DNA of 64,000 bases. Source: Parcubacteria group bacterium. GTDB lineage: Bacteria > Patescibacteriota > Minisyncoccia > SW-4-49-11. Each line of letters begins with the position of its first letter. The first letter of the stretch is position 1. The stretch is from contig CALRBF010000001.1 in assembly GCA_943354045.1 (NCBI GenBank), forward strand, positions 259,860-323,859, written 5' to 3'. The translations under genes were made by a program, and so were the position numbers. A model generated the notes under the pieces. The model was not told where the DNA came from and did not search any database. It saw only the letters and a list, made by a program, of their open reading frames with translations. Shown one piece after another: positions 1 to 64,000 of this stretch.

Positions 1-35
1 GAGATATTAGGAGGGGGGGTCTTTCAGTCGCCTCT
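1..35. repeat. Partial copy of the GC-rich mosaic palindromic repeat family, truncated by the window start
   Basis: 'gagatattaggaggggg' plus hairpin 'ctttcagtcgcc' reproduce 52420-52450 and 60486-60515. Confidence 0.5.
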
Positions 36-120
36 ATTGTTGCAACAAAGAACTCTTAATTTCACACCCCTTAAAAGGGCATGTCTTCTATATTCTAAAT
101 TAACTCATACTCACAAGTTG

Positions 121-156
121 AAAAATAAAAACCCCTACCGCCGTGACGGTGGGGGG
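121..156 (-). terminator. Rho-independent terminator for ORF 179..559
   Basis: On the minus strand, GC hairpin 'cccctaccgcc gtga cggtgggggg' followed by a T-run (an A-run on plus). Confidence 0.55.
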
Positions 157-178
157 ATGGTTTAGATATAGGGGGAAG

Positions 179-559
179 TCAGGGAAAAGGATCTCCGTCT
201 ATACCACCTAGGGTGGACAGGGGGTCTACCCCGTCTAGAACATCATGCTCCCACGGATGGATGAGGTCATCATCCGTTTCAACCTTATGCCAACTAGTGA
301 TGGGATTCCATGCCCACAACTCTACCTCATCTCCCTCTCCAAACTTGGAGAATAGACCTCCTCCAGCTATAAGGCGAATTTCTGCCTCAGGATTGAGGCG
401 AGAGAGAAAAAGGCTGGCATCAGAGCCAAGGTATCTTAGCTCCCTGACAAAACATTTTCCTCCATTGAACTCTTTTCTTAGAGCATCAATTACTAAATCA
501 ATAGCCGAATGTGATGAAGGATGCATTAGGAATATGCAACAACTAGACAAGTAAAGCAT
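179..559 (-). CDS. Hypothetical small protein; the local segment is GC-richer than the genome
   Basis: 126-aa ORF with its own terminator; the opposite-strand ORF 213..554 is low-complexity S/R-rich and probably spurious; no domain recognised. Confidence 0.4.
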   Translation of the reverse strand: MLYLSSCCIFLMHPSSHSAIDLVIDALRKEFNGGKCFVRELRYLGSDASLFLSRLNPEAEIRLIAGGGLFSKFGEGDEVELWAWNPITSWHKVETDDDLIHPWEHDVLDGVDPLSTLGGIDGDPFP

Positions 560-709
560 ATTTTATACATTTTGTCAATATTATGTATCAAAACTTAGAT
601 GGCTTTAAAATCACCACCTCTACTACATTGAAAATTTAGCCTTCACCGCCTCTTATTGCATTTTAGAGCTATATCGACTATAATAGCAAGGGTATATAAG
701 AAATATTCT

Positions 710-1276
710 ATGCTTTCTATTTCAGATATTAAAAAAGGTAAAATTATTGTGGTTGATGAAACCCCTTATTTAATTTTATTTAGCCAATTAGCGAAAAAAG
801 GACGGGCGGGTTCAGTTCTTACCGTCAAAATGCGTAATCTATTAACCCAGAATACCCAAGAGCGTAATTTTAAACAATCAGATATGTTTGCTGAGGCCGA
901 TATTGCAGAATCCTATGCTGAATATTTGTATAATGATTCTGAGGGATATCATTTTATGGATGAAAGAAGTTTTGAGCAATATGCTTTTGATACTGAGACT
1001 TTAGGTGAGAATACTATTGGATATTTACAAGAAGGCGCTAAGGTAAAAATTATAACCTTCAATGGATCTCCCATTACTATTAATCTCCCTCCAAAAGTTG
1101 TGCTCGAAGTAATCGAGGCTGTGCCTGCAATTAAAGGAAATACCGTAGATGCTGCAGTAAAAGTAGTAAAATTAGAAACAGGATTAGAGGTAAAGGTTCC
1201 TATGTTTATCAATCAAGGAGATAAAATTCGTATTAATACCGAGACTGGAATTTACGAAGAAAAGGTTACTAATTAA
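710..1276 (+). CDS. efp: Elongation factor P
   Basis: EF-P-like sequence 'GRAGSVLTVKMRNLLT'; internal Met gives the typical 189 aa; the ORF-track start 656 adds 18 aa that are probably not translated. Confidence 0.85.
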   Translation: MLSISDIKKGKIIVVDETPYLILFSQLAKKGRAGSVLTVKMRNLLTQNTQERNFKQSDMFAEADIAESYAEYLYNDSEGYHFMDERSFEQYAFDTETLGENTIGYLQEGAKVKIITFNGSPITINLPPKVVLEVIEAVPAIKGNTVDAAVKVVKLETGLEVKVPMFINQGDKIRINTETGIYEEKVTN

Positions 1277-3849
1277 CCCCAATAGTCTTTGATAGTTACT
1301 CCAACTTTAATTGGAATACTAGCTTTATATACTGATTCCATAATATTTACTATTTTCTTTTGATATAAGTCCACCTCATCCTGTTCCACCTCGAATACTA
1401 ATTCATCATGAACTTGTAATATCATATGAATATCTTGCTTTTCTCTAAGATATTCATCAATTTGAATCATAGCTAACTTTATAATATCGGCTTGCAGTCC
1501 CTGAATTGGCATATTAACTGCAATTCGCTCGAGCAAAGCTTGATTGCGAGGATTTCTAATATCTATATTGGATAAATCCCGAATTCTTCCATATTCGGTT
1601 TGAGCATATCCATGTTGGCGTGCAAATTGCTTCAAGGATTCCATATATTCATGGAGTTCCGGATAAGCTTCTCGATACCGAGCCAAGAATTCCTGTGCCT
1701 CGGTGCGACTAATTTTGAGATTGCGAGCAAGGCTTACTGCTCCCATTCCATATAAAATTCCAAAATTAATAGTCTTGGCAAAAGTACGCATTTCTTTGGT
1801 AATGTCTTCCGAGTTTACTCCATATACTCGCTGAGCTGTGGCTGTATGAAAATCTTGTCCCTGACTAAAAATCTCTAGCATTGCTTTGTCCTGAGCAAGA
1901 TGAGCGGCTAGTCTTAATTCTATTTGAGAATAATCACAGGCAAGTAATGTCCAGTTTTTAGGAGCCACAAAACATTGTTTAATTTGGCGACCAAGTTCAC
2001 TACGAGCAGGGATATTCTGAAGATTAGGATCTACCGAGGATAATCTACCAGTAGCTGCAATATTTTGCTGATAACTAGTATGTATACGGCCTTTTTTATC
2101 CATCATCAGAGGTAGACTATCAATATAGGTAGACTTAAGTTTAGCAACTTCCCGATATTGCAAAATTAAATCGACAATTTCAAATTCTGCTCGCATTGAC
2201 TCGAGAGCATCAGCTGAGGTAGAAATTTGTCCACTTCCAGTTTTCTTTACCCCTTTTGGAGATAAGGCTAATTTGGTGAATAATATTTGAGATAATTGTT
2301 TGGGAGAATTAAGATTGAATTCCTCTCCAGCTATACTATAAATTTTTTGAGTCAAATCTTTGATTTTATTCTCCACAAAATCTTTAGTTGATTGAAGTTT
2401 ATCAATATCAAATAATACTCCAATGGCTTCCATACGAGCAAGCACCGGTAATAATGGTCTCTCAATAGTATTATATACCTCCTCAATATGCTGAGGTTTC
2501 ATCTTCTCAAGAATAATAGTATATAGGCTATGCAAGCTCAGTTCTGGATGAGATTCATTATAATCAACCCCATACGCTGAGGCCACTGCTGCCAGAGATA
2601 ATTGCCTCTCTCCAGGATTGATAAGATATGCCATCAAAACAATATCCTGCAGATTAGCCTTGAGTTCAAAAGGATATAAACCCCGTATTATAGGCTTTAT
2701 ATCGGCGCAAATAAGAATTTGATTGGTTGCAAGCAAATCTCTGAGTTCTTTTTCATTGAGTTTAGCTCGCCGTCCCCTAGCGTCTATTGCCGCATAATAC
2801 TCCCCTGATTGATATATGGCTAATGGACCAGAGACCAATGTATCAAGAGACTGATACTGCGTTTTGATATGCTCTTCTGCCTGTGCTGATTTATCTTCTT
2901 GGCTCCAAAAACTTGCCTGAGCTTTATTTGGTTTTTCTTTTTCTAATATAATATTCAAATCCTTTACTAAGGAGAAAAATTCAAAATGTTTGAATGTTTC
3001 TTTTGCCTTCTCTACCGGAAATTGATATTCTAAAGTCTCATTTACAATATCTCCAATGGGAGCATCGAGGATAATTGTCGCAAGCTCACGACTAAAAAAA
3101 GCTTGTTCTTTATTATTCTTGAGATTCTCAAAGATAGATTTAGTCAAAGCCTCTCTATCCTCTTTGGCAATATCTTCAAACTTAGTATATTTATCTACAA
3201 ATTTATAAACATTCTCTATAGTCTCAAATCGCTTTAGTAGATTCACTGCTCGCAAATCTCCAATCCCTGGTACTCCCGGAATATTATCCGAAGGATCCCC
3301 CTTTAGCCCTTTAAAATCTCTCACTTGATCGGGCCTAATCTGATATTTTGCAATCACCGCTTCAGTATCAAAAATTACCGTGTCATTAATACTTTTCCTG
3401 AGGGTATAAACCGAAATACCCGGCTTTACTAATTGCATAGTATCCATATCCCCCGTCACAATTACCAATTCATTCTTACTTTTATTGGTTTGCTCGGCAA
3501 TAGTTCCAATAATATCATCAGCCTCATATCCAGCGAGCTCCAAAACAGGGATATCGAGGCCTCGCACTAATTCTTGCACCAAAGGAATTTGGTCATACAA
3601 ATCCTGATCTGCCGCCACTCGATTGGCCTTATAATCATCAAATTGCTCATGCCGAAAAGTCCCTCCATCCACATCAAAAGCTGCTAAAACAATATCCGGT
3701 TTTATATCCTTGATAACTTTTAATAATAATTTGGCATATCCATATACCGCATTCACCATCACTCCCTCCGCTGTCGTAAAAGGAGGCAAAGCATGATAAG
3801 CTCGATGAATTACCGCATTACTATCTAGAATTACAATTTTTTTCTTCAT
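1273..3849 (-). CDS. polA: DNA polymerase I
   Basis: 858 aa; N-terminal 5'-3' exonuclease region; pol motifs 'DYSQIELR', 'HDELVFE', 'RTFAKTINFGILYG'. Confidence 0.92.
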   Translation of the reverse strand: MKKKIVILDSNAVIHRAYHALPPFTTAEGVMVNAVYGYAKLLLKVIKDIKPDIVLAAFDVDGGTFRHEQFDDYKANRVAADQDLYDQIPLVQELVRGLDIPVLELAGYEADDIIGTIAEQTNKSKNELVIVTGDMDTMQLVKPGISVYTLRKSINDTVIFDTEAVIAKYQIRPDQVRDFKGLKGDPSDNIPGVPGIGDLRAVNLLKRFETIENVYKFVDKYTKFEDIAKEDREALTKSIFENLKNNKEQAFFSRELATIILDAPIGDIVNETLEYQFPVEKAKETFKHFEFFSLVKDLNIILEKEKPNKAQASFWSQEDKSAQAEEHIKTQYQSLDTLVSGPLAIYQSGEYYAAIDARGRRAKLNEKELRDLLATNQILICADIKPIIRGLYPFELKANLQDIVLMAYLINPGERQLSLAAVASAYGVDYNESHPELSLHSLYTIILEKMKPQHIEEVYNTIERPLLPVLARMEAIGVLFDIDKLQSTKDFVENKIKDLTQKIYSIAGEEFNLNSPKQLSQILFTKLALSPKGVKKTGSGQISTSADALESMRAEFEIVDLILQYREVAKLKSTYIDSLPLMMDKKGRIHTSYQQNIAATGRLSSVDPNLQNIPARSELGRQIKQCFVAPKNWTLLACDYSQIELRLAAHLAQDKAMLEIFSQGQDFHTATAQRVYGVNSEDITKEMRTFAKTINFGILYGMGAVSLARNLKISRTEAQEFLARYREAYPELHEYMESLKQFARQHGYAQTEYGRIRDLSNIDIRNPRNQALLERIAVNMPIQGLQADIIKLAMIQIDEYLREKQDIHMILQVHDELVFEVEQDEVDLYQKKIVNIMESVYKASIPIKVGVTIKDYWG

Positions 3850-3862
3850 ATATTGTTATTAT

Positions 3863-3930
3863 ATCATATTTTGGGGAAAACAGGGACAGTTTTATTGTCC
3901 TCCTTTGCGCCTGCCTGCGGTAGGCAGGTT
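3863..3930. repeat. Palindromic repeat unit (module m1), 5' flank of the RhuM cassette
   Basis: 'atcatattttggggaaaacagggacagttttattgtcctcctttgcgcctgcctgcggtaggcagg'; near-identical to 5203-5273. Confidence 0.7.
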
Positions 3931-4179
3931 TGCACTATAAGTAATATTTACATACCCCCAGGCCATAGTAGGCCTACAGAAGAAATTTATACGGTTAGTG
4001 AGCTTAGACAAATATTGAAATCACCCCATGAAACCATAAAGCAATTTGATGGGAATAATAGCTTCATTATAGACCTCAGGGAAAAACACTACCCCCCACA
4101 GAACATTCCCCCGACTCTGCAGCGATGCAGAGTCTTTCTTTACTCAAAAATACTCTCAAAAATTTAATTTTATATACAC

Positions 4180-5175
4180 TTACTTTTTCTGAAGTTTACT
4201 TTCTAGTTGATTTATAGTATCCAGATAAGATTGTTCTACTGGGCTTAGAGTTTTTTGCTGATATTTTTTATATTCATCTTGAGCTTTTTGCATTGCTTCT
4301 TTACTACTAATTTTACCTGCATTTCGTAAGACTTCTTCCCCTGTAGCCAACAAAATACTATCTAAATGGTCTGCCCAATCTTGCATCTTCATTGGGACTT
4401 GTCTTTCTGCTTGTCTTTCAGCAAAGTCTAGATATCCTGAGACTATTTGACCCAATGCTCTTAATTCTTTTTCATCTAGATAATTTTTAGCTATTGAGAT
4501 ATCTTGTAATTGCGGGGTATTCCCAGTAAAGGTAGTGAGTCCCATAAATTCTTTTTCCGCATCAGCTCGATTATAAATCACTTCAGCTGCAGTTTGTTTA
4601 TGTACTGCATAATGTATTTTGTTCTGGACTTTTTTGAAAAATTCAATTGAAGTTTTATTATTAGCATCATAATCTATACTTGTTGCATAGATATCTAATA
4701 TCTGTCTATAAAAAACTTTCTCACTAGCTCGAATATTTCGTATACGGGTTAGCAATTCTTTCCAATAATTACCTCCGCCTAGATTTTTGAGCCTCTCATC
4801 ATCCATCGTGAAGCCTTTGAGTATATATTCTTTTAACCTTTGAGTTGCCCAAATTCTAAATTGAGTGGCTATTTTGCTATTAACTCTATAACCTACAGCG
4901 ATAATCATATCTAGATTATAATATGCAATTTCACGATTAACCTCTCTAGTACCTTCTTTTTGAACTATCCGGAAATTCCGGACAGTTGATATCTCGGCTA
5001 ATTCCTGAGTTTTATAGATATTTTGTATATGTTCACTAATAGTTCTGACATCAACTTCAAAAAGTTCTGCCATTAATTTTTGAGATAACCAAATCGTCTC
5101 ATCCTCTATAAAAACATTCAACTTTACCGCTCCATTGGAATCTGTATACAATATAAAGTTGTTTTGCTCAGTCAT
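4180..5175 (-). CDS. RhuM-family (virulence-associated, Fic/DOC-neighbourhood type) protein
   Basis: 331 aa; N-terminal block 'TIWLSQKLMAELFEVDVRTISEHIQNIY...IAVGYRVNSKIATQFRIWATQ' is typical of PF13310-like RhuM proteins; flanked by direct repeat copies. Confidence 0.6.
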   Translation of the reverse strand: MTEQNNFILYTDSNGAVKLNVFIEDETIWLSQKLMAELFEVDVRTISEHIQNIYKTQELAEISTVRNFRIVQKEGTREVNREIAYYNLDMIIAVGYRVNSKIATQFRIWATQRLKEYILKGFTMDDERLKNLGGGNYWKELLTRIRNIRASEKVFYRQILDIYATSIDYDANNKTSIEFFKKVQNKIHYAVHKQTAAEVIYNRADAEKEFMGLTTFTGNTPQLQDISIAKNYLDEKELRALGQIVSGYLDFAERQAERQVPMKMQDWADHLDSILLATGEEVLRNAGKISSKEAMQKAQDEYKKYQQKTLSPVEQSYLDTINQLESKLQKK

Positions 5176-5202
5176 GTTTTTGATTATTATATATTTTTAT
5201 TA

Positions 5203-5320
5203 TAGCATATTTTGGGTAAAAATATGGACAGTTTTATTGTCCTCCTTTACCTGCCTACCGCAGGTAGGCAGGGAGGAGCTTTAAGTCCCTCTTATACTTT
5301 TTTAGGAGAGGGAAAAGAAA
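5203..5320. repeat. Mosaic palindromic repeat (m1 + m2 modules), 3' flank of the RhuM cassette
   Basis: 'agcatattttgggtaaaaatatggacagttttattgtcctcctttacctgcctaccgcaggtaggcagggaggagctttaagtccctc...ttaggagaggg'. Confidence 0.7.
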
Positions 5321-5345
5321 AGCCCGATCTATGCCGGGCTTTGAG
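5311..5345 (-). terminator. Terminator for lipoprotein ORF 5371..5778
   Basis: Hairpin 'agcccg atctatg ccgggct' with a T-run on the minus strand. Confidence 0.45.
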
Positions 5346-5370
5346 GTCGTGTTGACTACTGCTTAGGTAC

Positions 5371-5778
5371 TTAAAGTAAAAGGACAGTAGCACGCCCATT
5401 TTCTATTATATGAGGAATTGCCACAAATCCTGGCACTACAACATTTTGTGGCAAAACACTCTTATTATTAAGACGATTATCCACTTGACCAGCGGGTAAT
5501 CTTGCCCTCACCCAACAAGACCTCCTAACTCTTGGGGATGATTGACATAAATATGAGAGCCTTTCTATGGGAACATTTCTAAACTCAAATGTCAAGAGTT
5601 TACTTGATGACACAACATCCCTAGACATTAGTGTAGCTGTGAATCTATCGGTTGGAAATATTTTAGGAGGATTACTTACTCCAGAACATCCAGAGACTCC
5701 TAGAAGGAGAATAAGCCCAAGAATGGAAGGTAGACGAAATCGGAATCTAGACATGGAAAGAACTCCAGTGATGGTCAA
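5371..5778 (-). CDS. Hypothetical lipoprotein
   Basis: Signal peptide plus lipobox 'LLLGVSGCSG'; bracketed by repeat copies; the real start is probably the internal Met. Confidence 0.4.
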   Translation of the reverse strand: MTITGVLSMSRFRFRLPSILGLILLLGVSGCSGVSNPPKIFPTDRFTATLMSRDVVSSSKLLTFEFRNVPIERLSYLCQSSPRVRRSCWVRARLPAGQVDNRLNNKSVLPQNVVVPGFVAIPHIIENGRATVLLL

Positions 5779-5825
5779 TAACCTTATATCATATTTTAGA
5801 ATTTTTGTCTATATTTTAGATTTCT

Positions 5826-5965
5826 GACGACTGAAAAGTCGCCCCTACGAGAGGAAATGTCGGCGAGGTCGCTGACTCTACGAAAAATGGAGGGATAAAC
5901 CCCCTCCCAAACTAAAATATGGGAGGGACTTAAAGCCTCCGCTACGAAAACTCCACACCACCCTT
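5826..5965. repeat. Mosaic palindromic repeat (m3 hairpin 'cgactgaaaagtcgcccctacga' + m5 'ggagggataaaccccctcc...gggagggacttaaagcctcc')
   Basis: Homologous to 50155-50225 and other copies. Confidence 0.7.
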
Positions 5966-5981
5966 ACCGATACTCCCATGC

Positions 5982-6010
5982 TTGAAAATAAGCTGGTTTT
6001 ATGGTATAAT
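5982..6010 (+). promoter_or_regulatory. Sigma70-type promoter of yebC-ruvC
   Basis: TTGAAA (5982-5987), 17-nt spacer, extended -10 'tggTATAAT' (6005-6010), 28 nt upstream of the yebC ATG. Confidence 0.6.
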
Positions 6011-6038
6011 TGTAATCAATAAGATAATAATATTCAAT

Positions 6039-6572
6039 ATGGCTGGGCATAATAAATTCTCCAAAATCAAGCATAAAAAAGCTGCTACAGATAAGTTGAA
6101 GGCTCAGAATTTTTCTAAGGTGGTCAAGATGATTCAAATTGCGGCAAGGAAAGGTTCTATTGATCCTGCTATGAATCCTGAGTTGAGATTAGCTTTAGAA
6201 AAAGCTAAAGAAGTCAATATGCCTAAAGATAATATTAATCGTATTTTGGAAAAAGCCTCTAATACCAGTGGGCAGGTGATTATGTATGAGGGTTTTGGGC
6301 CTGAGGGGGTTGGTTTGCTCATCAAGACATATACCGATAATGGTAATCGTACGGTGGCTGATTTAAGGCATCTATTATCTAAAAATGGAGGTAGTCTAGG
6401 GGCTAGTGGATCAGTGATTTGGATGTTTGAGGAAATTATCAGAGAGCAAGAATATAAAGTCAATATACCTACTGAAATTACTGAAGAGGCCCAAGAAAAA
6501 TTAGACAATCTCATTGAAATCCTAGAAGAATTAGATGATGTGGAAGAGATTTGGACTACTGCCTCCATTTAG
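6039..6572 (+). CDS. yebC: YebC/PmpR-family transcriptional regulator
   Basis: 'MAGHNKFSKIKHKKAATDKLKAQNFSK...' is typical of YebC; the conserved yebC-ruvC linkage is present. Confidence 0.85.
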   Translation: MAGHNKFSKIKHKKAATDKLKAQNFSKVVKMIQIAARKGSIDPAMNPELRLALEKAKEVNMPKDNINRILEKASNTSGQVIMYEGFGPEGVGLLIKTYTDNGNRTVADLRHLLSKNGGSLGASGSVIWMFEEIIREQEYKVNIPTEITEEAQEKLDNLIEILEELDDVEEIWTTASI

Positions 6573-6575
6573 AGT

Positions 6576-7082
6576 ATGGATAATAATTCCCCCTATCGTA
6601 TTCTCGGCATTGACCCAGGAACCGCCACCACAGGATTTGGAATTATTGATACTTCCCTATCTCGCGTATCCAATGTGGTGGATTATGGTGTTATTACCAC
6701 AGAATCTCATCTCTCAGACTCTAAGAGACTTGCCATTATAGATGAGAGTCTCAAAGAGATTATTGCCACGCATAAGCCTAATATTATTGCGGTTGAAAAA
6801 TTATTCTTTTTTCGTAATACAACTACTATTATCACGGTAGCGCAGTCTCGGGGAGTTATACTTCTTAATGCTGAATTACATAATCTTCAATTATTCGAAT
6901 TCACCCCGCTTCAAATCAAGCAAGCAATAACCGGCTATGGTAAAGCTCCTAAAGCCCAAATGCAGCAAATGGTAGCGACAATTCTAGGGCTCAAATCTAT
7001 TCCCAAACCAGATGATGCGGCTGATGGTCTTGCTGTGGCACTTTGCTGCCAATCAAGTTTAGGATATTTGTTAAAAGTGTAA
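6576..7082 (+). CDS. ruvC: Holliday junction resolvase RuvC
   Basis: 'ILGIDPGTATTGFGII' RNase H-like fold motif; 168 aa. Confidence 0.85.
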   Translation: MDNNSPYRILGIDPGTATTGFGIIDTSLSRVSNVVDYGVITTESHLSDSKRLAIIDESLKEIIATHKPNIIAVEKLFFFRNTTTIITVAQSRGVILLNAELHNLQLFEFTPLQIKQAITGYGKAPKAQMQQMVATILGLKSIPKPDDAADGLAVALCCQSSLGYLLKV

Positions 7083-8672
7083 TTATCGAGATAAATTAGA
7101 TAATATCGTATTAGATAACCTACTGGGCCAATATGTGACTCTTCTTATAGTGCATGAGGGACAAACCCCACCAACCCATGGTCCAATATCCAATCTATCA
7201 TATGGTGCTAATGTTAGTACAGAGGCTGTAACTATAGACTGCCCACCACCAGAAACGGTTACATCATTATCATTATAAGCTGACGCTATTTTTATAAGCT
7301 GATTATTTGTCAAACTAGGTGACGGTACCTGTACTGCATCACGAGTTGATCCATCACGTGCCATTAAAGAGTAATTATTAGTAGAAGTTTTTCTAGGTCT
7401 AAGAGATCCCGCGGCTGTACTAATTGTTAAATACTGTTGATCAATACCAAGTGTCGCATAAGCCTCTGTGTATAATGATCCAGGTCCCCGGGTATAAAAT
7501 GTATTAAAAGTATCCCCCGTAATATTGGCATTATCTACTGGACGTGTATTAGCGGCTCCTATGGTAATAATCAGAGAAGTAGCAGAGCTTCCAGCCTCAA
7601 CTTGTGCCCCCCAAATTGTTATATCCCAATCTGCTGTACCCCCATTAATAATATCAGCAAAATTTTTATACAGTGAACTATCTGTTTTATTAACTGTTCT
7701 CGTAATACGAACCCACTGCCCTACAATTAAAGAACTATAATAGTTCAGCCCACCCTCATCTCCAATATCTGTATTATAAACACCATTATTACTTGGGATA
7801 GCATTTAGTTTTGCATAGAAACTCACAGTATAGCTAATTCCTGTAGGTGATGTTGTTAAATTAGGAAAACTAATTCTCGTATATCCATAAGTTGGTCCCG
7901 TATTAATGAATCTCACAGCTGTATTACTCCCATCTGGAGCTAATAATCCTGTTTGGACACTAAGACCAGCTCCAACACTTTGTGCCCAAGAGCTTACATT
8001 ATATGCTGAGTGAAGCACATTATTGGTTCTCGCCTCCTCCACCAACAGCCCCAGCGATTCGCCTGTTATTGGGTTGTGGTCGAATCTTGGCTCATTGGCT
8101 GCCGCTGTCTTAAGTAGTCCATCACTCCCCACATAAGTTGCTCTATTCGGGGTTGGGTTAGTCTCTCCCCTACTAAAGCTTATAGGGATACTTCCTGTAG
8201 AATTAAATAACATTTTATCTCTGGCAAAGTTTATATCTAAATTGGGATTCCCTGCTATATTTGCTGCTGTATTACCCGCACTATCATATCCTGCACTTAC
8301 TCCATTTGCTGTCTTGGTTACCGTATATTGTCCATTGGCATCTGGAGGTACTGGTATTGATGCTATATAGATAGGACTTAATGAGCTACTTAAATTTATT
8401 CCATTACTACATGTTACGCTACATAATCCTATACTTGCTCCTACGGGTATATTTTGTAAACCTACGGGATAACTTCCTCCATTATCTATGATGAATTGTT
8501 GCACTGCTTTTGCTATACTATTTATATCTGCTCTTCGCTGCGCTGTTCTTGCTGCTTCTATTTGTTTATTGGGGTTTATTGCCACCAATACTATAGCCGC
8601 CAATATTCCTATTGCTGCTATTACTAATAATATCTCAAGTAGGGTGAAACCTTTTTGTTTTTCTCTTTTCAT
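7083..8672 (-). CDS. Type IV pilin-like protein with a large C-terminal domain
   Basis: Prepilin N-terminus 'KGFTLLEILLVIAAIGILAAIVLVAI' (class III leader and N-methylation site) followed by about 490 aa that is S/T/N/G-rich. Confidence 0.7.
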   Translation of the reverse strand: MKREKQKGFTLLEILLVIAAIGILAAIVLVAINPNKQIEAARTAQRRADINSIAKAVQQFIIDNGGSYPVGLQNIPVGASIGLCSVTCSNGINLSSSLSPIYIASIPVPPDANGQYTVTKTANGVSAGYDSAGNTAANIAGNPNLDINFARDKMLFNSTGSIPISFSRGETNPTPNRATYVGSDGLLKTAAANEPRFDHNPITGESLGLLVEEARTNNVLHSAYNVSSWAQSVGAGLSVQTGLLAPDGSNTAVRFINTGPTYGYTRISFPNLTTSPTGISYTVSFYAKLNAIPSNNGVYNTDIGDEGGLNYYSSLIVGQWVRITRTVNKTDSSLYKNFADIINGGTADWDITIWGAQVEAGSSATSLIITIGAANTRPVDNANITGDTFNTFYTRGPGSLYTEAYATLGIDQQYLTISTAAGSLRPRKTSTNNYSLMARDGSTRDAVQVPSPSLTNNQLIKIASAYNDNDVTVSGGGQSIVTASVLTLAPYDRLDIGPWVGGVCPSCTIRRVTYWPSRLSNTILSNLSR

Positions 8673-8696
8673 GAGAGTTATTTTTTTACTTTTTTA

Positions 8697-10079
8697 TTAT
8701 ACCATACTTTGTATGAGTTTTATGTCATTTGGATTACTTCCTGCCTCATAGAATACAAGCTGCCTCTCCTTTATAGTATTTGATTGAATTAATGCGTCCA
8801 CATAATTCCAAGCAGCTTCAATTTCATCAGCCCGAATAAATAATGATTGATCTTGTTCAATAATATCTTGTATAAGCCGTGTATATGCCCCTTGACTTCG
8901 CTGCCCAAACGATTCTTCATAGGTGAAATTAAGTTTTACGGGCTGTATACACATTCCTTTTCCGGGAAATTTTGCATTTACCGTATAATATACCTCTTCA
9001 TTTGGCTGTATACTAATAACGAGCTCATTTTGCTGAGGATTGCACCCCTCATCAATATGACTAAAATAGTTAAAACTTTGCTTAAATTTTATTCTAATTT
9101 CAGCTTTAGTCTCTGATAATCGTTTCCCTGTTGATATATAAATAGGAGTATTTTCCCAGCGCAAATTATCTATATAGGCAGTTAATGCTATATATGTCTC
9201 TGTCTTGGACTCTGTAGGGACACCAGTCTCTTCAAGATAACTCTTTTTATCCCCTGAGCTGATATATTGCCCTAAGATTATATCTTTTGACTGAATTGGT
9301 CTTAGGGAATTAAGAATTTTATGCTTTTCATCACGAATATATTCTGCTTCCATAGCGACAGGAGCTTCCATGGTAATCAAAGCTAAGGTTTGCAAAATAT
9401 GATTCTGTAGAATATCTTTGATAATACCGGTATTATCAAAATACTCAGCCCTCTCATTAATACCCCGCTCTTCCCACACATTAATAGAGATTGACTCTAC
9501 ATAATGATTATTGAGTAATGGCTCAAACATAGTATTACCAAATCTCAAAGCTAAAATATTTTGTATTGTCTCCTTCCCAAGATAATGATCTATTCGATAA
9601 ATTTCCTCTTCTCGAAAAGATTCTGCGAGTTGATTATTCAATGCTTTTGCAGATATAATATCCGAGCCAAATGGTTTTTCAAATACAAGAGTATATTCTA
9701 TATCTTTATATTGTTGTTTGATATCGGATAAGGTAGTAATAATATTCCCAAAGGCTTGTGGTGGTATTGCCATATACCAAATAATTCTATCCCCTTTTTG
9801 TATGTCATAATCCCGAATAAAATTCTGAATTGTGAGTATAGTATCAAAGTCTAATTGTATATAATGTAAATTATCAATAAAATCTAATTTCCAATCATGT
9901 ATACCAAGAGAATCTCTCACTAATTGCTGATATTCTTCTTGTGTATAAGGCTTTCTGCCAGCTCCAATAAATTGGGTTTCCCCGATATATTGGCCATAAG
10001 AAAACATTTCAGCTAAAGCTGGGTATAATTTGGTGCGAGCTAAATCTCCCGTAGCACCAGTAATAATAAAATATGTCAT
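8697..10079 (-). CDS. zwf: Glucose-6-phosphate 1-dehydrogenase
   Basis: 'GATGDLA', 'RIDHYLGKE', 'EKPFG' motifs; 460 aa. Confidence 0.88.
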   Translation of the reverse strand: MTYFIITGATGDLARTKLYPALAEMFSYGQYIGETQFIGAGRKPYTQEEYQQLVRDSLGIHDWKLDFIDNLHYIQLDFDTILTIQNFIRDYDIQKGDRIIWYMAIPPQAFGNIITTLSDIKQQYKDIEYTLVFEKPFGSDIISAKALNNQLAESFREEEIYRIDHYLGKETIQNILALRFGNTMFEPLLNNHYVESISINVWEERGINERAEYFDNTGIIKDILQNHILQTLALITMEAPVAMEAEYIRDEKHKILNSLRPIQSKDIILGQYISSGDKKSYLEETGVPTESKTETYIALTAYIDNLRWENTPIYISTGKRLSETKAEIRIKFKQSFNYFSHIDEGCNPQQNELVISIQPNEEVYYTVNAKFPGKGMCIQPVKLNFTYEESFGQRSQGAYTRLIQDIIEQDQSLFIRADEIEAAWNYVDALIQSNTIKERQLVFYEAGSNPNDIKLIQSMV

Positions 10080-10158
10080 CTTGAAAATATATTAACCATT
10101 ATCTAGAGTGTATCCCAAGATTATCAATACTGTCAAATAGATAAATTATTCTCTTGAT

Positions 10159-10677
10159 TTATAAACCCAATGAAGAATCTGATAAAACATCTCCTTCTAT
10201 ATCTGTATCTATACTTTGTACTTCTGCACTAATGGCATCAGCCTGCACCTTAGTATCTGTAGATACGGGAGTAGTATCAAGAGTACTTTGTGTATTAGCT
10301 GGAGTGGTTGCAGGTAATATAGATGCATCCTCTACAGGCTTATCCTGATCTTGATAATATCGATATACACTTACGGCTCCTATTACAAGCGCAAAGAATA
10401 CTAAGAATACTACTACTCCCCATAATAATGGTCGAGTTACTACTTCTTTTTTTGCTAAATTTTCTATTGGGCTTACGGGTTCAGTTACAGTAGGAGCTGG
10501 TGTTGGAACTGCTACCTCCTCAGGAGTAAATGAAGTTAGCCCAGTATTATTTTCTGGCACTGAATTAGGGGTTGAAACAGATTCAGGATTAATGGAGACT
10601 GGATTAACTGAAGCTGATATTGTGGGTTCTGATATTGTTGATTGATCTACATTATTAGTTTCAAGATTGTCGCTCAT
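10159..10677 (-). CDS. Hypothetical membrane-anchored low-complexity (P/T/S-rich) protein
   Basis: Single TM helix 'LLWGVVVFLVFFALVIGAVSVY'. Confidence 0.45.
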   Translation of the reverse strand: MSDNLETNNVDQSTISEPTISASVNPVSINPESVSTPNSVPENNTGLTSFTPEEVAVPTPAPTVTEPVSPIENLAKKEVVTRPLLWGVVVFLVFFALVIGAVSVYRYYQDQDKPVEDASILPATTPANTQSTLDTTPVSTDTKVQADAISAEVQSIDTDIEGDVLSDSSLGL

Positions 10678-10698
10678 ATGAGTACTATTATATTGATA

Positions 10699-11616
10699 TT
10701 ATTGAATTGGAGCTGTATTTGTAGCCGGGACTGTATTGGTCGGAGTTGTGGTATTACCTGATTCTGTTGAAGCTGGTTGTTGTGGTTTTATACTTCTAAG
10801 ATAAGGAATAATCGTTTCTTTCATATAAGTCCTAATGGCTTTATCCTGGCTAATAATAACCTTTAGATCAGATTTACGAGTATTCAATTCTGTTGCTGCC
10901 TTGTCTTTAGTACAAAGCTGAGCACTATCAGATTGAAGAGAAGCTATATATTTTTGGGTGAGAGTATTTAAATCAGTAACTTTTGAATTAACCTCAGCTA
11001 CATACCCATTATAGGTGGTAACATCTACACCTAATTCTGCTAATTTTACTGAAACTGATTGCAATCGAGTAATAATTTTATTATATTTACCAAGTCTTTT
11101 TTCAGCTTTTGCCTTTAATTCATTTTGATGTTCAGCAATTTTATTACTAATTTCCTGACACTTATCCTTGATTTTCTTCTCTCGCTCTGGCCCTACAGTA
11201 ATTTGCTCAGACAAAGAATCTACTGAGTCATCTTGGCCTTCATCATTTGGATTCAACCTATCTTGTTTATCTTTTTTCTCTAAATTTTGTTTTTCAGCTT
11301 CTTTTGCTTTTTCAGACATTTTTTTAGTTTGTTCTTTTTGTTTTTCTGTTAATTGCTGATTTTGCTCTTTTTGTCGCTCTAATAATTTTTGCTGAGCCTC
11401 ATTTTGATTTTCATTAGAAGGCATTTGATTAATACCTGTTTGAGACCTACCCTCTCCTGTTTTTTGTGACTGCTTCTGAAATTCAAGCTGACTTTCTTGA
11501 GCTTTTTTATCTAATTCTGAGGCTTCATCTTTAGCCAAGATGGTTTTCACCACTACAAATGAACCCCCAAGAACAATAATACTTGCGCAGATAATGGACA
11601 AAAGATGTGATTTCAT
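10699..11616 (-). CDS. Hypothetical secreted or anchored coiled-coil protein (Q/E/K-rich)
   Basis: N-terminal signal/TM helix; long charged coiled-coil-like stretch. Confidence 0.45.
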   Translation of the reverse strand: MKSHLLSIICASIIVLGGSFVVVKTILAKDEASELDKKAQESQLEFQKQSQKTGEGRSQTGINQMPSNENQNEAQQKLLERQKEQNQQLTEKQKEQTKKMSEKAKEAEKQNLEKKDKQDRLNPNDEGQDDSVDSLSEQITVGPEREKKIKDKCQEISNKIAEHQNELKAKAEKRLGKYNKIITRLQSVSVKLAELGVDVTTYNGYVAEVNSKVTDLNTLTQKYIASLQSDSAQLCTKDKAATELNTRKSDLKVIISQDKAIRTYMKETIIPYLRSIKPQQPASTESGNTTTPTNTVPATNTAPIQ

Positions 11617-11914
11617 ATATTAGTTTTATGTATATAATCAAGTATAGCACTCCCCAAAAACTTGTCAAGAATTCACACCCCGAGAGCCTCTCTTAACTCA
11701 TCACTCACTTTCCAGGTCGGGGTAAAGAGATATTAATAGTACTAGATTTAGTTGGGATACTATTATATGAGAGAGTTCTTTTATGTTGTTTTACATAAAA
11801 TGTATAGGGACTATTATTTTTGATAATAAAACTAATATAATTATAGTGATTGGTATATATGTATTTATATTTATATATATATTTAGTCTAAATGTGTTTT
11901 TAAAACTTTTATGC

Positions 11915-13753
11915 TTATTGAGCAACTTCTCTTACATCTCTATTGCCAAGATAAATTACTTTTGCCTTAGCCGTATAAAGATTATCATATGGCTCATCAG
12001 TCATTTCTACAACAAATTCTGATGCACCTATTATCGCCTCACTTACATTTGTTTTGGGATCAACAACTAATTCAACATCCCAGAAGGCGTTAGTAGTACC
12101 TGAGGCATCAGCCACCTTAACTATTTCCTCAGGAGAAGTCAACCTATACCCTTTAGGGATTTTTGCAAGTTTATACTTATGTGTATCATTCAAGTTTGCA
12201 CCTTTTGTATTAGCTAGTATTTTAGTTTTTCTAAATTTATTATAAACGATAGTTGGCTTAGCTGACGCTGCCAAAGTAACTGTTTGATCTGGATATATTG
12301 TAAATGCTTTACTAGCAGAAACTGATACTGATCCACCATAAGGATTACCTGGGTAGCTTCTCTTACAATCATCTGTATTTGAACCTGATGAGCAGTTTAT
12401 ACTAAGACTACATGTTAATGTACTCGTATAATCACCGGGCTTTAGTCGACTTGGATCATAGCTAATTGTATAGTCTGCATTCTGATCTACCTTTTCAAGA
12501 TATTGTCCTGTTGCACCATTAATAGGTAAGAAGTCTACAATTTGCTTGCCTTGTTTAAAGTCAATATTCAATCCGCTTTTAGAAAGAAATGGTATAACTT
12601 CTCCCGAAGAATTTTTTGTTTCTATATTACAACTTCCAGCATTAGCATTCTCTATTTGCCAAGATTTTCTAATTGGACTATTTCGATAAATCAGTTGACT
12701 TGGTCTATCTCTATGATTAATTAGATATGAGTTTAGAGTAATATTGGGCTGTTGCACTCTTGGAGTATAGGTAAAGTAATGCACTCTATGGCATTCTCTC
12801 CAAAATGGAAATGGGGACCAACAGGGAGCATCTCGTCGATAACTACTGTATACCATTTCATAGTTAAATGCTAATTTTAATGTTTCATAACTATTATTAT
12901 AAAATGTGCTAAAAAAAGAATATGGTCCTGGCTTTGCATTGTCGGAGCGTATACCATATTGATACAAACCACCCCATCTATATTGATTAGGGGCTGCATT
13001 TTGTAATATAGTGCTATGATCTGTAAATGCTTGATAAGGACTAGCAATTGCACCTATTGTTGTAAAACCTGGATAAGCACCAAAATTAACAGCTCCATTA
13101 TTGCATTCTGCATATACTCCTTTTACATTACCACAATCTTTGACAGCTGTCATATTATTAAAGGACCAATTTACTCTTTCTAGACGCTCTTCACTGACAC
13201 TACTCGGATAGGCACAAACATTATACTTAGGAGTAGAAGGTTGAACAGGGCGGTTCAAGAGAAACTGGTACCAGGAAGATGTACTAGTCGGAGGAGGAGT
13301 GTTATAATCAAGTATAGCTTTTAATATAGTATCACAGCTATAAGATCCATGTGTAGTCATACCCTTTACAGTATATTTACCATTACTTGAAATTGAAGCA
13401 TCTAGACCATTAATATTATATTGTGAAAGTCTTTCTACGTAAGAAACTGGCACATCTGTACATACAAAAGGTTGGGGTGGCTGTTCAGCAGGAGCTGTAC
13501 ATTTAGTTAAACTCGAGCAGTATTGTGGAAAAGCCACGCAAAGGAACTTACTCCAGTTGTTTTGGATTGAAGCCAAACAATTTGTACATTCGCCACACTT
13601 ATTACATTTAGATGTTTGTTGCTGCTGCTGTTGTTGCTGTTGTTGCCTCCCATGCACAACATTAAAGGTACCCGCAAATGATATCAAACCTATGGCGACG
13701 AACGATGCAAGCAATATAAACAGCTTTGGGTTTTTATTTAACTGTTTTACCAT
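11915..13753 (-). CDS. Hypothetical secreted Cys-containing protein with a poly-Q tract
   Basis: Signal peptide; Q11 tract encoded by an imperfect CAG/CAA run (13614-13646); 'CNKCGECTNC'. Confidence 0.5.
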   Translation of the reverse strand: MVKQLNKNPKLFILLASFVAIGLISFAGTFNVVHGRQQQQQQQQQQTSKCNKCGECTNCLASIQNNWSKFLCVAFPQYCSSLTKCTAPAEQPPQPFVCTDVPVSYVERLSQYNINGLDASISSNGKYTVKGMTTHGSYSCDTILKAILDYNTPPPTSTSSWYQFLLNRPVQPSTPKYNVCAYPSSVSEERLERVNWSFNNMTAVKDCGNVKGVYAECNNGAVNFGAYPGFTTIGAIASPYQAFTDHSTILQNAAPNQYRWGGLYQYGIRSDNAKPGPYSFFSTFYNNSYETLKLAFNYEMVYSSYRRDAPCWSPFPFWRECHRVHYFTYTPRVQQPNITLNSYLINHRDRPSQLIYRNSPIRKSWQIENANAGSCNIETKNSSGEVIPFLSKSGLNIDFKQGKQIVDFLPINGATGQYLEKVDQNADYTISYDPSRLKPGDYTSTLTCSLSINCSSGSNTDDCKRSYPGNPYGGSVSVSASKAFTIYPDQTVTLAASAKPTIVYNKFRKTKILANTKGANLNDTHKYKLAKIPKGYRLTSPEEIVKVADASGTTNAFWDVELVVDPKTNVSEAIIGASEFVVEMTDEPYDNLYTAKAKVIYLGNRDVREVAQ

Positions 13754-13817
13754 ATTGGTTTTAGTTTTGAATTATAAAAATATTATAACACTGAATACAG
13801 TTTTTTTTCAAACAAAC

Positions 13818-14105
13818 CTATATTCCTAGAGCCTCTCTTAATTCGTCACTCACTTTCCAAGGAGGAGTAAAAGTTACATTAATAGTGATAGAATGGGGTT
13901 TAAGAATAGTAAGAGCTGTTTTTAATTCTGCTTGTATGCGGCCCCCAAATGGACAAAGTGGCGTAGTATATGTCATCAAAATAGTAATATCATCCTGCTC
14001 GCTAATGGTAATATCATAAATTAGGCCAATAGTATAAATATCTATATTAATTTCTGGATCTTGAATTGTTTTGCATACTGATATAATATCTTCTTTTGTA
14101 ATCAT
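13818..14105 (-). CDS. sufT: SufT-like Fe-S assembly protein (DUF59/MIP18)
   Basis: 95 aa with 'TPLCPFGG' DUF59 signature; ATGA overlap with sufC. Confidence 0.7.
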   Translation of the reverse strand: MITKEDIISVCKTIQDPEINIDIYTIGLIYDITISEQDDITILMTYTTPLCPFGGRIQAELKTALTILKPHSITINVTFTPPWKVSDELREALGI

Positions 14106-14815
14106 ATATATGCATTATATCCTTGTGATTGAATCCGAGATAAAACTTGAATATCACCCTTTTCTACCACAATACCATTTTTGATTACTGTCACTTTATT
14201 AGGTATAAGTTCTAATTGTCCTTGATGAGTAATAATAATAAAAGTCATACCATTTTGATTCAATTGTTTGAGCTCTGATGACATTAATTTGAGAGCATCG
14301 ATATCAAGTCCGGAATCAGGCTCATCTAATATTGCTAATTGAGGCTTCAAGATAAGTAATTGTAATAATTCTAAGCGCTTTCGTTCTCCTCCGGAAAACC
14401 CCTCATTAACCCCTCGGGATAAAATTGATTCATCAAGCCCAAGCCTCTTCACCTCCTCAACCACTCGGGTACGGAATTCTAATACATTTACTGGTCCATT
14501 CATAGCTTGATAGGCATTTTTGATAAGGCTTAAAATACTTACTCCCCGTATAGCTGGAGGATATTGCATAGATAAAAATAGTCCTAATTTAGCTCGCTTA
14601 TCTGGAGATAACTCTACAATATTCTCATTTTTAAAAAATATATTTCCTTCAATATTATATTCTGGATATCCCGCAATAGCTAAAGCCAGAGTGCTTTTAC
14701 CACTTCCATTTGGCCCCATGAGATAATGGATATTTCCCTCATCTATATCAATTGATATATCCTTGATAATACTTTTCTCATCTTTTTTGATGATTATATG
14801 TTCTAATTTTAGCAT
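14102..14815 (-). CDS. sufC: Fe-S assembly ATPase SufC
   Basis: Walker A 'GPNGSGKST'; ABC signature; stop TGA. Confidence 0.88.
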   Translation of the reverse strand: MLKLEHIIIKKDEKSIIKDISIDIDEGNIHYLMGPNGSGKSTLALAIAGYPEYNIEGNIFFKNENIVELSPDKRAKLGLFLSMQYPPAIRGVSILSLIKNAYQAMNGPVNVLEFRTRVVEEVKRLGLDESILSRGVNEGFSGGERKRLELLQLLILKPQLAILDEPDSGLDIDALKLMSSELKQLNQNGMTFIIITHQGQLELIPNKVTVIKNGIVVEKGDIQVLSRIQSQGYNAYI

Positions 14816-14850
14816 AAACTATATTACCCAATTGACTTATTAATTATTCT

Positions 14851-15210
14851 TTATATTATCATCTCTTGGGCAGTGCGTAAAGCTAAAGTTACACATTTTA
14901 TACGCGTATTTTCCATATCAATACCAAGCCATTGATATAATTGTTCGGCTGAAATAGTGGAGATCTCAGCAATAGATAGCCCTTTCAATCTCTCAGTGGT
15001 AATAGAGGCTCCCGCAATACACAAAGCACAACCAACTCCGTCAAAACTCGCCCCCACAATAATTTCATCCTGAATATCTAAATATAATTTAATATCATCA
15101 CCACAATTAGGATTAAACCCCTGTTGATGATGTGTATAATGATTTAATTTCCCTTTATTGAGGGGGTTGCGATATAAATCAAGTATATATTCTCTATATA
15201 TATCATCCAT
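14851..15210 (-). CDS. sufU: SufU/IscU-like sulfur acceptor scaffold
   Basis: 'NCGDDIKLY...GVGCALCIAGAS...ERLKG' conserved Cys triad. Confidence 0.75.
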   Translation of the reverse strand: MDDIYREYILDLYRNPLNKGKLNHYTHHQQGFNPNCGDDIKLYLDIQDEIIVGASFDGVGCALCIAGASITTERLKGLSIAEISTISAEQLYQWLGIDMENTRIKCVTLALRTAQEMII

Positions 15211-15211
15211 A

Positions 15212-16414
15212 TTATTGAAATTTGTGATAAATACTATCTAATTCTCGCATTAATATATCAATTTCCTCTACCGTATTATATATCCCAAATGTTACCCGTA
15301 TACTGCCCGCTATACCCAGTTTTTCGGTAATACCACTCGCACAATGTTGCCCTGCTCTCACGCAAATACTTTGCTTGGCCAGTAAATAAGAAATATCATG
15401 CGTATGTATACCCTTAATGGTAAAAGCAAAGCATCCAATACGAGGAATGCTCTTTTCTCCACCCAATAATTCTATCCATGGACGTGAGACAATTTGCTGC
15501 CACATATATTGAATTAATTCTTGCTCATGATTTTGAATGAATTCCCAACCAATATCTTGAGTCCATTGTATGGCTCGGGCAAGCCCAATTACCTCGGCAA
15601 TGGGTGGGGTTCCCGCCTCAAATCTCTGTGGAATGGGAGCGTATTCCATAGTATCTAAGGTCACATATTCAACCATATCTCCACCAGTTCGATGGGGTTT
15701 GAGATTTTGTAATAATGTATAATTTACCCATAATACTCCTATACCTGTAGGTCCATATAATTTATGCCCCGAAAATGCATAGGCATCTATCCCCAAATCA
15801 GATACGGAAATCGGTATATGAGCAACAGCCTGGGCTCCATCTACTATACATAGAGCCCCTACTTTATGAGCTTTATCTGAGATTTTCTTCGCATCATGAA
15901 TAGTTCCGAGTACATTAGATATATGTCCTATAACTACTAAAGCTGTCTTCTCATCAATAGCAGCTAGAAGGGCTAGCTCATCTAAAATACCTCCTTTAAG
16001 CCCAATATATCGTATTTCTAAACCTTGCCTGCGCGCAAATTCTCGCCATGGAAGCATATTACTATGATGCTCAGTCACAGGAATAATAATATTTTGGCCC
16101 TTTTCAAATCTATCTTGTAGGAGTTCTGCAAGCATATTAATACCATCCGTAGTACCTCGCGTAAAAATAACTTCTTCAGGTCGATTAGCCCCAATAAATT
16201 GAGCTATTGTCTCGCGAGCATTCTCATATTCTGTAGTTGCCCTCTCGGAGAAATCATATAATCCTCTATGAATATTAGAGCGATATTCCCTGTAATACGT
16301 ATTCATAGCATCCAAAACTACATTAGGCGTAAGAGCGGACGCGCCTGAATCAAGATAAATAATATCCTGAATCAATGGTGAAAATTCTAATCTAATAGTG
16401 TCAATTAACTTCAT
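15212..16414 (-). CDS. sufS: Cysteine desulfurase SufS
   Basis: PLP lysine context 'SGHKLYGPTGIG'; 'RAGQHCA' active-site loop. Confidence 0.88.
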   Translation of the reverse strand: MKLIDTIRLEFSPLIQDIIYLDSGASALTPNVVLDAMNTYYREYRSNIHRGLYDFSERATTEYENARETIAQFIGANRPEEVIFTRGTTDGINMLAELLQDRFEKGQNIIIPVTEHHSNMLPWREFARRQGLEIRYIGLKGGILDELALLAAIDEKTALVVIGHISNVLGTIHDAKKISDKAHKVGALCIVDGAQAVAHIPISVSDLGIDAYAFSGHKLYGPTGIGVLWVNYTLLQNLKPHRTGGDMVEYVTLDTMEYAPIPQRFEAGTPPIAEVIGLARAIQWTQDIGWEFIQNHEQELIQYMWQQIVSRPWIELLGGEKSIPRIGCFAFTIKGIHTHDISYLLAKQSICVRAGQHCASGITEKLGIAGSIRVTFGIYNTVEEIDILMRELDSIYHKFQ

Positions 16415-16468
16415 ATACTCTAGTATATAATATATGGTATAATAAGTGTAGAGTAAATATAAAGTTAT

Positions 16469-17722
16469 ATGGAAACCCTAAGACCCATACAAGAACAAGA
16501 AAAACCGTTTTCTGAGTATTCATTGACGGAAATTATAGATGAGATATATACTTCAAACGCTGAGGGAGGGGATGGAGATTTAAGACAAGATTTAGACAAT
16601 ATATCCTTTCAAAAAGAAAAGGAATCTGAGATATTACAACAACTTATAATCTCCTCTGAGGAGCAATCTTCTAATACAAGATATCAAAGACAAATCCATA
16701 TTTTAAAACAAAAATTAGAAGAAATTCAATCATCTCAAAAAGTATATGAGGCTTGCCAAGAGTTGAATTCATATCATTTAGAAGGTAGTTTAGAATTAGA
16801 AGGTGATTCTGTAGAATTTTTATTAGAAAGATATCGTACATATCAGACACTTTTAAATTCTTTAGATGAATCAGAATCTAGTCTTGCCAAAACAGATATT
16901 AAAGCTATTATGGATATTTATTATGCCAAGATTTTAGAAATAATAGCTGAAACTGGAATTGATAAAAAATATGGATTTGGATTTGCTGAAGGAAGAGAGA
17001 TGTCAATAGAATATCTTAGTGATTTAATAATCCCAGATACCGAAAACCCAGAATTTGCTAGATATAAAGAAAGGTCTAGTAAAATAACTCAAGGGAATGC
17101 TAGGTTTTTAACTGAAGGGGAAGAAACAACTACTCAAGATGATTTAAAATGCGCGGAATCAGAAAGAATAGTCACTGAAGAATTATCCCAAGTTCCAGGA
17201 GTGCTAGCTACCATAGACATACCTAAATTTTCAATTGGGGATACCCGGCACAAAGCTGACACTATAGCAATTACTCTTAATCCAGAATTAGTAGATTCTA
17301 TTACTGATCAAGAGATTCAATTAGCAATATATAAAATGATAGAAGCGTATAGAGTAGCTTTATTAGATCATATGATGAAACAAGATGAAAACTCTCTTAT
17401 AAACCCTAGAGACAATATTTTAGGAGATATTATTAGGGTAAATCGTAATATAAAATTAGATAATATTGCTGCTAATTTAAAAGAAAAGGATATAGATTTG
17501 TCACAAATTTTAAGAATTCACAAAATACAAATCAAAACTCAAGCAAGTGAAATGTCCATAACAGCAGAAAAATACAAAGCTAGTAAAATGGCGGTTAGCC
17601 CAGATAAAGTTGGTTTTTTGGCTAGAGAATATCATCCATCAGGAGATCCTCAAGCTGAGGAATTTAATCGATTGCATTTTCAAATTGCAGCTCAAACAGT
17701 TTTGGGAATATCTATAAAATAA
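16469..17722 (+). CDS. Hypothetical acidic protein (no recognisable domain)
   Basis: 417-aa ORF inserted between the two suf blocks on the opposite strand. Confidence 0.45.
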   Translation: METLRPIQEQEKPFSEYSLTEIIDEIYTSNAEGGDGDLRQDLDNISFQKEKESEILQQLIISSEEQSSNTRYQRQIHILKQKLEEIQSSQKVYEACQELNSYHLEGSLELEGDSVEFLLERYRTYQTLLNSLDESESSLAKTDIKAIMDIYYAKILEIIAETGIDKKYGFGFAEGREMSIEYLSDLIIPDTENPEFARYKERSSKITQGNARFLTEGEETTTQDDLKCAESERIVTEELSQVPGVLATIDIPKFSIGDTRHKADTIAITLNPELVDSITDQEIQLAIYKMIEAYRVALLDHMMKQDENSLINPRDNILGDIIRVNRNIKLDNIAANLKEKDIDLSQILRIHKIQIKTQASEMSITAEKYKASKMAVSPDKVGFLAREYHPSGDPQAEEFNRLHFQIAAQTVLGISIK

Positions 17723-17726
17723 AAAC

Positions 17727-18065
17727 TTGCCAATATTGTTTTTATATGTTAATGTATATTTCCATTTGAGGATAATTTTGAACTATCAACAATTTCTTGA
17801 AATTTGGCCAAATTTATTTGCTATATTTGAAACAGTAAATAGAATTAATCCTCCTGACTTAACTATAAGTCTCAGTTCTCATTGGAAATACCATCCTAAC
17901 TTCACTGACTCCAAAATCTATGGGATAAATGGAGAGTTAATTGGTAGCGAAAATTGCTACTTTATATTACCCTGTAATCAAAATGGATTCCCTATAAATC
18001 CACCAACCATTTTATTGAAAGAATGGCGAGACATCAGACAATACCTATCATCCACCCCGCACTGA
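17727..18065 (+). CDS. Hypothetical protein
   Basis: 112 aa, 4 nt after the previous ORF, followed by a terminator. Confidence 0.35.
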   Translation: MPILFLYVNVYFHLRIILNYQQFLEIWPNLFAIFETVNRINPPDLTISLSSHWKYHPNFTDSKIYGINGELIGSENCYFILPCNQNGFPINPPTILLKEWRDIRQYLSSTPH

Positions 18066-18080
18066 GCGGGGTATTTTTTT
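18053..18080 (+). terminator. Rho-independent terminator
   Basis: 'ccccgc actga gcgggg' followed by T8. Confidence 0.6.
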
Positions 18081-18098
18081 ATCACATAACGATATTAT

Positions 18099-18752
18099 TT
18101 AATACTCCAAAAAGCCCTCAATAATACTATTTTGAGCTAATTCTCTCGTTAATCCCCGACTCATCAAATAAAATATATCTGTCTCTCGTATTGGATGTAT
18201 AGAAACTCCGTGTCTCGCATTACTATTATCTGTAGCGACTCTGAGTTCGGGGATAATTTCAAGTTTAGGCCTTTCGGTTAATAGTATTATCTCTGCTGAT
18301 TGCATAGCCTCGCAGTGGGATATGGTCGCAGGGATAGTGATAATGGTATGTTGTTTTAATGGATGAGAAGTCTCTATAATGTGTCGTGAATCTACTTTTG
18401 ATTTGGTATAGGGAGCCTGATGAGCAATAGTAATGGCATTATTTGATTCTCTATTACTTTTTACTCTTGATATATAATCTATATTAGCATAAGGCTCTAT
18501 AAGCTCAATATTCCAATGTATATTACCCGACCAAGATTCTTTTTCTCTAATTTCTATTTGGCTTCCTTTTGTCGCAATAATATGAATACTATGATTATAA
18601 TCTGCCTCTGGGATTATAATATTAAGCTGAGCTTGCTCTCCAATATGAATAATAGTCTCTGGGGAAAGTATATTCAGAGATAATTCTTCTTTATTGCGAG
18701 ATTTAATCACTATATATTGTCCTGTTGATTGCTGTGTGCTAAAAATTGCCAT
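18099..18752 (-). CDS. sufD: SufD-like (SufBD family) protein, short
   Basis: 217 aa; C-terminus resembles SufB/D 'HGVSIHPIRETDIFYLMSRGLTRELAQNSIIEGF'. Confidence 0.6.
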   Translation of the reverse strand: MAIFSTQQSTGQYIVIKSRNKEELSLNILSPETIIHIGEQAQLNIIIPEADYNHSIHIIATKGSQIEIREKESWSGNIHWNIELIEPYANIDYISRVKSNRESNNAITIAHQAPYTKSKVDSRHIIETSHPLKQHTIITIPATISHCEAMQSAEIILLTERPKLEIIPELRVATDNSNARHGVSIHPIRETDIFYLMSRGLTRELAQNSIIEGFLEY

Positions 18753-18753
18753 A

Positions 18754-20133
18754 TTATATTGCTGAATCTATAATTTCAAGTTCAATCAGGCGATTTAGCT
18801 CAATTGCATATTCCAGAGGCAAGGCTTTTACTACCGGTTCTATAAAGCCATTGACTATCATTTTGCGAGCCTCGGCTTCAGTCATTCCTCGACTCATCAA
18901 ATAAAATATCTCTTCATCCCCTACTCGTCCAACTCGAGCTTCATGACCGATTTGAGCATCTGCCGTTTCAACCTTCATCACGGGATAGGTATCGGATTTG
19001 GCTCCATCATTCATCAGGAGAGCATCACAGACAATATGAGACTCGCTGTGACTAGCATTTGGAGTAATTCTCACCAAACCGCGATAGGATGAAATTCCAT
19101 TATCTTGACTAATACTTTTGGCACTAATGGTGGATTTAGTATAGGGGGCTGCATGTATTACCTTTGAGCCTGTATCTTGCTCTTGCCCCTCTCCTGCAAA
19201 GGCTATCCCAAGGCTATCTGAGCGAGCATATTCTCCCCTCAATATACTACAAGGATATAACATTGTCACACCACTACCCATATTCCCATTTAGCCACTCA
19301 ATAGTTCCATAAGCATCCACGAGAGCTCTTTTGGTATTGAGATTATAGGTATTTTTACTCCAATTTTCAATACTAATATATTTAACTGTAGCTCCTTTAT
19401 GCACAAATATTTCCACTCCCCCCGCATGAAGAGCTGAGGCATTCCATCTTGGAGCAGAACAGCCCTCAATATAAGTAAGCTCTGAGCCTTCATCTGCAAT
19501 AATAAGGGTATGCTCAAATTGCCCCCCAGCCTCCATATTCATCCGAAAATAGGCTTGTAATGGTAATTCTACTTTTACCCCCTTTGGCACATAGATAAAT
19601 GTCCCACCACTCCATACCGCCGCATGCAGCATAATGAATTTATGATCATTGATAGGAATACATTGAGTCATAAAATATTTTTTGACCAAATCGGGATATT
19701 CCTGTAATGCGGTATCCATATTTTCGAATATAACCCCCTTATCTTTTAAATCTTGCTTGAGATTATGATATATCATATCTGAGTCATATTGAGCTCCCAC
19801 CCCTCCTAGAGCCTGTTTTTCAGCCTCAGGAATGCCTAATTTATCAAAAGTGTCTCGTATGTCCTGTGGCACATCATCCCAAGTCTTAGCCTCTTCTGTA
19901 TCTGGTCTACTAAAATAAATAATTTGCTCTAAATCTAATCCCTCCAAATTAGGTCCCCAATTTGGGAGTCCCGTTTGTTGATATAATTCAAAGGCTTTGA
20001 GCCGTTTTTCCAACATCCAATTAGGTTCATTTTTTTGGCGAGAAATCTCTTGTATTACCTCAATTCTCAATCCCGGTTTTGTTTGGAATTTTCCTTTATG
20101 TGAACTGGAATTATCATATACTGTTCTGTCCAT
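18754..20133 (-). CDS. sufB: Fe-S assembly protein SufB
   Basis: 459 aa; 'EARVGRVGDEEIFYLMSRGMTEAEARKMIVNGF' conserved C-terminus. Confidence 0.88.
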   Translation of the reverse strand: MDRTVYDNSSSHKGKFQTKPGLRIEVIQEISRQKNEPNWMLEKRLKAFELYQQTGLPNWGPNLEGLDLEQIIYFSRPDTEEAKTWDDVPQDIRDTFDKLGIPEAEKQALGGVGAQYDSDMIYHNLKQDLKDKGVIFENMDTALQEYPDLVKKYFMTQCIPINDHKFIMLHAAVWSGGTFIYVPKGVKVELPLQAYFRMNMEAGGQFEHTLIIADEGSELTYIEGCSAPRWNASALHAGGVEIFVHKGATVKYISIENWSKNTYNLNTKRALVDAYGTIEWLNGNMGSGVTMLYPCSILRGEYARSDSLGIAFAGEGQEQDTGSKVIHAAPYTKSTISAKSISQDNGISSYRGLVRITPNASHSESHIVCDALLMNDGAKSDTYPVMKVETADAQIGHEARVGRVGDEEIFYLMSRGMTEAEARKMIVNGFIEPVVKALPLEYAIELNRLIELEIIDSAI

Positions 20134-20218
20134 AATTTGCTACTAGTCAAAATATCTTCTTATGTTATACTATAGCAAAGTAATGCAATTATCTCAATTA
20201 GTTAAGTTATATTGACGT

Positions 20219-20860
20219 ATGGATATCTTCTTTAGCTACCTTATGGACAATGGTGTGCCGCGTGAAACTATAGACATTCTTTTGATGTTTCCGATTATGG
20301 CAGGATTTATTGTAGCCGCCCGACAAATTGTGGGGATTAAAGCTTTTGGTATATATACACCGCTTATTATTACCTTTGCTTTAACAGAAATTGGCTTCAA
20401 ATATGGGGTAAGTATTTTTATTGTATCCCTGATTGTCGCTTCTATTGTCCGATATCTCCTTCGCAAAATTCGTATTCTGTATTTACCCAAAATGGCTTTG
20501 ATACTTTCTATTACTGCCTTATCTATGTTTTTGAGCCTGGTATGGGGAATATTCTCGGATAGCACCGTCTTTGTACAGGCTTCTATTTATCAGATTCTTA
20601 TTATTATTACTCTGGTAGAAAAATTCATCAATGCTCAAATGGAAAAAGGATATCGTACCGCCGTAACTCTCTCTGTAGAAACCTTAATTCTTGCATCTCT
20701 TGGAAATTTAATTATGACCACTACTCAGCTAAGAGACCTCGTTTTCTATAATCCTTGGATTATTTTAATTGTCTTTGCGGGAATTATATTCCTTGGACGC
20801 TATGAAGGACTCCGTATTTCTGAATATATCCGATTCCGTAAAATTATTAGCAATCAATAA
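20219..20860 (+). CDS. Seven-transmembrane protein of the RimK-like ligase cassette
   Basis: 213 aa with seven predicted hydrophobic helices; 4-nt gap to the next gene. Confidence 0.55.
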   Translation: MDIFFSYLMDNGVPRETIDILLMFPIMAGFIVAARQIVGIKAFGIYTPLIITFALTEIGFKYGVSIFIVSLIVASIVRYLLRKIRILYLPKMALILSITALSMFLSLVWGIFSDSTVFVQASIYQILIIITLVEKFINAQMEKGYRTAVTLSVETLILASLGNLIMTTTQLRDLVFYNPWIILIVFAGIIFLGRYEGLRISEYIRFRKIISNQ

Positions 20861-20863
20861 GCT

Positions 20864-22285
20864 ATGAATTGGCTAGAATCATTCGTATTTAGTCAAAAAA
20901 TACTCGGGATGAATGCCCGTAATCTTATCTTTATCAAGCCTTATAATTACCGTAAATGGGTGCGCCTAGTAGATAATAAAATTAAATTCAAAAAAGAATT
21001 ACAAAAACATAATATCCCCACCCCAAAACTCATCGCCACAGTTCGCTCTTATGAAAAACTTAATGAATTTGATTATAATAAACTTCCTAAAAGCTTTGTA
21101 TTAAAACCAACCTCTGGATTTGGAGGAGAAGGTATTGTGGTAATATTTGGAGAACATAAAAAAAGAACCGCCGATGGGGAGAGACAATGGGTCAAAACTA
21201 AAGGAGTAAAACTCAGTGAGACAATGATACATAATCATATGAGCAATATTCTTGATGGAACATATTCTCGTACCAATAGCCCCGATGTGGCCTTCTTTGA
21301 AGAGCGAATTAAACTCAACAAATCATTCAAACATCTTGCCTATAAAGGAATTCCTGATATTCGCGTAATTGTATTCAATCGCATTCCCGTAATGGCAATG
21401 ATACGAATTCCTACCAAAGAATCTGATGGTAAGGCTAATCTTCATCTTGGAGGAATTGGTATTGGTATTGATATGGCAACAGGAGTTACTACCAATGCTA
21501 TTATGAGAGAAAGATTCATAGATACCATTCCAGGGACGGAAATCAGTCTTTCTGGTATACGTATACCCTATTGGAATACAATTTTAGATATTGCGATTCG
21601 TACCGCTGATATTACCAGATTAGGATTTACAGGGATAGATATTGCTATTGACCGTGATGCAGGTCCTGTTGTATTAGAAGCGAATGCCCGACCGGGTCTC
21701 GCTATTCAAATTGCCAATCTCGCCCCCCTCAAAGAAAGATTACAAAAAGTCAAAGGGCTTAAAGTGAAAACGGTAAAAAGAGCTATTAGGCTCGCTAAAG
21801 ATTTGTTCGGAGGAGAAATTGAAGAAGAAATTGAGGAAATTACTGGGCGACAAGTGATTGGACTTATTGAGGAAATTACATTATTTGGAAAAGATGATAA
21901 AAAACAAACCATAGAAGCCAAGGTAGATACGGGGGCAGGAAAAACATCTATTGATGAAAAGCTAGCTATTGAACTAGGTTATGCTGAAGTTTTAGAGCAT
22001 ATGAAAAAATTTAACATCAAGCCCGTTCTGACTTTAGATGAAATCAATGAACTATCCAAAAACAAAGTCTGGCGACAAATTGAAGAACATCCCGATATAG
22101 TGGGTGTCTCTAAAGTAAAAAGTAGTCACGGCTATTCTTATAGACCAATAATTTATATCAAGCTTAAAGTAGGAGATGAGATTTTTGAAACTAAAGCCAA
22201 TATTATAGCTAGACAAGATTTAAAATATTCAATAATTTTAGGAGAAAACTCTCTCAAAAGATTTATTATTGATCCAAGGAAGTAA
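20864..22285 (+). CDS. RimK-related ATP-grasp amino-acid ligase fused to a C-terminal retropepsin-like (DUF785/COG4067-type) protease domain
   Basis: 'IPTPKLIA', 'VLKPTSGFGGEGIVVIFG', 'VLEANARPGLAIQ' ATP-grasp motifs; C-terminal 'KVDTGAGKTSID' D-T-G-A aspartyl motif. Confidence 0.7.
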   Translation: MNWLESFVFSQKILGMNARNLIFIKPYNYRKWVRLVDNKIKFKKELQKHNIPTPKLIATVRSYEKLNEFDYNKLPKSFVLKPTSGFGGEGIVVIFGEHKKRTADGERQWVKTKGVKLSETMIHNHMSNILDGTYSRTNSPDVAFFEERIKLNKSFKHLAYKGIPDIRVIVFNRIPVMAMIRIPTKESDGKANLHLGGIGIGIDMATGVTTNAIMRERFIDTIPGTEISLSGIRIPYWNTILDIAIRTADITRLGFTGIDIAIDRDAGPVVLEANARPGLAIQIANLAPLKERLQKVKGLKVKTVKRAIRLAKDLFGGEIEEEIEEITGRQVIGLIEEITLFGKDDKKQTIEAKVDTGAGKTSIDEKLAIELGYAEVLEHMKKFNIKPVLTLDEINELSKNKVWRQIEEHPDIVGVSKVKSSHGYSYRPIIYIKLKVGDEIFETKANIIARQDLKYSIILGENSLKRFIIDPRK

Positions 22286-22287
22286 AA

Positions 22288-23643
22288 TTATTGGGGTAAA
22301 ACTATATTTTCTCTAATCCAATCGACTACTTTTTGAGTACGTAAATCATCAATATATTCCCAGGATAATATTACTCTAACTACCCTTTCTCTATTACCTA
22401 ATTGGGTAAAATTCATTGGCATTTGCGATACTATAAACTCATTTTTATTTTTATGTTCAAATTCTAGTGAATTACTTTGTCTTAATATTTTATTTTCTAA
22501 AATATAATATAATCCGGGCTGGATACTTTGCTTTGGAAATACCTTCCCTTTCAACAAATTTTTATCTATAAAAAAAACCATTTGAGATATTGAAAAAGAG
22601 TCTCTGGTGACATATAACGTTTGAATATCCTTATAATCCAAGTTGTTTTCTCCTACAAATTCCTTTATATGCAAACTTAATGGAGAAGGAATATTAACTT
22701 GTGAGTAAAACATATCAATTATAGGAAAAGCTGCTGTAATTCTTGGATTACACTCAATGATTTTAATTTCTTGTTTTTCAGTAATAATGAAATCAATTCC
22801 AAATATACCTTTATATCTAAATTCTTTATTTAATACACTTCCTATAATCTGAATGTATTCTATGACCTTATCATATAATATATGTTTATTAGGTATGCTA
22901 TTACCCATAAATTTACCATTTATATCCGTATTAGAGGCTTCTCCTAAAACTAAATTTTTATCACCAATTATTTGATTATAGGGAGATGTCACAACTGTCC
23001 CATTACCATAATTAATACCTATTATTGCCATTGTCTTACCTTTTATATATTCTGTCACAATATACTTTTGATACCCTTCATCTTTAATTTTAGATAAAAT
23101 TGAATTATAATCTAATTCAGAGAAAATAAAATATGTTCCATTTCCCCCAGAAGTACAGTCCCCTTGTATTACAAATTCCTCAACCTCATAGTCTTTATAG
23201 TTTGTTTGTAATAACTGTTCCCTTGTTAAAACCTTAGTTTTCGGACAAAAAGTATATTGCTCAATTAACTTTCTAAAATTTACTTTATTTTCTAAATATT
23301 CTTGAGTTTCTAAGTCGTTATTTAAAATATTCAAATTATACTTCAATTTCAATTCTTGAGTTAGCTCAGACTGTTTCTGAAATAAGACTCTGTTATCTAC
23401 CTTTTTTAACATCTGCATCCAATCAGGATGATTTTCAACATTAGCTTGATTATATCTTATTAAATTTAATTCTTCATCTGAAAGGTGATTATCCAAATTA
23501 TAAAATATATCAGGATCTAAAAACTGATTATCAGCACCCCCTATTACAGAAAAAACATAGCAACTTTTATTTTTCATTGCATAATCATAAAATATATTTG
23601 GGCTTGAAGAAGCTAAAATAACATCATGATTAATATTTTTCAT
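22288..23643 (-). CDS. Second ATP-grasp superfamily protein
   Basis: 'CTSGGNGTYFIF' and 'IIECNPRITAAFP' resemble ATP-grasp B-loop and catalytic motifs; convergent with the RimK-like gene (2-nt gap). Confidence 0.5.
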   Translation of the reverse strand: MKNINHDVILASSSPNIFYDYAMKNKSCYVFSVIGGADNQFLDPDIFYNLDNHLSDEELNLIRYNQANVENHPDWMQMLKKVDNRVLFQKQSELTQELKLKYNLNILNNDLETQEYLENKVNFRKLIEQYTFCPKTKVLTREQLLQTNYKDYEVEEFVIQGDCTSGGNGTYFIFSELDYNSILSKIKDEGYQKYIVTEYIKGKTMAIIGINYGNGTVVTSPYNQIIGDKNLVLGEASNTDINGKFMGNSIPNKHILYDKVIEYIQIIGSVLNKEFRYKGIFGIDFIITEKQEIKIIECNPRITAAFPIIDMFYSQVNIPSPLSLHIKEFVGENNLDYKDIQTLYVTRDSFSISQMVFFIDKNLLKGKVFPKQSIQPGLYYILENKILRQSNSLEFEHKNKNEFIVSQMPMNFTQLGNRERVVRVILSWEYIDDLRTQKVVDWIRENIVLPQ

Positions 23644-23695
23644 ATAATATTAAATTTATGATAATATATAAAAATACTACTATATCTAAACTCAT

Positions 23696-25531
23696 ATGTC
23701 TATTGAAACCAATACAAAATCTATAGCAAATAATGAGCAAAAACCGACTCTTTATCCAGAAAGACCATCATATTCTGCTCAAATACTATTATATGAAATA
23801 GCTCAATATGAGTCGGGTGAAAGAGAGAAGGAAATACTTTCTGATGAGGAAAAACAAGATTTAATAGAATTTGAAAATCCTTTTGTAGACAGAATTGCAG
23901 AATATTATAAGTTAGCAACTGGTAAAAAAGTTTTATATCCAGAATATTTTGATACCCCAGAAGGTCAAGTAACTTTAAAAGCAATTCCTGAATTTGCATC
24001 CCTTGATGGAGATATTGATATTAGGGGGAATATTGCAATTTTGAGAGCATTAAAACCTAAAATCATAACAGATTTAGTAAAAATTAGTACGGATTGGAAT
24101 ACTAATACTATGGTAGAGACTTTATCTCAACATATTAATCCTGATACGGGAGAACTTGATATAGAGGGTATTGAAAACCCAGAAAAATTAACCTATATTC
24201 AATATCCTGCTAACTTAACGGCAAAAATTGAAGGGTTAGAAGCAATAAGGCAAGAATTAAAACAAAAGCGATCTGACTTATATGCAGAAGAGGCTTCTGA
24301 CACTACCGATATAAGTAAAGCTTTAATACATGCTAAAATATTTCGCGTACAAGCATTAATTAAAAGAATTAATGTCATCATTGCAGAAACTAAAGAACAA
24401 GAAACATTTTTACGGAGCGAAGAATCCCATATTCCGCATAAACCTCCCTATAAATTAGATAAATTTATATATGGAGTAAGTACACTTGATACTGATACGG
24501 GTAATTATAATCAGGTAGATAATCATTTATTAGCAATGGCTGATGATATTGCTGAATTAAATAAATCAATTAATCAAGAAAAGGCTCAAATTCTCTTAGA
24601 AAAAGGCCTAGACCAAGAAAAATTAGAAGAGAAGAATATTACTCCCGAGGAGGCAAAACAATATTTAGATCAAATTCTTGCAAGCTATGACCTCTTGAGT
24701 GAATATCCTGCCGATGCTGAGCAAGTAGCTAAAAATATAAAGCCTGCCGATAATAAGTGGAGATGCTATATTAGACCAGGGAAAAGCACTCTTGAAATCG
24801 ATAGTCAAAGTAAGACATTATTAATCCCCCCCCTAAATATAGATGTTCAAAAACTCATTACAAAGGCAGCTACTCATGAAATAATTCATATTCTTCAAAG
24901 AGAAAATACTGTTCAAATTGGTTTACCTCTTTATACACATCCTAGTCAAATTGCAGGAGATAGAGCTGAATTATTCCAAGAAGGTGGGGCTATGTATTAT
25001 CAAGATCAAATATCTCAAGAGTTATTTGGATATGAAAGCCCTCCTCAACCCAATTATCTTAGAGCCATGGCCACCAAACAATCTGGAGGTACTTATATAG
25101 ATTGTGTAAAAACATATTATGAAAGTATTCGCTCTCTACAATCACACTCAGTAAGTCAATCTGAGTTAAAAGAATTTATACAAAAAGCACTTAGTGGCTC
25201 AATAAGATTATTCAGGAATTCCTCTTTTGATAATACTGACACCCAAATTTCTAATACAAAAGATACCGTATATTTAGAACAGAAAGCTGTAATAGAAGCT
25301 ATTTTAAAGTATCCAGAACTTAAAAACATTATATTAGTATCTGGAATTAATCTCGAAACAGCAAAAGAAATGATTCATTTTGGGTTATTAGATTTGAGTA
25401 AGCTCAGAACACCAGATTTATCTTATGTCAAAGAGCTTTGGGAAGAATTACGTCCTGATTATACATTAGATCATGAACCCCAAGACCAAAATCCCTCACT
25501 CACCCCTCCCTCCGATCTCCCCCTAGTATAA
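23696..25531 (+). CDS. DUF1704 / QEGLA-motif (MATCAP-like) putative zinc metallopeptidase with a long N-terminal extension
   Basis: 'ATHEIIHILQRE' HExxH; 'AELFQEGGAMYYQ' QEGLA-like motif; divergent from the ATP-grasp gene. Confidence 0.6.
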   Translation: MSIETNTKSIANNEQKPTLYPERPSYSAQILLYEIAQYESGEREKEILSDEEKQDLIEFENPFVDRIAEYYKLATGKKVLYPEYFDTPEGQVTLKAIPEFASLDGDIDIRGNIAILRALKPKIITDLVKISTDWNTNTMVETLSQHINPDTGELDIEGIENPEKLTYIQYPANLTAKIEGLEAIRQELKQKRSDLYAEEASDTTDISKALIHAKIFRVQALIKRINVIIAETKEQETFLRSEESHIPHKPPYKLDKFIYGVSTLDTDTGNYNQVDNHLLAMADDIAELNKSINQEKAQILLEKGLDQEKLEEKNITPEEAKQYLDQILASYDLLSEYPADAEQVAKNIKPADNKWRCYIRPGKSTLEIDSQSKTLLIPPLNIDVQKLITKAATHEIIHILQRENTVQIGLPLYTHPSQIAGDRAELFQEGGAMYYQDQISQELFGYESPPQPNYLRAMATKQSGGTYIDCVKTYYESIRSLQSHSVSQSELKEFIQKALSGSIRLFRNSSFDNTDTQISNTKDTVYLEQKAVIEAILKYPELKNIILVSGINLETAKEMIHFGLLDLSKLRTPDLSYVKELWEELRPDYTLDHEPQDQNPSLTPPSDLPLV

Positions 25532-25582
25532 AATTGTCCCCTAAATATATTTATGCTATACTAATATCAACCTATATTTTAT

Positions 25583-25996
25583 ATGACAATCAAAATACAT
25601 ACAGATGGTGCTTCTCGTGGAAATCCAGGTCCTGCTTCTCTTGGAGTAGTGATTGAGTTACCAGATGGGAGTATTAAAACCCATCATCAAACTCTTGGTA
25701 TTGCGACTAATAATTATGCTGAGTATCAGGCTATTGTGGTGGCTCTCGAGAAAACAAAATCCCTTGTCGGTAAGGTGAATACCAAAAAATATGCGGTAGA
25801 GGTGTATTTGGACTCAGAGCTTGCCCAAAAGCAATTGACAGGTATTTATGAGCTTAAAGATGAAGCTATTCAAAAAGCTTTTATTCAAATTTGGAATTTG
25901 AGAATTAAATTCAAATCCGTTGATTTTATACATATTCGCCGAGAATTCAATAAACAAGCTGATGCTCTTGCCAATAAAGCTTTAGATGAAGTATAA
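25583..25996 (+). CDS. RNase H-like protein (small type-1 RNase HI family)
   Basis: 'IHTDGASRGNPGPASLGVVIE', 'NNYAEYQAIVVAL', 'DSELAQKQL' RNase H catalytic-residue context. Confidence 0.7.
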   Translation: MTIKIHTDGASRGNPGPASLGVVIELPDGSIKTHHQTLGIATNNYAEYQAIVVALEKTKSLVGKVNTKKYAVEVYLDSELAQKQLTGIYELKDEAIQKAFIQIWNLRIKFKSVDFIHIRREFNKQADALANKALDEV

Positions 25997-27452
25997 TATA
26001 TATAATATGAATAGAAACACACAAAAAATCTTTGCCCGATCACTTGTAATTCTCTTCTTTATCATAGCTCCGATACTGGTTTTATATGGTATGGGATATA
26101 GACTTAGTCGTGATAATAATGATTCTCCTATATTGACTTCTACTGGAGGAGTTAGAATAAACACCAAAATTGCCTATGAAATCACTATCAATGATAAATT
26201 AGAATCCAAAAGTCCGCTTTTAAAAGTTGGGCTTGCTCCTCAAGATTTAAATATTGTCTTATCACTACCAGGATATCAGTCATGGCCTAAAAAAGTATCT
26301 ATACAGCCCTCTTTTGTACAATTAATTAGTGATGTAACTCTTTTTCCTGAAAAGCCTGAATTAGAGAAATTTAGTGACTTATCCACAGCTCGTAATATAC
26401 AAAGAGTGCCTGATGCTTCTTCAATATTATATACGTCTTATAATCCCAAAGAATCCGGACTTTGGATTCTTAATCTTGATACCCAAATACGCAAGAGACT
26501 GACAGATAGTGTGGCTCTTGGAGGCCTAGATAATCAAGATTATTCTGATTTTGCTTGGGATAATACAGGGAATATTCTTAGCTTCAAAACCTCACTTAAT
26601 AATGTATTCCAATATTTTGTTATAACCAATATTGATACTACTCCAATTCTTACCAATTTTACAACTTTAATTCCAATTGCTGATACTGCAGCCAGTCCCG
26701 TTAAAATTGTTAATCTAGATGCTGATAAATTATTATTCATACAGGGAGGATCATTGTATGAACTTACTCAACAATTTAGTATTCGCTCTGATGCTCTTGT
26801 AGCTGATATAACACATAGTGATTTTGTAGATAATACTATTTATTATGCTTCTGATAAAGATACTAATGTGGATATTATTCGTATTTATACTCTTGATAGC
26901 AAAAAAAGTACCGCAGTTGACACACCCGACATTGGTATTGATAAGGTATTTGTCAGTCCTAATCAAGGTCATATTATTATATTAGATGACAAACAACATG
27001 CTTGGCTCAAATCACTGGGAGATAAAACCCCAGGATTTAACCAAATTTCCGATCTTGAAATTACAGATATACAATTTAGCCTAGATTCTAAAAAAACCCT
27101 TCTCAAGGGTAAAAATAGCCTTTCCATACTATATCTTGATACCATTGAAGGGTACAAATCTCGTATAGAGGGAGATTTTGATACATTATATACAAGTGAG
27201 AATACGATCACTAAAGCTGAGTTATGGGAACCAAATTCAGAATATGTCTTATTTATTGAAAATAATACTCTGAAAGTGGTAGAATCTGATACCAGAGGTT
27301 TGGTTAACTCTTATACCTTACTAGATAATGTAATTAATACAGCTAGCATCAAATTACGTAATGATGCTAAGACAATTATAACTAATACTGATAATATTAT
27401 TCAATATTTTAGCTTCCCTATTCGCACTCCTCTTATTAATCTCAATAATTAA
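25986..27452 (+). CDS. Hypothetical membrane-anchored protein (possible PEGA-like domain plus beta-rich region)
   Basis: N-terminal TM 'LVILFFIIAPILVLYGMGY'; 11-nt overlap with the upstream gene. Confidence 0.45.
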   Translation: MKYNIYNMNRNTQKIFARSLVILFFIIAPILVLYGMGYRLSRDNNDSPILTSTGGVRINTKIAYEITINDKLESKSPLLKVGLAPQDLNIVLSLPGYQSWPKKVSIQPSFVQLISDVTLFPEKPELEKFSDLSTARNIQRVPDASSILYTSYNPKESGLWILNLDTQIRKRLTDSVALGGLDNQDYSDFAWDNTGNILSFKTSLNNVFQYFVITNIDTTPILTNFTTLIPIADTAASPVKIVNLDADKLLFIQGGSLYELTQQFSIRSDALVADITHSDFVDNTIYYASDKDTNVDIIRIYTLDSKKSTAVDTPDIGIDKVFVSPNQGHIIILDDKQHAWLKSLGDKTPGFNQISDLEITDIQFSLDSKKTLLKGKNSLSILYLDTIEGYKSRIEGDFDTLYTSENTITKAELWEPNSEYVLFIENNTLKVVESDTRGLVNSYTLLDNVINTASIKLRNDAKTIITNTDNIIQYFSFPIRTPLINLNN

Positions 27453-27490
27453 TATATATCCCCTAAGCTAACCCTATTGTAAACAAATTG

Positions 27491-27680
27491 TGTAGGGGCA
27501 ATATTGTAGCTGCTAGTACTATTATTGTCCTCCCTTAGGGGAGCTTTAAGTCCCTCCTATATTTATTTAGGAGGTGGGTGGGTGTTAGGCCGGAGGAGGA
27601 TAGATTTTAAGCTTGTATTTTATCCTCCCCAAAGTACTACATAATACAGGCGACTATAAGTTCGCCCCTACGAAGTGAAG
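27491..27680. repeat. Mosaic palindromic repeat (m1 fragment + m2 + m3)
   Basis: 'attattgtcctccc', 'ggagctttaagtccctcctatatttatttaggagg', 'ggcgactataagttcgcccctacgaag'. Confidence 0.7.
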
Positions 27681-27711
27681 AATACATACATATGAGAAAT
27701 TTTCTTATATC

Positions 27712-27740
27712 AAAAAAAGAGGATAATATCCTCTTTTTTG
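27712..27740. terminator. Bidirectional rho-independent terminator ending the r-protein operon
   Basis: 'aaaaaaagaggat aat atcctctttttt' perfect hairpin flanked by A and T runs. Confidence 0.7.
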
Positions 27741-27746
27741 AATGCT

Positions 27747-28163
27747 TTATCGTTTTGCCCATTGTGGGGATTTACGAGCTTTTTTAAGTCCTGGTTTCTT
27801 TCGTTCTTTTCCTCTTGGATCTCGAGTAAGATAATTATTATCTTTGAGCTGTTTTTTTAGACTTTCATCATATTTGACTAAAGCTCTTGCAATACCAAGC
27901 TGTATAGCATCAGCTTGTCCGGTAATTCCACCTCCTGATACTTTTACGGTAATATCAAAGTTCTCTACTCCAAGCACAGATAATGGCTTGATGATATTAG
28001 TATGTTGCTCAACTAAATCAAAGTATTCAGTTATAGCTTTATCATTTACTACAAAACTATGTTCTTTTTTTCGTGATAAAGTAATTCGAACTCTTGCAGT
28101 TGCAGATTTTCGTCGTCCTACTCCTTCATAATAATGACTTGCTGTAGTCTTAGTGATTGCCAT
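27747..28163 (-). CDS. rpsI: 30S ribosomal protein S9
   Basis: 'GRRKSATARV', C-terminal 'KKARKSPQWAKR'. Confidence 0.92.
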   Translation of the reverse strand: MAITKTTASHYYEGVGRRKSATARVRITLSRKKEHSFVVNDKAITEYFDLVEQHTNIIKPLSVLGVENFDITVKVSGGGITGQADAIQLGIARALVKYDESLKKQLKDNNYLTRDPRGKERKKPGLKKARKSPQWAKR

Positions 28164-28165
28164 AC

Positions 28166-28531
28166 TTATTTCGTTATATCATTCTTATGTAATACTAATC
28201 GAGTTAACATCTTAGCTCTTAGTCGATTTTTTGGAAGCATACCATATACTGCTTTTCTCAAAACTTCAGTAGAATCTTTAGCCATTTGCTTTTCTGCAGT
28301 AATTGACTTAATTCCTCCAGGATATCCTGTATGCCTATAATAGGTTTTGGAAGCAATTTTATTTGGGTGAATAGAAAGTTTATTCGTATTATATACAATA
28401 ACTTTTGCTCCCCCATCAATATGATATTCAAATTGTGCTGAATTTTTTCCTATCAAAAGACTAGAGATTTCAGTAGCAAGAGCTCCTAGTCGTTTATTCT
28501 TAGCATCAATGGTAATAATTTCTCTTTGCAT
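28166..28531 (-). CDS. rplM: 50S ribosomal protein L13
   Basis: Conserved L13 sequence; rplM-rpsI order. Confidence 0.92.
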   Translation of the reverse strand: MQREIITIDAKNKRLGALATEISSLLIGKNSAQFEYHIDGGAKVIVYNTNKLSIHPNKIASKTYYRHTGYPGGIKSITAEKQMAKDSTEVLRKAVYGMLPKNRLRAKMLTRLVLHKNDITK

Positions 28532-28537
28532 ATAAAC

Positions 28538-28888
28538 TTATTTAACTAATTCAATTACCGCCATTTTACTCACATCACTTACCCTAATAGGAGCTTTGAT
28601 AATACGAGTATATCCTCCCACTCTTTCTGTATAAGTAGGTGCAATATCTTCAAATAATTTATGAGTTGCACCCTTGGTCAAAAATCTTAATACATAGCGG
28701 CGAGATGCGATAGATCCTTTTTTACTATGAGTTACCATTCTTTCTACAAATGGTTGTAAAGCTTTAGCTTTAGCTTCTGTGGTAGTGATAGAACCACGAA
28801 TAATCAAATCATTAGCAAGACTTCGCAAAAGTGCTTTTCTTTGCTCTCGATTTCGCCCTATTTTATGTAACTTATTTCCCTTATTCAT
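28538..28888 (-). CDS. rplQ: 50S ribosomal protein L17
   Basis: 'HKIGRNREQRKALLRSLANDLII'. Confidence 0.92.
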   Translation of the reverse strand: MNKGNKLHKIGRNREQRKALLRSLANDLIIRGSITTTEAKAKALQPFVERMVTHSKKGSIASRRYVLRFLTKGATHKLFEDIAPTYTERVGGYTRIIKAPIRVSDVSKMAVIELVK

Positions 28889-28936
28889 AGTCTTGTGATC
28901 CTGTTAATGCACTCAATTGTACCTTATTTATCGCTT

Positions 28937-29869
28937 TTATGCAAGAGTTATATCATGCGCAGCTATTTGGTCTATTAATTTCTTAATAGAAGCCGCTGAT
29001 AATCCCTTGATCTCTAATAAATCAGCTTTAGTAAATTGTGCTAATTGAGCAATATTTTTGATACCTGCTGACTCTAAAGCCTTAATAGTTTTTTGTGAAA
29101 TATCAAGAGTTTCAATTTTGATACTTGAAGTTTCGATTTCTGAAGATTCTTGTACCTCTTCCTTTTGGGTTGAAGTAGGGGCAATATCTCCACTGAGAGC
29201 TGAGAACTGTTCTACTAAAATAGCTGCTGATTTGGTAATTACATCTACAGGAGCAATAGTTCCATCAGTAGTAATATGGAATACAATTCTATTATAATTA
29301 GTTTTATCTCCAACTCGAGTATCTTCTACATCATAAGAAACTCTCACAACTGGGGTAAAAATAGAGTCAACAGCAATAAGCCCGACCTCTGCTTGTCCCT
29401 CTTGTTCTGCTTCTTTTCTAAATCCAACACCTTTTTCAATCACTAGCTCAATTTCTACCTTTGCGTCCTTATCAGTAAGAGTAAGTATAGGAGTTTCTGG
29501 ATTAACAATAGTTACTCCTCCTGGAAGTTTAATATCTTTTCCTGTCACAAGTTTAGATCCTTGAGCCTTAATAGTAAGAAGTGTAGGAGAGTCAATTACT
29601 GCATTGAATCGTAATGCCTTGATATTAAGAGTAATATCAATTACATCTTCTAAAACATGTGGGATAGTACTAAATTCATGACTTACTCCTTTAATACTAT
29701 AATGAGTAACTGCAACTCCTTCAAGAGAAGATAACATAACTCTTCGAAGAGAATTGGCAATAGTTACTCCATATCCTGGATTAAGAGGTTCAATAGCATA
29801 ACTTGCTTGAAAAGCATTTACTTCTTTTACGAGTACTGGTGATTTAGGAAGAATGATATGATTAGGCAT
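28937..29869 (-). CDS. rpoA: DNA-directed RNA polymerase alpha subunit
   Basis: N-terminal dimerisation domain plus C-terminal domain 'LEIKGLSAASIKKL'. Confidence 0.92.
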   Translation of the reverse strand: MPNHIILPKSPVLVKEVNAFQASYAIEPLNPGYGVTIANSLRRVMLSSLEGVAVTHYSIKGVSHEFSTIPHVLEDVIDITLNIKALRFNAVIDSPTLLTIKAQGSKLVTGKDIKLPGGVTIVNPETPILTLTDKDAKVEIELVIEKGVGFRKEAEQEGQAEVGLIAVDSIFTPVVRVSYDVEDTRVGDKTNYNRIVFHITTDGTIAPVDVITKSAAILVEQFSALSGDIAPTSTQKEEVQESSEIETSSIKIETLDISQKTIKALESAGIKNIAQLAQFTKADLLEIKGLSAASIKKLIDQIAAHDITLA

Positions 29870-29887
29870 AATTGTATTGGATTATTA

Positions 29888-30487
29888 TTATCGGGAATAA
29901 TACTGAATCACGAGGGCAATGTCGAAGTTCTGACTGAGCTCCTCCACTCCTGGAGTATGAGCAATTTCTACTTTATGTGCTTTCTTATCTAAAGTAAGCC
30001 AAGTTGGTAGTTCAGAATCTTTGAGTTTTTCTCGATATTCAGCAACAAGTTTTGATTTAGTTGCTGAGTAAGTAACAATATCTCCGGGCTTTACGATAAA
30101 ACTCGCAATAGTAACTTTTTTACCATTCACTAAAATATGTCCATGTAAAATCATTTGTCGAGCTTGTTCTCTGGTAGCAGCCATATGTGAGCGATATACT
30201 ACATTATCAAGTCTACTCTCCAAAATACGAAGTAAGGCAGTAGGAGTAGGTTCGGAATCAGCCAAAGCTTTTTCATAAAATCGTCGGAATTGCTTTTCAC
30301 GAAGTCCATATACATATTTCACTTTTTGCTTTTCTTGAAGCTGTTTTCCGAATTCAGAAACAGATCGACGTCGCTTAGCTCCATGTACTCCGGGAGCTTT
30401 AGCTAAACGCTCATCACTAATCTTAACCTCAGGGAAGATTTTTTCTCCAAATTTTCTACAAATTTTAACTTTCTTACGACTATACAT
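29888..30487 (-). CDS. rpsD: 30S ribosomal protein S4
   Basis: 'MYSRKKVKICRKFGE' plus S4 domain. Confidence 0.92.
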   Translation of the reverse strand: MYSRKKVKICRKFGEKIFPEVKISDERLAKAPGVHGAKRRRSVSEFGKQLQEKQKVKYVYGLREKQFRRFYEKALADSEPTPTALLRILESRLDNVVYRSHMAATREQARQMILHGHILVNGKKVTIASFIVKPGDIVTYSATKSKLVAEYREKLKDSELPTWLTLDKKAHKVEIAHTPGVEELSQNFDIALVIQYYSR

Positions 30488-30503
30488 ATACTCTTATACT
30501 CAA

Positions 30504-30932
30504 TTATACTCTTCTTGGCTTACGGGCACGGGTTCCATTATGAGGAACTGGAGTCAAATCTTTAATAGACAAGATATTTAGTCCAGCTGCTGCAAGCCCT
30601 CGAATAGAAGCTTCTCTTCCTGGTCCTACACCTTTAATAATAACCTTAATATCCTCAAGCCCAGTTTTCTTTACTTTTTCTACTACTGTTTTTGCAACAA
30701 GAGTAGCAGCATATGGAGTTGCTTTTTTAGCACCTTTGAATCCAAGGGCTCCAGAGGAAGACCATGCAAGAGTATTTCCTGAAAGATCAGCTAAAGAAAC
30801 CATAGTATTATTATATGTAGAAATAATATACCCGATTCCTCGAGATACTTTTTTCTTAGATGAAGTTTCCTTTACCCCGACTTTTAGTCCAGATGCTGTA
30901 TCTCCCTTCTGTGCAACGCGCTTCTTTCCCAT
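30504..30932 (-). CDS. rpsK: 30S ribosomal protein S11
   Basis: Conserved S11 sequence. Confidence 0.92.
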   Translation of the reverse strand: MGKKRVAQKGDTASGLKVGVKETSSKKKVSRGIGYIISTYNNTMVSLADLSGNTLAWSSSGALGFKGAKKATPYAATLVAKTVVEKVKKTGLEDIKVIIKGVGPGREASIRGLAAAGLNILSIKDLTPVPHNGTRARKPRRV

Positions 30933-30949
30933 AAATACTTATTTAATGA

Positions 30950-31333
30950 TTATGTCTTCTCTACTTTTCGTCGTCCACTACCCATGGTTCGAACAACATT
31001 TCCACGAATAGTTCGAGAGTTAGTTTTGGTTCGGCCCTTAATTGGAAGTTTTTTGGCATGCCGACTTCCTCGATATGATCCAATATCCTTAAGTCTCTTG
31101 ATATTAGTAGCGACTTCTCTTCGAAGATCTCCTTCAATTTTATAATTTTTTTCAATACACTCTTTTAGTAAAGCAACTTCTTTTTCATCTAATTCTTTAG
31201 CTTTCTTATAAGGATCAATACCGGTTATAGCCAAAACTTTTTGTGAACGAGTTAACCCAACACCATATATGTAGGTGAGTGCAATTTCAACATTTTTATA
31301 CTCTGGGATGACAACTCCTGCAATTCTAACCAT
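30950..31333 (-). CDS. rpsM: 30S ribosomal protein S13
   Basis: 'MVRIAGVVIPEYK'. Confidence 0.92.
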   Translation of the reverse strand: MVRIAGVVIPEYKNVEIALTYIYGVGLTRSQKVLAITGIDPYKKAKELDEKEVALLKECIEKNYKIEGDLRREVATNIKRLKDIGSYRGSRHAKKLPIKGRTKTNSRTIRGNVVRTMGSGRRKVEKT

Positions 31334-31351
31334 AATTTACTCTATCTTATA

Positions 31352-31468
31352 TTATCCTTGACGTTGCTTATGTCGTGGATTTGCTTCACAAATAACACGA
31401 ATCACTCGCTTTCGCTTGATGACTTTACATTTGATACATCGTTTTTTAACTGAAGCATGAACTTTCAT
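31352..31468 (-). CDS. rpmJ: 50S ribosomal protein L36
   Basis: Hand-translated 38 aa '[38 protein letters not shown]'; absent from the ORF track (shorter than 60 aa). Confidence 0.85.
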
Positions 31469-31476
31469 ATAATATC

Positions 31477-31710
31477 CTAATTCCTTCTAGTAATTCTTCC
31501 TTGCGCGAGATTATAAGCACTCAATTCTACAGTAACCTTATCTCCTGGCAATACTTTGATATAATGCATACGCATTTTTCCCGAAAGATGGGCTAATATC
31601 TCTGAATTGTTTTCCAGTATAACACGAAAGGTTGTATTTGGCAATACCTCACTGACAACTCCTTCTTGTATAAGAAGGTTTTTTTCGTTTAAATCCTGGC
31701 TTTCGAGCAT
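31477..31710 (-). CDS. infA: Translation initiation factor IF-1
   Basis: S1-like 77 aa '[14 protein letters not shown]...[16 protein letters not shown]'. Confidence 0.9.
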
Positions 31711-32285
31711 AGGGTGTAATAACTCACTATCAATAATCTATTTCCTAGTATAGGACAGTTTTCTTATCTTGTCAATATTATATTATAAATATCAAATAAT
31801 TATCTTGATATTGCCCTAATTTAATCAATTACCAGTGGTTTTAAAGCGAAACTCTATCAAAAATATTTTTATACAATTCAGGTATAGGATAATTACTATA
31901 AAAATAAAATACTCTTCCTTTTCCTTCTTGACTCTGTTAGTGCAAAGGGGGGTAAGAGTATTTTATTTTGCTCTATTTCTGACAACCTCGTGGTATATAT
32001 AGAGTTTGCCAGAAAATAGATATTCTTTTCTAATCTTTGGCTAACGCCTGTTTATTTTTGCCAAAGGTGCTATTGTGTTTGGGACTTTGTTTTTATATTA
32101 CTTAAACGATTATTAGTTTGGGTTTTTGTTTATGATTGTAAAGATTAGAGCAAGAATTCAATCACAAGTATATATATAACTAAGGACTAATATGTACCAA
32201 TACTTGTGATTGTATGATTACTCTATACCTCACTCTTGTATTCTATCAGTTTAATTATATACACACTAGAGGACTTATCCACAAT

Positions 32286-33500
32286 TTATTTAATTTGGTC
32301 CAAAAGATATTTCATTGAAGTCTGTGATGAGGCTATCACAATATAATTTTCTAAACTTGACACATCAGCTGAATCGGTTGGAGAAGTATAATTATAATAA
32401 TAATTATTATAAACTTTTCCTGCAGAGTTAGTTATAGTTGTTGTTTTAATTTCTGGGTTATTTACAATTCGTGAAGGAGAATTGAGTGAGAATGAAGACA
32501 AATCACGAGGTATTGAGGTAGCCCAATTATCTACAAGAGTCTTTGCTGTTTGACCTGTATTAAGTTGAATTACTGCTGTTAGCTTGTATATACCCTCTTG
32601 ACTATATCCATATAACCAATATTCAGTAATATTATCAGTGATAGTTGTAGGTATGATTAATCCAAAAGCTGTAGAGATATCAATTAATGAAACTTTTTTA
32701 CCATCTTTTGTTAAATTCAACTCTATCAATGGAGACTTTTGTCCATTTAGACTTGTAGCAATAGTTTTACGTATTGGTTCAGTGTCATTAAAAGCTATAT
32801 CATTTTTTGCAATACCGGTAAATAATGGTTTAGTAACAACTGTTGGAGTTAGAGCTGTTGTAGGAGTATTAGGTTTTTCGGTATTATTGGTCTGAGTAGG
32901 AGTTGTGGGAGTGGAGCGAGAAATATAGAGATATATTCCAGCACCAATAAGTCCTAATAAGAGAAACATCACTAATCCTGTAATAATAGCTTTGGATGGT
33001 AATTTTTTTGGTGAATTACTCACAACTTCTTGTGATTCAGTAAAATTTGGTATATTGCTTAATGGCGGAATAGTAGCAGTACTCAAATCAGGCTTAGCTG
33101 AATCATTCAATGGCAAATCTACTGTTGAATCTAAAGCAGAAAATCCCGATTTCAATTCTGGCTTTGTAACTGAAGAATTGGGAAGAGATATATCCTTTTT
33201 ACTATCAACTACAGTAGATGAACCGGTATTAATATTACTCCAAGAGTAGCTGGAATCTTGCGGAGCCAATGGTTTTGACTGTGGAATATCTTGTTTTGTA
33301 TCATTAATATCTAAAGTCGATAAACCTCCTTTATTAGATACAGGTTCTGTTGATGTAACTGGACTATCAAGATCTGGTCTTGCTTGTACAAAATTACCAG
33401 CTTGCTGCAATCTATCCTGTGGATTGACATTATTCAAATCTAAGTCTGTTTTGAGAGTTCTTAATGTTCCTGGAATTGTATTTTGATTTTGATCGGGCAT
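32286..33500 (-). CDS. Hypothetical S/T/P-rich membrane protein (central TM helix)
   Basis: TM 'IITGLVMFLLLGLIGAGIYLYI'; low-complexity N-terminal half. Confidence 0.45.
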   Translation of the reverse strand: MPDQNQNTIPGTLRTLKTDLDLNNVNPQDRLQQAGNFVQARPDLDSPVTSTEPVSNKGGLSTLDINDTKQDIPQSKPLAPQDSSYSWSNINTGSSTVVDSKKDISLPNSSVTKPELKSGFSALDSTVDLPLNDSAKPDLSTATIPPLSNIPNFTESQEVVSNSPKKLPSKAIITGLVMFLLLGLIGAGIYLYISRSTPTTPTQTNNTEKPNTPTTALTPTVVTKPLFTGIAKNDIAFNDTEPIRKTIATSLNGQKSPLIELNLTKDGKKVSLIDISTAFGLIIPTTITDNITEYWLYGYSQEGIYKLTAVIQLNTGQTAKTLVDNWATSIPRDLSSFSLNSPSRIVNNPEIKTTTITNSAGKVYNNYYYNYTSPTDSADVSSLENYIVIASSQTSMKYLLDQIK

Positions 33501-33521
33501 AATTGTATATTTATCAGTTTA

Positions 33522-35582
33522 TTATTCAGTATAGGGAATAAGACTTATTTTTCCCTCCGCATCTACTTTTTTAATTTTTACTCGTATATTCTGATGTAAT
33601 TGTAACACATCTTCCACATTATTAATATGTTCTTTAGATAATTCTGAAATGTGGATAAGTCCATCTATTCCTGGCTTTATCGATACAAAGGCTCCAAATG
33701 GCATAATTTTTACTACCCTTCCCTCAAATATCTCTCCTTCTTGTGGCTCATATACTAAATCCTTTATCCACTCTTTAGCTCGAATCACCTGAGTTGCATC
33801 TTGACCAGTAATAAATACTTGCCCATCATCTTCTATATCAATTTTTACTCCCGTCTCATCAATAATACTATTGATGATTTTACCTCCGGTTCCAATAACT
33901 TCTCCAATTTTCTTGGGGTTAATTGCAAAGGTTTCAATTTTAGGAGCATATTCTGAAACTTGATTACGAACTTCTGCAATCACACTCTTTAGCGTGTCAA
34001 GAATAGTAAGCCTAGCTATTTTAGCTTTTTCCAAAGCTTCTTTTATCATAACAATAGACATACCCTGCCCCTTAATATCCATTTGTATTGCATTAACTCC
34101 ATTATGCGTTCCTGCAACTTTAAAGTCCATTTCTCCAAAATGATCTTCTGGCCCCTGTATATCTGTTAAAATCTTATATTTACCATTTTGCTCTACAATA
34201 CCCATAGCAATTCCAGCCACAGGAGCTATTATAGGAACACCTGCTGCCAAAAGAGCCAGGGTTGAAGAACATACACTTGCCATAGAAGATGATCCATTAG
34301 ACCCCAATACCTCTGTTACAATACGAATAGTATAAGGAAAATCAGCTACATTAGGCAATACTCCTTCGAGAGCCTTCTCAGCCAAAGCCCCATGACCTAT
34401 TTCTCGTCGTCCAGGTCCACGAAGTTGCCTAACCTCTCCTACAGAAAAAGGAGGGAAATTATAATGATGCATAAATCGCTTTTTGATTTCATCTTTCATC
34501 TCATCAATAATTTGAGCCTCCCCCGGAGAACCCAAAGTCAAAATAGATAATGTTTGTGTAGTTCCACGATTGAATAATCCAGACCCATGTACTCGAGGTA
34601 ATATATCAATTTCTCCACTCAGTTTTCTAAGCTCATTTACAGCTCTTCCATCAGGACGTTTTTCTTGTTCAATAATATTTTGCTTAAATACAGCATCTAA
34701 TTCTTTATCCAAAGTATGCTCTACCAAATCTTTATGATCAGGATAAGCCTGATTGAGTTCAGTTAGCAATATATGATGAGCTTGTTTGGTAGAAGGAGTA
34801 TCCCCATACAAAGCAGAGTCTAATTTCCCTTGCACAAGAGACTTAATCCCCTCTATAATCTCATTATTCGATTCTGAGACAGAAACCTCTCTTTTAGACT
34901 TACCAATATCGGCAATAATAGTATTCTGGAAATCTATTATTTTTTTAATTTCTGGAGTCACTACTTCAAAAGCTTTCAGTATAGTCTCTTCAGGAATTTG
35001 TTTCCCTCCAAACTCCATCATTACCAATCTCTCATCAGCATTAAGCGTAATAATAGTATCAAAATCTCCTTCTTCCCTTTCATCAAATGAAGGGTTAACA
35101 ATTATCTCTCCATTTTGCTGCCCTACCCTGAGAGCGGCAACAGGACCATTCCATGGAATATCTGATATAGATAAAGCCAGAGACACTCCCAATAAAGCAA
35201 CTGCATCAGGATCATTCCTCTCATCCAGAGACAATGTCGTCACAATAACTTGTATCTCATTACGAATTGATTCATCAAAAAAAGGTCTTATAGCGCGATC
35301 AACTAGACGGCCAGTCAATATAGACTCATCACTAGGGCGACCTTCACGCTTTACAAAGCGGCTCCCCTTGATCTTACCATTGGCATAAAATTTTTCCTGA
35401 TAATCAACAAAAAGGGGTAAATAATTAGAGCTTACTGGTTTATCCGACATTACAACAGTTACTAATACTGTCGTCTCTCCTAGAGAAACCAAAACAGAGC
35501 CATCGGCTTGATTAGCTAATTTACCCGTTTCTACTTTTAGTATTTGTCCAGCTATTTGTGTTTGATATGTTTTGAAACTCAT
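33522..35582 (-). CDS. pnp: Polynucleotide phosphorylase
   Basis: 686 aa; two RNase PH domains plus KH/S1 C-terminus; rpsO upstream. Confidence 0.92.
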   Translation of the reverse strand: MSFKTYQTQIAGQILKVETGKLANQADGSVLVSLGETTVLVTVVMSDKPVSSNYLPLFVDYQEKFYANGKIKGSRFVKREGRPSDESILTGRLVDRAIRPFFDESIRNEIQVIVTTLSLDERNDPDAVALLGVSLALSISDIPWNGPVAALRVGQQNGEIIVNPSFDEREEGDFDTIITLNADERLVMMEFGGKQIPEETILKAFEVVTPEIKKIIDFQNTIIADIGKSKREVSVSESNNEIIEGIKSLVQGKLDSALYGDTPSTKQAHHILLTELNQAYPDHKDLVEHTLDKELDAVFKQNIIEQEKRPDGRAVNELRKLSGEIDILPRVHGSGLFNRGTTQTLSILTLGSPGEAQIIDEMKDEIKKRFMHHYNFPPFSVGEVRQLRGPGRREIGHGALAEKALEGVLPNVADFPYTIRIVTEVLGSNGSSSMASVCSSTLALLAAGVPIIAPVAGIAMGIVEQNGKYKILTDIQGPEDHFGEMDFKVAGTHNGVNAIQMDIKGQGMSIVMIKEALEKAKIARLTILDTLKSVIAEVRNQVSEYAPKIETFAINPKKIGEVIGTGGKIINSIIDETGVKIDIEDDGQVFITGQDATQVIRAKEWIKDLVYEPQEGEIFEGRVVKIMPFGAFVSIKPGIDGLIHISELSKEHINNVEDVLQLHQNIRVKIKKVDAEGKISLIPYTE

Positions 35583-35597
35583 ATATATAGGGTGAGC

Positions 35598-35873
35598 TTA
35601 TGCTCGAAGCCCAAGTTCTTTGACAATTGTCTCAAAGGCCTTGGGGTCAGTTTTTTTTAGATAAGATAGTAGTTTCTTTCTTTGAGAAACAAGATGAATA
35701 AGCCCTCTTCGAGAATGAAAATCTTTTCGATTAACTTTTAAATGCTCAGTTAAGTATAAAATTCTCTCCGTAATCAAAGCAATTTGTACAGAAGTAGAGC
35801 CATTGTCAGTTTTATGACTTTGGAATTTTTCAATAATCTGCTCTTTTGAGGCTGTATTTAACATAATTAACAC
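35598..35873 (-). CDS. rpsO: 30S ribosomal protein S15
   Basis: 'GSTSVQIALITERILYLTEHLKVNRKDFHSRRGL'. Confidence 0.92.
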   Translation of the reverse strand: MLIMLNTASKEQIIEKFQSHKTDNGSTSVQIALITERILYLTEHLKVNRKDFHSRRGLIHLVSQRKKLLSYLKKTDPKAFETIVKELGLRA

Positions 35874-35963
35874 CTATTAAACTTAGTAGTTAGCTTTATA
35901 ATAGCATAGTTTTACTCTTATTGCAAGAGTTGGGGTGTTGTAATTACATATTATTATATTATG

Positions 35964-36125
35964 TAGGGGAGCTAGAAAAATTGTCCTCCTTTGCCTGCCT
36001 GCGGTAGGCAGGGAGGAGCTTTCAGTCCCTCCTAAATAAATATAGGAGGAGGTGGCACAGAGTGCCGGAGGTGGATTTTTTCTCTGGTTGGTGTAGCCAG
36101 GCGACTTGGAGGTCGCCCCTACGAT
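35964..36125. repeat. Mosaic palindromic repeat (m1 + m2 + m3)
   Basis: 'ttgtcctcctttgcctgcctgcggtaggcagggaggagctttcagtccctcctaaataaatataggagg...ggcgacttggaggtcgcccctacga'. Confidence 0.75.
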
Positions 36126-36145
36126 ATTTATAAGATATATAAACT

Positions 36146-36170
36146 AAAAACTCCCCCAAGGGGAGTTTTT
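36146..36170. terminator. Bidirectional terminator
   Basis: 'aaaaactcccc aa ggggagttttt' perfect hairpin. Confidence 0.65.
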
Positions 36171-36187
36171 AGTACTGTGATCTAATA

Positions 36188-36742
36188 TTATTTAGACCAC
36201 TTAGACTTGCTGGCATTCCATGCTCCAATACCTCCACGAGAGATTTTGAAAGCCATGGCCTCAACATTAGTCTTAGCGTCAAATGGGGTTACCCATTCGC
36301 GACCCATTTGTTTTAAAGTTCCAGCCCAAGTTCCTCGAATAAACTGTCCACAACCAGAAGCTGTAGAGTTCTTATTCTTAGCAAGAGCATTTCCACCAGA
36401 CTCAGCTTTGATAATTCTAGTCATCAAATCAGCATCAACTCCGTATTTTTGAGACATCTCAGGCACATAATCAAAACATGAACCCTGAGTAGGAATACTT
36501 TGTAACTCAGCTTCAACAGAAGCAAAGTAAGATTTTTGGGTCTGTACAGTAACTTGTTTTACAGGTACCTCTACAGGTTTTGGAGTAATAACTGTTTCAG
36601 TTGAATTAACTCCATGTAAAACAGAGATTTGAGACTCGGTATACGAGTTATCAATGACAGCTTGTTGATCAGCAGGAACAACTCCTGTAGCACCAACAAT
36701 CAAGGCCATTGCAATATATAATGTATCCATTAAGTGGGACAA
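36188..36742 (-). CDS. Lytic transglycosylase-like (SLT/lysozyme-like domain) secreted protein
   Basis: N-terminal signal peptide; 'KAESGGNALAKNKNSTASGCGQFIRGTW' resembles the SLT catalytic region. Confidence 0.5.
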   Translation of the reverse strand: MSHLMDTLYIAMALIVGATGVVPADQQAVIDNSYTESQISVLHGVNSTETVITPKPVEVPVKQVTVQTQKSYFASVEAELQSIPTQGSCFDYVPEMSQKYGVDADLMTRIIKAESGGNALAKNKNSTASGCGQFIRGTWAGTLKQMGREWVTPFDAKTNVEAMAFKISRGGIGAWNASKSKWSK

Positions 36743-36874
36743 CCAGTAATCACTCTCAAGACTCTAATCATAAACAGGGTAAACATAGATAAATCTAGTC
36801 TTATCTTTGAGAGATGGGAAAGAGTATAGCATATAATTGACAAAAAGTCAATACATTAGTAGAATAGTACCATT

Positions 36875-36958
36875 GCCGAGGTGGTGGAATTGGTAGACAC
36901 GCATGCCTTAGGAGCATGTGCTTATAGCGTGGGGGTTCAAGTCCTCTTCTCGGCACCA
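36875..36958 (+). tRNA. tRNA-Leu (anticodon TAG), CCA encoded
   Basis: 'gccgaggtggtggaattggtagacac gcatgc cttagga gcatg...ggttcaagtcc...cggcacca' with long variable arm. Confidence 0.85.
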
Positions 36959-37031
36959 AGTAAAAAATATATATTGACAATAGAATAGCTTTTGTTATAC
37001 TGAATTCGTTCAAGTTCGAAGTTCCTTAACA

Positions 37032-37604
37032 ATGATTACTCAAAAAATCGTTGGGCTTGTTGTGTATGCCTTTGGTACACCTCACTCAAACGAGTCCAAC
37101 AAGGCTTTAGTAGGATATGTTCTGCAACTTATTCAACAAAGGTCTGAGATTAGATTTCGTATCTATACTCAAAATGACATCCAGTTTGAATTTTCTGACA
37201 TGGACGTCACTTATTTTCCTCAACTTCATGATGAAGAGGCTCCACCGACCTTGCGCATTGCTCGTGGCGCAGCTCAATGGGCTAGACATCACATAGACGA
37301 GCTGTTTGTGATAGCTGCAACACCTCATCGTTGGAGAGCTCTTCGAGACACTCGAAAAGCCTTCAAGGAGGCCGTTGTCCATATCCCTATCGAGCTTGCC
37401 AATTTCAAACACCCGTATTATATTCATGATAATGGACTCTATTTTTATGAATATGAGTCCAAAGGGATCATCGATGATGATACGGGCTACTGGTTTGATC
37501 CCAATGGGACACAAATCCGAGCAACCTCTCGTAAACACTGGGAAGGGCGAGAACGCATTCTGCGTTTTATGCCTTATCCCCTCTACTGCATCGTCGCCAA
37601 ATAG
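37032..37604 (+). CDS. Hypothetical protein (GC-richer than its surroundings), tRNA-adjacent
   Basis: 190-aa ORF about 75 nt after tRNA-Leu. Confidence 0.4.
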   Translation: MITQKIVGLVVYAFGTPHSNESNKALVGYVLQLIQQRSEIRFRIYTQNDIQFEFSDMDVTYFPQLHDEEAPPTLRIARGAAQWARHHIDELFVIAATPHRWRALRDTRKAFKEAVVHIPIELANFKHPYYIHDNGLYFYEYESKGIIDDDTGYWFDPNGTQIRATSRKHWEGRERILRFMPYPLYCIVAK

Positions 37605-37708
37605 TCCTTCCCCATCATATCTTCGGATATCGATGGGGTTTTTCTTTTTACCTTGCTTTTTTATCAAAATTTCTTTATACTAAATATAATATTGGAGAAA
37701 ATACTGAC

Positions 37709-38437
37709 ATGAGTACAAAAAAATTAATTCAGGTAGATAGCGTTACCAAATACTTTAATCTTCAGAGTAAGAATACTAGCCGCTCTGGCGGGCAAATGGA
37801 TGGTTTTCAATCATTCAAAAATACTATTAATCCTGTACTCAAGGATATAAGCCTAGATATTAATCAGGGTGAATGGATTGGTATTATTGGAAAAAATGGG
37901 AGTGGTAAAAGTACTTTTCTTAAACTTTTGGCTGGAGTACATAGTCCTGACCAAGGAAATATCAATATAGAAGGCTCAGTATTGCCCTTTTTTGGTCCTG
38001 ATGAAATGCTACATCCTGAAGGAAGAGTTGAAGATGCAGTGCTTGTGAAGGCTCTTCAAGTTGGGCTTCCTCGTGAAGATGCAGCTAAAATCTATACTAA
38101 TATCGTCAATTTTTCTGAACTTCATGATTATACTTCTCAAAAAATTAAATTTCTCTCTACTGGGATGAAAACCCGTTTGATTCTTGGTCTTATATTAAAT
38201 ATTAATGCAGATATTTATCTTTTTGATGAAATTCCTGCTACTACTGATGCTAATTTTCAAGTAAAAGTAAATAATAGATTACAAAGACTAAAGAAAATGG
38301 GTAAAACTGCTATTATTGTTAGCCATAATATGGACGAAATTCAACAACATTGTAATAAATGTATACTTCTACACAAAGGAGAGCTAATCGCCTATGATGA
38401 TACCGCATCTATTTTAAAATTATATAATCAAATGTAA
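37709..38437 (+). CDS. ABC transporter ATP-binding protein (TagH/Wzt-like export ATPase), no adjacent permease
   Basis: Walker A 'GKNGSGKST', signature 'LSTGMKTRL', Walker B 'IYLFDE'. Confidence 0.75.
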   Translation: MSTKKLIQVDSVTKYFNLQSKNTSRSGGQMDGFQSFKNTINPVLKDISLDINQGEWIGIIGKNGSGKSTFLKLLAGVHSPDQGNINIEGSVLPFFGPDEMLHPEGRVEDAVLVKALQVGLPREDAAKIYTNIVNFSELHDYTSQKIKFLSTGMKTRLILGLILNINADIYLFDEIPATTDANFQVKVNNRLQRLKKMGKTAIIVSHNMDEIQQHCNKCILLHKGELIAYDDTASILKLYNQM

Positions 38438-38444
38438 TAAGGAT

Positions 38445-38897
38445 TTAATCCTGCAATAATTTATCGATTTCGTGACGGAATCCTTTAATAGTGCGAAAAT
38501 CTCGATAAATCGATGCAAATCGAATATAAGCAACTTCATCAAATACTTTTAGATGCTTTAAAACGGTATCTCCAATTTGTTTAGTTGAAATTTCTTTGGG
38601 ATCTTTTTTGAATAAATCCACTTCAATTTTAAGGATAAAGTCTCTAATTTTATCTTGAGTAAAAGGTCTTTTGTGTAGCGAAATTGAAACTGCTTTTAAT
38701 AATTTTTCACTACTATATCGCTCTTTTATACCTGATTTTTTGATTACCATTACATCGAGCACTTCCCTTGTCTCAGCAGTAGTAAATCGATAATTACATT
38801 GTTCACAAATTCGACGACGTCTTACAATAACTCCATCACGGGATAGCCTAGAATCAGCAATGCGAGTATCTATATGTGAACATTGAGGACATTTCAT
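38445..38897 (-). CDS. nrdR: Transcriptional repressor NrdR
   Basis: Zn-ribbon 'MKCPQCSHIDTRIADSR...CEQCNYRFTT' plus ATP-cone. Confidence 0.88.
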   Translation of the reverse strand: MKCPQCSHIDTRIADSRLSRDGVIVRRRRICEQCNYRFTTAETREVLDVMVIKKSGIKERYSSEKLLKAVSISLHKRPFTQDKIRDFILKIEVDLFKKDPKEISTKQIGDTVLKHLKVFDEVAYIRFASIYRDFRTIKGFRHEIDKLLQD

Positions 38898-39415
38898 TTT
38901 TTCTTGGAGCTAGATTTTTTGATAGCAGGCTTGAGGAATGGGAGGAATAATAATGGAGATATAGTCCAAAATACCTGAAATGAATCTTTACTAAATAATG
39001 ATTTTTCTATCGTATTAAGGATAGATTTGTCTTGAGTTTTGATTACACTCAAGATATTGACAAGCAAAAGTCCCGCTACTGATACTCCAAATAATAAATT
39101 AAGTCCAAGATTTTTCTTTGATATGGAGAGTCCGCTGCCCAAAGCTGATATTTGCAAAGCCCAATTCACAATAAGAGAAAAAAGTATGAATAATACCGCA
39201 TCCCCAGGTAAATTCCCTATTTTAGGAATATCCCAGGGAAATACAGATACTACTACTTGTCCGATATACAGGGCGAGAGCTAAAATAAAAATATCTTTCA
39301 CCCCTTTTTGATAAATATAAATGGAAAGTCCAATTATAAGTACTATGCTAATCACAAAGTCTCCGGACAATGAGCTAAATGTTACTTTACCAAATAACGG
39401 TTCAAATGCATCCAT
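38894..39415 (-). CDS. Small integral membrane protein
   Basis: 4-5 predicted TM helices; 4-nt overlap with nrdR. Confidence 0.45.
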   Translation of the reverse strand: MDAFEPLFGKVTFSSLSGDFVISIVLIIGLSIYIYQKGVKDIFILALALYIGQVVVSVFPWDIPKIGNLPGDAVLFILFSLIVNWALQISALGSGLSISKKNLGLNLLFGVSVAGLLLVNILSVIKTQDKSILNTIEKSLFSKDSFQVFWTISPLLFLPFLKPAIKKSSSKKK

Positions 39416-39448
39416 ATTTTTATATACTTAAAGTTTAATTTAAGTATA

Positions 39449-40543
39449 TCATATTCCTTCAGATTGCAAATCTTTTAGCAATTGTTGTGCTCGGCGAGAT
39501 AAATGTTTTGGGGTAATAATTCTCACCGTTACAAACATATCTCCTTTACCTCGGCTTTGTAAATGAGGCATACCTTTTTCCCGAATACGGAATATTTCAC
39601 CTGATTGCGTAGATTTAGGAATTTTTAAATTCAATTCTCCTGCTAAAGTATTAATATCTACATCTCCCCCTAATGCCGCTGTGGTATATACTATATCTTG
39701 TGTATAATAAATATCATAGCCTCGTCTTTCGAATTGTTTATGTTTTTTTACTCTGATATGAACATAAATATTTCCAGCTCTACCCCCAGCTGATGCTTCT
39801 CCCGCTCCTCGCATTTCTAGGGTTTGCCCATCGGATATTCCTTCTGGCACTGTGATTTCAATAGATTTACGCTGTTTCTTGACACCCTTTCCCTGACAAC
39901 TTTTACAAATAGATTCTGGAATTTCTCCTCTTCCCTGACACGTATTACAGGTTTCTCTTTGGGCAAAATTTCCGAGCATAGTCCTCACTTGCCTCTCAAC
40001 AAAGCCTTGTCCCCGACACTCAGTACATTGTTTCATTTTTTTATTCTGCGCTCCTGTTCCATCACAAGAATCACAAGCTATATTCAAATCTAATTCGACT
40101 GATTTAGATATACCACTATAAGCTTCTTCTAAGCTAATTTCTACCTCTAATTGTATATCGCGGCCTCTGGCTTGACCCTGAGAGCGACTTCGCCCATTTC
40201 CTCCAAATACATCAGAGAAAACATCTTCAAATCCTCCCCCAAAAGAAAATCCAGATTGCCCAAATAAATCTTCAAAAGAAAAACCTTGAGCATTTCCATA
40301 TCCTCCGAATCCACCAGCACCACCTCCAGCTTGCTGATAATTGGAGCCAAATTGATTATATTGTTGACGCTTTTGAGGGTCACTAAGAGTCTGATAAGCC
40401 TCATTTACTTCTTTAAACTTAGCCTCATTTCCACCTTTTTTATCTGGATGATAGGTGTGAGCAAGTTTGCGATACGCTTTTTTTATCTCAGCATCATTGG
40501 CATCCTTGGATACTCCCAAAATGTCATAATAATCTTTTGCCAT
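39449..40543 (-). CDS. dnaJ: Chaperone DnaJ
   Basis: J-domain 'DYYDILGV...HPD', G/F region, four CxxCxGxG repeats. Confidence 0.9.
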   Translation of the reverse strand: MAKDYYDILGVSKDANDAEIKKAYRKLAHTYHPDKKGGNEAKFKEVNEAYQTLSDPQKRQQYNQFGSNYQQAGGGAGGFGGYGNAQGFSFEDLFGQSGFSFGGGFEDVFSDVFGGNGRSRSQGQARGRDIQLEVEISLEEAYSGISKSVELDLNIACDSCDGTGAQNKKMKQCTECRGQGFVERQVRTMLGNFAQRETCNTCQGRGEIPESICKSCQGKGVKKQRKSIEITVPEGISDGQTLEMRGAGEASAGGRAGNIYVHIRVKKHKQFERRGYDIYYTQDIVYTTAALGGDVDINTLAGELNLKIPKSTQSGEIFRIREKGMPHLQSRGKGDMFVTVRIITPKHLSRRAQQLLKDLQSEGI

Positions 40544-40610
40544 TACCTTTATTCTAATTAATAATTCTTGTATTATAGTATATCGTATTAGCAGTAATCT
40601 GTGAAGAGTG

Positions 40611-41534
40611 CTAAAGAATAATAGTCTCTTTTTCGATATTTTTGATATGCAGATTAATGAATTTATATTTTATTGCATTTTTATGAACAATATAAATTAC
40701 GAATCTTATTCCTGTCTGATACCAGCCTACAAAGGGAATAAGGCTTAAAAACACTACAAAGGATACCAAAGCTCCCCAAATAGGACCACTCATCCAAGGT
40801 TTAAGGAATTTGTTGACATAACTAACAAATCCTTCTGCAATCGGGGTATCCGGATTAAGAGAAATACCAAACTTTTCAGATAATGCAGTTACTTGCTGTT
40901 TGACTATTTCATCCTGATTAGTGACTTTGACTCCTAATGACTGTTCTCTAATTTGTCCTTCTATATAATTACCCACAGAGCCTTGTATATTTACTCCAGG
41001 GGCAACTTCTTTTAATAGAGGGCTCAAAGCAGTAACTTGGCTTGAGATAAATGATTCATCTAATATAATTCCATTGGGATTTGTTTTGATTGTATTTCCA
41101 TACACTAAAATAGAAGCTAACAGCATAAGCCAAATAACCAATCCACTTGTGTGGGGAAGAATAATGGTCTTCGCTCGAAACTTAATATGATCTTTTTCAC
41201 TGGTAATAATATTACGAGAAGTAGTTAATAATACTTCTATTCCTAAAAACAAAGTGGCAATTATCATACATTTTGTGATGATATCAAAAAACGGTATTAA
41301 TACAAGTAAAGGTATACTATGTATGGCAATAAGAGTTTTGATGTGTAAATAACTATCTTCAATACAAGAATACCAACCGAAAATCCCCACATATACTATT
41401 CCCCATATACTTGTGATGATAATACCCAGTAAACCCGCAATATAGCCACCTATTGTGAGGATAATACTACTTATTGTACAAAAAAATAATACCAATATTA
41501 TTATTTCTATATAGAGAATTTTTTTATTTTGCAT
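40611..41534 (-). CDS. Hypothetical polytopic membrane protein
   Basis: 307 aa, multiple hydrophobic helices. Confidence 0.45.
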   Translation of the reverse strand: MQNKKILYIEIIILVLFFCTISSIILTIGGYIAGLLGIIITSIWGIVYVGIFGWYSCIEDSYLHIKTLIAIHSIPLLVLIPFFDIITKCMIIATLFLGIEVLLTTSRNIITSEKDHIKFRAKTIILPHTSGLVIWLMLLASILVYGNTIKTNPNGIILDESFISSQVTALSPLLKEVAPGVNIQGSVGNYIEGQIREQSLGVKVTNQDEIVKQQVTALSEKFGISLNPDTPIAEGFVSYVNKFLKPWMSGPIWGALVSFVVFLSLIPFVGWYQTGIRFVIYIVHKNAIKYKFINLHIKNIEKETIIL

Positions 41535-41540
41535 ATATAT

Positions 41541-43313
41541 TTATCGTGAAAATTGTTTTTCAAACCAATCTTTATCTAATTGTACCATAGTTGGGCGTCC
41601 ATGACAGCAAGCAAATCCAAAGTCTGTCTTGGAGGCATCTTTAATCAAAGATTCTATTTCAGGCACTGTCATACTATAGCCTGCTTTGATAGCAGATTTA
41701 CAGGCTACTGTCTTTAATAATTCTACTCTTAGCTCTTTGATGTCTGTAGTATGACCTCTTTCTTGAATAAGAGCAATAAGCCCTGCAATATACTCTTCTG
41801 CTTTTTGTGTTTTGGCAAGGAATACTGGTATTGCTCGAATAATAATTTCAGCAGCTCCAAAATCATCAACCTCAAATCCTGGTAATTGAGATAATACTTC
41901 AATAGTTATATCTTTTTCTGATTGGGGCACATTATGTGCAATAGGGAATAATAATTGTTGAGAAGCCACGGGGTTATCTTGGCTCATCAATTGCTCTAGT
42001 ATAACTTTTTCATGAACTGCATGTTGATCCAGAATCATAATCCCTTGCTGATTTGGGTATACAATATAAGTGTCAAAAATATGAAGATATTGAGGTTTTT
42101 CCACTTCAGCTTCTAGTAATTCTCTAAAATTAGGTTTGAGTTTTTCAAAAGAATATTCATCTTTTGTATTATGTTGTTTGTGACGATACTCAGCAATATG
42201 GGGTTCTGATATATGAGAGGTTTGTGTTCGCTCTTTTAGGTGATAACCTTCAAAGGGCTTATCTGAAGAGGGTTTTGGTATATAGTTTGAGTTGGTCGGA
42301 GCATTAAAGGCGGGGGATTTTGGTTTTAAAACTACTTCAAAAGCTGATTTTTGCAAAGTATCTCGTATAATATATTTTACTGCTTGAAATATAGCTCTCT
42401 CATCTATGAATTTTACCTCTGTTTTACGAGGATGTACATTTACATCTACTGCTTCTGAGGGAATGGACAATGATACAAAGGCAAATGGATAATGACCAAC
42501 TTCTAACATAGTATCAAAACCTTGCTGTATGGCTTTGGTGAGCAATGGCTGTATAACCGGTCTATTATTGACAAATATATGATATTGAGGAGATTTTTTA
42601 GAAATACGAGGATGTCCAATAAAACCTCTTGCCTGTATATTGGCTCCTACCGAATCAAGGGGAAGTAAATATTCTGATTCTTGTACTTTCAAAATTGCTA
42701 TCACTCGAGACAAGGCATCGCTCGAACTAACATTAATAATTTCTCTTTTTTGAGAAGTATATATAAAAGATATCTCAGGATGTACTAAAGCAATTTCCTC
42801 AATAATACGGGTAATATGAGCAAGTTCGGTATTATGCGTTTTGAGAAATTTTTTGCGAGCAGGGACATTATAAAAGAGATTCCGAATAATAATAGTAGTA
42901 CCAGTATTATGTTTGGCAACTTGTTTAATCTCATCGGTATGAGGATTATATTGATATCCAGTCTCTTCTGTAGCGGTGCGTGTAATAAGTTCAACTTGAG
43001 CCACTGCCTGAATACTGGAGAGGGCCTCTCCTCGAAACCCCATAGTAGATAATGTTTGTAAATCCTCTATGCTCTGGATTTTGCTGGTAGCATGTCTTTG
43101 AAATACTTTATCAAAATCAGCCTTTTCAATACCAATACCATTATCTTTTATACTAATTTCCGTAAGTCCCGCATCTAATATATCAATACTAATATCAGTT
43201 GCTCCTGCATCGAGGGAGTTTTCAATTAATTCTTTTACAATAGAAGCTGGTCTCTCCACAACCTCTCCTGCCGCAATTTGATTAATTATGTGTTTGGGTA
43301 ATAATTGTATCAT
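41541..43313 (-). CDS. mutL: DNA mismatch repair protein MutL
   Basis: GHKL ATPase 'ELIENSLDAGA', 'GFRGEAL'; 4-nt overlap with mutS. Confidence 0.9.
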   Translation of the reverse strand: MIQLLPKHIINQIAAGEVVERPASIVKELIENSLDAGATDISIDILDAGLTEISIKDNGIGIEKADFDKVFQRHATSKIQSIEDLQTLSTMGFRGEALSSIQAVAQVELITRTATEETGYQYNPHTDEIKQVAKHNTGTTIIIRNLFYNVPARKKFLKTHNTELAHITRIIEEIALVHPEISFIYTSQKREIINVSSSDALSRVIAILKVQESEYLLPLDSVGANIQARGFIGHPRISKKSPQYHIFVNNRPVIQPLLTKAIQQGFDTMLEVGHYPFAFVSLSIPSEAVDVNVHPRKTEVKFIDERAIFQAVKYIIRDTLQKSAFEVVLKPKSPAFNAPTNSNYIPKPSSDKPFEGYHLKERTQTSHISEPHIAEYRHKQHNTKDEYSFEKLKPNFRELLEAEVEKPQYLHIFDTYIVYPNQQGIMILDQHAVHEKVILEQLMSQDNPVASQQLLFPIAHNVPQSEKDITIEVLSQLPGFEVDDFGAAEIIIRAIPVFLAKTQKAEEYIAGLIALIQERGHTTDIKELRVELLKTVACKSAIKAGYSMTVPEIESLIKDASKTDFGFACCHGRPTMVQLDKDWFEKQFSR

Positions 43314-45859
43314 AATGAATTTTTCTCTTGTAATGTGGCCAATATACTCAAAGCCTCCAGCGGGGTAATATCATTGAGATTATATGAATGAATATCGTGT
43401 AATAATGCTTTATATTTAGAAATATCAGGATGAGGAGTTATAATAGGCTGACTAGGGGTACTCGGCAAAAAAGATATTTGAGATTTTTTTTGCTCATATT
43501 GGTCTAAAGCTTTCTTTGCTAATTCTAACACATCAGAGGGAAATCCTGCTAACTGGGCTATTGCAATTCCATAGCTTTTATCTGCTCCACCCTTTTCAAT
43601 ACGGTGCAGGAACACAATATCTCCATTTGATTCTTGAATTTTTACCTGATAATTAACCACGCCCTTAAATTCACTTTCCAGCCCTAATAACTCATGATAA
43701 TGTGTCGCAAATAGAGTTCTGGCTCTGATAGTATTATGAATATATTCAATTAGTCCGCGTGCTATACTCATTCCATCATAGGTAGAAGTACCTCTACCCA
43801 CTTCATCCAGAATAATCAAACTCAAGTCTGTTGCATTATGCAAAATATTTGCAACTTCCAACATCTCCACCATAAAGGTACTTTGACCCTCTCCCATATT
43901 GTCTGAAGCCCCAACTCGGGTAAATATTCTATCCACGATACCAATACGAGCTTGTTGAGCTGGGACATAATAGCCCATTTGAGCCAATAATACAATTAAT
44001 GCAATTTGCCTAATATAAGTCGACTTCCCCCCCATATTAGGGCCCGTGATTAGCATCAGAGAATGATTAGGCTCAGTGAGTTCACAGTGATTGGGAATAT
44101 ATTCTGATACAATTTGCTCTAATACCGGATGGCGGCCAGATTCTATCTCAATATTTTTATCATTATGTATTTGAGGTCTTGTATATTTCCAGTTTATCGC
44201 AAGTTCAGCTCCTGATTGTATACAGTCAATATAGGCAATAGCCTCTGATATGGTATATATTTCATTTACATATTGCAGAATTAATTGTCGAAGCTCCTCG
44301 AATATAATTTGCTCTTGGGCCAAGAGATCAGCCTCTGAGGCTAATATTTTTTCTTCAAATTCTTTGAGTTCTGGCGTAATATATCTCTCGGCATTAGCTA
44401 ATGTTTGTTTTTTGATATAATCATCAGGGAGACTAATTTGTTTATAGGCATTACTAATTTCAATATAATAGCCAAATACCTTATTATATTTTACTTTGAG
44501 GGAATTAATACCTGATCTTTGTTGTTCGCGAGCTTGAAAATCTAATAACCAATCCTTACCTCCCTGACTCAGATCGAGCAAAGCATCAATATCATCCCGA
44601 TATCCTCTTGCAACAAAACCACCATCACGGGCAAGTAATGGGACGCTCTCCTGTAAAGCCTTGCTAAGTTCCTCTCTTAGAGGCTGTAATTCTCGTATAG
44701 CCTTAGTCGCTAATTGAGTATAATCTTCGATATCGATATTCAATATATTCTCAATATAATTAAAACTTTGATTCAAGAGCAACATATCTCTTGGGCCTCC
44801 CACATTACTAGAAAGCCGAGCCAATAATCTTTCAATATCTGCAATAGAGACACATATTCCTCTTATCTCTTGTCTTTTGGCAGTATTCTCAACATAACCT
44901 GAGATATGATTTTGCCTTAATTCAATATGATGTATATCAAGAAGAGGGTTAAGTATCCATTGACGCAATAATCGTATACCGAGTGCAGTCTTGGTATAAT
45001 TAATAGCCTGATAAAAACTTTTGGCCTTATTACTTGCCCGATTAACCTGGAATAATTCTAAATTCTGTATTGTCTGAGCATCTAATTGCATATATTGAGA
45101 TTGTCTCATTTCTTGTAATCGAGTAATATGCCTTAAATCCTCTTGTTGTGTATAGACAAGATAAGACAGCAGAGCCCCTGCTGGTATCAGTCTATTATCC
45201 TCAATATCAAACCCAAAGCCAGACATATTACTAATACCAAAATGCTTAGTCAATACTTCCTCGGCTCTTGCTAATTCAAAATTCCAACGAGACTCTGAGA
45301 CTATTTTTATCCCTAAATCCTGTATCAAATTGATAATATGAGCATTCTCTGGAATAATTACTTCTCTCACTTGCCTTGCCTTCAATATATCTCTTATCTC
45401 ATTTTCCCCAAATTGACCTGTCTCAAATAATCCCGTACCCAAATCAGCAAAAGATACAAAAAACCCTTTTTTATTCTGATATATACTCGCAATATATCGT
45501 GATTCTGCCGATTCACCTTCTAGTAAAGCCGTACCAGGGGTAATAACCTTTACTACTTTACGAGGTACTAAACCCTTAATCTCTGAGGCATTGCCTTGTT
45601 GCTCACATATAGCCACTGAATATCCTGCCCGAATCAGCTTTTTGATATATTGAGCTGAAGAATGATAAGGGACTCCACACATCGGGATTACACCGTCCAC
45701 CGTATTCTTCCGAGCAGTCAAGACTAAATCTAGAATAGGAGCTGCTAACTTCGCATCCTCACCAAACATTTCATAAAAATCCCCTAGGCGAAAAAACAAA
45801 ATATCATTAGGATATGCCTGTTTTAATTCATAGAATTGAGTCATCATCGGAGAAGGCAT
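43310..45859 (-). CDS. mutS: DNA mismatch repair protein MutS
   Basis: 'TPMMQQY'-like N-terminus 'MMTQFYELK'; Walker A 'GPNMGGKSTYIRQ'; 849 aa. Confidence 0.92.
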   Translation of the reverse strand: MPSPMMTQFYELKQAYPNDILFFRLGDFYEMFGEDAKLAAPILDLVLTARKNTVDGVIPMCGVPYHSSAQYIKKLIRAGYSVAICEQQGNASEIKGLVPRKVVKVITPGTALLEGESAESRYIASIYQNKKGFFVSFADLGTGLFETGQFGENEIRDILKARQVREVIIPENAHIINLIQDLGIKIVSESRWNFELARAEEVLTKHFGISNMSGFGFDIEDNRLIPAGALLSYLVYTQQEDLRHITRLQEMRQSQYMQLDAQTIQNLELFQVNRASNKAKSFYQAINYTKTALGIRLLRQWILNPLLDIHHIELRQNHISGYVENTAKRQEIRGICVSIADIERLLARLSSNVGGPRDMLLLNQSFNYIENILNIDIEDYTQLATKAIRELQPLREELSKALQESVPLLARDGGFVARGYRDDIDALLDLSQGGKDWLLDFQAREQQRSGINSLKVKYNKVFGYYIEISNAYKQISLPDDYIKKQTLANAERYITPELKEFEEKILASEADLLAQEQIIFEELRQLILQYVNEIYTISEAIAYIDCIQSGAELAINWKYTRPQIHNDKNIEIESGRHPVLEQIVSEYIPNHCELTEPNHSLMLITGPNMGGKSTYIRQIALIVLLAQMGYYVPAQQARIGIVDRIFTRVGASDNMGEGQSTFMVEMLEVANILHNATDLSLIILDEVGRGTSTYDGMSIARGLIEYIHNTIRARTLFATHYHELLGLESEFKGVVNYQVKIQESNGDIVFLHRIEKGGADKSYGIAIAQLAGFPSDVLELAKKALDQYEQKKSQISFLPSTPSQPIITPHPDISKYKALLHDIHSYNLNDITPLEALSILATLQEKNSL

Positions 45860-45922
45860 AACTTGCAGTCATTATCTTTATTATCACTATATCTATTATA
45901 GCAAATAATCCTAAAAGCTTCT

Positions 45923-45954
45923 AAAAAAAAACCCGCGATTGCACGCGGGGGGGG
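45923..45954 (-). terminator. Terminator between ORF 45968..46414 and mutS
   Basis: 'cccgcg attgca cgcggg' with a T9 run on the minus strand; an adjacent G9/C9 tract. Confidence 0.6.
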
Positions 45955-45967
45955 GTATCTGTCATCT

Positions 45968-46414
45968 TTATGTCACTATTTCAATTTTACCCACCCTTAT
46001 CCATTCACAATCATTTGGACTAGGACAAATAGGGCCTCTCATTCTTATTTGATACAAAAGATGTATTTTTATTTTTGCCCCAATGAATAAGAGTGACTTT
46101 TTCATTGACCCTGCCCCCGGACCCCATTTTGGGAGAATTCCTACTCTTGACTGATAATCAAAGTGTAAAATATCACTATCACTTAACTCCCACTCTTCAA
46201 TAAATTTAATAATAATATACTCTGGAGGTTGTATATTAGCACCTTCAAACTTTTGTTGAGAGTCATTAGAAATAGTTAAGGCCATTCTTCTATATTCCCT
46301 ATCAAGTTTTGTAAGGATATAATCCAAACTGTACAATCTACTAAAGTCTGATGAGTTGAAAATTACGAATTCTGCCTCCTCGAATACATCTATATCAGAT
46401 TGAGAGTTAGCCAT
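45968..46414 (-). CDS. Hypothetical protein
   Basis: 148-aa ORF with its own terminator. Confidence 0.4.
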   Translation of the reverse strand: MANSQSDIDVFEEAEFVIFNSSDFSRLYSLDYILTKLDREYRRMALTISNDSQQKFEGANIQPPEYIIIKFIEEWELSDSDILHFDYQSRVGILPKWGPGAGSMKKSLLFIGAKIKIHLLYQIRMRGPICPSPNDCEWIRVGKIEIVT

Positions 46415-46519
46415 AATACCCTCCTCAGGGTGAAAATTGAACCCTAGATTACTCTAGAGCCTGGACAAACAGAAACATATCATATTTTTAAGCTTTTGTA
46501 AACTATCTGTCAAATTAAA

Positions 46520-46745
46520 TTCTTCGTAGGGGCGACCTTTCAGTCGCCTGTGCTTTATAAAGATCATTTATTGCAGGAGACAAGAAAATACTGTCCTCCT
46601 TTGCCTGCCTGCGGTAGGCAGGCAGGCAAAGGAGGTGGATTGGGTTTCAGATTACATTTTATCCACCCTCCCCCTACGGGTACTCCCTCCAAAGGGAGAC
46701 AAAAACACAACTTCACGCAAACTCACACATGGCTCCGACTTTCGA
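46520..46745. repeat. Mosaic palindromic repeat (m3 + m1 long palindrome + m4)
   Basis: 'cgtaggggcgacctttcagtcgcc', 'ctgtcctcctttgcctgcctgcggtaggcaggcaggcaaaggagg', 'ttatccaccctccccctacgggtactccctccaaagggagac'. Confidence 0.75.
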
Positions 46746-46752
46746 GTCCTGA

Positions 46753-46786
46753 GCAATAGTCAAAACTGACTATTGCTTTTTATTTT
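46753..46786 (+). terminator. Plus-strand intrinsic terminator immediately after the repeat
   Basis: 'gcaatagtca aaac tgactattgc' followed by 'tttttatttt'. Confidence 0.55.
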
Positions 46787-46799
46787 ATTCTTTGTACTA

Positions 46800-46886
46800 G
46801 GAGAGGGACTCGAACCCTCACAGTGTTTAATCACCGACGGATTTTAAGTCCGTTGCGTCTACCATTCCGCCACCCTAGCTGGTGTT
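46800..46886 (-). tRNA. tRNA-Leu (anticodon TAA)
   Basis: Reverse complement 'gctagggtggcggaatggtagacgc aacgga cttaaaa tccgt...gagggttcgagtccctc'; long variable arm; ends approximate. Confidence 0.8.
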
Positions 46887-46973
46887 TCACTATTGTACAT
46901 TATTTCTATTTACTTGGCAAGATAATAGTTTTTTTATTTTCTCTATACTATCTATTGTTCTACATGGAACAGC

Positions 46974-47360
46974 TTAGTCAAGCCCTTCTAATATATTAGG
47001 ATAAAAACGAATATAACTTTTACGATGACAATTATCCACAATACAGCCAATAGCATCTATTGTAATATCCATATTCTCTAATTTCTGCTTCTGCACATAG
47101 ATTAGAGCTCCTTTTTTGAGATGTTGTACCTTGCGTGGAGTAATATTATATATGGGGAATTCGAGGTTTTCCACAAGTTTTCCACATTTATACACAGTTT
47201 TCACTTCTATGATGTGGAGAACCTTATCCTTGCTCGCAATAATATCGAGTTCAGATAATTTTCCTAGTCTGACATTCTGATCAATAATTTCAAACCCCTT
47301 AGATAATAAAAACTTTATTGCCAATCTCTCCCCAAGACTACCTTTATCTTTTGTATCCAT
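46974..47360 (-). CDS. yraN: YraN-family (UPF0102) endonuclease
   Basis: 'LGERLAIKFLLSKGFEIIDQNVR...LDIIASKDKVLHIIEVKT'. Confidence 0.75.
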   Translation of the reverse strand: MDTKDKGSLGERLAIKFLLSKGFEIIDQNVRLGKLSELDIIASKDKVLHIIEVKTVYKCGKLVENLEFPIYNITPRKVQHLKKGALIYVQKQKLENMDITIDAIGCIVDNCHRKSYIRFYPNILEGLD

Positions 47361-48603
47361 AAATTCTTGTATAATACTCTAATATAATAATCGTAATAAG
47401 CAAAACCATCCCCACAAACCCAATTTCACTCCATATTAAGAGAAAAATATTATGCACAGGTTCATATTGCCAGAATTCTCTACCCACATCTGGGAGACTA
47501 GCAACATATTGCCCCAAACCAATACCCCAAAACCAATTATTTTGAATTATTTGCCAAGCATCTTCTATATAATAGATTCTTTTAGATATTGTCGCAACAA
47601 TTTGAGTATAAGGGATAATTAAAGTAATCAAGAGACTTCCCACAATAATAGCTCTCCACGTGATTCTCCCTATACTTCTCATATTGTTTTGAAATTGTTC
47701 CATATGGAACAATTGAGAGTTTCTCAACATTGTCAAATATATTACATCTAGCGGAATAATAAGTATGAGAGCCACCTTAGAGAATGTTAGCAGAATAATA
47801 CTATGTAAGACCAAAATACTTAATTGGGTAAACCATCGGGGAAATTGAATACTTTTCCCATATCCAATATATAGTCCCGTGATTATTGCAATTACAAAAG
47901 CCTGTATCGATGTAATAAGATAATGATCAATAAATCCAGCGAAAACCAATATTAGACCATATACTATACTGGCTTGCTTTCGGGTAAACATCGCAATATA
48001 TACTATAAGCAAAGCCATCAAAGCCGCAAAGGCGAGTATATTAGGATGAGGGAAAGTTCCATAAGCTCGAATAAAAACACCCCCATTAATTATTGTTTTG
48101 GATATTCCTGCTAAAAGCGGGGATAATGCCGGCTCTACAACTAATGGCAAATTAAGATTTTTTTGTAATATTATCTGCATTATTGCAATAAGACTTTGTC
48201 CCAGCATCCCAATAACAAAACCCTGCGCAATAAAGGCTAAAGATTTGGCCCAATTTTGTAATCGAGATATATACCAGACAATACTTATTCCCAAATAAAA
48301 CCTAAGTCCATAAACCCAGCTTATAAGCGGGTATTCAGCAAATATTCCCCGTAAAAATATATAGGAAAACAGAATTACCCACAACTTATCCACAATACTA
48401 CCATAACTAAATGGGAGTTTTTTGGTTATAAATATCAAATACCCCCATATCAAAAAAAGTAATATATCGAGGCTATACCAATATATCGTAAGATAGGGAG
48501 AAATAACTCCTTGTAAGGGGTAACTCACAAGAGTTGTACGTATTAAAAAGGGAATACTAATTCCTATTAATCCCAATACTATTGGTATACTTGCCTTTTT
48601 CAT
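47344..48603 (-). CDS. Polytopic membrane protein (possibly O-antigen ligase/Wzy-like)
   Basis: 419 aa with at least 10 hydrophobic helices; family call is tentative. Confidence 0.35.
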   Translation of the reverse strand: MKKASIPIVLGLIGISIPFLIRTTLVSYPLQGVISPYLTIYWYSLDILLFLIWGYLIFITKKLPFSYGSIVDKLWVILFSYIFLRGIFAEYPLISWVYGLRFYLGISIVWYISRLQNWAKSLAFIAQGFVIGMLGQSLIAIMQIILQKNLNLPLVVEPALSPLLAGISKTIINGGVFIRAYGTFPHPNILAFAALMALLIVYIAMFTRKQASIVYGLILVFAGFIDHYLITSIQAFVIAIITGLYIGYGKSIQFPRWFTQLSILVLHSIILLTFSKVALILIIPLDVIYLTMLRNSQLFHMEQFQNNMRSIGRITWRAIIVGSLLITLIIPYTQIVATISKRIYYIEDAWQIIQNNWFWGIGLGQYVASLPDVGREFWQYEPVHNIFLLIWSEIGFVGMVLLITIIILEYYTRIYGYKR

Positions 48604-48752
48604 CTCTTTTCTTTATCGATATTCAGTATTTCTGTATTCAAGAGCAATATAGTATGCTATTATAATCATATCATATACAAATATATGGATAACTTGTATA
48701 AAAAGACATACTTATACCCAGGTTATCCACAATTACCCCCTAGATAAATCTC

Positions 48753-49739
48753 ATGGCATTCAAAAATATTGTTGTTATTGGTGGAGGAACAGGAAGCTTT
48801 ACCGTATTATCTGGGCTTAAAGTTTTTAATAATCTCAATCTTCAGGCCATTGTCACTATGGCTGATAATGGTGGTTCTACAGGGAAGCTCAGAGACGAAT
48901 TAGGAGTACTTCCCCCGGGAGATGCTCGGCAATGCCTAGTTGCTTTAGCTGAATCTCCTGAGATTTTAAGAGAATTATTCAATTATCGATTTGACTCTGG
49001 GGAATTATCTGGACATAATTTTGGAAATTTATTTTTATCAGCCCTTGAAAAGGTTACGGGAAATTTTGAGGAAGCCATTAAAACCGCAAGCAATATCCTG
49101 TCAATTAGAGGGCAAGTTATACCTGTTACTACTGAAAATATACATCTTGCACTTACTCTTGGCAATGGAGATATTTTATTAGGAGAAGATTGTATTTCCT
49201 CATCTGAAATCCTCTCCCAACATAGCGTAAAACATATTGAATTAACTCCTGAGACAGAAATCAATCCCAAAGCCTATGATGCCATTATGAAAGCTGATAC
49301 CGTCATTATTGGGCCGGGGAATTTTTATTGTAGTTTGGCTCCCAATATGATTGTACCTGGTATGAAAGAGGCTTTGAGCAAAACTTCCGCCCAGATTATT
49401 TATAATGTAAATTTAATGTCTAAAGTTGGACATTCCAATAATTGGTCAGTAGAAAAACATATTGATGAATTACATCGATTTATTGGGACAGAAGTTATTG
49501 ATATTGCCCTATATAATACTACTCACCCCAATAAAGAATTAGTAGAAAAGTATAAAGAAGAAGGAGAGCCTGTTGCTCGGAGCACTAAATCATCTAAAAG
49601 AGGCAAAACCACCCTTATTGGAGTAGATCTTATCGCAGACACTATATTTATCAATTCCAATAAAAAAGACCCTATACGCCGCACTTTAATCCGTCACGAT
49701 CCCTTGAAGCTCGCTGAAGCTTTGTATCGGCTAATTTAA
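48753..49739 (+). CDS. YvcK/CofD-family (gluconeogenesis factor, UPF0052) protein
   Basis: 'VVIGGGTGSFTVLSGLK', 'MADNGGSTGKLR'. Confidence 0.8.
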   Translation: MAFKNIVVIGGGTGSFTVLSGLKVFNNLNLQAIVTMADNGGSTGKLRDELGVLPPGDARQCLVALAESPEILRELFNYRFDSGELSGHNFGNLFLSALEKVTGNFEEAIKTASNILSIRGQVIPVTTENIHLALTLGNGDILLGEDCISSSEILSQHSVKHIELTPETEINPKAYDAIMKADTVIIGPGNFYCSLAPNMIVPGMKEALSKTSAQIIYNVNLMSKVGHSNNWSVEKHIDELHRFIGTEVIDIALYNTTHPNKELVEKYKEEGEPVARSTKSSKRGKTTLIGVDLIADTIFINSNKKDPIRRTLIRHDPLKLAEALYRLI

Positions 49740-49905
49740 TTATAAATTATTTTATTGTTGCCTTAAATTCCCCTCCCCATTTAAAGAACGCATATAAAAA
49801 TTTCAAAGCACTTGCAATTTAATAACATTTTGTGGTATATAAATATGGTAAACTCGCTCCAAAATTTGTCATGGTTTTTTTTCTTTTCTCAAGCCTACTC
49901 TCAAA

Positions 49906-50139
49906 ATGAAGAAATGTGATTGGGCTGCAATAATGACAGATGAAAATTATAATTTGTTGATAAAAAGAATCAGAAAGAGATATCATAAAGATTTAGATAT
50001 ATTGAGAAATGAGATTCTAGGTATTATACATTCTTCCAATTATAAATATGATGATCTTTTAACCTTCACAGTACCTAGTCATTCATGCAAACATACTATA
50101 CTTAGACTTTTATACTCTTGGAATTATAGCCCAGCATAA
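49906..50139 (+). CDS. Hypothetical small protein
   Basis: 77-aa ORF followed by a repeat and a terminator. Confidence 0.3.
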   Translation: MKKCDWAAIMTDENYNLLIKRIRKRYHKDLDILRNEILGIIHSSNYKYDDLLTFTVPSHSCKHTILRLLYSWNYSPA

Positions 50140-50154
50140 TCAAGAATCTGACAA

Positions 50155-50225
50155 AAACAGAGGGGTAAACCCCCTCCTAAACAAAGTATAAGAGGGGCTT
50201 AAAGCCTCTACTACGAAATCACACT
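50155..50225. repeat. Mosaic repeat (m5 type)
   Basis: 'gaggggtaaaccccctcctaaac...gaggggcttaaagcctctactacgaaa', homologous to 5885-5950. Confidence 0.65.
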
Positions 50226-50228
50226 CCC

Positions 50229-50258
50229 AGCCTCACAATGTGGGGCCTTTTTATTTTT
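50229..50258 (+). terminator. Plus-strand terminator
   Basis: 'gcctcac aat gtggggc' followed by 'ctttttattttt'. Confidence 0.55.
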
Positions 50259-52068
50259 ATCTATTAGATCTCTTTCGCTCATTGGCATCTAATACTCTTT
50301 TGCGAATTCTGAGACTCATTGGAGTTACCTCGAGGAGTTCATCATCAGCTAAATATTCAATACTAGCTTCTAGAGACATATCTTTAGGAGGAGCAATAAA
50401 TACCCCATCATCAGATCCAGATGCTCGCATATTGGTAAGCTTTTTTGCCTTTACCGGATTAATTTCTACATCTTGCTCCCGATTAGATTCTCCAAGCACC
50501 ATACCAGGATATACTTCTGTTCCATCAGTTACAAAGAATACCCCTCGATCTGAAGCTCCATCGAGAGCATATTTGGTGATTTTCCCGAGCTCCAGAGAGA
50601 CAATAGATCCAGTTAAACGCCCTTTACCACTGGATGCTCGAGGTCCATATTCAAGAAAAGAACTATTCATAATTACCGTTCCCTTAGACAGGGTAAGAAG
50701 AATACTTCTAAGTCCAATCAAATTCTGTGTGGTAATCTTATATTCAATATGAGACTCATTATGATCATTGATTTCCATATTCACAAGCTCACCCTGTCGC
50801 TTATTGACGGCTTCAATGATTTTACCGCTATATTCTTCTGGTACATCTAAACTTAATAGCTCATAAGGCTCTTCGGTAGCTCCATTATTGTCTCGAAGGA
50901 TTACCTGCGGTCTCCCGACAGAGAATTCATATCCCTCACGCCGCATAGTCTCAATCAATACCGCTAAATGAAGCTCACCTCGCCCTGCTACCAAAAATTT
51001 ATCCGGACTATCGGTATCTGCAATATTTAAGCTAATATTAGTCTCTTGCTCCTTATATAATCTATCTCGAATCATACGAGAAGTAGAATATTTTCCTTCT
51101 TTGCCTGAGAAAGGACTATCATTAATCGCAAACATCATCTGAAGAGTTGGGCTTTCCACTTCAATAGGAGCTATTTGTACCGGATTTTGAGAGTCAGCAA
51201 TAGTATCTCCAATTTCAATACCTCCTATTCCTGCAATTACAGCAATATCTCCCGCAATCAACTCATCAGTATCAATAAGTTCCATACCATTATATCGAAG
51301 TAGACTGGTAATAGTGTTTTTGGTCTGATTACCTGCTTTATCTATACGCACTACTGACATACCTTTTACAATTTTCCCAGCATCAATACGGCCTACAGCC
51401 ATAGTCCCTTTGAATTTATCAAATTGAAGATTCAAGGTAAGCATTCTAAATGAATCTACAATAGGAGATGTTGGAGCTGGAATTTCATTCACAATAACCT
51501 CGAATAATTCGGTCAAATCCTTACCTGTCTGATCAGTTTCAAGGGATGCAGAGCCATTGATAGCAGAAGCATATACAATAGGGAAATCTAATTGTTTATC
51601 ATTAGCATTAAGAGTTACGAATAAATCAAAAGTCTTATCTACCACAGAGTCTGGATTAGCATCAGGGCGGTCAATTTTATTAATTACCACCACTACCCGA
51701 AGCCCCAAAGCTAAAGCTTTTTTGAGCACAAATTTGGTTTGTGGCATAGGTCCCTCTTTAGAATCCACCAAAAGTAAGGCTCCATCAGCCATTTTGAGCA
51801 CTCGCTCTACTTCTCCACCAAAATCAGCATGGCCAGGAGTATCAATAAGATTAATAGTATAATCCTTATAGCTAACTGAGGCGTTCTTGGCTCTAATAGT
51901 AATACCTTTTTCTCGCTCCAAATCCATAGAATCCATAACACGCTCCTGCACAGCCTGATTTTCACGAAAAATCTGAGTCTGATGCAAAATAGCATCCATC
52001 AAAGTGGTTTTACCATGATCAACATGAGCAATAATAGCAAGATTACGGATATGTGAATTCATAAACAA
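50257..52068 (-). CDS. typA: Translational GTPase TypA/BipA
   Basis: 'NLAIIAHVDHGKTTL' G1, 'DTPGHADF' G3; 603 aa. Confidence 0.92.
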   Translation of the reverse strand: MFMNSHIRNLAIIAHVDHGKTTLMDAILHQTQIFRENQAVQERVMDSMDLEREKGITIRAKNASVSYKDYTINLIDTPGHADFGGEVERVLKMADGALLLVDSKEGPMPQTKFVLKKALALGLRVVVVINKIDRPDANPDSVVDKTFDLFVTLNANDKQLDFPIVYASAINGSASLETDQTGKDLTELFEVIVNEIPAPTSPIVDSFRMLTLNLQFDKFKGTMAVGRIDAGKIVKGMSVVRIDKAGNQTKNTITSLLRYNGMELIDTDELIAGDIAVIAGIGGIEIGDTIADSQNPVQIAPIEVESPTLQMMFAINDSPFSGKEGKYSTSRMIRDRLYKEQETNISLNIADTDSPDKFLVAGRGELHLAVLIETMRREGYEFSVGRPQVILRDNNGATEEPYELLSLDVPEEYSGKIIEAVNKRQGELVNMEINDHNESHIEYKITTQNLIGLRSILLTLSKGTVIMNSSFLEYGPRASSGKGRLTGSIVSLELGKITKYALDGASDRGVFFVTDGTEVYPGMVLGESNREQDVEINPVKAKKLTNMRASGSDDGVFIAPPKDMSLEASIEYLADDELLEVTPMSLRIRKRVLDANERKRSNR

Positions 52069-52271
52069 TACAAAGATAAGTAATATATGGGTTCTTTTTG
52101 TTTATTCTACCTAATATCTGATAAAAATGCAAATCTATAACAATATATTATTAGTTTTTATATAAATGTTATCTCTTGACATTTATGATAGTTGAGTGTA
52201 TATTATAAATCTGCTTAAGCAATACAATTCAATATCACATATCAAAAGGAGCGCTCAGCTCCTTTTGTCGT

Positions 52272-52306
52272 AGAATAACTGTTCCATGTGGAACAGTTAT
52301 TCTACC
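52272..52306. promoter_or_regulatory. Perfect 16+16-bp palindrome in the typA divergent intergenic region
   Basis: 'tagaataactgttcca tg tggaacagttattcta', preceded by a second hairpin 'aaaaggagc gctca gctcctttt' (52243-52268). Confidence 0.4.
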
Positions 52307-52319
52307 CACCTCAGGCGAA

Positions 52320-52600
52320 GAGGTTGTGGGCTGTTCTAAAAATTCCCCTCTCCACCTACGGTCGATAAATTGAGGGCTTTAAGTCCCTCCTATTATTTCT
52401 TGTAAAGAGATATTAGGAGGGGGCGACCTTTCAGTCGAGTGTATTATAAATCTGTCTCCCTTTGGAGGGAGAACCCACAGGGGGAGGGTGGATTATACGC
52501 AAAATCTAGCTATAACACCTATATTAGAATAGGCTACCAATTATACTTTATCCACCCCCGCCTTTTAGGCACTCCCTTCGACAAAGGTGTCAAAATATTC
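52320..52600. repeat. Composite mosaic palindromic repeat
   Basis: 'gagggctttaagtccctcctattatttc...gagatattaggagggggcgacctttcagtcg', 'tctccctttggagggaga', 'gggtggat...tatccaccc'. Confidence 0.7.
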
Positions 52601-52632
52601 TATACTAAAGCTAAATTTATAATCTCAAATCT

Positions 52633-53220
52633 ATGAAATATTTTCACAAAATCATTATCTGGCTAACATATATAAGTCCTATTGTATTCATCCCTTTAGC
52701 CACACTTACTCCAGCCCTAAGATCAGATTATGGAAAGAAATTTGGGACAATAGCTTTAATATTATTTGTAATAACCCTTATTCCTGGTATAATTCAGAGG
52801 TTTGGGCTAGCTAAAGAGTTTAATCTCATAATCAAGCTAATTTTACCAGTTAGGAGACAGTTTGGAATTTTGATGTTTGTAGCTACTTTTACACATTATC
52901 TAGCGATGAAAGTAATCCCTACATTACAATTCAAACTCCCCCCATCTCTACCAGTTTATCAGGCCTTTGGACTAGTGGCTCTGATATTCTCCTTTGCTTT
53001 ATTTATAACCTCCAATAATTGGGCTACTCGTAAGCTCAAGTCAAACTGGAAAAGACTACATCGCCTTACTTATATAATTGGTTGGCTAATTTTGGGGCAT
53101 GTTTTATTAGGAGGACTTAAATCCGAAAGCGAAGTCTCCCTACAGGCTATTGTAATCGGAGTTGTAATGGTATTAGAAGTAGCTTCTCTTATCAAAGCTA
53201 AGGTGAAGGTGTTGAGTTAG
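52633..53220 (+). CDS. Membrane protein (possibly ferric-reductase-like/MsrQ-like haem-binding TM domain)
   Basis: 6 TM helices with conserved His in 'FTHYLAMK' and 'ILGHVLL'; family call is tentative. Confidence 0.35.
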   Translation: MKYFHKIIIWLTYISPIVFIPLATLTPALRSDYGKKFGTIALILFVITLIPGIIQRFGLAKEFNLIIKLILPVRRQFGILMFVATFTHYLAMKVIPTLQFKLPPSLPVYQAFGLVALIFSFALFITSNNWATRKLKSNWKRLHRLTYIIGWLILGHVLLGGLKSESEVSLQAIVIGVVMVLEVASLIKAKVKVLS

Positions 53221-53504
53221 TTTTTAGTCCTGTTAATTTTTATTGTTAAAATCAATACTGTTAAATTAGCAATCAAATATATACTTGAAACCCCAATATA
53301 TAAACTATCTTCTAATATAAATATACCATATAAAAGCGAAACTCCTGACGTAGAAGCCCATAGCTCATAAGATCTACTATTAGCACTATATTTTTTATGG
53401 ATATACAAATCTTTTATAGTAGGCCAATATCCTATGATATCTATTATAGCGGTAGCTCCAAACAAAAAGATTATAAGTTGTATAAATATCTGATATAAAT
53501 CCAT
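53217..53504 (-). CDS. Small hypothetical membrane protein
   Basis: 95 aa, three hydrophobic helices. Confidence 0.3.
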   Translation of the reverse strand: MDLYQIFIQLIIFLFGATAIIDIIGYWPTIKDLYIHKKYSANSRSYELWASTSGVSLLYGIFILEDSLYIGVSSIYLIANLTVLILTIKINRTKN

Positions 53505-53559
53505 TTTGTTTAGATTAAATTATATATATTTGTATTATATACTATATTAATTCTAGATA

Positions 53560-54189
53560 CTATCCCAAATGAGCATGGTCATTCCAAGTAACTATTTTCC
53601 AATCCTTTTTTATTTCGTCAAATTGCATCCATACAATACCCGTATTACTCATAATAAAGTTATCTGTGATAATTTTTGCCTCTTTTGGTGTAACATTAGA
53701 ATCAAATAGTCTATACCAGATAAGACAATGCAGAAAATTTTTATGGGTTACAATAATAATATTGTCTTCCTTCCTAGACTCGATAAATTCAAATGCTTTT
53801 TGGGCTCTTTGTTTTAAATCCTCAAAATTTTCTTCATCAGAATGTCTATAACTTAATATTTCCCAATTATCTGCAATTGCTTTATCTATAGCTTTTAATT
53901 CTTCCAGCTCTTTACTCTTTTCTTCTTGAATAGATGGTCTTTTTCTTTCTCTAAATAATTCATTCTTCTCAATAGGTAAATTCACTGTCTTAGATATATA
54001 TTCAGCTGTTTCATATGCCCTCGTATAAGGACTTGATATCAGTAAATCAACTGTAATATTACTTAACCGCCTAGACGTTGTCTGCGCTTGTTCATGACCT
54101 AATTCAGACAATGGGATACTCGCCGATTGATATACCCTCAATGTATTTCCCTCTGATTGCCCATGGCGTACAAAATATATATTTTTCAT
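53560..54189 (-). CDS. Histidine phosphatase family (phosphoglycerate mutase-like) protein
   Basis: 'MKNIYFVRHGQSEGN' RHG motif. The ORF-track N-terminal extension to 54240 reads through the tRNA-Ala 3'-end duplicate and is rejected. Confidence 0.7.
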   Translation of the reverse strand: MKNIYFVRHGQSEGNTLRVYQSASIPLSELGHEQAQTTSRRLSNITVDLLISSPYTRAYETAEYISKTVNLPIEKNELFRERKRPSIQEEKSKELEELKAIDKAIADNWEILSYRHSDEENFEDLKQRAQKAFEFIESRKEDNIIIVTHKNFLHCLIWYRLFDSNVTPKEAKIITDNFIMSNTGIVWMQFDEIKKDWKIVTWNDHAHLG

Positions 54190-54190
54190 A

Positions 54191-54320
54191 TGTGGACCTG
54201 ACTGGGATACAAACCAGACTGGTAGTCTTGGGAAACCCACGGTTTCCCAACCTTCCTAGACAGGAAACTCCCGTTTCCCGACCCCTTCCCAACTGGCTCG
54301 ATCATTTGTTTAGTTAATAC
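54191..54320 (-). mobile_element. Miniature insert 3' of tRNA-Ala: partial tRNA 3'-end duplicate (18-nt exact direct repeat) plus a conserved two-hairpin GC-rich module
   Basis: 'tgtggacctgactgggat' at 54191-54208 and 54321-54338; module 'ggaaacccacggtttccc...ggaaactcccgtttcccgaccccttcccaactggctcgatc' shared with 57187-57300. Confidence 0.5.
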
Positions 54321-54322
54321 TG

Positions 54323-54395
54323 TGGACCTGACTGGGATCGAACCAGCCACCTCCTCGGTGCAAGCGAGGCGCTCTACCAGATGAGCTACAGGCCC
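54323..54395 (-). tRNA. tRNA-Ala (anticodon TGC)
   Basis: Reverse complement 'gggcctgtagctcatctggtagagcgcctcg cttgcac cgagg aggtg gctggttcgatcccagtcaggtcca'. Confidence 0.85.
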
Positions 54396-54451
54396 TAATT
54401 ACAGATTAGAGTATATCAGATTGTGATTATCTATGCAAGAGTTAAAGATAT

Positions 54452-55360
54452 CTAATTTAGATTTGTATGGGTAAAATCTAATAACTGGAAGTTATTTTCT
54501 TGAATATATTCTGGTGTCACTGTATACAATACTGGTGCAAAATTTGTCGTAACATATTCTGTAGACTGTATTTTGCCATTTACTCTACACTCCTTCAAAA
54601 TTTCATTATATCGAAAATATATATCGCCCCTTTTTACAAAACAATGATTTTTTTCAATAATATGGTATTTTTCTGGAATTCTTTTTGTGGTTAGAACTTG
54701 CCCCTTAAGATGTGTGTCTGTAAGCCATATTTTTAATTGAAGAGGTTGATTTGATATATTTTCTAACTTTAGATCAATAAAATTATATAATATCGTAGCT
54801 CCACCACCAAAAGGTAATGTTCTCCCAGAATCAGGAAAAACGTCCATGGAATGATGATATCTCTCTATAGTTTGCATTGATGTGTGTAAAAATATCCAGT
54901 ATAAAAAATTAGAGAGCTGACATAGTCCTCCCCCTAAACCTGGGATAACCGCCCCGTTTGCAAGTAACATTCCATCTACATATCCTTTGTCATATGTGGG
55001 TTTCCCAATCAATTTCCATAAAGAAAATATTTTTCCCGGCTCAATAACTACTCCATCTAAATGTTTAATTGCCTGTTTAAGATTAGTTATCTTTTGTTCT
55101 TGTAACTCCAAGTCACTATCACCAAGCCTCCTCCTAAGTACCGATTGATGCCGCGCAACTACCATTGGCAAAAAATCTTCCGTCTGATAACATCGTATTT
55201 TAGAATCTAAAATATTAGATATCGTACGAGATGTATGTCTTACAAATAAAATTGGCTTTTGAATAAAAGGATATTGTTTTGATAATGCAGTTCTCTTTGG
55301 CGACTCATATTCTGTTAATAATTTTTGTACCTTACTCCACAAGTCTCCTGGCTCATCCAT
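54452..55360 (-). CDS. VanW-like protein
   Basis: 302 aa; 'GGGLCQLSNFLYW' resembles the VanW-domain G-G-G-x-C-Q motif. Confidence 0.5.
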   Translation of the reverse strand: MDEPGDLWSKVQKLLTEYESPKRTALSKQYPFIQKPILFVRHTSRTISNILDSKIRCYQTEDFLPMVVARHQSVLRRRLGDSDLELQEQKITNLKQAIKHLDGVVIEPGKIFSLWKLIGKPTYDKGYVDGMLLANGAVIPGLGGGLCQLSNFLYWIFLHTSMQTIERYHHSMDVFPDSGRTLPFGGGATILYNFIDLKLENISNQPLQLKIWLTDTHLKGQVLTTKRIPEKYHIIEKNHCFVKRGDIYFRYNEILKECRVNGKIQSTEYVTTNFAPVLYTVTPEYIQENNFQLLDFTHTNLN

Positions 55361-55495
55361 ATAATATAATATAATTTATATTATATTATATTATATTTTA
55401 TACTACATCACCAGTATACTTATCCACATTATTCGTGTTCGACAGTATCAGCCGTCCCTAAATAAAAGAGAGAAGTATAACTCCTCTCTTTATTT

Positions 55496-55572
55496 TGGCG
55501 GGGACGGCCGGGCTCGAACCGGTGACCTTCTGCGTGACAGGCAGACGCTCTAACCAACTGAGCTACGCCCCC
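55496..55572 (-). tRNA. tRNA-Asp (anticodon GTC), CCA encoded
   Basis: Reverse complement 'gggggcgtagctcagttggttagagcg tctgc ctgtcac gcaga aggtc...ggttcgagcc...cgtccccgcca'. Confidence 0.85.
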
Positions 55573-55623
55573 ATAATTGTTGTAGTATATCAATGATCTT
55601 ATACTTCTGCAAGAGCAATACTA

Positions 55624-55698
55624 TGGGGTGGCCAACGGGAATCGAACCCGTAATGTCGGAACCACAACCCGAAGTTTTACCGTTAAACTATGGCCACC
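55624..55698 (-). tRNA. tRNA-His (anticodon GTG) with G-1, CCA encoded
   Basis: Reverse complement 'g gtggcca tagtttaacggtaaaac tcggg ttgtggt tccga...gggttcgattcccgt tggccac c cca'. Confidence 0.8.
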
Positions 55699-55772
55699 AC
55701 ATAATATTTCTCCTTTTGACAAGAAGTCTAGGATATTCTATCAAAAATAAGCTTGATTTGCAACTATACCCC

Positions 55773-57104
55773 CTACTTATTTTGTAATATTACTTTTAAT
55801 ACCTCATCTTTGTCAGAAGTTAGGGTAAATAATTTTTCATCTTCCAGCTTAATAGTACCATATTCATGAACAAATACTTTGTCGATATATTCTACTAATG
55901 GCCACCAAAACTCAGTGTCAAAGAGTATAAGAGGAGTTTTATCTACTTTATGTGTTTGTACTAAGGTTAATACCTCAAATAATTGATGCAGGGTTCCAAG
56001 CCCTCCCGGACAAAACAAATATTGATTAGTAGGTCCTGTTAATATAAATTGCCGAGTAAATGGAAATCTAAAATGAATAGAATCACTTACATAATTATTC
56101 ATTGTTTTTCCCGCCTGATGCAAAAGAGTTGCAAAAGCTGGTTTTCCGGCTTCTGCAGATGCTTTATTAGCTGCTTCTGCTATACCAAAACCACCTCCTG
56201 TAAGAATACTAAAGTCATATTTGATTAATTCCTGTGCAATAACATAGGTATCCTGATAATAGTGACTATCTTGTGAAACTTTATTACTTCCGAGTATTGT
56301 CACATTTTGGGATAAAGACTCAAGAAACTCAAGCCCCTCTACTAATTCCGCCATTATACGAAATATTCGCCAATTCACACTAGCGATAGCAGTACTATTG
56401 GATGAAGTAGCTAATATATTAGGATAATCCTCTGTCTTACTAATAATTTCAAAGGCTTCTTCGGCAGTCTCTACTATATGTATCATTTCTAAATCCTCAG
56501 CTTTTATGGCCCCAAGTACAGAATGACAAGTGTTTCGTAAAAATTGTATCAGAGGGTTCCAGAAGTCCTGTCCTACCAAAATAACGGGAACTCTTTGCAT
56601 AAAGCCAAGTGCCATTTCATTTAATACTTGAAATAATTCATCTACAGTTCCATATCCCCCAGGAAAATAAACAAAAGCCTGAGAAGGACTTGTAAGCATA
56701 ACTTTACGAGTAAAGAAATAGCTAAAATTAACCGAATCAGTAACATAAGAATTGATACGCTGTTCCATAGGAAGTTCAATCCCGAGCCCAATAGAATCGC
56801 CTTTTACTTGAAAAGCTCCACGATTGGCAGCCTCCATAATACCAGGTCCTCCTCCTGTAATCACCGTATAATTATTGAGTCCTAATAATTCCCCTAATTT
56901 ACGTGCTTTTATATAATATTGATCATCTTCATGAGTACGGGCTGAGCCAAATATCGTAACTTCATTTTTGTATTTTGCCATCAAATCATAACCCTCTACA
57001 AATTCTGCCATTACCTTGAATAATTTCCAAGAATCTGTTTGGGCGAGCTTATAGGGAGCTCCTATGGTGTCTTGAAGAGTTTTGAGTTTTTCGGTATATG
57101 CCAT
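55773..57104 (-). CDS. Tandem LOG-family (TIGR00730, cytokinin-riboside-5'-monophosphate phosphoribohydrolase-like) protein
   Basis: Domain 1 'GGGPGIME' + 'PGGYGTVDE'; domain 2 'GGGFGIAE' + 'PGGLGTLHQ' (E to Q). Confidence 0.75.
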   Translation of the reverse strand: MAYTEKLKTLQDTIGAPYKLAQTDSWKLFKVMAEFVEGYDLMAKYKNEVTIFGSARTHEDDQYYIKARKLGELLGLNNYTVITGGGPGIMEAANRGAFQVKGDSIGLGIELPMEQRINSYVTDSVNFSYFFTRKVMLTSPSQAFVYFPGGYGTVDELFQVLNEMALGFMQRVPVILVGQDFWNPLIQFLRNTCHSVLGAIKAEDLEMIHIVETAEEAFEIISKTEDYPNILATSSNSTAIASVNWRIFRIMAELVEGLEFLESLSQNVTILGSNKVSQDSHYYQDTYVIAQELIKYDFSILTGGGFGIAEAANKASAEAGKPAFATLLHQAGKTMNNYVSDSIHFRFPFTRQFILTGPTNQYLFCPGGLGTLHQLFEVLTLVQTHKVDKTPLILFDTEFWWPLVEYIDKVFVHEYGTIKLEDEKLFTLTSDKDEVLKVILQNK

Positions 57105-57137
57105 AATTTTGTTTTGAATAATTGAGGGGGGGGGTAT

Positions 57138-57324
57138 TCGATTTCTGGTTTTTTACTCGTTTACGGGGGTGTCTCCGATTGGGATCTCAGTCGCTATAGC
57201 TCCTTGGAAACCCACGGTTTCCAACACTCGGAGTAAACTCCTCGCTGCCTTCCTTCACGGGGAACTCCCGTTCCCCGACCCCTTCCCAGTTCGATCCTTT
57301 AATTATTTACTTTTAATTAATATT
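57138..57324 (-). mobile_element. Miniature insert 3' of tRNA-Arg: 49-nt exact direct repeat of the tRNA 3' end plus trailer, enclosing the conserved two-hairpin GC-rich module
   Basis: 'tcgatttctggttttttactcgtttacgggggtgtctccgattgggatc' at 57138-57186 and 57325-57373; module 'ttggaaacccacggtttccaac...ggggaactcccgttccccgaccccttcccagttcgatcc'. Confidence 0.55.
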
Positions 57325-57356
57325 TCGATTTCTGGTTTTTTACTCGTTTACGGGGG

Positions 57357-57430
57357 TGTCTCCGATTGGGATCGAACCAATAACCTACAGCTTAGAAGGC
57401 TGTTGCTCTATCCAATTGAGCTACAGAGAC
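57357..57430 (-). tRNA. tRNA-Arg (anticodon TCT)
   Basis: Reverse complement 'gtctctgtagctcaattggatagagcaacagc cttctaa gctgt aggttattggttcgatcccaatcggagaca'. Confidence 0.85.
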
Positions 57431-57750
57431 GATATACAAAAGCATTATAGCAAATATGATTGGTTTTTACAAATAAAAAAAGCCCCGACAAATGCGGGAG
57501 CTGATAGTGGTGTGGGGAGACTCATCAAGGAAAAAATTTGCCCCCCCTTATAAGGCCATAGTGCAATAATCAGAGTTATTATTAAGATTATAATGGAAAA
57601 AAACCATTTGTAGGAGCTATAGCAACAACTAAAACTGCTCCAGCCACAATGGTAATGCCTCGACGGAACATAGCACAAAGCTGAGAAAAGTTCATGGGAA
57701 AATTACAGTAACCACACAAATAGTACTATATTTTTCAAAAATATCAATTT

Positions 57751-59754
57751 TTACCATTCCGAATCATAATCAGTATAAGTGAGCGACAATTGCTCCAAAA
57801 GATGATCTGGTATCTCAGTAATAAATCGTGAAGAAGGATTGGATTGAATTTGCCCAAATATACGCCTCAGCTGAGTATATGTCATATACAGCTTATCCTT
57901 GGCTCTAGTAATACCAACATAACACAGTCGACGCTCTTCCTCTAATTCTTTATGCGAGATGAGACTTCGGGAGTGGGGGAGTATACCTTCTTCCATACCA
58001 ATCATAAATACTACCGGAAATTCCAACCCCTTAGCTGCATGATAAGTCATCAAAGTAACAGCTTGAGTAGCCTGCATTCCATCAATATCGGATAATAATG
58101 CAGTTTCTTGCAAGAATTCATATAAAGCCTCCTCCACAGGGAGATTATCAAATTTCTGCGTTACCGTGAATAATTCTTCAATATATTCCATTCTAGCTTC
58201 ATTTTCTTTGCTTTTTTCCCAATGGCTAGTATATTGGGTGATTTTCAAGATATCTGCCACCAGCTGAGATAATGTATATTTATCTCTCTCAAAAGCCCCC
58301 TTAAGCTCAAAAATTTGCTCGCAGAAGACCATTATTCCTCTTCGGGCTCCTCCAGTTATCTTCAGAGAATATTTATCCGTATGGGTCAATAATTCGAGCA
58401 AATCGATATTTTGCTCATTTTCATTGCTCAATGAATAGGCTTCAAGGATTTTATCAATACTAGTCTTACCAACTGATCGCTTTGGCACATTGATAATACG
58501 CCGAAAAGAAGCCGTATCATTGGTATTATATAAGAATTTGAGATAGGCCAAAAGATCTTTGATTTCGGCTCTCTCATAGAATTTGGTACCCCCTACAATT
58601 TGATAGGGAATTCTCATCTGCAAAAAGGCTTCTTCCAAAGCTCGAGATTGCGCATTGGTGCGATACAGACAAGCAAATCCTGACAAAGTATATTTACCTC
58701 TAGCCACCAAGTCTTTGATGGTGCGAGCCACGAATAAACTTTCCTGATACTCATTTTCCGCCTCTACCAAATGAATTAATTCTCCTGATTCTTTATCTGT
58801 CCACAAATTTTTATCCTTTTTTTGGGTATTTTTATCGATAACCTGATTGGCAGCATCCAGAATAATTTGGGTAGAGCGATAATTCTGCTCTAATAGCACA
58901 ACTTTAGTATCTTTATAATCTTTTTCAAAATTAAGAATATTCTTAAAATCCGCTCCTCTCCAAGAATAAATTGCCTGAAAGTCGTCCCCAACCACACAAA
59001 GATTCTTATACTTATGCGCCAATAATTTTACCAATTCATATTGAGCCTGATTGGTATCCTGATACTCATCAATCATAATATAACGGTATCTATCCTGATA
59101 ACGCGCAAGTACATCTGCAAATTCCTTGAATAATATTACCGTATTCATAATAATATCATCAAAATCCATGGCATTATTCTTCCGTAATTGCTTCTGATAT
59201 TCTTGATATAATTCAATAGCCAATTCCTCTAGGGGAGTAGTAGGATTATAGTCAGCAAATTGACTGGCAGTAATGAGATTATTCTTAGCCTTAGAGATAA
59301 TATATTGTATGGAAGCTGGTTTCACCTGATCTTTGGGGATATCTCGTTTTTTGAGCAAATCCTTGATAATATTCTGACTATCAGTAGTATCATAAATCAA
59401 AAATGACTTATCATACCCCAAAGCCTCAGCCTCTCGATGTAATATATTCAGACAAACGGAGTGAAAAGTCCCCACCATAGGCATAGCGGGCACATTGTCC
59501 CCAAAAGAAGTCTCAAGCAAATGTTTGATTCGCTCCTTCATCTCTTTTGCCGCCTTATTAGTAAAGGTTACCGCCAATATACTATAAGGGGAAATTCCCT
59601 GAGCAATCATATAGGCAATACGCTTGGTAAGCGTAGAGGTCTTCCCTGAACCCGCTCCAGCTAATACCAAAACAGGACCTTCTATGGTCTGGGCTGCTTC
59701 CAATTGTTTGTCATTAAGTCCTTGTAGAATAGGATGAATTTTGTCTTTTGGCAT
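57751..59754 (-). CDS. uvrD: ATP-dependent DNA helicase UvrD/PcrA
   Basis: 'LAGAGSGKTSTLTKRIAYMI' Walker A; helicase motifs 'DEYQDTN', 'VGDDFQAIYSWRGA', 'TYHAAKGLEFPVVF'. Confidence 0.9.
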   Translation of the reverse strand: MPKDKIHPILQGLNDKQLEAAQTIEGPVLVLAGAGSGKTSTLTKRIAYMIAQGISPYSILAVTFTNKAAKEMKERIKHLLETSFGDNVPAMPMVGTFHSVCLNILHREAEALGYDKSFLIYDTTDSQNIIKDLLKKRDIPKDQVKPASIQYIISKAKNNLITASQFADYNPTTPLEELAIELYQEYQKQLRKNNAMDFDDIIMNTVILFKEFADVLARYQDRYRYIMIDEYQDTNQAQYELVKLLAHKYKNLCVVGDDFQAIYSWRGADFKNILNFEKDYKDTKVVLLEQNYRSTQIILDAANQVIDKNTQKKDKNLWTDKESGELIHLVEAENEYQESLFVARTIKDLVARGKYTLSGFACLYRTNAQSRALEEAFLQMRIPYQIVGGTKFYERAEIKDLLAYLKFLYNTNDTASFRRIINVPKRSVGKTSIDKILEAYSLSNENEQNIDLLELLTHTDKYSLKITGGARRGIMVFCEQIFELKGAFERDKYTLSQLVADILKITQYTSHWEKSKENEARMEYIEELFTVTQKFDNLPVEEALYEFLQETALLSDIDGMQATQAVTLMTYHAAKGLEFPVVFMIGMEEGILPHSRSLISHKELEEERRLCYVGITRAKDKLYMTYTQLRRIFGQIQSNPSSRFITEIPDHLLEQLSLTYTDYDSEW

Positions 59755-59924
59755 TATATATCAATATTATATTTTTTCTTTTGTACGGATAATTGTGGAG
59801 GCTCCAAGCAGACTCGCACTGCTGTAGAGGGTTTTGCAGACCCTTGCCTAACTTCTCGGCCATGGAGCCAATTACGGCTTTTAGTATAGCATAGATTCAG
59901 TTTTTAGGGAAATGATAGGAGAAA

Positions 59925-59958
59925 GAAAAAGCCCACCGTCCGAAGAGGTGAGCTGGGG
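59925..59958 (-). terminator. Terminator of small acidic gene 1 (shared terminator type)
   Basis: Minus-strand hairpin from 'cccagctcacctcttcggacggtgggc' followed by T5; same 'gcccaccgtccgaaga' core as 62074-62100. Confidence 0.5.
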
Positions 59959-59975
59959 GAGCTGGAAGTGGAGCG

Positions 59976-60272
59976 CTAGACTTCTCGAGGCATATCCTTG
60001 AGGATACGCTCGCGGGAAGATAGAGCTCCTGGTCTCAAAGATTCCATACAGTCAAGAACTGCTTGACTCAACCCCACCAGAAAATTTATCCCTTCGGGAC
60101 TCAACTCCTCAGAGAGAGGCATCTCGGGGTCCATCGGGTCCATCGAATCAATGAGGTCTATGGCATCAGTAGCCTCTGGAATCACAAAATTTCGATCAAC
60201 AAAGGCTTCGAGCGCTCGCTCGGCAAACCCTTCATTAAGTGCAGAGTCTAACTCTTCTTGGGAAATGGACAT
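59976..60272 (-). CDS. Small acidic protein (paralogue family member 1), GC-rich
   Basis: 98 aa, D/E/P-rich; consensus promoter 17 nt upstream; paralogous context to 62132..62281. Confidence 0.45.
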   Translation of the reverse strand: MSISQEELDSALNEGFAERALEAFVDRNFVIPEATDAIDLIDSMDPMDPEMPLSEELSPEGINFLVGLSQAVLDCMESLRPGALSSRERILKDMPREV

Positions 60273-60295
60273 AAAACTTATGCATCAACGCAAAC

Positions 60296-60324
60296 ACCAT
60301 ACCACATTTTTCTAATTTTGTCAA
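60296..60324 (-). promoter_or_regulatory. Strong sigma70-type promoter of small acidic gene 1
   Basis: Minus strand TTGACA (60324-60319), 17 nt, tgg-TATGGT (60301-60296); homologous to 62304-62332. Confidence 0.55.
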
Positions 60325-60371
60325 TATGTTTTGTGTTTTTGCTATAATGCTTATCTCTATTTTATAAACAT

Positions 60372-60515
60372 AATAGCTTATTTACTTATTTTTATATAAT
60401 TTTATATTTTACTATTATGTTATGTTTTATTATTATACATTTTAAATTTCGTAGTGCTTTAAGTCCCTCCTAAATAAATATAGGAGGGGGCGACCTTTCA
60501 GTCGCCCGAAACCTA
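60372..60515. repeat. AT-rich about 70-nt block duplicated at 62381-62450, plus a GC-rich repeat (m2 + m3)
   Basis: 'aatagcttatttacttatttttatataattttatatttt...' matches 62381+; 'gctttaagtccctcctaaataaatataggagggggcgacctttcagtcgccc'. Confidence 0.65.
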
Positions 60516-60597
60516 ACCCCAAAACTTGACAAAAAAACACTACTATTATAAAATATATTTACATTTGGCGTTAGCCACGTCCCTCGTTTACGAGGGC

Positions 60598-60996
60598 TCA
60601 TTGATAAAGATTTATAAATCCTTCTTTTACTTTAGCAAAATCTATTTCATTCAAAGACCCCATTTTGTTATGCCGTCTCCTATAATCAATTGTTCTGACC
60701 TGCTGTAAACAAGCTGTTATTCTCTTACCTTGATATTCATAGGCCACATACCAAGTACCTGTTTTATTTTTGGTAGTTGTAGGAATAACCAAATATGTCC
60801 ATTTACTTAATCTTTTTAATATAATAACTGGTCTAGAAAACTTATCTCCCTTACCGCTGACTTCTGTTCCAATATTCTCTCCTAATTGACACCACCAAAT
60901 ATCTCGTTCTTTGACAAATGGAGCTTTGTGATTACTTTTATCTAACTTAGATTTTAATACTAACCATTCCTTAAATCTTTTGATAAATTTTTGCAT
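60598..60996 (-). CDS. MazF/PemK-family endoribonuclease toxin-like protein; no antitoxin ORF evident
   Basis: 'ERDIWWCQLGENIGTEVSGKGDKFSRPVIILKR...YLVIPTTTK' matches the MazF/PemK core; surrounded by repeats. Confidence 0.55.
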   Translation of the reverse strand: MQKFIKRFKEWLVLKSKLDKSNHKAPFVKERDIWWCQLGENIGTEVSGKGDKFSRPVIILKRLSKWTYLVIPTTTKNKTGTWYVAYEYQGKRITACLQQVRTIDYRRRHNKMGSLNEIDFAKVKEGFINLYQ

Positions 60997-61054
60997 ATAG
61001 TATTGATATAATTTGTATAGATTATATCTTAACTAAAGCTATGTGTATAGGAGG

Positions 61055-61440
61055 AGGACGGGGTGGAATGTTCTGTATTCGTAGGGCTTTAAGTCCCTCC
61101 TATATTTATTTAGGAGGGGGCGACCTCTCAATCGCCCGTGGTATTATTGTCTCCCTTTTGGGGTAGTTTATTATTGTCCTCCTTTGGAGGAGGTGGATAG
61201 TTATTAAAGTTGTATTCTAGTTTTTGAATAAAATTTAGTAATATACTTTATCCACCCTCCCCCTACGGGTACTCCCTCCAAAGGGAGACAAAAATACAGT
61301 CCACACCCGTCACTTCGTGACACCCTCGCCAGCGAGGCCTGCCTGCGGTAGGCAGGGACAGTTTTTGTCCTCCCTTGGGGGACATTAAAACCCTCCACCC
61401 CGTCAGGCAAGCCTGCCACCCCCTCCCAAACTCTATGCTA
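61055..61440. repeat. Largest composite of mosaic palindromic repeat modules (m2, m3, variable-loop 'ggtggata...tatccacc' hairpin, m4, inverted m1, 'ccaccccgtcagg')
   Basis: Modules seen directly and shared with 46520-46745, 52320-52600 and 62455-62650. Confidence 0.75.
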
Positions 61441-61470
61441 TAATATGGATATATATACTAAATATTTTCT

Positions 61471-62070
61471 ATGCCCAAGCTCAAATCATCAACCTATACT
61501 TTCTCCCCCCTACAGGAGGGGACTTTGCCTTTTGATGCCAATAGCAAGCGCAATGTAACAGATCAATTAGCTTGGGCTAAAAGAGAGGATATTCTAGAGA
61601 CTATTAACCCACATAAAATCCCTATATCGCTCTTACTCGTGAATATTGACCGGGATAATAATATTGGTAATATAATCAGATCAGCTAATACTTTCGGGGT
61701 GCAGGAGGTGCTAATTTATGGCAGGAAAAAATTTGACCGTAGAACTAGTGTTGGAGCTGAATTTTTTATGCAATTTTGGCATATTCGCTTTGTTGAGGAG
61801 TTAGAGACTCTACAACAAGAATTTGATATTATACTCGGATTAGAACAAACCTCTGATTCAGTAGAATTACATAGCTATCAATGGCCTCAAAATGCTAAAA
61901 TACTAATTGCTATTGGGCATGAGGGTACTGGGCTTCCCCAAGAAATACTGGATATTTGTGATACTACCCTTGAGATTGAGCAATACGGCACCACCAGATC
62001 CCTGAATGTATCAGTTGCTACAGGGATTGTACTATATGATTATCGGGTGAAAAGAGAGTTAGTAAAGTAA
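61471..62070 (+). CDS. TrmH/SpoU-family RNA 2'-O-methyltransferase
   Basis: SPOUT motifs 'LLLVNIDRDNNIGNIIRSANTFG', 'IAIGHEGTGL', 'LNVSVATGIVLY'. Confidence 0.75.
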   Translation: MPKLKSSTYTFSPLQEGTLPFDANSKRNVTDQLAWAKREDILETINPHKIPISLLLVNIDRDNNIGNIIRSANTFGVQEVLIYGRKKFDRRTSVGAEFFMQFWHIRFVEELETLQQEFDIILGLEQTSDSVELHSYQWPQNAKILIAIGHEGTGLPQEILDICDTTLEIEQYGTTRSLNVSVATGIVLYDYRVKRELVK

Positions 62071-62100
62071 AAAGCCCACCGTCCGAAGACGGGGGCTGGG
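62069..62100 (-). terminator. Terminator of small acidic gene 2
   Basis: Minus strand 'cccagcccccgtcttcggacggtgggc' followed by T5. Confidence 0.55.
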
Positions 62101-62131
62101 AGTGGCTGAGAATCCACTCAAGATGAAGACG

Positions 62132-62281
62132 TTAGCTCTCCTGAGTGGGTTCAACCTCATGGGCTTCGGGGTCTACAAAGAACCCTTTAGCAGCTTCATT
62201 AGCCACTGGCCTGAAGAGATTCTCCAGAACCTCAAAGCCAAGCTGCACCAGCTGCTGGTCGGTGGTGGGGGTGGAGGACAT
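62132..62281 (-). CDS. Small acidic protein (paralogue family member 2), 49 aa from an internal Met; GC-rich
   Basis: 'MSSTPTTDQQLVQLGFEVLENLFRPVANEAAKGFFVDPEAHEVEPTQES'. The segment is open in three frames, so coding status is uncertain; the ORF-track N-terminal extension is AT-rich promoter sequence. Confidence 0.35.
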   Translation of the reverse strand: MSSTPTTDQQLVQLGFEVLENLFRPVANEAAKGFFVDPEAHEVEPTQES

Positions 62282-62303
62282 GTCAGACCTGAAAGACAAG
62301 CTA

Positions 62304-62332
62304 TATATACCACATTTCCTTAATTTTATCAA
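62304..62332 (-). promoter_or_regulatory. Strong sigma70-type promoter of small acidic gene 2
   Basis: Minus strand TTGATA (62332-62327), 17 nt, tgg-TATATA (62309-62304). Confidence 0.55.
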
Positions 62333-62454
62333 TACATCTTGTGATTTAATCATAATATCCACCCTTACTTTATCAATTTAATAGCTTATTTACTTGTTTT
62401 TATATAATATTATATTTTGATATTACTTTATGTTTCATCCTGAATAATTTTGAC

Positions 62455-62655
62455 TTTCGTATGGCTTTTGTCCTAAAATTCCCCTCTTGAGGGGTGTCAT
62501 ATTTACCTGACGGGGTGGAAAAGAAAATATTCATAAATAATACAGAAACACTCCACCCCGTCTTCCTGCTATGTAAACATGGCAGGAATCCACCCCTCAA
62601 CGAGGGGAATTTAACTCAATCCACCTGCTATCGATAAAAAGGGAGGACAAAATAA
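62455..62655. repeat. MITE-like nested palindromic element with about 30-nt imperfect terminal inverted repeats
   Basis: Left end 'ttttgtcctaaaattcccctcttgaggggtg'; right end is the reverse complement 'cacccctcaacgaggggaattt...gggaggacaaaataa'; inner inverted repeat 'tgacggggtgga...tccaccccgtc'. Confidence 0.6.
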
Positions 62656-62718
62656 TATCCGCCTCCCTACACACTAATAGCCAGTGTAAAAACTGGCTTT
62701 TTTATTATATATAAAATT

Positions 62719-62756
62719 AAAAAAAGCCAGTCGTCTTGTAGGCGGCTGGTGGTTTT
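62719..62756 (-). terminator. Terminator of the infB-rbfA transcription unit (bidirectional-looking)
   Basis: 'ccagtcgtcttgtaggcggctgg' flanked by an A-run and a T-run; a second hairpin 'gccagt gtaaaaa actggc tttttt' at 62684-62709. Confidence 0.5.
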
Positions 62757-62773
62757 TGAGTGAGTATGAACAC

Positions 62774-63028
62774 TCAGAGAGTCGGCGGAATAGGGATTTC
62801 CCATTGAGCCATAAGGCTTTCATGGCGGACAAGAGCATATCTCGATTCATTACTATTTTCTTTTTTATGTTTTTCTCTGAAAATTTTTAACCAATAAAGA
62901 AATTTTTGAGTAACAGGATGATTAACATCCATAAACCCTCCAAAGAACAAATTATAAAAAATACTATACCACAAATTCTGACTTTTATCAAAAAAGTTAA
63001 GTTTTTTACAAGTTGAGGTAAAATACAA
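62774..63028 (-). CDS. Hypothetical protein downstream of rbfA
   Basis: 84-aa ORF; its C-terminal codons overlap the hairpin region, so the real gene may be shorter. Confidence 0.3.
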   Translation of the reverse strand: MYFTSTCKKLNFFDKSQNLWYSIFYNLFFGGFMDVNHPVTQKFLYWLKIFREKHKKENSNESRYALVRHESLMAQWEIPIPPTL

Positions 63029-63373
63029 TTATTTTTCTTCCTCTAACTCATCCAATAACTTTTCTAATTCATAAGCTTCGAGAGCCTCGGTATCTATCTC
63101 AAATCGGAGTTCCGGGGAGCGACCTCTTGAGAGTATATCAGCGAGGAAATATTCATATTCTTTATGAGTTTTACGTAGTTTTTGTAATACGGTACCCTGT
63201 TTGTCATTCGGGAAAACTGTCACCTTAATATCAGCAACTTGCAAATCTGCACTCACAATAACCCGTGATACGGTAACCAGAATTCCAGGATCCACATCTA
63301 ATTCTCGGAGTAGCAATAGGGATAATTGCTCCTGAATAAGTTGTTGATACCGAATTAAATGTCTGTCTGCCAT
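63029..63373 (-). CDS. rbfA: Ribosome-binding factor A
   Basis: 114 aa; KH-like RbfA sequence; follows infB. Confidence 0.8.
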   Translation of the reverse strand: MADRHLIRYQQLIQEQLSLLLLRELDVDPGILVTVSRVIVSADLQVADIKVTVFPNDKQGTVLQKLRKTHKEYEYFLADILSRGRSPELRFEIDTEALEAYELEKLLDELEEEK

Positions 63374-63376
63374 TGC

Positions 63377-64000
63377 TTATTTTTTAATTTGTTCATATAC
63401 ATAGAGTATATCTCCCTCTATTGGAGTAGTTTTCTTAAAAGAACAAGAGATTACCATTCCACATTCATTTCCGTCTGAGACATCAGATACATCTTGTTTA
63501 TCTTGTTGAAGATTAGTTAATTTACCTTGTACAATAACCTTGCCTTCGGAATTCTCTATTTCAATCAGACCATTGCGCACCATACGCCCAATTTGTACAA
63601 TTCCTCCCAAAATAAGACTTTTTTTATCTTCTTTGAATACTTTCAATACTTTGAGTTCCCCGAGATCTGTTCTGGTCACTTTTGGACCTTCTAATTGAAT
63701 GATTTGGTCTCGAATTTCATCGATTAATTCATATATCAGCCGATAATATTTGATAGCGACATCCTTGAGGTCTGCTAATTCTTTTATTTTCTTATCTTGT
63801 TTGATACCAAACCCTAATATTACCGCTTGTTGTACTTTTGCTTGAGCAATATCATTAGCGGTAATATCTCCTACTTCTCGTCCTACAATAGTAATTTTGA
63901 TATCAAGTTGTACAATTTGCCCAAGAGCATATTCTATAGCATCCAGGGAGCCGATAGAATCGGCTTTGATAATAAGATTGAGAGTTTTCTCTTTTTCGAG
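63377..64000 (-). CDS. infB: Translation initiation factor IF-2, C-terminal part (5' end lies beyond the window)
   Basis: Reading frame stays open to nt 64000; IF-2 C-terminal beta-barrel sequence 'KVLKVFKEDKKSLILGGIVQIG'. Confidence 0.85.
   Translation of the reverse strand, partial: LEKEKTLNLIIKADSIGSLDAIEYALGQIVQLDIKITIVGREVGDITANDIAQAKVQQAVILGFGIKQDKKIKELADLKDVAIKYYRLIYELIDEIRDQIIQLEGPKVTRTDLGELKVLKVFKEDKKSLILGGIVQIGRMVRNGLIEIENSEGKVIVQGKLTNLQQDKQDVSDVSDGNECGMVISCSFKKTTPIEGDILYVYEQIKK

Follow-up and report, generated by a model that had tools for sequence, protein, structure and literature searches.

The tRNA-Arg locus and its direct repeat

The 64-kb window, i.e., the whole stretch of DNA that was analysed, contains a tRNA-Arg gene whose 3' end is present twice, and the question is what the short segment between the two copies represents. 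The repeat search of the window revealed an exact direct repeat of 50 nt (57137-57186 and 57324-57373), one nucleotide longer than given in the initial annotation, with a spacing of 187 nt. A chance origin of a 50-nt exact repeat in 64 kb is impossible. The insert reported between the repeats is present (57187-57323), its length being 137 nt and not 138 nt.

The intact tRNA-Arg(tct) gene is encoded on the minus strand and was delimited at 57355-57430 by ARAGORN and at 57357-57430 by Rfam (RF00005, 71.1 bits). A promoter-like site, TTGTAA-17-TGnTATAAT, was matched just 5' of this gene (57444-57472, minus strand) in a consensus scan, and the same scan detected no terminator-like site between tRNA-Arg, the element and the downstream ORF of the LOG family. 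Repeat copy 1 (57324-57373, minus strand) extends from about position 57 of the T-loop to the 3' end of the tRNA and through a 31-nt trailer; it thus comprises the last 17-19 nt of tRNA-Arg, starting from GATCC in the T-loop. In the tRNA sense and on the same strand, it is followed by an AT-rich spacer (57298-57323), by a segment designated IR-L (GGATCGAAC(T), 57288-57297), the reverse complement of the tRNA T-loop, by a conserved structured module (57187-57287) and by repeat copy 2 (57137-57186), a displaced pseudo 3' end of tRNA-Arg with its trailer. IR-L and repeat copy 2 form the 5' and 3' strands, respectively, of a closing stem, P1, which is short here (GGAUC/GAUCC). Copy 2 lies 32 nt upstream of the start codon (57104) of the LOG-family ORF (55773-57104), which is downstream of the element in the tRNA sense.

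The module is delimited by its covariation, its fold and a covariance-model match, and all its parts are on the minus strand: a core 23-mer (57265-57287), a GNRA hairpin P2 (57258-57277), a purine linker GAAGGAAGG, an optional hairpin P2a (about 57225-57247), a hairpin P3 (57204-57224) and a P4 motif GGAGC..GCGAC (57187-57203). Both perfect hairpins described earlier are present, GGAAACCCACGGTTTCC at 57206-57222 and again at 54231-54247 (0.04 matches expected by chance) and GGGGAACTCCCGTTCCCC at 57259-57276. Three matches of the 17-mer hairpin to giant-virus MAGs (19-26 bits) look unrelated.

The second copy at tRNA-Ala

The recurrence of the module 3' of tRNA-Ala, also part of the initial annotation, was recovered by the covariance model. 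This second copy is located behind an intact tRNA-Ala(tgc) gene (54322-54395, minus strand; ARAGORN and Rfam). The model scored 81.8 bits for the Arg copy (match 57200-57297) and 78.5 bits for the Ala copy (match 54225-54300), with the rest of the window at 10.2 bits or below. The Ala copy is likewise bracketed by a tRNA 3'-end repeat (TGTGGACCTGACTGGGAT, 54191-54208 and 54321-54338), which had gone unnoticed before, so that an insertion at a tRNA gene bracketed by the duplicated 3' end, as first proposed, applies to both window loci.

All features of the Ala locus are on the minus strand. Repeat copy 1 (54321-54338, 18 nt) starts in the T-loop and overruns the tRNA end by 1-2 nt. IR-L (GATCGAGCCAGTT, 54291-54303) pairs with the pseudo T-arm at 54209-54222, as judged from sequence and fold. 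The module has a short form without P2a (54223-54290), including the core 23-mer (54268-54290), P2 (54261-54280) and P3 (54230-54248). The displaced pseudo 3' part of tRNA-Ala (54191-54222) is composed of a segment identical to the tRNA-Ala end (54191-54208) and a degenerate T-arm (54209-54222), and it stops 1 nt before the ATG (54187-54189) of a histidine-phosphatase ORF. The two window copies are apparently co-transcribed with the tRNA and the downstream ORF.

Distribution of the element family

The 23-nt core GGGAAGGGGTCGGGRAACGGGAG, given on the tRNA-sense strand and common to both window copies, was found by an exact-pattern scan in more than 117 loci, 117 being a lower bound with one genome taken per species. 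This search of relatives for the module, as suggested in the initial annotation, gave loci nearly all titled Patescibacteria or CPR, mostly MAGs, with a few under other labels. The groups bearing the core include Saccharibacteria, Parcubacteria/Paceibacteria, Moranbacteria, Kaiserbacteria, Berkelbacteria, Uhrbacteria and others. Several genomes contain two to three core copies; viral contigs gave no core matches. The covariance model, R1, was built from 85 copies. It adds about a dozen more diverged copies inside the 117 loci, has just two matches in the 64-kb window and gave one weak match in 544 kb of unrelated CPR-like contigs.

A tRNA gene on the same strand ends 16-120 nt upstream of the element in 81 of 120 copies, and an antisense tRNA was found in none of the 120. 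The host tRNAs belong to 19 amino-acid types. Some of the other copies are at a contig edge, behind another element copy or at a non-tRNA target; the copy in locus L022 has as its host an intron-containing tRNA that ARAGORN does not call. Tandem or second element copies were observed in four loci (L025, L063, L065 and L113). An exact flanking repeat of at least 10 nt is present in 66 of the 77 analysable copies (median 17.5 nt, range 10-55 nt). Within these 66, the repeat starts at T-loop position 57-60 in 49 copies and ends 0-10 nt past the discriminator in 57.

The possibility that the module is a known tRNA-associated structure, which the initial annotation had raised against itself, did not materialise. 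With Rfam 15, the gathering score was reached in the window by tRNAs alone, and a permissive search (E up to 10) of both window copies and of the variant copy in L021 gave no credible family over the module. Sequence resemblances to tmRNA, SRP RNA and RNase P RNA are superficial, with no model match. Literature searches by concept and by core sequence found no matching paper. The element family is apparently undescribed, being absent from Rfam 15 and the searchable literature.

Anatomy and fold

On the tRNA-sense strand, the folded element spans about 100-170 nt and the unit 100-190 nt overall, with a conserved core of about 75-150 nt. Its parts follow the order tRNA, spacer (often with a terminator-like hairpin), IR-L, core/P2, linker, P3, 3' domain and IR-R. 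IR-L comprises, in reverse complement, the local T-loop, the T-stem 3' strand and 0-8 nt of the acceptor 3' strand, and it nearly always ends in ...ATTCGAAC. Non-palindromic T-loops are inverted in it as well (TTCAATC gives an IR-L of GATTGAA), and IR-L is therefore a genuine inverted copy. The left flank of the element is fixed at ...TCGAAC. The core begins with GGGAAGGGGUCGGGAAAC-GGGA-GUUUCCCG, and P2 (CGGGAAAC-GGGA-GUUUCCCG), with its GNRA loop, is a hairpin invariant across the family. It is followed by the purine linker GUGGAGGAAGG, where some copies have an extra hairpin, by P3, in which a variable outer stem surrounds AAACC-GNG-GGUUU, and by a small 3' domain of the form GGAGC..GCGAC or ..CGAGCAGUGAG. 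IR-R consists of a T-loop-like remnant and then the T-stem 3' strand, the acceptor 3' strand and a little trailer of the tRNA. P1, formed by IR-L and the displaced target copy, is locus-specific and closes a multi-helix junction. The core also contains four G-tracts, and a G-quadruplex reading of these would compete with the covarying P2 hairpin.

Several lines of evidence support this structure. Matched IR-L/IR-R duplexes have a mean energy of -20.0 kcal/mol vs. -15.7 kcal/mol for mismatched ones (Wilcoxon p = 2.7e-13), and the pairing is slightly better on the sense than on the antisense strand (p = 0.03). In the MAFFT alignment, 8 double changes from AU to GC and 11 G:U cells were counted in P2, and the P3 outer stem is altered on both sides in many sequences. 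Over the MAFFT and the model-fitted alignments, the G:U cells of P2 number 11-12 on the tRNA-sense strand; the other strand would have A-C mismatches in their place. In the model-fitted alignment of 107 copies, which leans towards structure because it was fitted to the covariance model, 92.4% of the P2 and P3 cells pair, and double changes occur in 10 of 17 pairs (134 cells). None of 500 shuffles matched the observed P2/P3 pairing, and sliding the partner columns abolished the signal. In the displaced copy of L109, two C-to-T changes leave P1 paired as G:U. Folded as single sequences, L017, L021 and L098 reach z near -5, and their long P1 encloses a three- or four-way junction. The window copies fold less well (z of -1.2 for Arg and -2.4 for Ala), and their P1 is weak, the L005 orthologues having about -7 kcal/mol and the window Arg copy pairing by the above five-nucleotide strands alone. 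The element is a conserved, strand-specific folded element. Covariation, together with G:U pairs confined to one strand, thus supports the remark in the initial annotation that the module could also be a small RNA.

Conservation in a sister species and history of the repeats

Locus L005, a Parcubacteria MAG, represents a sister species in which both insertions are found at the same two tRNAs. Compared with the window, the element (148 nt) is 96% identical, the tRNA-Asp/His block 89.5%, the LOG gene 77% and the 5' part of the histidine phosphatase gene 63%. The spacers and promoter regions are far more diverged than the module; the Arg spacer (57298-57323), unlike the module, has five changes and an indel. 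With 96% identity in the module against 63-77% in the ORFs, the module evolves like a tRNA and not like a scar. Judging from these comparisons, the element is under strong purifying selection. The reading of the insert as the scar of an excised element does not agree with these values or with a core invariant across the phylum.

In L005, the two Arg trailer copies are unlike each other, and those of the window are identical and resemble copy 2 of L005. Since the insertion is shared and the L005 trailers have diverged, the exact repeat in the window reflects later homogenisation and not a recent insertion. Both window copies are old and vertically inherited.

Empty sites, protein-gene targets and cargo

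Empty sites, which the initial annotation had proposed to look for, were found at two tRNA genes. L121 carries the closest LOG ortholog in metagenomes (57% amino acid identity), and its tRNA-Arg(tct), 36 nt upstream of LOG, has no element. Conversely, an additional, third copy is present in L005 behind tRNA-Asp; its duplication of 44 nt comprises 9 nt of the tRNA and the terminator, and the tRNA-Asp of the window is without an element.

In L109 and L064, the target of the element is a protein ORF, presumably an H+-pyrophosphatase gene, and the element lies within the 3' end of this ORF. About 100 nt are duplicated through the stop codon, so the ORF stays intact. The two gene-end copies differ synonymously in 13 codons and non-synonymously in 2 in L109, and in 10 and 7, respectively, in L064; copy 2 is orthologous between the two loci. 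The pattern seen for the Arg repeat of the window recurs here: within each genome, a block of about 40 nt is identical in both copies, and 7 of its sites differ between the genomes. A foreign origin of one of the L109 gene-end copies was considered; old duplication, decay and local gene conversion explain the data equally well.

Cargo-bearing versions were found in L024 and L073, where the tRNA-end repeats are 1.8 kb apart and the cargo ORFs, on both strands, are situated between the tRNA and the module, with the module distal. L024 carries an ORF of the inositol-monophosphatase family and one of the 2H-phosphoesterase family; L073 carries three ORFs, and the one scanned has no Pfam match. The initial annotation had asked for copies attached to an integrase with cargo: cargo of about 1.8 kb was indeed found, with no integrase in it. 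Its suggestion that the shared module is an end sequence characteristic of the insertion is supported. A common rule emerges from these data: the element is found at the distal end of an insertion into a gene's 3' part, and the interrupted gene is always made whole by a second copy of its end. Since many related loci have a terminator hairpin separating the tRNA from the element, the element may not be transcribed in all of them. Neither circular or excised forms nor any very recent insertions were seen.

Neighbouring genes and the search for an enzyme

No integrase (including the Phage_integrase domain), transposase or reverse transcriptase was detected among the window ORFs at 33.5-64 kb or in the scanned cargo of L024 and L073. 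Most of the window ORFs scanned have housekeeping roles (PNPase, MutS, MutL, DnaJ, NrdR, CofD, SpoU and RbfA); a MazF-like toxin is also encoded. Among the recurrent neighbour clusters listed for the 117 loci, neither TnpA nor TnpB was found, and the top 30 of these clusters contained no tyrosine integrase.

Small GIY-YIG genes recur near the element, with 17 matches in 850 kb vs. 3 in 544 kb of control loci. A GIY-YIG gene is directly upstream of the element-bearing tRNA in about 10 of 81 copies, and there is none in the window. Several of the GIY-YIG genes inspected interrupt tRNA genes in their turn, the 5' part of the tRNA gene being duplicated. Large serine recombinase genes are present in four related loci, and an ORF with a LAGLIDADG-like motif and no Pfam match is present in five; neither occurs in the window. 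A composite element, in which a GIY-YIG gene, a tRNA and the module are inserted together in an older tRNA, fits L020 and L061. It was rejected as the general case because just 13 of 76 loci have a similar tRNA 5' piece upstream, several of these pieces being mere neighbouring tRNAs.

Interpretation and alternative explanations

The explanation we favour, with a probability somewhat better than even, is a new Patescibacteria-wide family of small structured insertion elements that replace gene ends, chiefly at tRNAs. Such an element lies in the 3' part of a gene, almost always at T-loop position 57-60 of a tRNA gene and always in the orientation of the gene. Upstream of it, the displaced gene end is present as a working copy, so that the tRNA stays intact, and a second copy persists as a pseudo-fragment directly downstream of the element. 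Most likely, the folded single strand, either RNA or sense-strand DNA, would act in cis as the site of homing or site-specific integration by an enzyme encoded elsewhere, with P1 offering a duplex copy of the target beside a conserved protein-binding or catalytic core. The unit may carry cargo or none. At a new site, IR-L and the target copy might stem from an attP-like copy that the element carries, from a long duplication at a staggered cut or from later palindrome extension. Several observations weigh against this explanation: no enzyme was found in the window at 33.5-64 kb or in the cargo, the copy number is low, copies at the same tRNA are common to different species, and P1 is weak in both window copies. 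Moreover, the invariance of the core across the phylum and its tRNA-like conservation suit an RNA useful to the host at least as well.

The latter possibility, a host-beneficial structured non-coding RNA gene made in the tRNA transcript, with mobility that is ancient and incidental, is judged unlikely, although it draws on much of the same evidence: the 96% identity set against 63-77% in the adjacent ORFs, the covariation and one-strand G:U pairs, the GNRA tetraloop and multi-helix junction, the low copy number (two copies in the 64-kb window, a single weak match in 544 kb of unrelated CPR DNA), and the apparent co-transcription of the window copies with their tRNA. In addition, the copies persist despite flanking direct repeats that should ease deletion. 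Its further proposal, that the closing stem mimics the acceptor/T-arm helix and directs processing by tRNA-maturation enzymes, is on the same unlikely footing. A host RNA is hard to reconcile with a host tRNA that varies by lineage over 19 types, with presence or absence that differs between sister species, with tandem or second copies near one tRNA (L025 and L063), with insertion within a protein gene, with cargo-bearing versions and with terminator hairpins before the element in many loci. The single weak match in 544 kb also suggests that many CPR genomes are without the element. This reading overlaps the insertion-element explanation, and the two may coexist. A related and rather improbable proposal is that the core is a new functional RNA, i.e., a ribozyme or the scaffold of an RNA-guided enzyme, with IR-L as its programmable guide in an RNA-directed homing system. 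IR-L would then be rewritten at each locus to be complementary to the 3' segment of the target, and the unit would insert in tRNA T-loops and occasionally in ORF ends, replacing the displaced gene end.

Two further readings have a low probability each. A SINE-like retroelement acting via target-primed reverse transcription, with a precise nick in the T-loop and a variable second nick past the tRNA end, would account for a repeat with one boundary fixed in the T-loop and the other variable (10-55 nt), for an orientation that is strictly that of the tRNA and for the RNA-like conserved structure. It is considered very doubtful, as is the companion idea that the nicks would generate the long variable target-site duplication and snap-back synthesis would make IR-L, even though IR-L and the repeat do both copy the local sequence, whether at one of 19 tRNA types or outside tRNA genes. 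The element has no linked reverse transcriptase, and group II introns were not found in a published survey of Patescibacteria (PMC13011429). Cargo of 1.8 kb with ORFs on both strands is hard to fit to a small RNA intermediate, and the repeat ends cluster at the functional end of the gene, that is, at the stop codon in L109 and at +1 to +5 in tRNAs. Equally low is the probability assigned to tyrosine-integrase attL/attR remnants of the CIME type, or to scars left after deletion of island cargo. The direct repeats do run from the T-loop past the tRNA 3' end, as in T-loop-class integrase sites, a class that Williams reportedly described in 2002; the cargo versions are bounded alike, and large serine recombinase genes occur in four related loci. 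Nevertheless, no tyrosine integrase was seen near any inspected copy, the core had no matches in viral contigs, and one core serves 19 tRNA types and ORF targets, whereas integrase families are site-specific. The module shows purifying selection with RNA-type covariation, and att scars are normally without an inverted copy of the target. An intron spliced from the T-loop to the displaced copy was also considered and rejected: the boundaries break group I rules, and terminators often intervene.

If the favoured explanation is confirmed, a phylum-wide, tRNA-linked structured element has been missed by the current RNA-family libraries, and many "partial tRNA" repeats in CPR genomes would be explained. 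With the element as a marker, insertions and small islands can be traced at the tRNA genes of organisms with tiny genomes; its repeats and pseudo-tRNA ends can mislead the annotation and binning of CPR genomes. The question raised is how a non-coding unit of about 100 nt gains inverted and direct copies of its target, and which enzyme reads the core.

Comparison with known systems

The element is similar to tRNA-integrating elements, islands and CIMEs in its insertion in the 3' part of a tRNA gene, which is kept intact by a second copy of the end, in its direct repeats starting from the T-loop and in having versions with and without cargo. It differs from them in its size (100-190 nt), in the covarying strand-specific folded core and in the inverted target copy at the inner boundary. 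The direct repeats of tRNA 3' ends expected of these systems are present; a cognate integrase was found neither in the window at 33.5-64 kb nor in the listed neighbour clusters, the L024 and L073 cargo or the viral contigs, and in place of one or a few target tRNAs, a single core is associated with 19 tRNA types and an ORF. The attL/attR signature of a tyrosine recombinase, by which the initial annotation had explained the repeat, is consequently not supported by the window at 33.5-64 kb, the cargo versions or the range of targets, the last including a protein gene.

With MITE, REP and RPE sequences the element shares a small, non-coding, hairpin-rich and intergenic character, and the window copies appear co-transcribed with their neighbours. 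Differences are its strict target and orientation specificity, the phylum-wide conservation of the core, a terminal inverted repeat derived from the local target in place of an element-specific one, a long and variable duplication (10-55 nt) in place of a short fixed one, and a low copy number (two in the 64-kb window, with one weak match in 544 kb) in place of many dispersed copies. The MITE-like alternative of the initial annotation was abandoned on these grounds. Traits of the PATE and REP sequences derived from IS200/IS605 were also noted, namely two similar hairpins, a strand-specific structure and the fixed left flank; those sequences are without target duplication, and the element has clear target duplications.

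Group I introns are common in the tRNA genes of Patescibacteria. The paper on these introns concerns those of the anticodon loop. The module, at just about 100 nt, gave no RF00028 match in either window copy, and true group I introns were detected elsewhere in related loci.

Homing-endonuclease cassettes with a replacement gene end (Allomyces atp6; T4 SegB in a tRNA gene cluster, PMC2330249) are alike in that an essential gene is interrupted and its displaced terminus is supplied or duplicated. In related loci, GIY-YIG genes inserted in the same tRNA genes show the mirror-image (5') duplication. The element itself differs in having no ORF, and GIY-YIG genes accompany only the minority of copies mentioned above, with none in the window.

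The CTX-phi attP(+) hairpin (a Xer-dependent IMEX) and integron attC are folded single-strand recombination sites whose enzyme is encoded elsewhere. By analogy, the element would correspond to them in its two inverted target-like arms about 70-130 nt apart, in a stem that imitates the double-stranded target, in bulges near the presumed crossover and in a structure confined to one strand. A locus-specific P1 and strand asymmetry are observed in the element. The targets are dif or attI in those systems and the tRNA T-loop here; the sequence between the arms is unconserved there, whereas in the element it is the most conserved part.

Variants of the Module and Its Host Genes

Two related loci carried cargo-bearing versions of the module, the conserved folded element found 3' of tRNA genes in Patescibacteria: L024 (minus strand) and L073 (209-2100). 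Their tRNA 3'-end repeats lie 1.8 kb apart, and the module is placed at the distal end in both. In L024, where the cargo reaches some 1.8 kb upstream from the module, one enclosed ORF belongs to the inositol-monophosphatase family and the other to the 2H-phosphoesterase/2'-5' RNA-ligase family. Three ORFs make up the L073 cargo between the repeats; the one scanned had no Pfam match.

The host gene is not always a tRNA. Module copies were found inserted in the 3' end of an ORF reading like H+-pyrophosphatase (L109:930-1240 and L064:6910-7240), with approximately 100 nt of the coding end duplicated as far as the stop codon. Over their initial ~40 nt, the two gene-end copies are identical within each genome and different between genomes, which points to their concerted evolution. 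At L022, a group I intron (Rfam RF00028; 4761-4971) was located within the tRNA immediately upstream of a module copy. This tRNA was not detected by ARAGORN, indicating that some module copies recorded as having no tRNA are associated with intron-containing tRNAs.

Surroundings of the tRNA-Arg Element in the Window

The ORF downstream of the tRNA-Arg element (55773-57104, minus strand) encodes a double LOG/SLOG-type fusion protein that contains two stretches of the Lysine_decarbox family; its relatives, with identity of up to 57%, are encoded on many CPR metagenome contigs. The stretch that separates the displaced tRNA-Arg repeat from the start codon of LOG contains a homopolymer tract within the 5' untranslated region: nine consecutive G (57126-57134), which read as C9 on the coding strand. 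A perfect AT-only palindrome, ATATAATATAATATAA / TTATATTATATTATAT (55359-55401), is located upstream of a VanW-like ORF. The window also contains a PemK/MazF-like toxin ORF (60601-60996, minus strand), and the small ORF upstream of it (59979-60272), for which no Pfam match was found, could encode its partner.

Nested Hairpins and GIY-YIG Genes

Pseudo-tRNA pieces and the module both contain recurrent short hairpins rich in GC, which follow the pattern CCGCC-N3-4-GGCGG or are extended forms of it. They occur upstream of GIY-YIG ORFs in L020 (37-66), L061, L103, and L087, and within the optional hairpin of the module in L048, L058, and L086. They look like a distinct tiny insertion or hairpin family of CPR genomes. 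The loop of P3, the covarying hairpin of the module, holds additional nested sequences of ~40-70 nt in L031, L038, L041, and L052 (for example, ...GTGGGCGACC...GCTTTAGC...GAAGTACTCTTGTGG...), which may represent another small insert family.

In L020 (1-420), L061, L103, L087, and L104, tRNA genes are interrupted by small genes for GIY-YIG nucleases of 80-90 aa (Pfam PF01541), with the insertion point in the D-loop, the anticodon loop, or the T-loop. About ten of these GIY-YIG genes lie immediately upstream of a module-bearing tRNA. The 5' part of the tRNA is duplicated on the upstream side of the insertions, and an intact tRNA lies on the downstream side, the mirror image of the 3' duplication observed at the module.

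Follow-up and report, generated by a model that had tools for sequence, protein, structure and literature searches.

The window, by which we mean the whole 64,000-nt stretch of DNA analysed here, contains two small units on its minus strand, each consisting of a predicted promoter, an ORF and an intrinsic terminator. The ORF of unit A (59976..60272, minus strand) encodes an acidic protein of 98 aa with a pI of 4.05 that is predicted to be helical, while the ORF of unit B (62132..62281, minus strand) encodes an acidic product of 49 aa with a pI of 4.1. The GC contents of the two ORFs are 0.49 and 0.55, compared to 0.356 for the window. Autonomous units of this kind with duplicated expression signals, including the GC-rich ORFs of 98 and 49 aa, had been proposed by an earlier reading made from the sequence alone (the sequence-only reading), and our analysis supports this part of the proposal.

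The unit A promoter (60296..60324, minus strand) has TTGACA and TATGGT elements separated by a 17-nt spacer, with a TGTG extended -10. The unit B promoter (62304..62332, minus strand) shares the spacer length and the extension, with TTGATA and TATATA as its elements. The promoter strings, TTGACAAAATTAGAAAAATGTGGTAT for unit A (60299-60324, minus strand) and TTGATAAAATTAAGGAAATGTGGTAT for unit B (62307-62332, minus strand), were the only two matches in the window, whereas shuffled sequences predicted none. These are the near-identical promoters that the sequence-only reading had described at the same positions, although its written pattern is one base short (RR for RRR) and for that reason matches nothing as it stands. 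The core promoter string was also matched in more than 120 unrelated viral contigs, so it represents a generic strong consensus and not a signature.

Each promoter is preceded by an A-rich block of 129 nt, located at 60325..60453 for unit A and 62333..62461 for unit B (both minus strand). The unit A block begins with TACGAAA and contains a second promoter-like site, and the distance from TACGAAA to the -35 element is exactly 129 nt in both units. Homology between the upstream regions extends over 162 nt at 75% identity (60299-60460 versus 62307-62468) and includes a 28-mer with 27 identical positions, which makes the duplicated segment longer than the approximately 70 nt first claimed. A rough look at the upstream block revealed no clear phasing of A-tracts at 10-11 nt.

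GC-rich palindromic REP-like elements adjoin the unit A block (60454..60508, minus strand) and lie upstream of the unit B block (62462..62620, minus strand). The unit A element is one copy of a 61-nt repeat, copies of which bracket a PemK/MazF toxin gene. Its palindromes are of the type ggcgac..gtcgcc/cctcc..ggagg, which differs from the ccaccccgtc/cccctc..gagggg type on the unit B side. A GC-rich repeat had been noted beside both blocks; the adjacency is confirmed, but it is not the same repeat.

Both ORFs start with ATGTCC after short leaders that lack a Shine-Dalgarno sequence, as originally described. The TAT of the -10 element is separated from the ATG by 26 nt in unit A and 25 nt in unit B, and the predicted leader is therefore about 16 nt long (60273..60289, minus strand, in unit A, with the start inferred from the -10 position). 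Among 53 long ORFs in the window, only 3 are preceded by a Shine-Dalgarno sequence; its absence is thus the norm in this genome and no special feature of the two units.

Downstream of the ORFs, intrinsic terminators were found at 59926..59957 for unit A, where a hairpin with a TTCG loop is followed by a T-run, and at 62069..62100 for unit B, just past the 3' end of a convergent SpoU gene (both minus strand). The two 32-nt terminators are 91% identical. Their common core, TCTTCGGACGGTGGGC, which the sequence-only reading had also recognized, occurs in exactly two copies in the window, whereas 0.14 were expected. Among unit A orthologues the terminator stem varies in sequence while its pairing is maintained. 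An alignment of 18 modules from many related genomes showed that the expression signals are conserved, with near-invariant positions of the -35 element, the TGTGnTAT motif and the ATG. For both units, promoter, transcription start and translation are predictions from these sequence features.

Coding capacity of the two units

Unit A has seven database homologues and further syntenic orthologues in related Paceibacteria. Its ORF is preserved in 11 orthologues with conserved ATG and stop positions, and the indels, of which there are at least six, are all multiples of three. Variable sites are distributed 39/29/47 over the three codon positions, and the GC1/GC2/GC3 pattern is typical for a reading frame. 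GC3 is 0.46 in unit A and 0.62 in unit B, compared to 0.25 +/- 0.05 in 42 long ORFs of the window. The dN/dS ratio of unit A, 0.4-1.0, argues weakly for purifying selection at the protein level. Judged by these comparisons, unit A is a real protein gene that is accessory, fast-evolving and laterally exchanged.

The unit A family is tiny, is restricted to the clade and lacks any known domain or fold. When 1.84 billion representative proteins were searched by profile, the family was represented by just three clusters, and a sequence profile search of the PDB gave no match. The AlphaFold2 model is helical but of low confidence (pLDDT 63), and Foldseek found no match to it in the PDB at E < 5.

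Two candidate assignments for unit A were rejected. LVIVD-repeat proteins were matched spuriously through a short acidic motif, LDLIDxxDP; in Pfam, unit A matched nothing at E <= 1, the LVIVD repeat (PF08309) included, and it is predicted to be helical. The other candidate was a MazE-type antitoxin of the adjacent PemK/MazF, for which there was likewise no Pfam match and for which co-occurrence fails. Unit A is present without MazF in most relatives, while MazF is accompanied by a different cassette in locus L012 and by none in L029.

For the segment 62100-62320, in unit B, the sequence-only reading had raised the alternative of a structured sRNA. In a wider form of this explanation the units, or at least unit B, would be structured small RNAs with incidental ORFs, given that GC-rich DNA has few stops. 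The bodies are indeed GC-rich in an AT-rich genome, four of six frames are open in unit B, which has no protein homologues, the folding z-scores are -2.7 (unit A) and -2.1 (unit B), and the synonymous divergence of unit A is unusually low. A search of the whole window against Rfam 15 at gathering scores returned only tRNAs, however, and in the segment 59700-62700 at E <= 10 there was no non-tRNA match near its family's gathering score. For unit A, the in-frame indels and the preserved ORF also speak against an RNA, as does RNAalifold, which gave an unfavourable covariation term of +1.53 for the 11 orthologues, with compensatory changes essentially limited to the terminator. The GC1/GC2/GC3 pattern of the called unit B frame mirrors that of unit A. 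Moreover, across cassettes with unrelated bodies the promoter is followed at a fixed distance by an ATG that opens an ORF of at least 46 aa. We therefore consider structured RNAs a very unlikely explanation.

The evidence for unit B is different in kind. Apart from its own species, unit B is an orphan among 5.8 billion proteins, and its sole variant differs by one codon. In a second population it is approximately 99.5% identical on 13 contigs, which says little, since that genome is near-identical overall. With no homologue beyond the species, the case for coding rests on the cassette architecture and the frame-like GC pattern, and unit B is a putative protein gene. Two minus and two plus frames are open in this segment, in agreement with the sequence-only reading, which had noted several. 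The gene call on record for the locus (P0019) is on the minus strand, and the public annotation gives unit B 73 aa from an ATG at 62353, upstream of the promoter. On the plus strand, the ORFs that span unit B lie antisense to the conserved promoter and read through it.

Unit B could also be a non-functional or very young by-product, formed when a copy of the module and a terminator came to lie beside arbitrary GC-rich DNA or captured it. In that case the 49 codons would be open by chance or would represent a candidate de novo gene. Its orphan status and multiple open frames fit this explanation, as do its GC3, about 7 SD over the genome mean, and its absence from the nearest relatives examined, L012 and L024. 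Unit B is also the shortest ORF among the cassettes with an A-rich block; the only shorter ORF behind a promoter of this type is a 46-aa membrane ORF downstream of pcrA. On the other hand, the promoter, ATG spacing and terminator of unit B are all intact, its GC pattern is frame-specific like that of real cassette genes, and it is retained in the second population, with the same reservation about that genome. Weighing these points, we regard a by-product as somewhat unlikely.

Cassette turnover between the SpoU gene and tRNA-Cys

We compared about 30 related loci. In this Paceibacteria clade, the gap between a divergent SpoU/TrmH-like methylase gene and tRNA-Cys, beside pcrA, contains zero to four tandem cassettes, with 0, 1, 2 or 4 found in loci L012-L032. 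Each cassette combines the same module with a different small ORF that has no known relatives. The modules are 76-84% identical ahead of ORFs that share no similarity, and the ATG offset of 26 nt seen in unit A recurs in most cassettes. None of the cassette proteins searched, which were those of units A and B and ten others, had a significant match in Pfam, PHROG or PADLOC. The comparison shows unit B as a species-specific cassette on the other side of SpoU.

The sequence-only reading had called the two genes paralogous and had described a weak similarity between their peptides. This similarity does not exceed chance: a local DNA alignment of the coding bodies scored no higher than shuffled sequences (p = 0.19), and an HMM of the unit A family did not detect unit B in any of its three frames (E > 0.1). 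Homology is thus not detectable between the coding bodies, and the duplication comprises only the regulatory module and the terminator. The unit B module, including its A-rich block, shares 83-84% identity with unit A modules from other genomes, versus 75% with the unit A module of the window itself, which argues against a recent duplication in this genome.

True paralogy would require a whole-gene duplication in which the bodies diverged under diversifying selection while the regulatory parts were constrained. This would account for the shared acidity (pI about 4.1), ATGTCC start and atypically high GC3, and for the identical terminator cores. It would also suit a family that evolves as fast as that of unit A, with dN/dS up to about 1. 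The first L021 cassette has only about its first 11 codons in common with unit A, which shows that bodies can diverge or be replaced behind a common start. Nevertheless, neither DNA nor protein similarity between units A and B rises above chance, and clearly unrelated bodies are common among the other cassettes, some of them hydrophobic, Gly/Trp-rich or basic. Whole-gene paralogy is thus quite unlikely in our assessment.

Several genome pairs point to exchange at this site. Between L024 and L027, unit A has a dS of 0.04, compared to 2.15 for pcrA. A tract of approximately 240 nt within the unit A ORF reaches 98-100% identity, against 65-85% in the flanks of the tract. Locus L166 is approximately 100% identical to the window across infB-rbfA-unit B and in pcrA, whereas the stretch running from SpoU to unit A inclusive has been replaced or matches at 75-88%. 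In L012, whose pcrA is 98.7% identical to that of the window, a different 76-aa ORF takes the place of unit A. Overall, the dS of unit A is 0.04-0.4, versus 0.4-2.2 in neighbouring genes, although this low value could partly come from nucleotide-level constraint instead of transfer. These patterns in the aligned genomes show the SpoU/tRNA-Cys gap as a recombination hot spot in this clade. Neither a recombinase nor any other mobility gene is linked to the gap.

A different route of spread would be transposition, with the module being a small non-autonomous element of the MITE/REP type that carries an outward promoter. Its start always lies at a cTACGAA junction beside GC-rich palindromic repeats, which are dispersed over the window. 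Part of the A-rich block is found in L012 upstream of another gene, a small ORF after rbfA, and the same type of promoter precedes other genes as well (L001 position 87, L024 position 7452). Conversely, terminal inverted repeats or target-site duplications were not found around the module, and no transposase or RAYT-type gene was seen nearby. Just two copies of the full block occur in 64 kb, and the recombination tracts described above are those expected from homologous exchange. A transposing element is therefore an improbable source of the duplicated modules.

With an estimated probability of about 0.7, our preferred reading is that units A and B are independent single-gene small-protein cassettes with unrelated bodies, which share a propagated regulatory module. 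The module runs from the TACGAA junction by the GC-rich palindromes into the 129-nt A-rich block, in which a second promoter-like site lies. Next comes a predicted strong promoter of the sigma-70 type (TTGACA, 17 nt, TGTGnTATnnT), then a leader of about 16 nt that lacks a Shine-Dalgarno sequence and ends in an ATG at constant spacing, and behind the ORF a GC-rich intrinsic terminator. Conserved modules of this kind may double as strong constitutive expression signals and as homology arms, and homologous recombination between them would then lead to the duplication, deletion and swapping of cassettes. The products would be helical, acidic binding proteins of the cytoplasm. Their role would be an accessory one, possibly in conflict with phages or hosts.

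A bolder extension, which we consider unlikely, is that the clade maintains a plug-and-play tandem array. Here a module of approximately 300 nt (terminator, REP junction, A-rich block, strong promoter, fixed leader and ATG) would separate freely exchangeable small ORFs. Recombination between modules would shuffle fast-evolving small effectors and spread them laterally, and foreign or non-coding GC-rich DNA could become expressed in the process, with unit B as a candidate newborn gene. If true, this would amount to an integrase-free cassette system with a promoter for each cassette, whose effectors might, for instance, counter phages or act on the episymbionts' host cell.

CPR/Patescibacteria genomes are small and streamlined, with a large share of genes that have no known function. 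A fixed site at which close relatives swap strongly promoted small genes would provide an entry to the strain-level accessory biology of these uncultured episymbionts, including interactions with hosts or phages. It would, moreover, illustrate in nature how promoter propagation can be coupled to cassette exchange, and CPR genetics could use its promoter, leader and terminator as an expression part. Were unit B newly born, it would offer a compact bacterial case for the study of gene origin. Otherwise, the locus would amount to two hypothetical small genes and a duplicated promoter region, and nothing more.

Comparison with known systems

In the literature on CPR bacteria we found no specific described equivalent of the cassette system. 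Among systems from other organisms, the anti-CRISPR and anti-defence islets of phages and mobile elements contain small, often acidic orphan genes with strong promoters and rapid turnover between conserved genes. The cassettes resemble them in encoding small, often acidic proteins without known relatives behind strong promoters, with fast turnover at a fixed position. They differ in their chromosomal housekeeping context (infB-rbfA, SpoU, tRNA-Cys, pcrA) and in having no aca-type regulator. PADLOC matched neither unit; among PHROGs, unit A had no match, whereas unit B weakly matched phrog_1371, a family of unknown function (E 0.0099). Relatives of the units were not found in viral contigs, and DNA-level checks of unit B against phage records and of unit A against plasmid records gave no match. 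These PADLOC, PHROG and viral tests leave room for a novel anti-defence role of the units.

The Mycoplasma vlp/vsp/vsa loci consist of clustered genes with a highly conserved promoter and 5' region and divergent bodies. The cassettes share this clustered arrangement of a conserved promoter and 5' region before divergent bodies. In contrast, there is no signal peptide, lipobox or internal repeat here, and the products look cytoplasmic and acidic. Neither a phase-variable tract nor a site-specific invertase was seen.

Like integron arrays, the site contains small, mostly unknown ORFs in tandem at a fixed position, varying between close relatives, with conserved sequence between the variable ORFs. 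Integron cassettes are promoterless, however, whereas here each cassette has its own strong consensus promoter and intrinsic terminator, and turnover is apparently by homologous recombination. No integrase was present among the called genes of the syntenic loci, and no attI or attC-like site was seen in a search made without a dedicated attC model.

The closest published concept is that of the "putative mobile promoters" of Matus-Garcia, Nijveen and van Passel (2012, Nucleic Acids Res 40:10032; PMC3488235). These are defined by similarity alone, with no cassette array implied: the definition asks for at least 80% identity in an alignment longer than 50 nt between upstream regions (-150 to -50 relative to the start codon), while neither the downstream nor the upstream coding sequences can be aligned (PMC3488235). 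The upstream regions of units A and B align without gaps over 71 nt at 80% identity, with a best 50 nt at 90%. Their downstream bodies are unrelated by DNA alignment and by HMM in three frames, and the genes upstream, PemK/MazF on the unit A side versus a 52-aa ORF on the unit B side, have no linking repeat. The likeness lies in highly similar upstream regions before non-homologous genes in one genome. Unlike putative mobile promoters, the cassettes described here have a co-duplicated terminator and a fixed promoter-to-ATG spacing, and they form tandem arrays of zero to four at one chromosomal hot spot, where they are swapped between lineages.

Duplicated expression modules around unrelated bodies

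Units A and B are minus-strand cassettes, each consisting of one expression module and one small ORF. The module comprises a TACGAA junction by GC-rich repeats, an A-rich block, a promoter, a short leader and an ATG, with a terminator after the ORF. Unit A has a 98-aa ORF (59976-60272), a promoter at 60296-60324 and a terminator at 59926-59957; unit B has a 49-aa ORF (62132-62281), a promoter at 62304-62332 and a terminator at 62069-62100. Small corrections aside, all of the features listed in the sequence-only reading are present. The two promoters (TTGAC/TA, 17 nt, TATnnn, with TGTG before the -10) are the sole matches within the 64-kb window, where none are expected. The promoter strings exist as described, but the regular expression written for them was one base short and matches nothing. 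The duplicated upstream block amounts to 162 nt of homology at 75% identity between the units, and the TACGAAA junction lies exactly 129 nt from the -35 in both. A shared 16-mer, confined to the two sites within the window, confirms the common terminator core, and both ORFs start with ATGTCC, 25-26 nt past the 'TAT' of the -10. In a window of 35.6% GC, the bodies are strong composition outliers (GC3 of 0.46 in unit A and 0.62 in unit B versus 0.25 +/- 0.05 in 42 long ORFs). The proposed weak similarity between the two peptides did not hold up, as it does not exceed chance at the DNA or protein level. The comparison shows a duplicated expression module with apparently unrelated bodies.

Both units lack a Shine-Dalgarno sequence, as claimed, but this is ordinary here, since only three of 53 ORFs of at least 120 aa in the window have the core motif. 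The bare promoter consensus also occurs in more than 120 unrelated viral contigs and in front of the small ORF that follows rbfA. Both the missing Shine-Dalgarno sequence and the bare promoter consensus are normal for this genome. Many start codons in the window lie a few bases past TATAAT-like hexamers, suggesting that short-leader or leaderless mRNAs are widespread in the genome.

Coding potential of units A and B

Comparison of orthologues shows unit A to be a protein-coding gene. Among 5.8 billion proteins searched, seven homologues of 68-98 aa were retrieved, all from loci with SpoU on one side and tRNA-Cys/pcrA on the other, and scans of genomes and metagenomes that used SpoU as an anchor yielded further relatives. 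The ORF is open in all 11 orthologues, and the DNA alignment places the ATG at the same position relative to the promoter in each. At least six independent indels (3, 9, 9-12, 12, 81 and ~90 nt) are each a multiple of three, and variable sites are distributed 39/29/47 over the codon positions. The sequence-only reading had raised a structured sRNA as an alternative. For unit A, two of the checks it proposed speak against this: Rfam contained no match, and the RNAalifold covariation term was unfavourable, with compensatory changes essentially limited to the terminator stem, where they are expected of a terminator.

The unit A family is very small: a set of 1.84 billion representative proteins contains three clusters of it at 50% identity. 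Its acidic product (pI 4.05) had no match in Pfam, PHROG, PADLOC or the PDB sequences, and its structure model, composed of helices at low confidence, had no significant match in a fold comparison. The final ~45 nt of the ORF (…ATCCTCAAGGATATGCCTCGAGAAGTCTAG) and the start of the 3' UTR are almost invariant between the window (59976-60020) and the orthologues, including L014, the most diverged orthologous locus, where dS in the rest of the gene is 0.7-1.7. This stretch, which contains a short palindrome, ATCCTcaAGGAT, may be under constraint at the nucleotide level or mark the boundary of a recombination event.

Beyond this genome, where the ORF is annotated with 73 aa, the databases contain only one relative of unit B, a variant differing by one codon that is carried on 13 contigs from an almost identical population; unit B is missing from the next-closest relatives. 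The ATG used in the annotation (62353) precedes the conserved promoter and falls inside the -10 of a second promoter-like site, and the 49-aa reading from ATG 62281 would better fit the cassette architecture. The putative frame has GC1/GC2/GC3 values of 0.66/0.36/0.62, resembling unit A and another GC-rich cassette gene. The unit B module shares 83-84% identity with unit A modules from other genomes versus 75% with that of the window itself, which speaks against a simple duplication in the recent past of this genome.

Cassette arrays and recombination between SpoU and tRNA-Cys

Read along the minus strand, the locus begins with the infB 3' end and rbfA. A 52-aa ORF that has a promoter of its own comes next, then palindromic GC-rich repeats and unit B. 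They are followed by the SpoU/TrmH-type methylase gene in convergent orientation (61471-62070 on the plus strand), GC-rich repeats again, a PemK/MazF gene, unit A, tRNA-Cys and pcrA/uvrD. Related contigs are labelled Candidatus Paceibacteria or Parcubacteria, which are part of the CPR. We oriented about 30 related loci (genomes or metagenomic contigs, with L numbers) and marked their promoters, terminators and anchor genes. The gap between SpoU and tRNA-Cys, the cassette hot spot, is free of cassettes in L013, L018 and L026, and in L029-L031 just a terminator is left. Most loci have a single cassette there, L017 has two and L021/L032 have four.

The conserved portion of the tandem arrays is the inter-ORF sequence, ordered as terminator, 'ggcgac..gtcgcc' hairpin, cTACGAA, A-rich block, promoter, leader and ATG. 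Across 18 aligned modules the -35, the TGTGGTAT motif and the ATG hardly vary, and modules ahead of unrelated ORFs are 76-84% identical to that of unit B. The ORFs themselves differ, with 64-126 aa inside the gap and 46-195 aa behind similar promoters outside it. They are acidic, basic or, in one case, Gly/Trp-rich, hydrophobic ones being located outside the gap, and the cassette products had no significant match to protein families (including PHROG and PADLOC). L012 carries a different 76-aa ORF in the place of unit A, yet its pcrA is 98.7% identical to that of the window. The first cassette of L021 has only about the first 11 codons in common with unit A before diverging completely, so breakpoints also fall within ORFs.

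Pairwise dN/dS of unit A is 0.4-1.0, and its dS is just 0.04-0.4, versus 0.4-2.2 for pcrA and SpoU in the same genome pairs. Between L024 and L027, dS is 0.04 in unit A and 2.15 in pcrA, and a ~240-nt tract inside the ORF is 98-100% identical between flanks of 65-85%. The metagenomic population L166 is ~100% identical to the window over infB-rbfA-unit B and likewise over pcrA; from SpoU through unit A (59930-61990) it is 75-88% identical or replaced. Both patterns are recombination tracts: the cassette, and even SpoU, move between lineages. Since the divergent SpoU allele of L166 lies between ~100% identical sides, the exchanged tract includes this housekeeping methylase gene. L166 also lacks the MazF segment, and the gene called at its unit A site encodes 75 aa. 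The aligned sequences thus show the cassette site to be hypervariable and to carry recombination tracts.

The PemK/MazF-family toxin gene (60598-60996, minus strand) is solitary, with no adjoining antitoxin ORF, and is flanked by 61-nt direct repeats of GC-rich palindromes (60448-60508 and 61078-61138; 89% identical). Found in L012, L029 and L164 and missing in most relatives, it behaves as a further insertable unit at the hot spot. Several types of short GC-rich palindromic (REP-like) repeats are scattered in the AT-rich genome (3895, 5237, 5902, 27525, 35981, 36100, 46531, 60465-60508, 61040-61430 and 62474-62660 in the window) and cluster around the hot spot, with 'cTACGAA' recurring where a REP-like element joins the A-rich block. 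A perfect 50-nt direct repeat (57137-57186 and 57324-57373) encloses a ~137-nt GC-rich insert. Its second copy overlaps the 3' end of tRNA-Arg(TCT) (57355-57430, minus strand), and the pair looks like an att-site duplication left by a tRNA-integrated element.

We propose that the extended -10 promoter of the module would drive strong transcription, possibly with help from the A-rich block and from a second promoter in tandem, and that translation would need no Shine-Dalgarno sequence to start, like that of most genes here. The conserved modules could serve as homology arms for cassette gain, loss and exchange. The products may be accessory binding proteins; given that they are small, acidic and fast-evolving and turn over between strains, our guess is a role in phage or host conflict.

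Promoters beyond the gap and known systems

The same promoter type occurs at other genes in related genomes, so the module or promoter extends beyond the SpoU/tRNA-Cys gap. The 52-aa ORF after rbfA (62774-62991, minus strand) has a third such promoter, TTGATAAAAGTCAGAATTTGTGGTAT, and a GGAGG Shine-Dalgarno sequence, which is unusual in this genome. Among relatives its product differs strongly (MDVNHPV..., MPKLYPGH..., MSTLVDT...), while promoter and terminator are kept, and in L012 a portion of the A-rich block stands in front of the ORF. Other genes without known relatives lie behind this promoter type in L001 (87-731), L024 (7452-7850), L016 (7682) and L018 (6980), and include a 195-aa ORF with 58% GC and a GC3 of 0.65. 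Others of these genes are small ORFs downstream of pcrA, among them one of 123 aa and a membrane ORF of 46 aa.

The feature itself is thus confirmed, and its first interpretation was partly right. By themselves, units A and B are ordinary hypothetical small genes. Their cassette-array context, of which we found no description in the literature on CPR bacteria, is an unusual form of promoter propagation and of variation at a hot spot. In some respects the system is like integron arrays, Mycoplasma variable-gene loci and anti-defence islets, but it does not show the features that define each of them. Units A and B fall within the operational definition of 'putative mobile promoters' (PMC3488235). 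They exceed it in that the terminator is also common to both, the leader and ATG lie at a fixed distance, tandem arrays are formed and lineages exchange cassettes.

What the first reader, a model, noticed from the sequence alone, without database searches (positions are those of the whole stretch)
60598..60996. Orphan MazF/PemK-like toxin embedded in the repeat-rich region
Seen in sequence: 'ERDIWWCQLGENIGTEVSGKGDKFSRPVIILKR...LVIPTTTKNKTG' matches the MazF/PemK interferase core. No antitoxin-sized ORF lies immediately upstream. Only repeats are there, at 61055-61440. The gene 325 nt downstream is the small acidic protein 1, whose acidic nature is antitoxin-like but whose position and separate promoter are atypical. 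The partner could be non-canonical or lost.
Basis: partly seen in the sequence, partly recalled or inferred. Interest (0 to 1): 0.5.

Follow-up and report, generated by a model that had tools for sequence, protein, structure and literature searches.

The report
MazF toxin paired with small RNA
The "orphan" MazF-type RNA-cutting toxin gene is real, and it belongs to a large, mostly uncultured-bacteria subfamily that has no protein antidote gene but is always followed by a tiny conserved RNA gene facing it, which is most likely its antidote.

Summary
The ORF at 60598-60996 (-) is a genuine MazF/PemK-family protein. It scores 41.7 bits against Pfam PF02452 (cutoff 23.1). The AlphaFold model has pLDDT 95 and its best PDB matches are all MazF. 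The catalytic Arg and Thr are conserved.

No protein antitoxin is present, and this holds for the whole subfamily. In 80 related loci no neighbouring protein family recurs, and no tandem-repeat array lies upstream. The acidic 98-aa protein is found next to no other member.

What every locus does share is a non-coding element that begins right after the stop codon, on the opposite strand. It has a near-consensus sigma-70 promoter (window 60526-60554), a predicted start at A60561, a 5' ACAUU tail, a small hairpin with clear covariation, and a GC-rich terminator hairpin abutting the stop codon. A covariance model finds it in 79 of 80 loci and once in the window. It matches no Rfam family.

A distant homologue on Campylobacter jejuni plasmid pVir has an experimentally mapped 77-nt convergent sRNA (CJpv3) at the same position. 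An RNA antitoxin, CjrA, has been reported on that plasmid.

Verdict: this is a toxin plus RNA-antitoxin module, not an orphan. Whether the RNA acts as an antisense or by binding the toxin is unresolved.

The parts
60598..60996 (-). MazF/PemK-family toxin gene. It is 132 aa, with a basic N-terminal helical extension (residues ~1-29) in front of the MazF barrel.
   Evidence: ORF. Pfam PF02452 at 41.7 bits. PDB profile hits to B. subtilis EndoA and S. aureus MazF, E ~5e-6. AlphaFold pLDDT 95.2. Foldseek top 50 hits are all MazF. R55 is invariant and P56 and P72 nearly invariant in 94 sequences. T73 is invariant in the 19-sequence alignment.
61021..61049 (-). Promoter-like site for the toxin gene (TATACA-17-TATAAT), giving a short leader with no Shine-Dalgarno sequence.
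   Evidence: Promoter scan, 10 of 12 matches. The -10 box aligns with the -10 of L002/L003, which is where homology between the loci begins.
60526..60554 (+). Promoter of the convergent small RNA: TTGACA (60526-60531), 17-nt spacer, TAAAAT (60549-60554).
   Evidence: Best promoter-like site in the region, 11 of 12 matches. The same -35 and -10 boxes sit in fixed register in the related loci. The -10 is at the same position in 54 of 71 and the -35 in 59 of 71. The spacer is 16 or 17 nt in 45 of 71.
60561..60600 (+). Predicted small RNA. It has a 5' tail ACAUU (60561-60565) and hairpin 2, UGGC-GUUA-GCCA (60566-60577). A CGU linker follows, then hairpin 1 / terminator stem CCCUCG-UUUA-CGAGGG (60581-60596). 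The 3' end is undefined in this copy because the U-tract is missing. The RNA ends against, or runs antisense into, the toxin stop codon (60598-60600).
   Evidence: Covariance model R1 gives a single significant hit in the 64-kb window, 60559-60616 (+), 41.7 bits, E 5e-7. Fold energy is -15.7 kcal/mol, z -3.0. Covariation is seen in 72 sequences. The predicted start is the 7th base after the -10 box, with a pyrimidine at -1.
60448..60508 (.). Copy of a dispersed hairpin repeat that brackets the module on the sRNA side. It is not part of the module.
   Evidence: Direct repeat D2, 89% identical to 61078-61138. The family is dispersed over the window.
61078..61138 (.). Second copy of the same dispersed hairpin repeat, bracketing the module on the toxin-promoter side. 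It is not part of the module.
   Evidence: Homology with L002/L003 stops before this repeat.

Best explanation
This is a two-gene toxin/RNA-antitoxin module of about 560 bp.

The minus-strand gene encodes a MazF-fold endoribonuclease with an extra basic N-terminal helix. It is transcribed from its own weak promoter as an mRNA with a very short leader or none.

Immediately after its stop codon, on the opposite strand, a strong consensus promoter drives a small structured RNA of about 40-50 nt. The RNA consists of a 5' ACAUU tail, a 4-5 bp hairpin and a GC-rich terminator hairpin. Its 3' end abuts the toxin stop codon.

The toxin mRNA has no terminator of its own, so it must read into this RNA gene and carry its exact complement in the 3' UTR. 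The small RNA is the antidote. My preferred mechanism is that it pairs with the toxin mRNA 3' end and lowers toxin synthesis, as a type I-like cis-antisense RNA. That is how the antisense RNA antitoxin CjrA on C. jejuni pVir has been classified.

What is shown and what is inferred:
- Shown here: the toxin's identity and fold; the absence of any conserved protein partner; the conservation, covariation, promoter and linkage of the RNA gene; and an experimentally mapped equivalent sRNA in a distant homologue.
- Inferred: that the RNA is expressed in this organism, that it neutralises the toxin, and how it does so.

My probabilities:
- The RNA gene is real: 0.9.
- It is functionally coupled to the toxin: 0.8.
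- It is the antitoxin: 0.7.
- It acts as an antisense RNA: about 0.4.
- It acts by binding the toxin directly: about 0.3.
For: Toxin:
- Pfam, PDB profile, AlphaFold and Foldseek results all agree on MazF.
- R55 aligns with the catalytic Arg25 of B. subtilis MazF, and the PTTT motif with Thr48. R55 is invariant in 94 sequences.

No protein partner:
- Clustering 570 neighbouring ORFs from 80 loci gave only MazF paralogues as a recurring family.
- There are no tandem arrays.

RNA gene:
- A conserved block follows the stop codon in essentially all loci.
- The promoter boxes lie in fixed register, with the predicted +1 at the A of ACAUU.
- In hairpin 2, 99.7% of cells are paired, with CG/UA, GC/AU and GC/CG swaps. 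Overall 94% of cells are paired. There are 92 double-change cells against 24 in shuffles (0 of 500 shuffles reach this). Slid controls give 37-60% paired.
- The U-rich tract follows the hairpin only on the antisense strand, and no sense-strand terminator is found.

Linkage:
- Model R1 hits 79 of 80 loci at the toxin stop codon, and also next to extra paralogue copies. It hits once in the window.
- In the reverse test, 24 RNA-positive metagenome loci were found. 21 carry the convergent MazF-like gene, 2 are cut by contig ends, and 1 lacks it.

Module boundaries: homology to L002/L003 runs from the toxin -10 box to just past the RNA -35 box and no further.

Experimental precedent:
- The pVir homologue CJJ81176_pVir0047 (34% identity, PF02452) has the sRNA CJpv3, at 31119->31043 on the opposite strand. 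It is 77 nt, Northern-positive, and ends 5 nt from the stop codon.
- Its TSS signal is 16164, against 28 for the mRNA (Dugar 2013, PMC3656092, Tables S12 and S5).
- CjrA is cited as an antisense RNA antitoxin of a type I system in strain 81-176 (PMC10470494), located on pVir (PMC7826846).
- Nitratiruptor and Helicobacter suis plasmid homologues show the same layout.
Against: - There is no expression or toxicity data for this clade.
- I could not read Shen et al. 2016, so the identification CjpT = pVir0047 and CjrA = CJpv3 is unverified. CJpv2/pVir0033 is an alternative.
- The Campylobacterota RNAs share only the layout, not sequence, with the RNA here. R1 does not detect them.
- A purely cis-antisense RNA needs no conserved primary sequence. 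Yet ACAUU, the CG linker and part of the loop are more than 90% conserved across proteins only ~50% identical. That fits recognition by a protein better.
- The RNA shows no significant pairing with the toxin's translation-initiation region (mean z -0.45). An antisense effect would therefore have to work through the 3' UTR alone.
- The window copy has lost the U-tract of the terminator.
Confidence: 0.55

Rival explanations
1. Type III-like mechanism. The small RNA binds the MazF-like protein directly and blocks its RNA-binding groove. Its 5'-terminal ACAUU would act as an uncleavable substrate or product mimic, and the basic N-terminal helix of the toxin would help hold the hairpins.
For: - The single-stranded ACAUU tail, the CG linker and loop bases are more than 90% conserved, although the proteins are only ~50% identical.
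- The distance from the -10 box to ACAUU is fixed, which fixes the exact 5' end.
- The closest solved relative, B. subtilis MazF, cuts U^ACAU (my own knowledge of PDB entry 4MDX).
- Known type III toxins (ToxN) share the Kid/MazF fold (my own knowledge).
- The N-terminal extension has 9 K/R against 2 D/E and is a confident helix.
- The pVir RNA is about 580-fold more abundant than the mRNA at the TSS level.
- The RNA shows no pairing with the toxin's translation-initiation region.
Against: - There is no tandem repeat array, and the RNA is not co-transcribed upstream as in all known type III systems.
- The Campylobacterota relatives lack the ACAUU tail.
- ACAUU and UACAU are not clearly depleted in the toxin genes (z -0.9 and -2.3).
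- The only studied relative is cited as type I.
Confidence: 0.3
2. The MazF homologue is truly solitary and is controlled in some other way, or is not toxic. The convergent RNA has another role, such as a terminator or insulator that stops read-through, a processed substrate or cofactor of the nuclease, or a trans-acting regulatory RNA carried along with it.
For: - Solo toxin homologues are common, and a solitary MazF exists in Myxococcus (PMC2701414).
- Orphan copies of the RNA without a toxin gene occur at L003 4980-5104.
- One copy sits next to a different gene (L208).
Against: - A mere terminator would not need its own conserved consensus promoter in fixed register.
- Linkage is near-absolute in both directions.
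- The module is conserved as a unit.
- Orphan antitoxin copies are also typical of toxin-antitoxin biology.
Confidence: 0.12
3. The acidic 98-aa protein (59976-60272) is a displaced protein antitoxin.
For: It is acidic (22 D/E against 7 K/R), small and on the same strand.
Against: - It is 325 nt away, behind the RNA gene and a repeat, and has its own promoter-like site at 60324-60296.
- It matches no Pfam, NCBIfam, PADLOC or PHROG family.
- No homologue occurs in any other fetched locus, including the 89%-identical copies L002 and L003, which sit in other contexts.
Confidence: 0.02
4. The upstream repeats (61055-61440) are a ToxI-like repeat RNA antitoxin, as in a classical type III system.
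For: Repeats lie directly upstream of a Kid/MazF-fold toxin gene.
Against: - They are dispersed hairpin repeats found at 8 or more sites in the window, not tandem units.
- Homologous loci have no arrays upstream.
- Homology with the closest relatives ends before these repeats.
Confidence: 0.02

Closest known systems
CjrA/CjpT of Campylobacter jejuni pVir (Shen et al. 2016, Mol Microbiol 101:909), and the sRNA CJpv3 next to CJJ81176_pVir0047 (Dugar et al. 2013)
   Same: pVir0047 is a PF02452 protein with the same N-terminal extension and is 34% identical to the window protein. A strongly expressed small RNA is transcribed convergently and ends a few bases from the stop codon. No protein antitoxin gene is adjacent. 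A type I RNA antitoxin is reported on this plasmid.
   Different: The RNA there is 77 nt with three hairpins, has no ACAUU tail and no detectable sequence similarity (R1 does not hit it). It is on a plasmid in Campylobacterota, whereas this copy appears to be chromosomal in a Patescibacteria-like genome. I could not verify that CjpT is pVir0047.
Canonical type II mazEF / pemIK / kis-kid modules
   Same: The toxin fold, catalytic Arg and Thr and Pfam family are the same.
   Different: There is no MazE/PemI-type gene upstream in any of the 80 loci. The toxin has an extra basic N-terminal helix. The partner is an RNA gene downstream on the opposite strand.
Type III systems (ToxIN, CptIN, TenpIN)
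   Same: An endoribonuclease toxin of the Kid/MazF structural class has an RNA rather than a protein partner. The conserved primary sequence of the RNA suggests protein recognition.
   Different: There are no tandem repeats. The RNA is not upstream and not co-transcribed. It is a single unit with its own promoter and terminator, in convergent orientation. The toxin belongs by sequence to MazF proper, not to ToxN/AbiQ.
Type I systems with 3'-overlapping or terminator-sharing convergent RNAs (B. subtilis txpA/RatA and bsrG/SR4; E. faecalis par Fst RNAI/RNAII)
   Same: The small RNA is convergent, has its own strong promoter and lies at the 3' end of the toxin gene, with a terminator hairpin at the junction.
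   Different: Those toxins are small hydrophobic peptides, whereas this one is a 132-aa soluble RNase. The RNA here is much shorter, its sequence is conserved across phyla, and it shows no 5' complementarity to the toxin's translation-initiation region.

Membership tests
MazF/PemK toxin family (PF02452) | Profile match above the curated threshold | tested here: met
   41.7 bits against a gathering score of 23.1, residues 30-128. All 31 homologues also carry PF02452.
MazF/PemK toxin family (PF02452) | MazF/Kid SH3-like barrel fold | tested here: met
   AlphaFold pLDDT 95.2. Foldseek top hits are S. aureus, B. subtilis, B. anthracis, M. tuberculosis and E. coli MazF, with target-normalised TM 0.72-0.81.
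MazF/PemK toxin family (PF02452) | Catalytic Arg and Thr (Arg25 and Thr48 of B. subtilis MazF; Arg29 and Thr52 of E. coli MazF) | tested here: met
   R55-P56 aligns with R25-P26, and the P72-T-T-T motif with the Thr48 region. R55 is invariant in 94 sequences.
MazF/PemK toxin family (PF02452) | Sequence-specific endoribonuclease activity and growth inhibition | not testable with these tools
   This needs expression and cleavage assays.
Type II mazEF-like operon | Adjacent co-transcribed protein antitoxin (MazE/PemI, AbrB or RHH type) | tested here: not met
   No recurring neighbouring protein in 80 loci. No candidate ORF in the window.
Type III toxin-antitoxin (ToxIN-like) | Tandem direct-repeat RNA gene upstream of the toxin, separated from it by a terminator | tested here: not met
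   TRF finds no arrays in the window and no recurrent arrays in the 80 loci.
Type III toxin-antitoxin (ToxIN-like) | The RNA binds and inhibits the toxin protein | not testable with these tools
   Only indirect hints exist: the conserved single-stranded ACAUU and CG and the basic N-terminal helix.
Type I toxin-antitoxin | Antitoxin is a separately transcribed RNA complementary to the toxin mRNA | tested here: inconclusive
   The convergent RNA gene with its own promoter is well supported. Overlap with the mRNA depends on read-through, and no sense-strand terminator was found. No transcript data exist for this clade.
Type I toxin-antitoxin | Toxin is a small hydrophobic peptide (the usual case, though not universal) | tested here: not met
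   The toxin is a 132-aa soluble MazF-fold protein.
pVir0047/CJpv3-type module (probably CjpT/CjrA) | N-terminally extended MazF homologue with a convergent sRNA ending at its stop codon | tested here: met
   The layout is shared. The pVir CDS ends at 31038 and the sRNA runs 31119->31043. In the window the stop codon is at 60598-60600 and the RNA hairpin ends at 60596.
pVir0047/CJpv3-type module (probably CjpT/CjrA) | Homologous RNA | tested here: not met
   R1 gives no hit at the expected place in the pVir, Nitratiruptor or H. suis loci, even with filters off.

The most novel reading that the evidence does not exclude
A whole branch of the MazF family is neutralised not by MazE but by direct binding of a single-copy, independently transcribed RNA of about 45 nt. 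This branch comprises about 1,700 clusters at 50% identity. It is the form seen throughout Patescibacteria/CPR and in some Alphaproteobacteria. The 5'-terminal ACAUU of the RNA would mimic the cleavage product of the toxin. This would be a repeat-less, convergent, type III-like architecture and a new RNA family absent from Rfam.
Probability: 0.27. Interest if true: 0.8.

Novelty: new variant of a known kind. Interest (0 to 1): 0.6.

Why it matters
MazF is the textbook type II toxin, and databases annotate every member of this subfamily as a "type II toxin-antitoxin system PemK/MazF family toxin". Standard searches would therefore score them as orphans.

If the partner is the convergent small RNA, three things follow:
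- Counts of orphan toxins in reduced CPR genomes are misleading.
- A new, easily recognised RNA family can be annotated in hundreds of genomes.
- One experiment can settle whether a MazF nuclease can be held in check by an RNA. Supply the RNA in trans to a toxin construct that lacks the 3' UTR. The result distinguishes an antisense mechanism from direct binding.

The carriers include culturable Alphaproteobacteria, so the question is directly testable.

Tried and rejected
- **Protein partner.** I clustered all ORFs of 35-250 aa within 400 bp of 80 homologues. Only MazF paralogues recurred. I inspected same-strand ORFs within 80 bp. The apparent shared downstream peptides turned out to be one nucleotide motif read in different frames.
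- **ToxI-like repeats.** TRF on the window and on all flanks found nothing recurrent.
- **Known RNA families.** Rfam at permissive thresholds gave nothing at the element, on the window and on 10 loci. A sub-threshold BSnc120 hit beside a paralogue in L077 is explained by a generic terminator hairpin.
- **Toxin avoiding its own recognition site.** Synonymous-codon shuffles of 79 genes show ACAUU is not depleted (z -0.9) and UACAU only weakly (z -2.3, rank 54 of 977). This is inconclusive.
- **Trans pairing of the RNA with the toxin's ribosome-binding or start region.** Duplex energies are no better than shuffled controls (mean z -0.45) and there is no consistent site.
- **Raw DNA-pattern scans.** The scans of metagenome and viral collections returned mostly chance hits in GC-rich DNA and had to be filtered with the covariance model. 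None of the 17 viral hits was real.
- **First AlphaFold run.** With 19 sequences it was unusable (pLDDT 58). A 94-sequence alignment fixed it.
- **Literature.** I could not obtain Shen et al. 2016.

Full report
**Observation**

The ORF at 60598..60996 (minus strand, 132 aa) exists as described and contains the quoted peptide. It matches Pfam PF02452 (PemK/MazF) at 41.7 bits against a gathering score of 23.1, over residues 30-128. It matches the NCBIfam MazF model only weakly.

A profile of 19 family members hits the solved MazF/EndoA structures of B. subtilis, S. aureus, B. anthracis and E. coli (E 4e-6 to 8e-3). In that alignment R55-P56 falls on the catalytic Arg25-Pro26 of B. subtilis MazF, and the P72-T-T-T motif on the Thr48 region.

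A first AlphaFold run with 19 sequences was poor (pLDDT 58). With 94 sequences the model reached pLDDT 95.2. It shows an N-terminal helix (residues 8-20), the beta barrel and a C-terminal helix. Its 50 best Foldseek matches in the PDB are all MazF toxins, with target-normalised TM 0.66-0.81. The gene is therefore a bona fide MazF-family member with an intact active site and an extra, basic N-terminal extension (9 K/R against 2 D/E in the first 29 residues).

**No protein partner, here or anywhere in the subfamily**

Upstream of the gene there are only short ORFs running through GC-rich repeats. The repeats are copies of hairpin elements dispersed through the window. One core motif occurs 8 times against 0 expected. 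They do not form a tandem array.

The protein has a well-defined family of 128-135-aa relatives at 50-60% identity. At greater distance the family comprises 1,665 clusters (50% identity) at E<=1e-10.

I fetched 80 genomic loci. Nearly all come from Patescibacteria/CPR MAGs, with a few from Alphaproteobacteria, including Hyphomicrobium and Methylocystis. Bradyrhizobium also carries a homologue. Two MAG copies are 89% identical to the window protein but sit in completely different gene neighbourhoods.

Clustering 570 neighbouring ORFs gave no recurrent family except further MazF paralogues. No locus has a recurrent tandem-repeat array. The acidic 98-aa protein downstream of the window gene has no homologue in any other fetched locus and no family match.

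**The conserved partner is a small RNA gene**

When I listed small ORFs just after the stop codon, similar peptides appeared in different frames. Printing the DNA showed why. Essentially every locus has the same non-coding block after the stop codon.

Read on the opposite strand, the block is TTGACA, a spacer usually 16-17 nt, TATAAT-like, 5 nt, then (T/C)ACATTCGG... It continues with a 4-5 bp hairpin, a CG(N) linker, a 6-9 bp GC-rich hairpin and an A/U-rich run that contains the toxin's stop codon.

- The -10 box is at the identical position in 54 of 71 sequences and the -35 box in 59 of 71.
- The A of ACATT is the seventh base after the -10 box and is preceded by a pyrimidine, which is the canonical start-site geometry.
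- In the window the promoter is TTGACA (60526-60531), 17 nt, TAAAAT (60549-60554). It is the best promoter-like site in the region, 11 of 12 matches. The predicted start is A60561.
- Hairpin 2 is at 60566-60577 and hairpin 1 at 60581-60596, one base from the stop codon at 60598-60600.

The structure is supported by covariation:
- In hairpin 2 the pairs switch CG/UA (64/7), GC/AU (64/8) and GC/CG (45/27), with a single mismatch among 288 cells.
- Over both hairpins 94% of cells pair.
- 92 cells carry double changes against 24.1 in shuffles (0 of 500 shuffles reach this).
- Sliding the partners drops pairing to 37-60%.

The U-rich tract follows the GC hairpin only on this strand, so the hairpin is a terminator for the small RNA and not for the toxin mRNA. 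No sense-strand terminator is found. No Rfam family matches the element.

**Linkage in both directions**

A covariance model built from 72 sequences (R1) finds exactly one significant hit in the 64-kb window, at 60559-60616 (+). It finds a hit abutting the toxin stop codon in 79 of 80 loci. The eightieth, L009, has a diverged version visible by eye. It also finds hits next to additional paralogue copies in the same loci.

For the reverse test I scanned the metagenome and viral collections with a pattern from the 5' part of the RNA. Most hits were chance matches in GC-rich DNA. Of the 24 loci that also matched R1, 21 carry the convergent MazF-like gene (E<=1e-15), two are cut by contig ends and one has a different neighbour.

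Aligning the window with the 89%-identical copies shows that homology starts at the toxin's -10 box and stops just beyond the RNA's -35 box. The flanks are unrelated. The roughly 560-bp two-gene unit is therefore what is conserved and moved.

**Experimental anchor**

tblastn against plasmids and phages finds 33-35%-identical homologues with the same N-terminal extension. They are on C. jejuni 81-176 pVir, on Helicobacter and Nitratiruptor plasmids, and in CJIE4 prophages.

On pVir the gene is CJJ81176_pVir0047, which ends at 31038. The dRNA-seq study of Dugar et al. (PMC3656092) lists the sRNA CJpv3 on the opposite strand, 31119->31043, 77 nt, confirmed by Northern blot. Its TSS signal is 16164, against 28 for the mRNA TSS at 30608.

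The Nitratiruptor and H. suis loci show the same arrangement by sequence: an extended -10 box, two or three hairpins, and a terminator abutting the stop codon.

Two papers cite Shen et al. 2016 for CjrA, an antisense RNA antitoxin of a type I system. One places it in strain 81-176 and the other on pVir. I could not obtain that paper. That CjpT/CjrA equals pVir0047/CJpv3 is therefore likely but unverified.

These RNAs are not detectably homologous to the one here. What is shared is the toxin subfamily and the layout.

**Mechanism**

I am confident that the RNA gene is real and coupled to the toxin. The way it works is inferred.

The default reading is a cis-antisense (type I-like) antitoxin. 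The toxin mRNA lacks a terminator, so it must run into the RNA gene and carry the exact complement. A strongly transcribed small RNA could then trigger decay of the mRNA.

Against a purely antisense role, the unpaired 5' ACAUU, the CG linker and part of the loop are more than 90% conserved in lineages whose toxins are only about 50% identical. The start site is also held in fixed register. In addition, the RNA has no meaningful complementarity to the toxin's translation-initiation region.

These features fit direct recognition by the toxin (type III-like). In that case the 5'-terminal ACAUU could mimic a substrate or product. The nearest solved relative, B. subtilis MazF, cuts U^ACAU (my own knowledge). 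A test for avoidance of this motif in the toxin genes was inconclusive.

My probabilities are: RNA antitoxin 0.7 overall, split about 0.4 antisense and 0.3 direct binding. A non-antitoxin role gets about 0.12.

**Caveats for this copy**

The window gene has lost the A/U tract next to the terminator hairpin. There is a 6-nt gap relative to L002/L003, and the stop codon is now a TGA touching the hairpin. The small RNA may therefore terminate poorly here and read antisense into the toxin gene. Both the toxin ORF and the RNA promoter and hairpins are otherwise intact.

**Novelty**

The toxin family is known. An RNA partner for this subfamily probably has one published precedent, in Campylobacter. 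To my knowledge and by the searches possible here, the following have not been described:
- the near-universal pairing across Patescibacteria and Alphaproteobacteria;
- the conserved ACAUU-hairpin RNA family, which is absent from Rfam;
- the possibility of direct RNA inhibition of a true MazF.

I rate it a new variant of a known kind, with interest 0.6.

Noticed in passing
window 59796-59869 (-): A tRNA-Cys (GCA) gene lies between the UvrD/PcrA-like helicase gene (57751-59754) and the acidic 98-aa ORF.
   Followed up: partly
window 5278, 5936, 27543, 36018, 50205, 52376, 60456, 61086 (core motif positions): This is a dispersed family of GC-rich hairpin repeats in an AT-rich genome. The core is GCTTTAAGTCCCTCCTA..TAGGAGGGGG. 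It occurs 8 times in intergenic regions and is combined in modules with other hairpins (GGCGACC..GTCGCC, CCTGCCT..AGGCAGG, GTCCTCC..GGAGGA). Two copies bracket the toxin/RNA module as 61-nt direct repeats. Similar GGCGAC..GTCGCC hairpins occur next to homologues in L002 and L012.
   Followed up: partly
window 60299-60460 and 62307-62468: A 162-nt AT-rich direct repeat (75% identity) lies upstream of the acidic ORF and again about 2 kb away. Its function is unknown.
   Followed up: no
window 59926-59957 and 62069-62100: A 32-nt repeat (AAAAAGCCCACCGTCCGAAGA.G.G.GCTGGG, 91% identity) lies at the 3' ends of two genes, the acidic ORF and the SpoU methylase gene. It looks like a shared terminator-type hairpin.
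   Followed up: no
L003 1-6396 (Paceibacterota MAG P_PACE2): This is a 6.4-kb island. It holds four MazF-like paralogues (three with a recognisable convergent RNA), a Zeta-toxin-family gene (3934-4755) and a DUF3800 gene.
   Followed up: partly
L003 4980-5035 and 5042-5104: Two tandem copies of the small-RNA element have no toxin gene next to them. They may be orphan antitoxin RNAs or remnants.
   Followed up: partly
L208 439-496 (+): A good match to the small-RNA model (46 bits) is convergent with an ORF that is not MazF-like. The ORF was not identified. The RNA element may occasionally pair with other genes.
   Followed up: no
L044 1602-1888 and 1880-1943: A second MazF-like copy is split by a frameshift (two tblastn pieces) but still has an intact small-RNA element. 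This suggests toxin decay with the RNA retained.
   Followed up: no
loci L011-L081, 5-30 nt upstream of the toxin ATG: Many homologues have a TATAAT-like box only 6-10 nt before the ATG and no Shine-Dalgarno sequence. This suggests leaderless or near-leaderless toxin mRNAs. The pVir homologue has a mapped 26-nt leader.
   Followed up: partly
window 60597-60612 (+): The window copy of the RNA lacks the U-tract present in the 89%-identical L002/L003 copies (UCUUUUUUUU). Termination of the RNA may be inefficient in this genome.
   Followed up: partly
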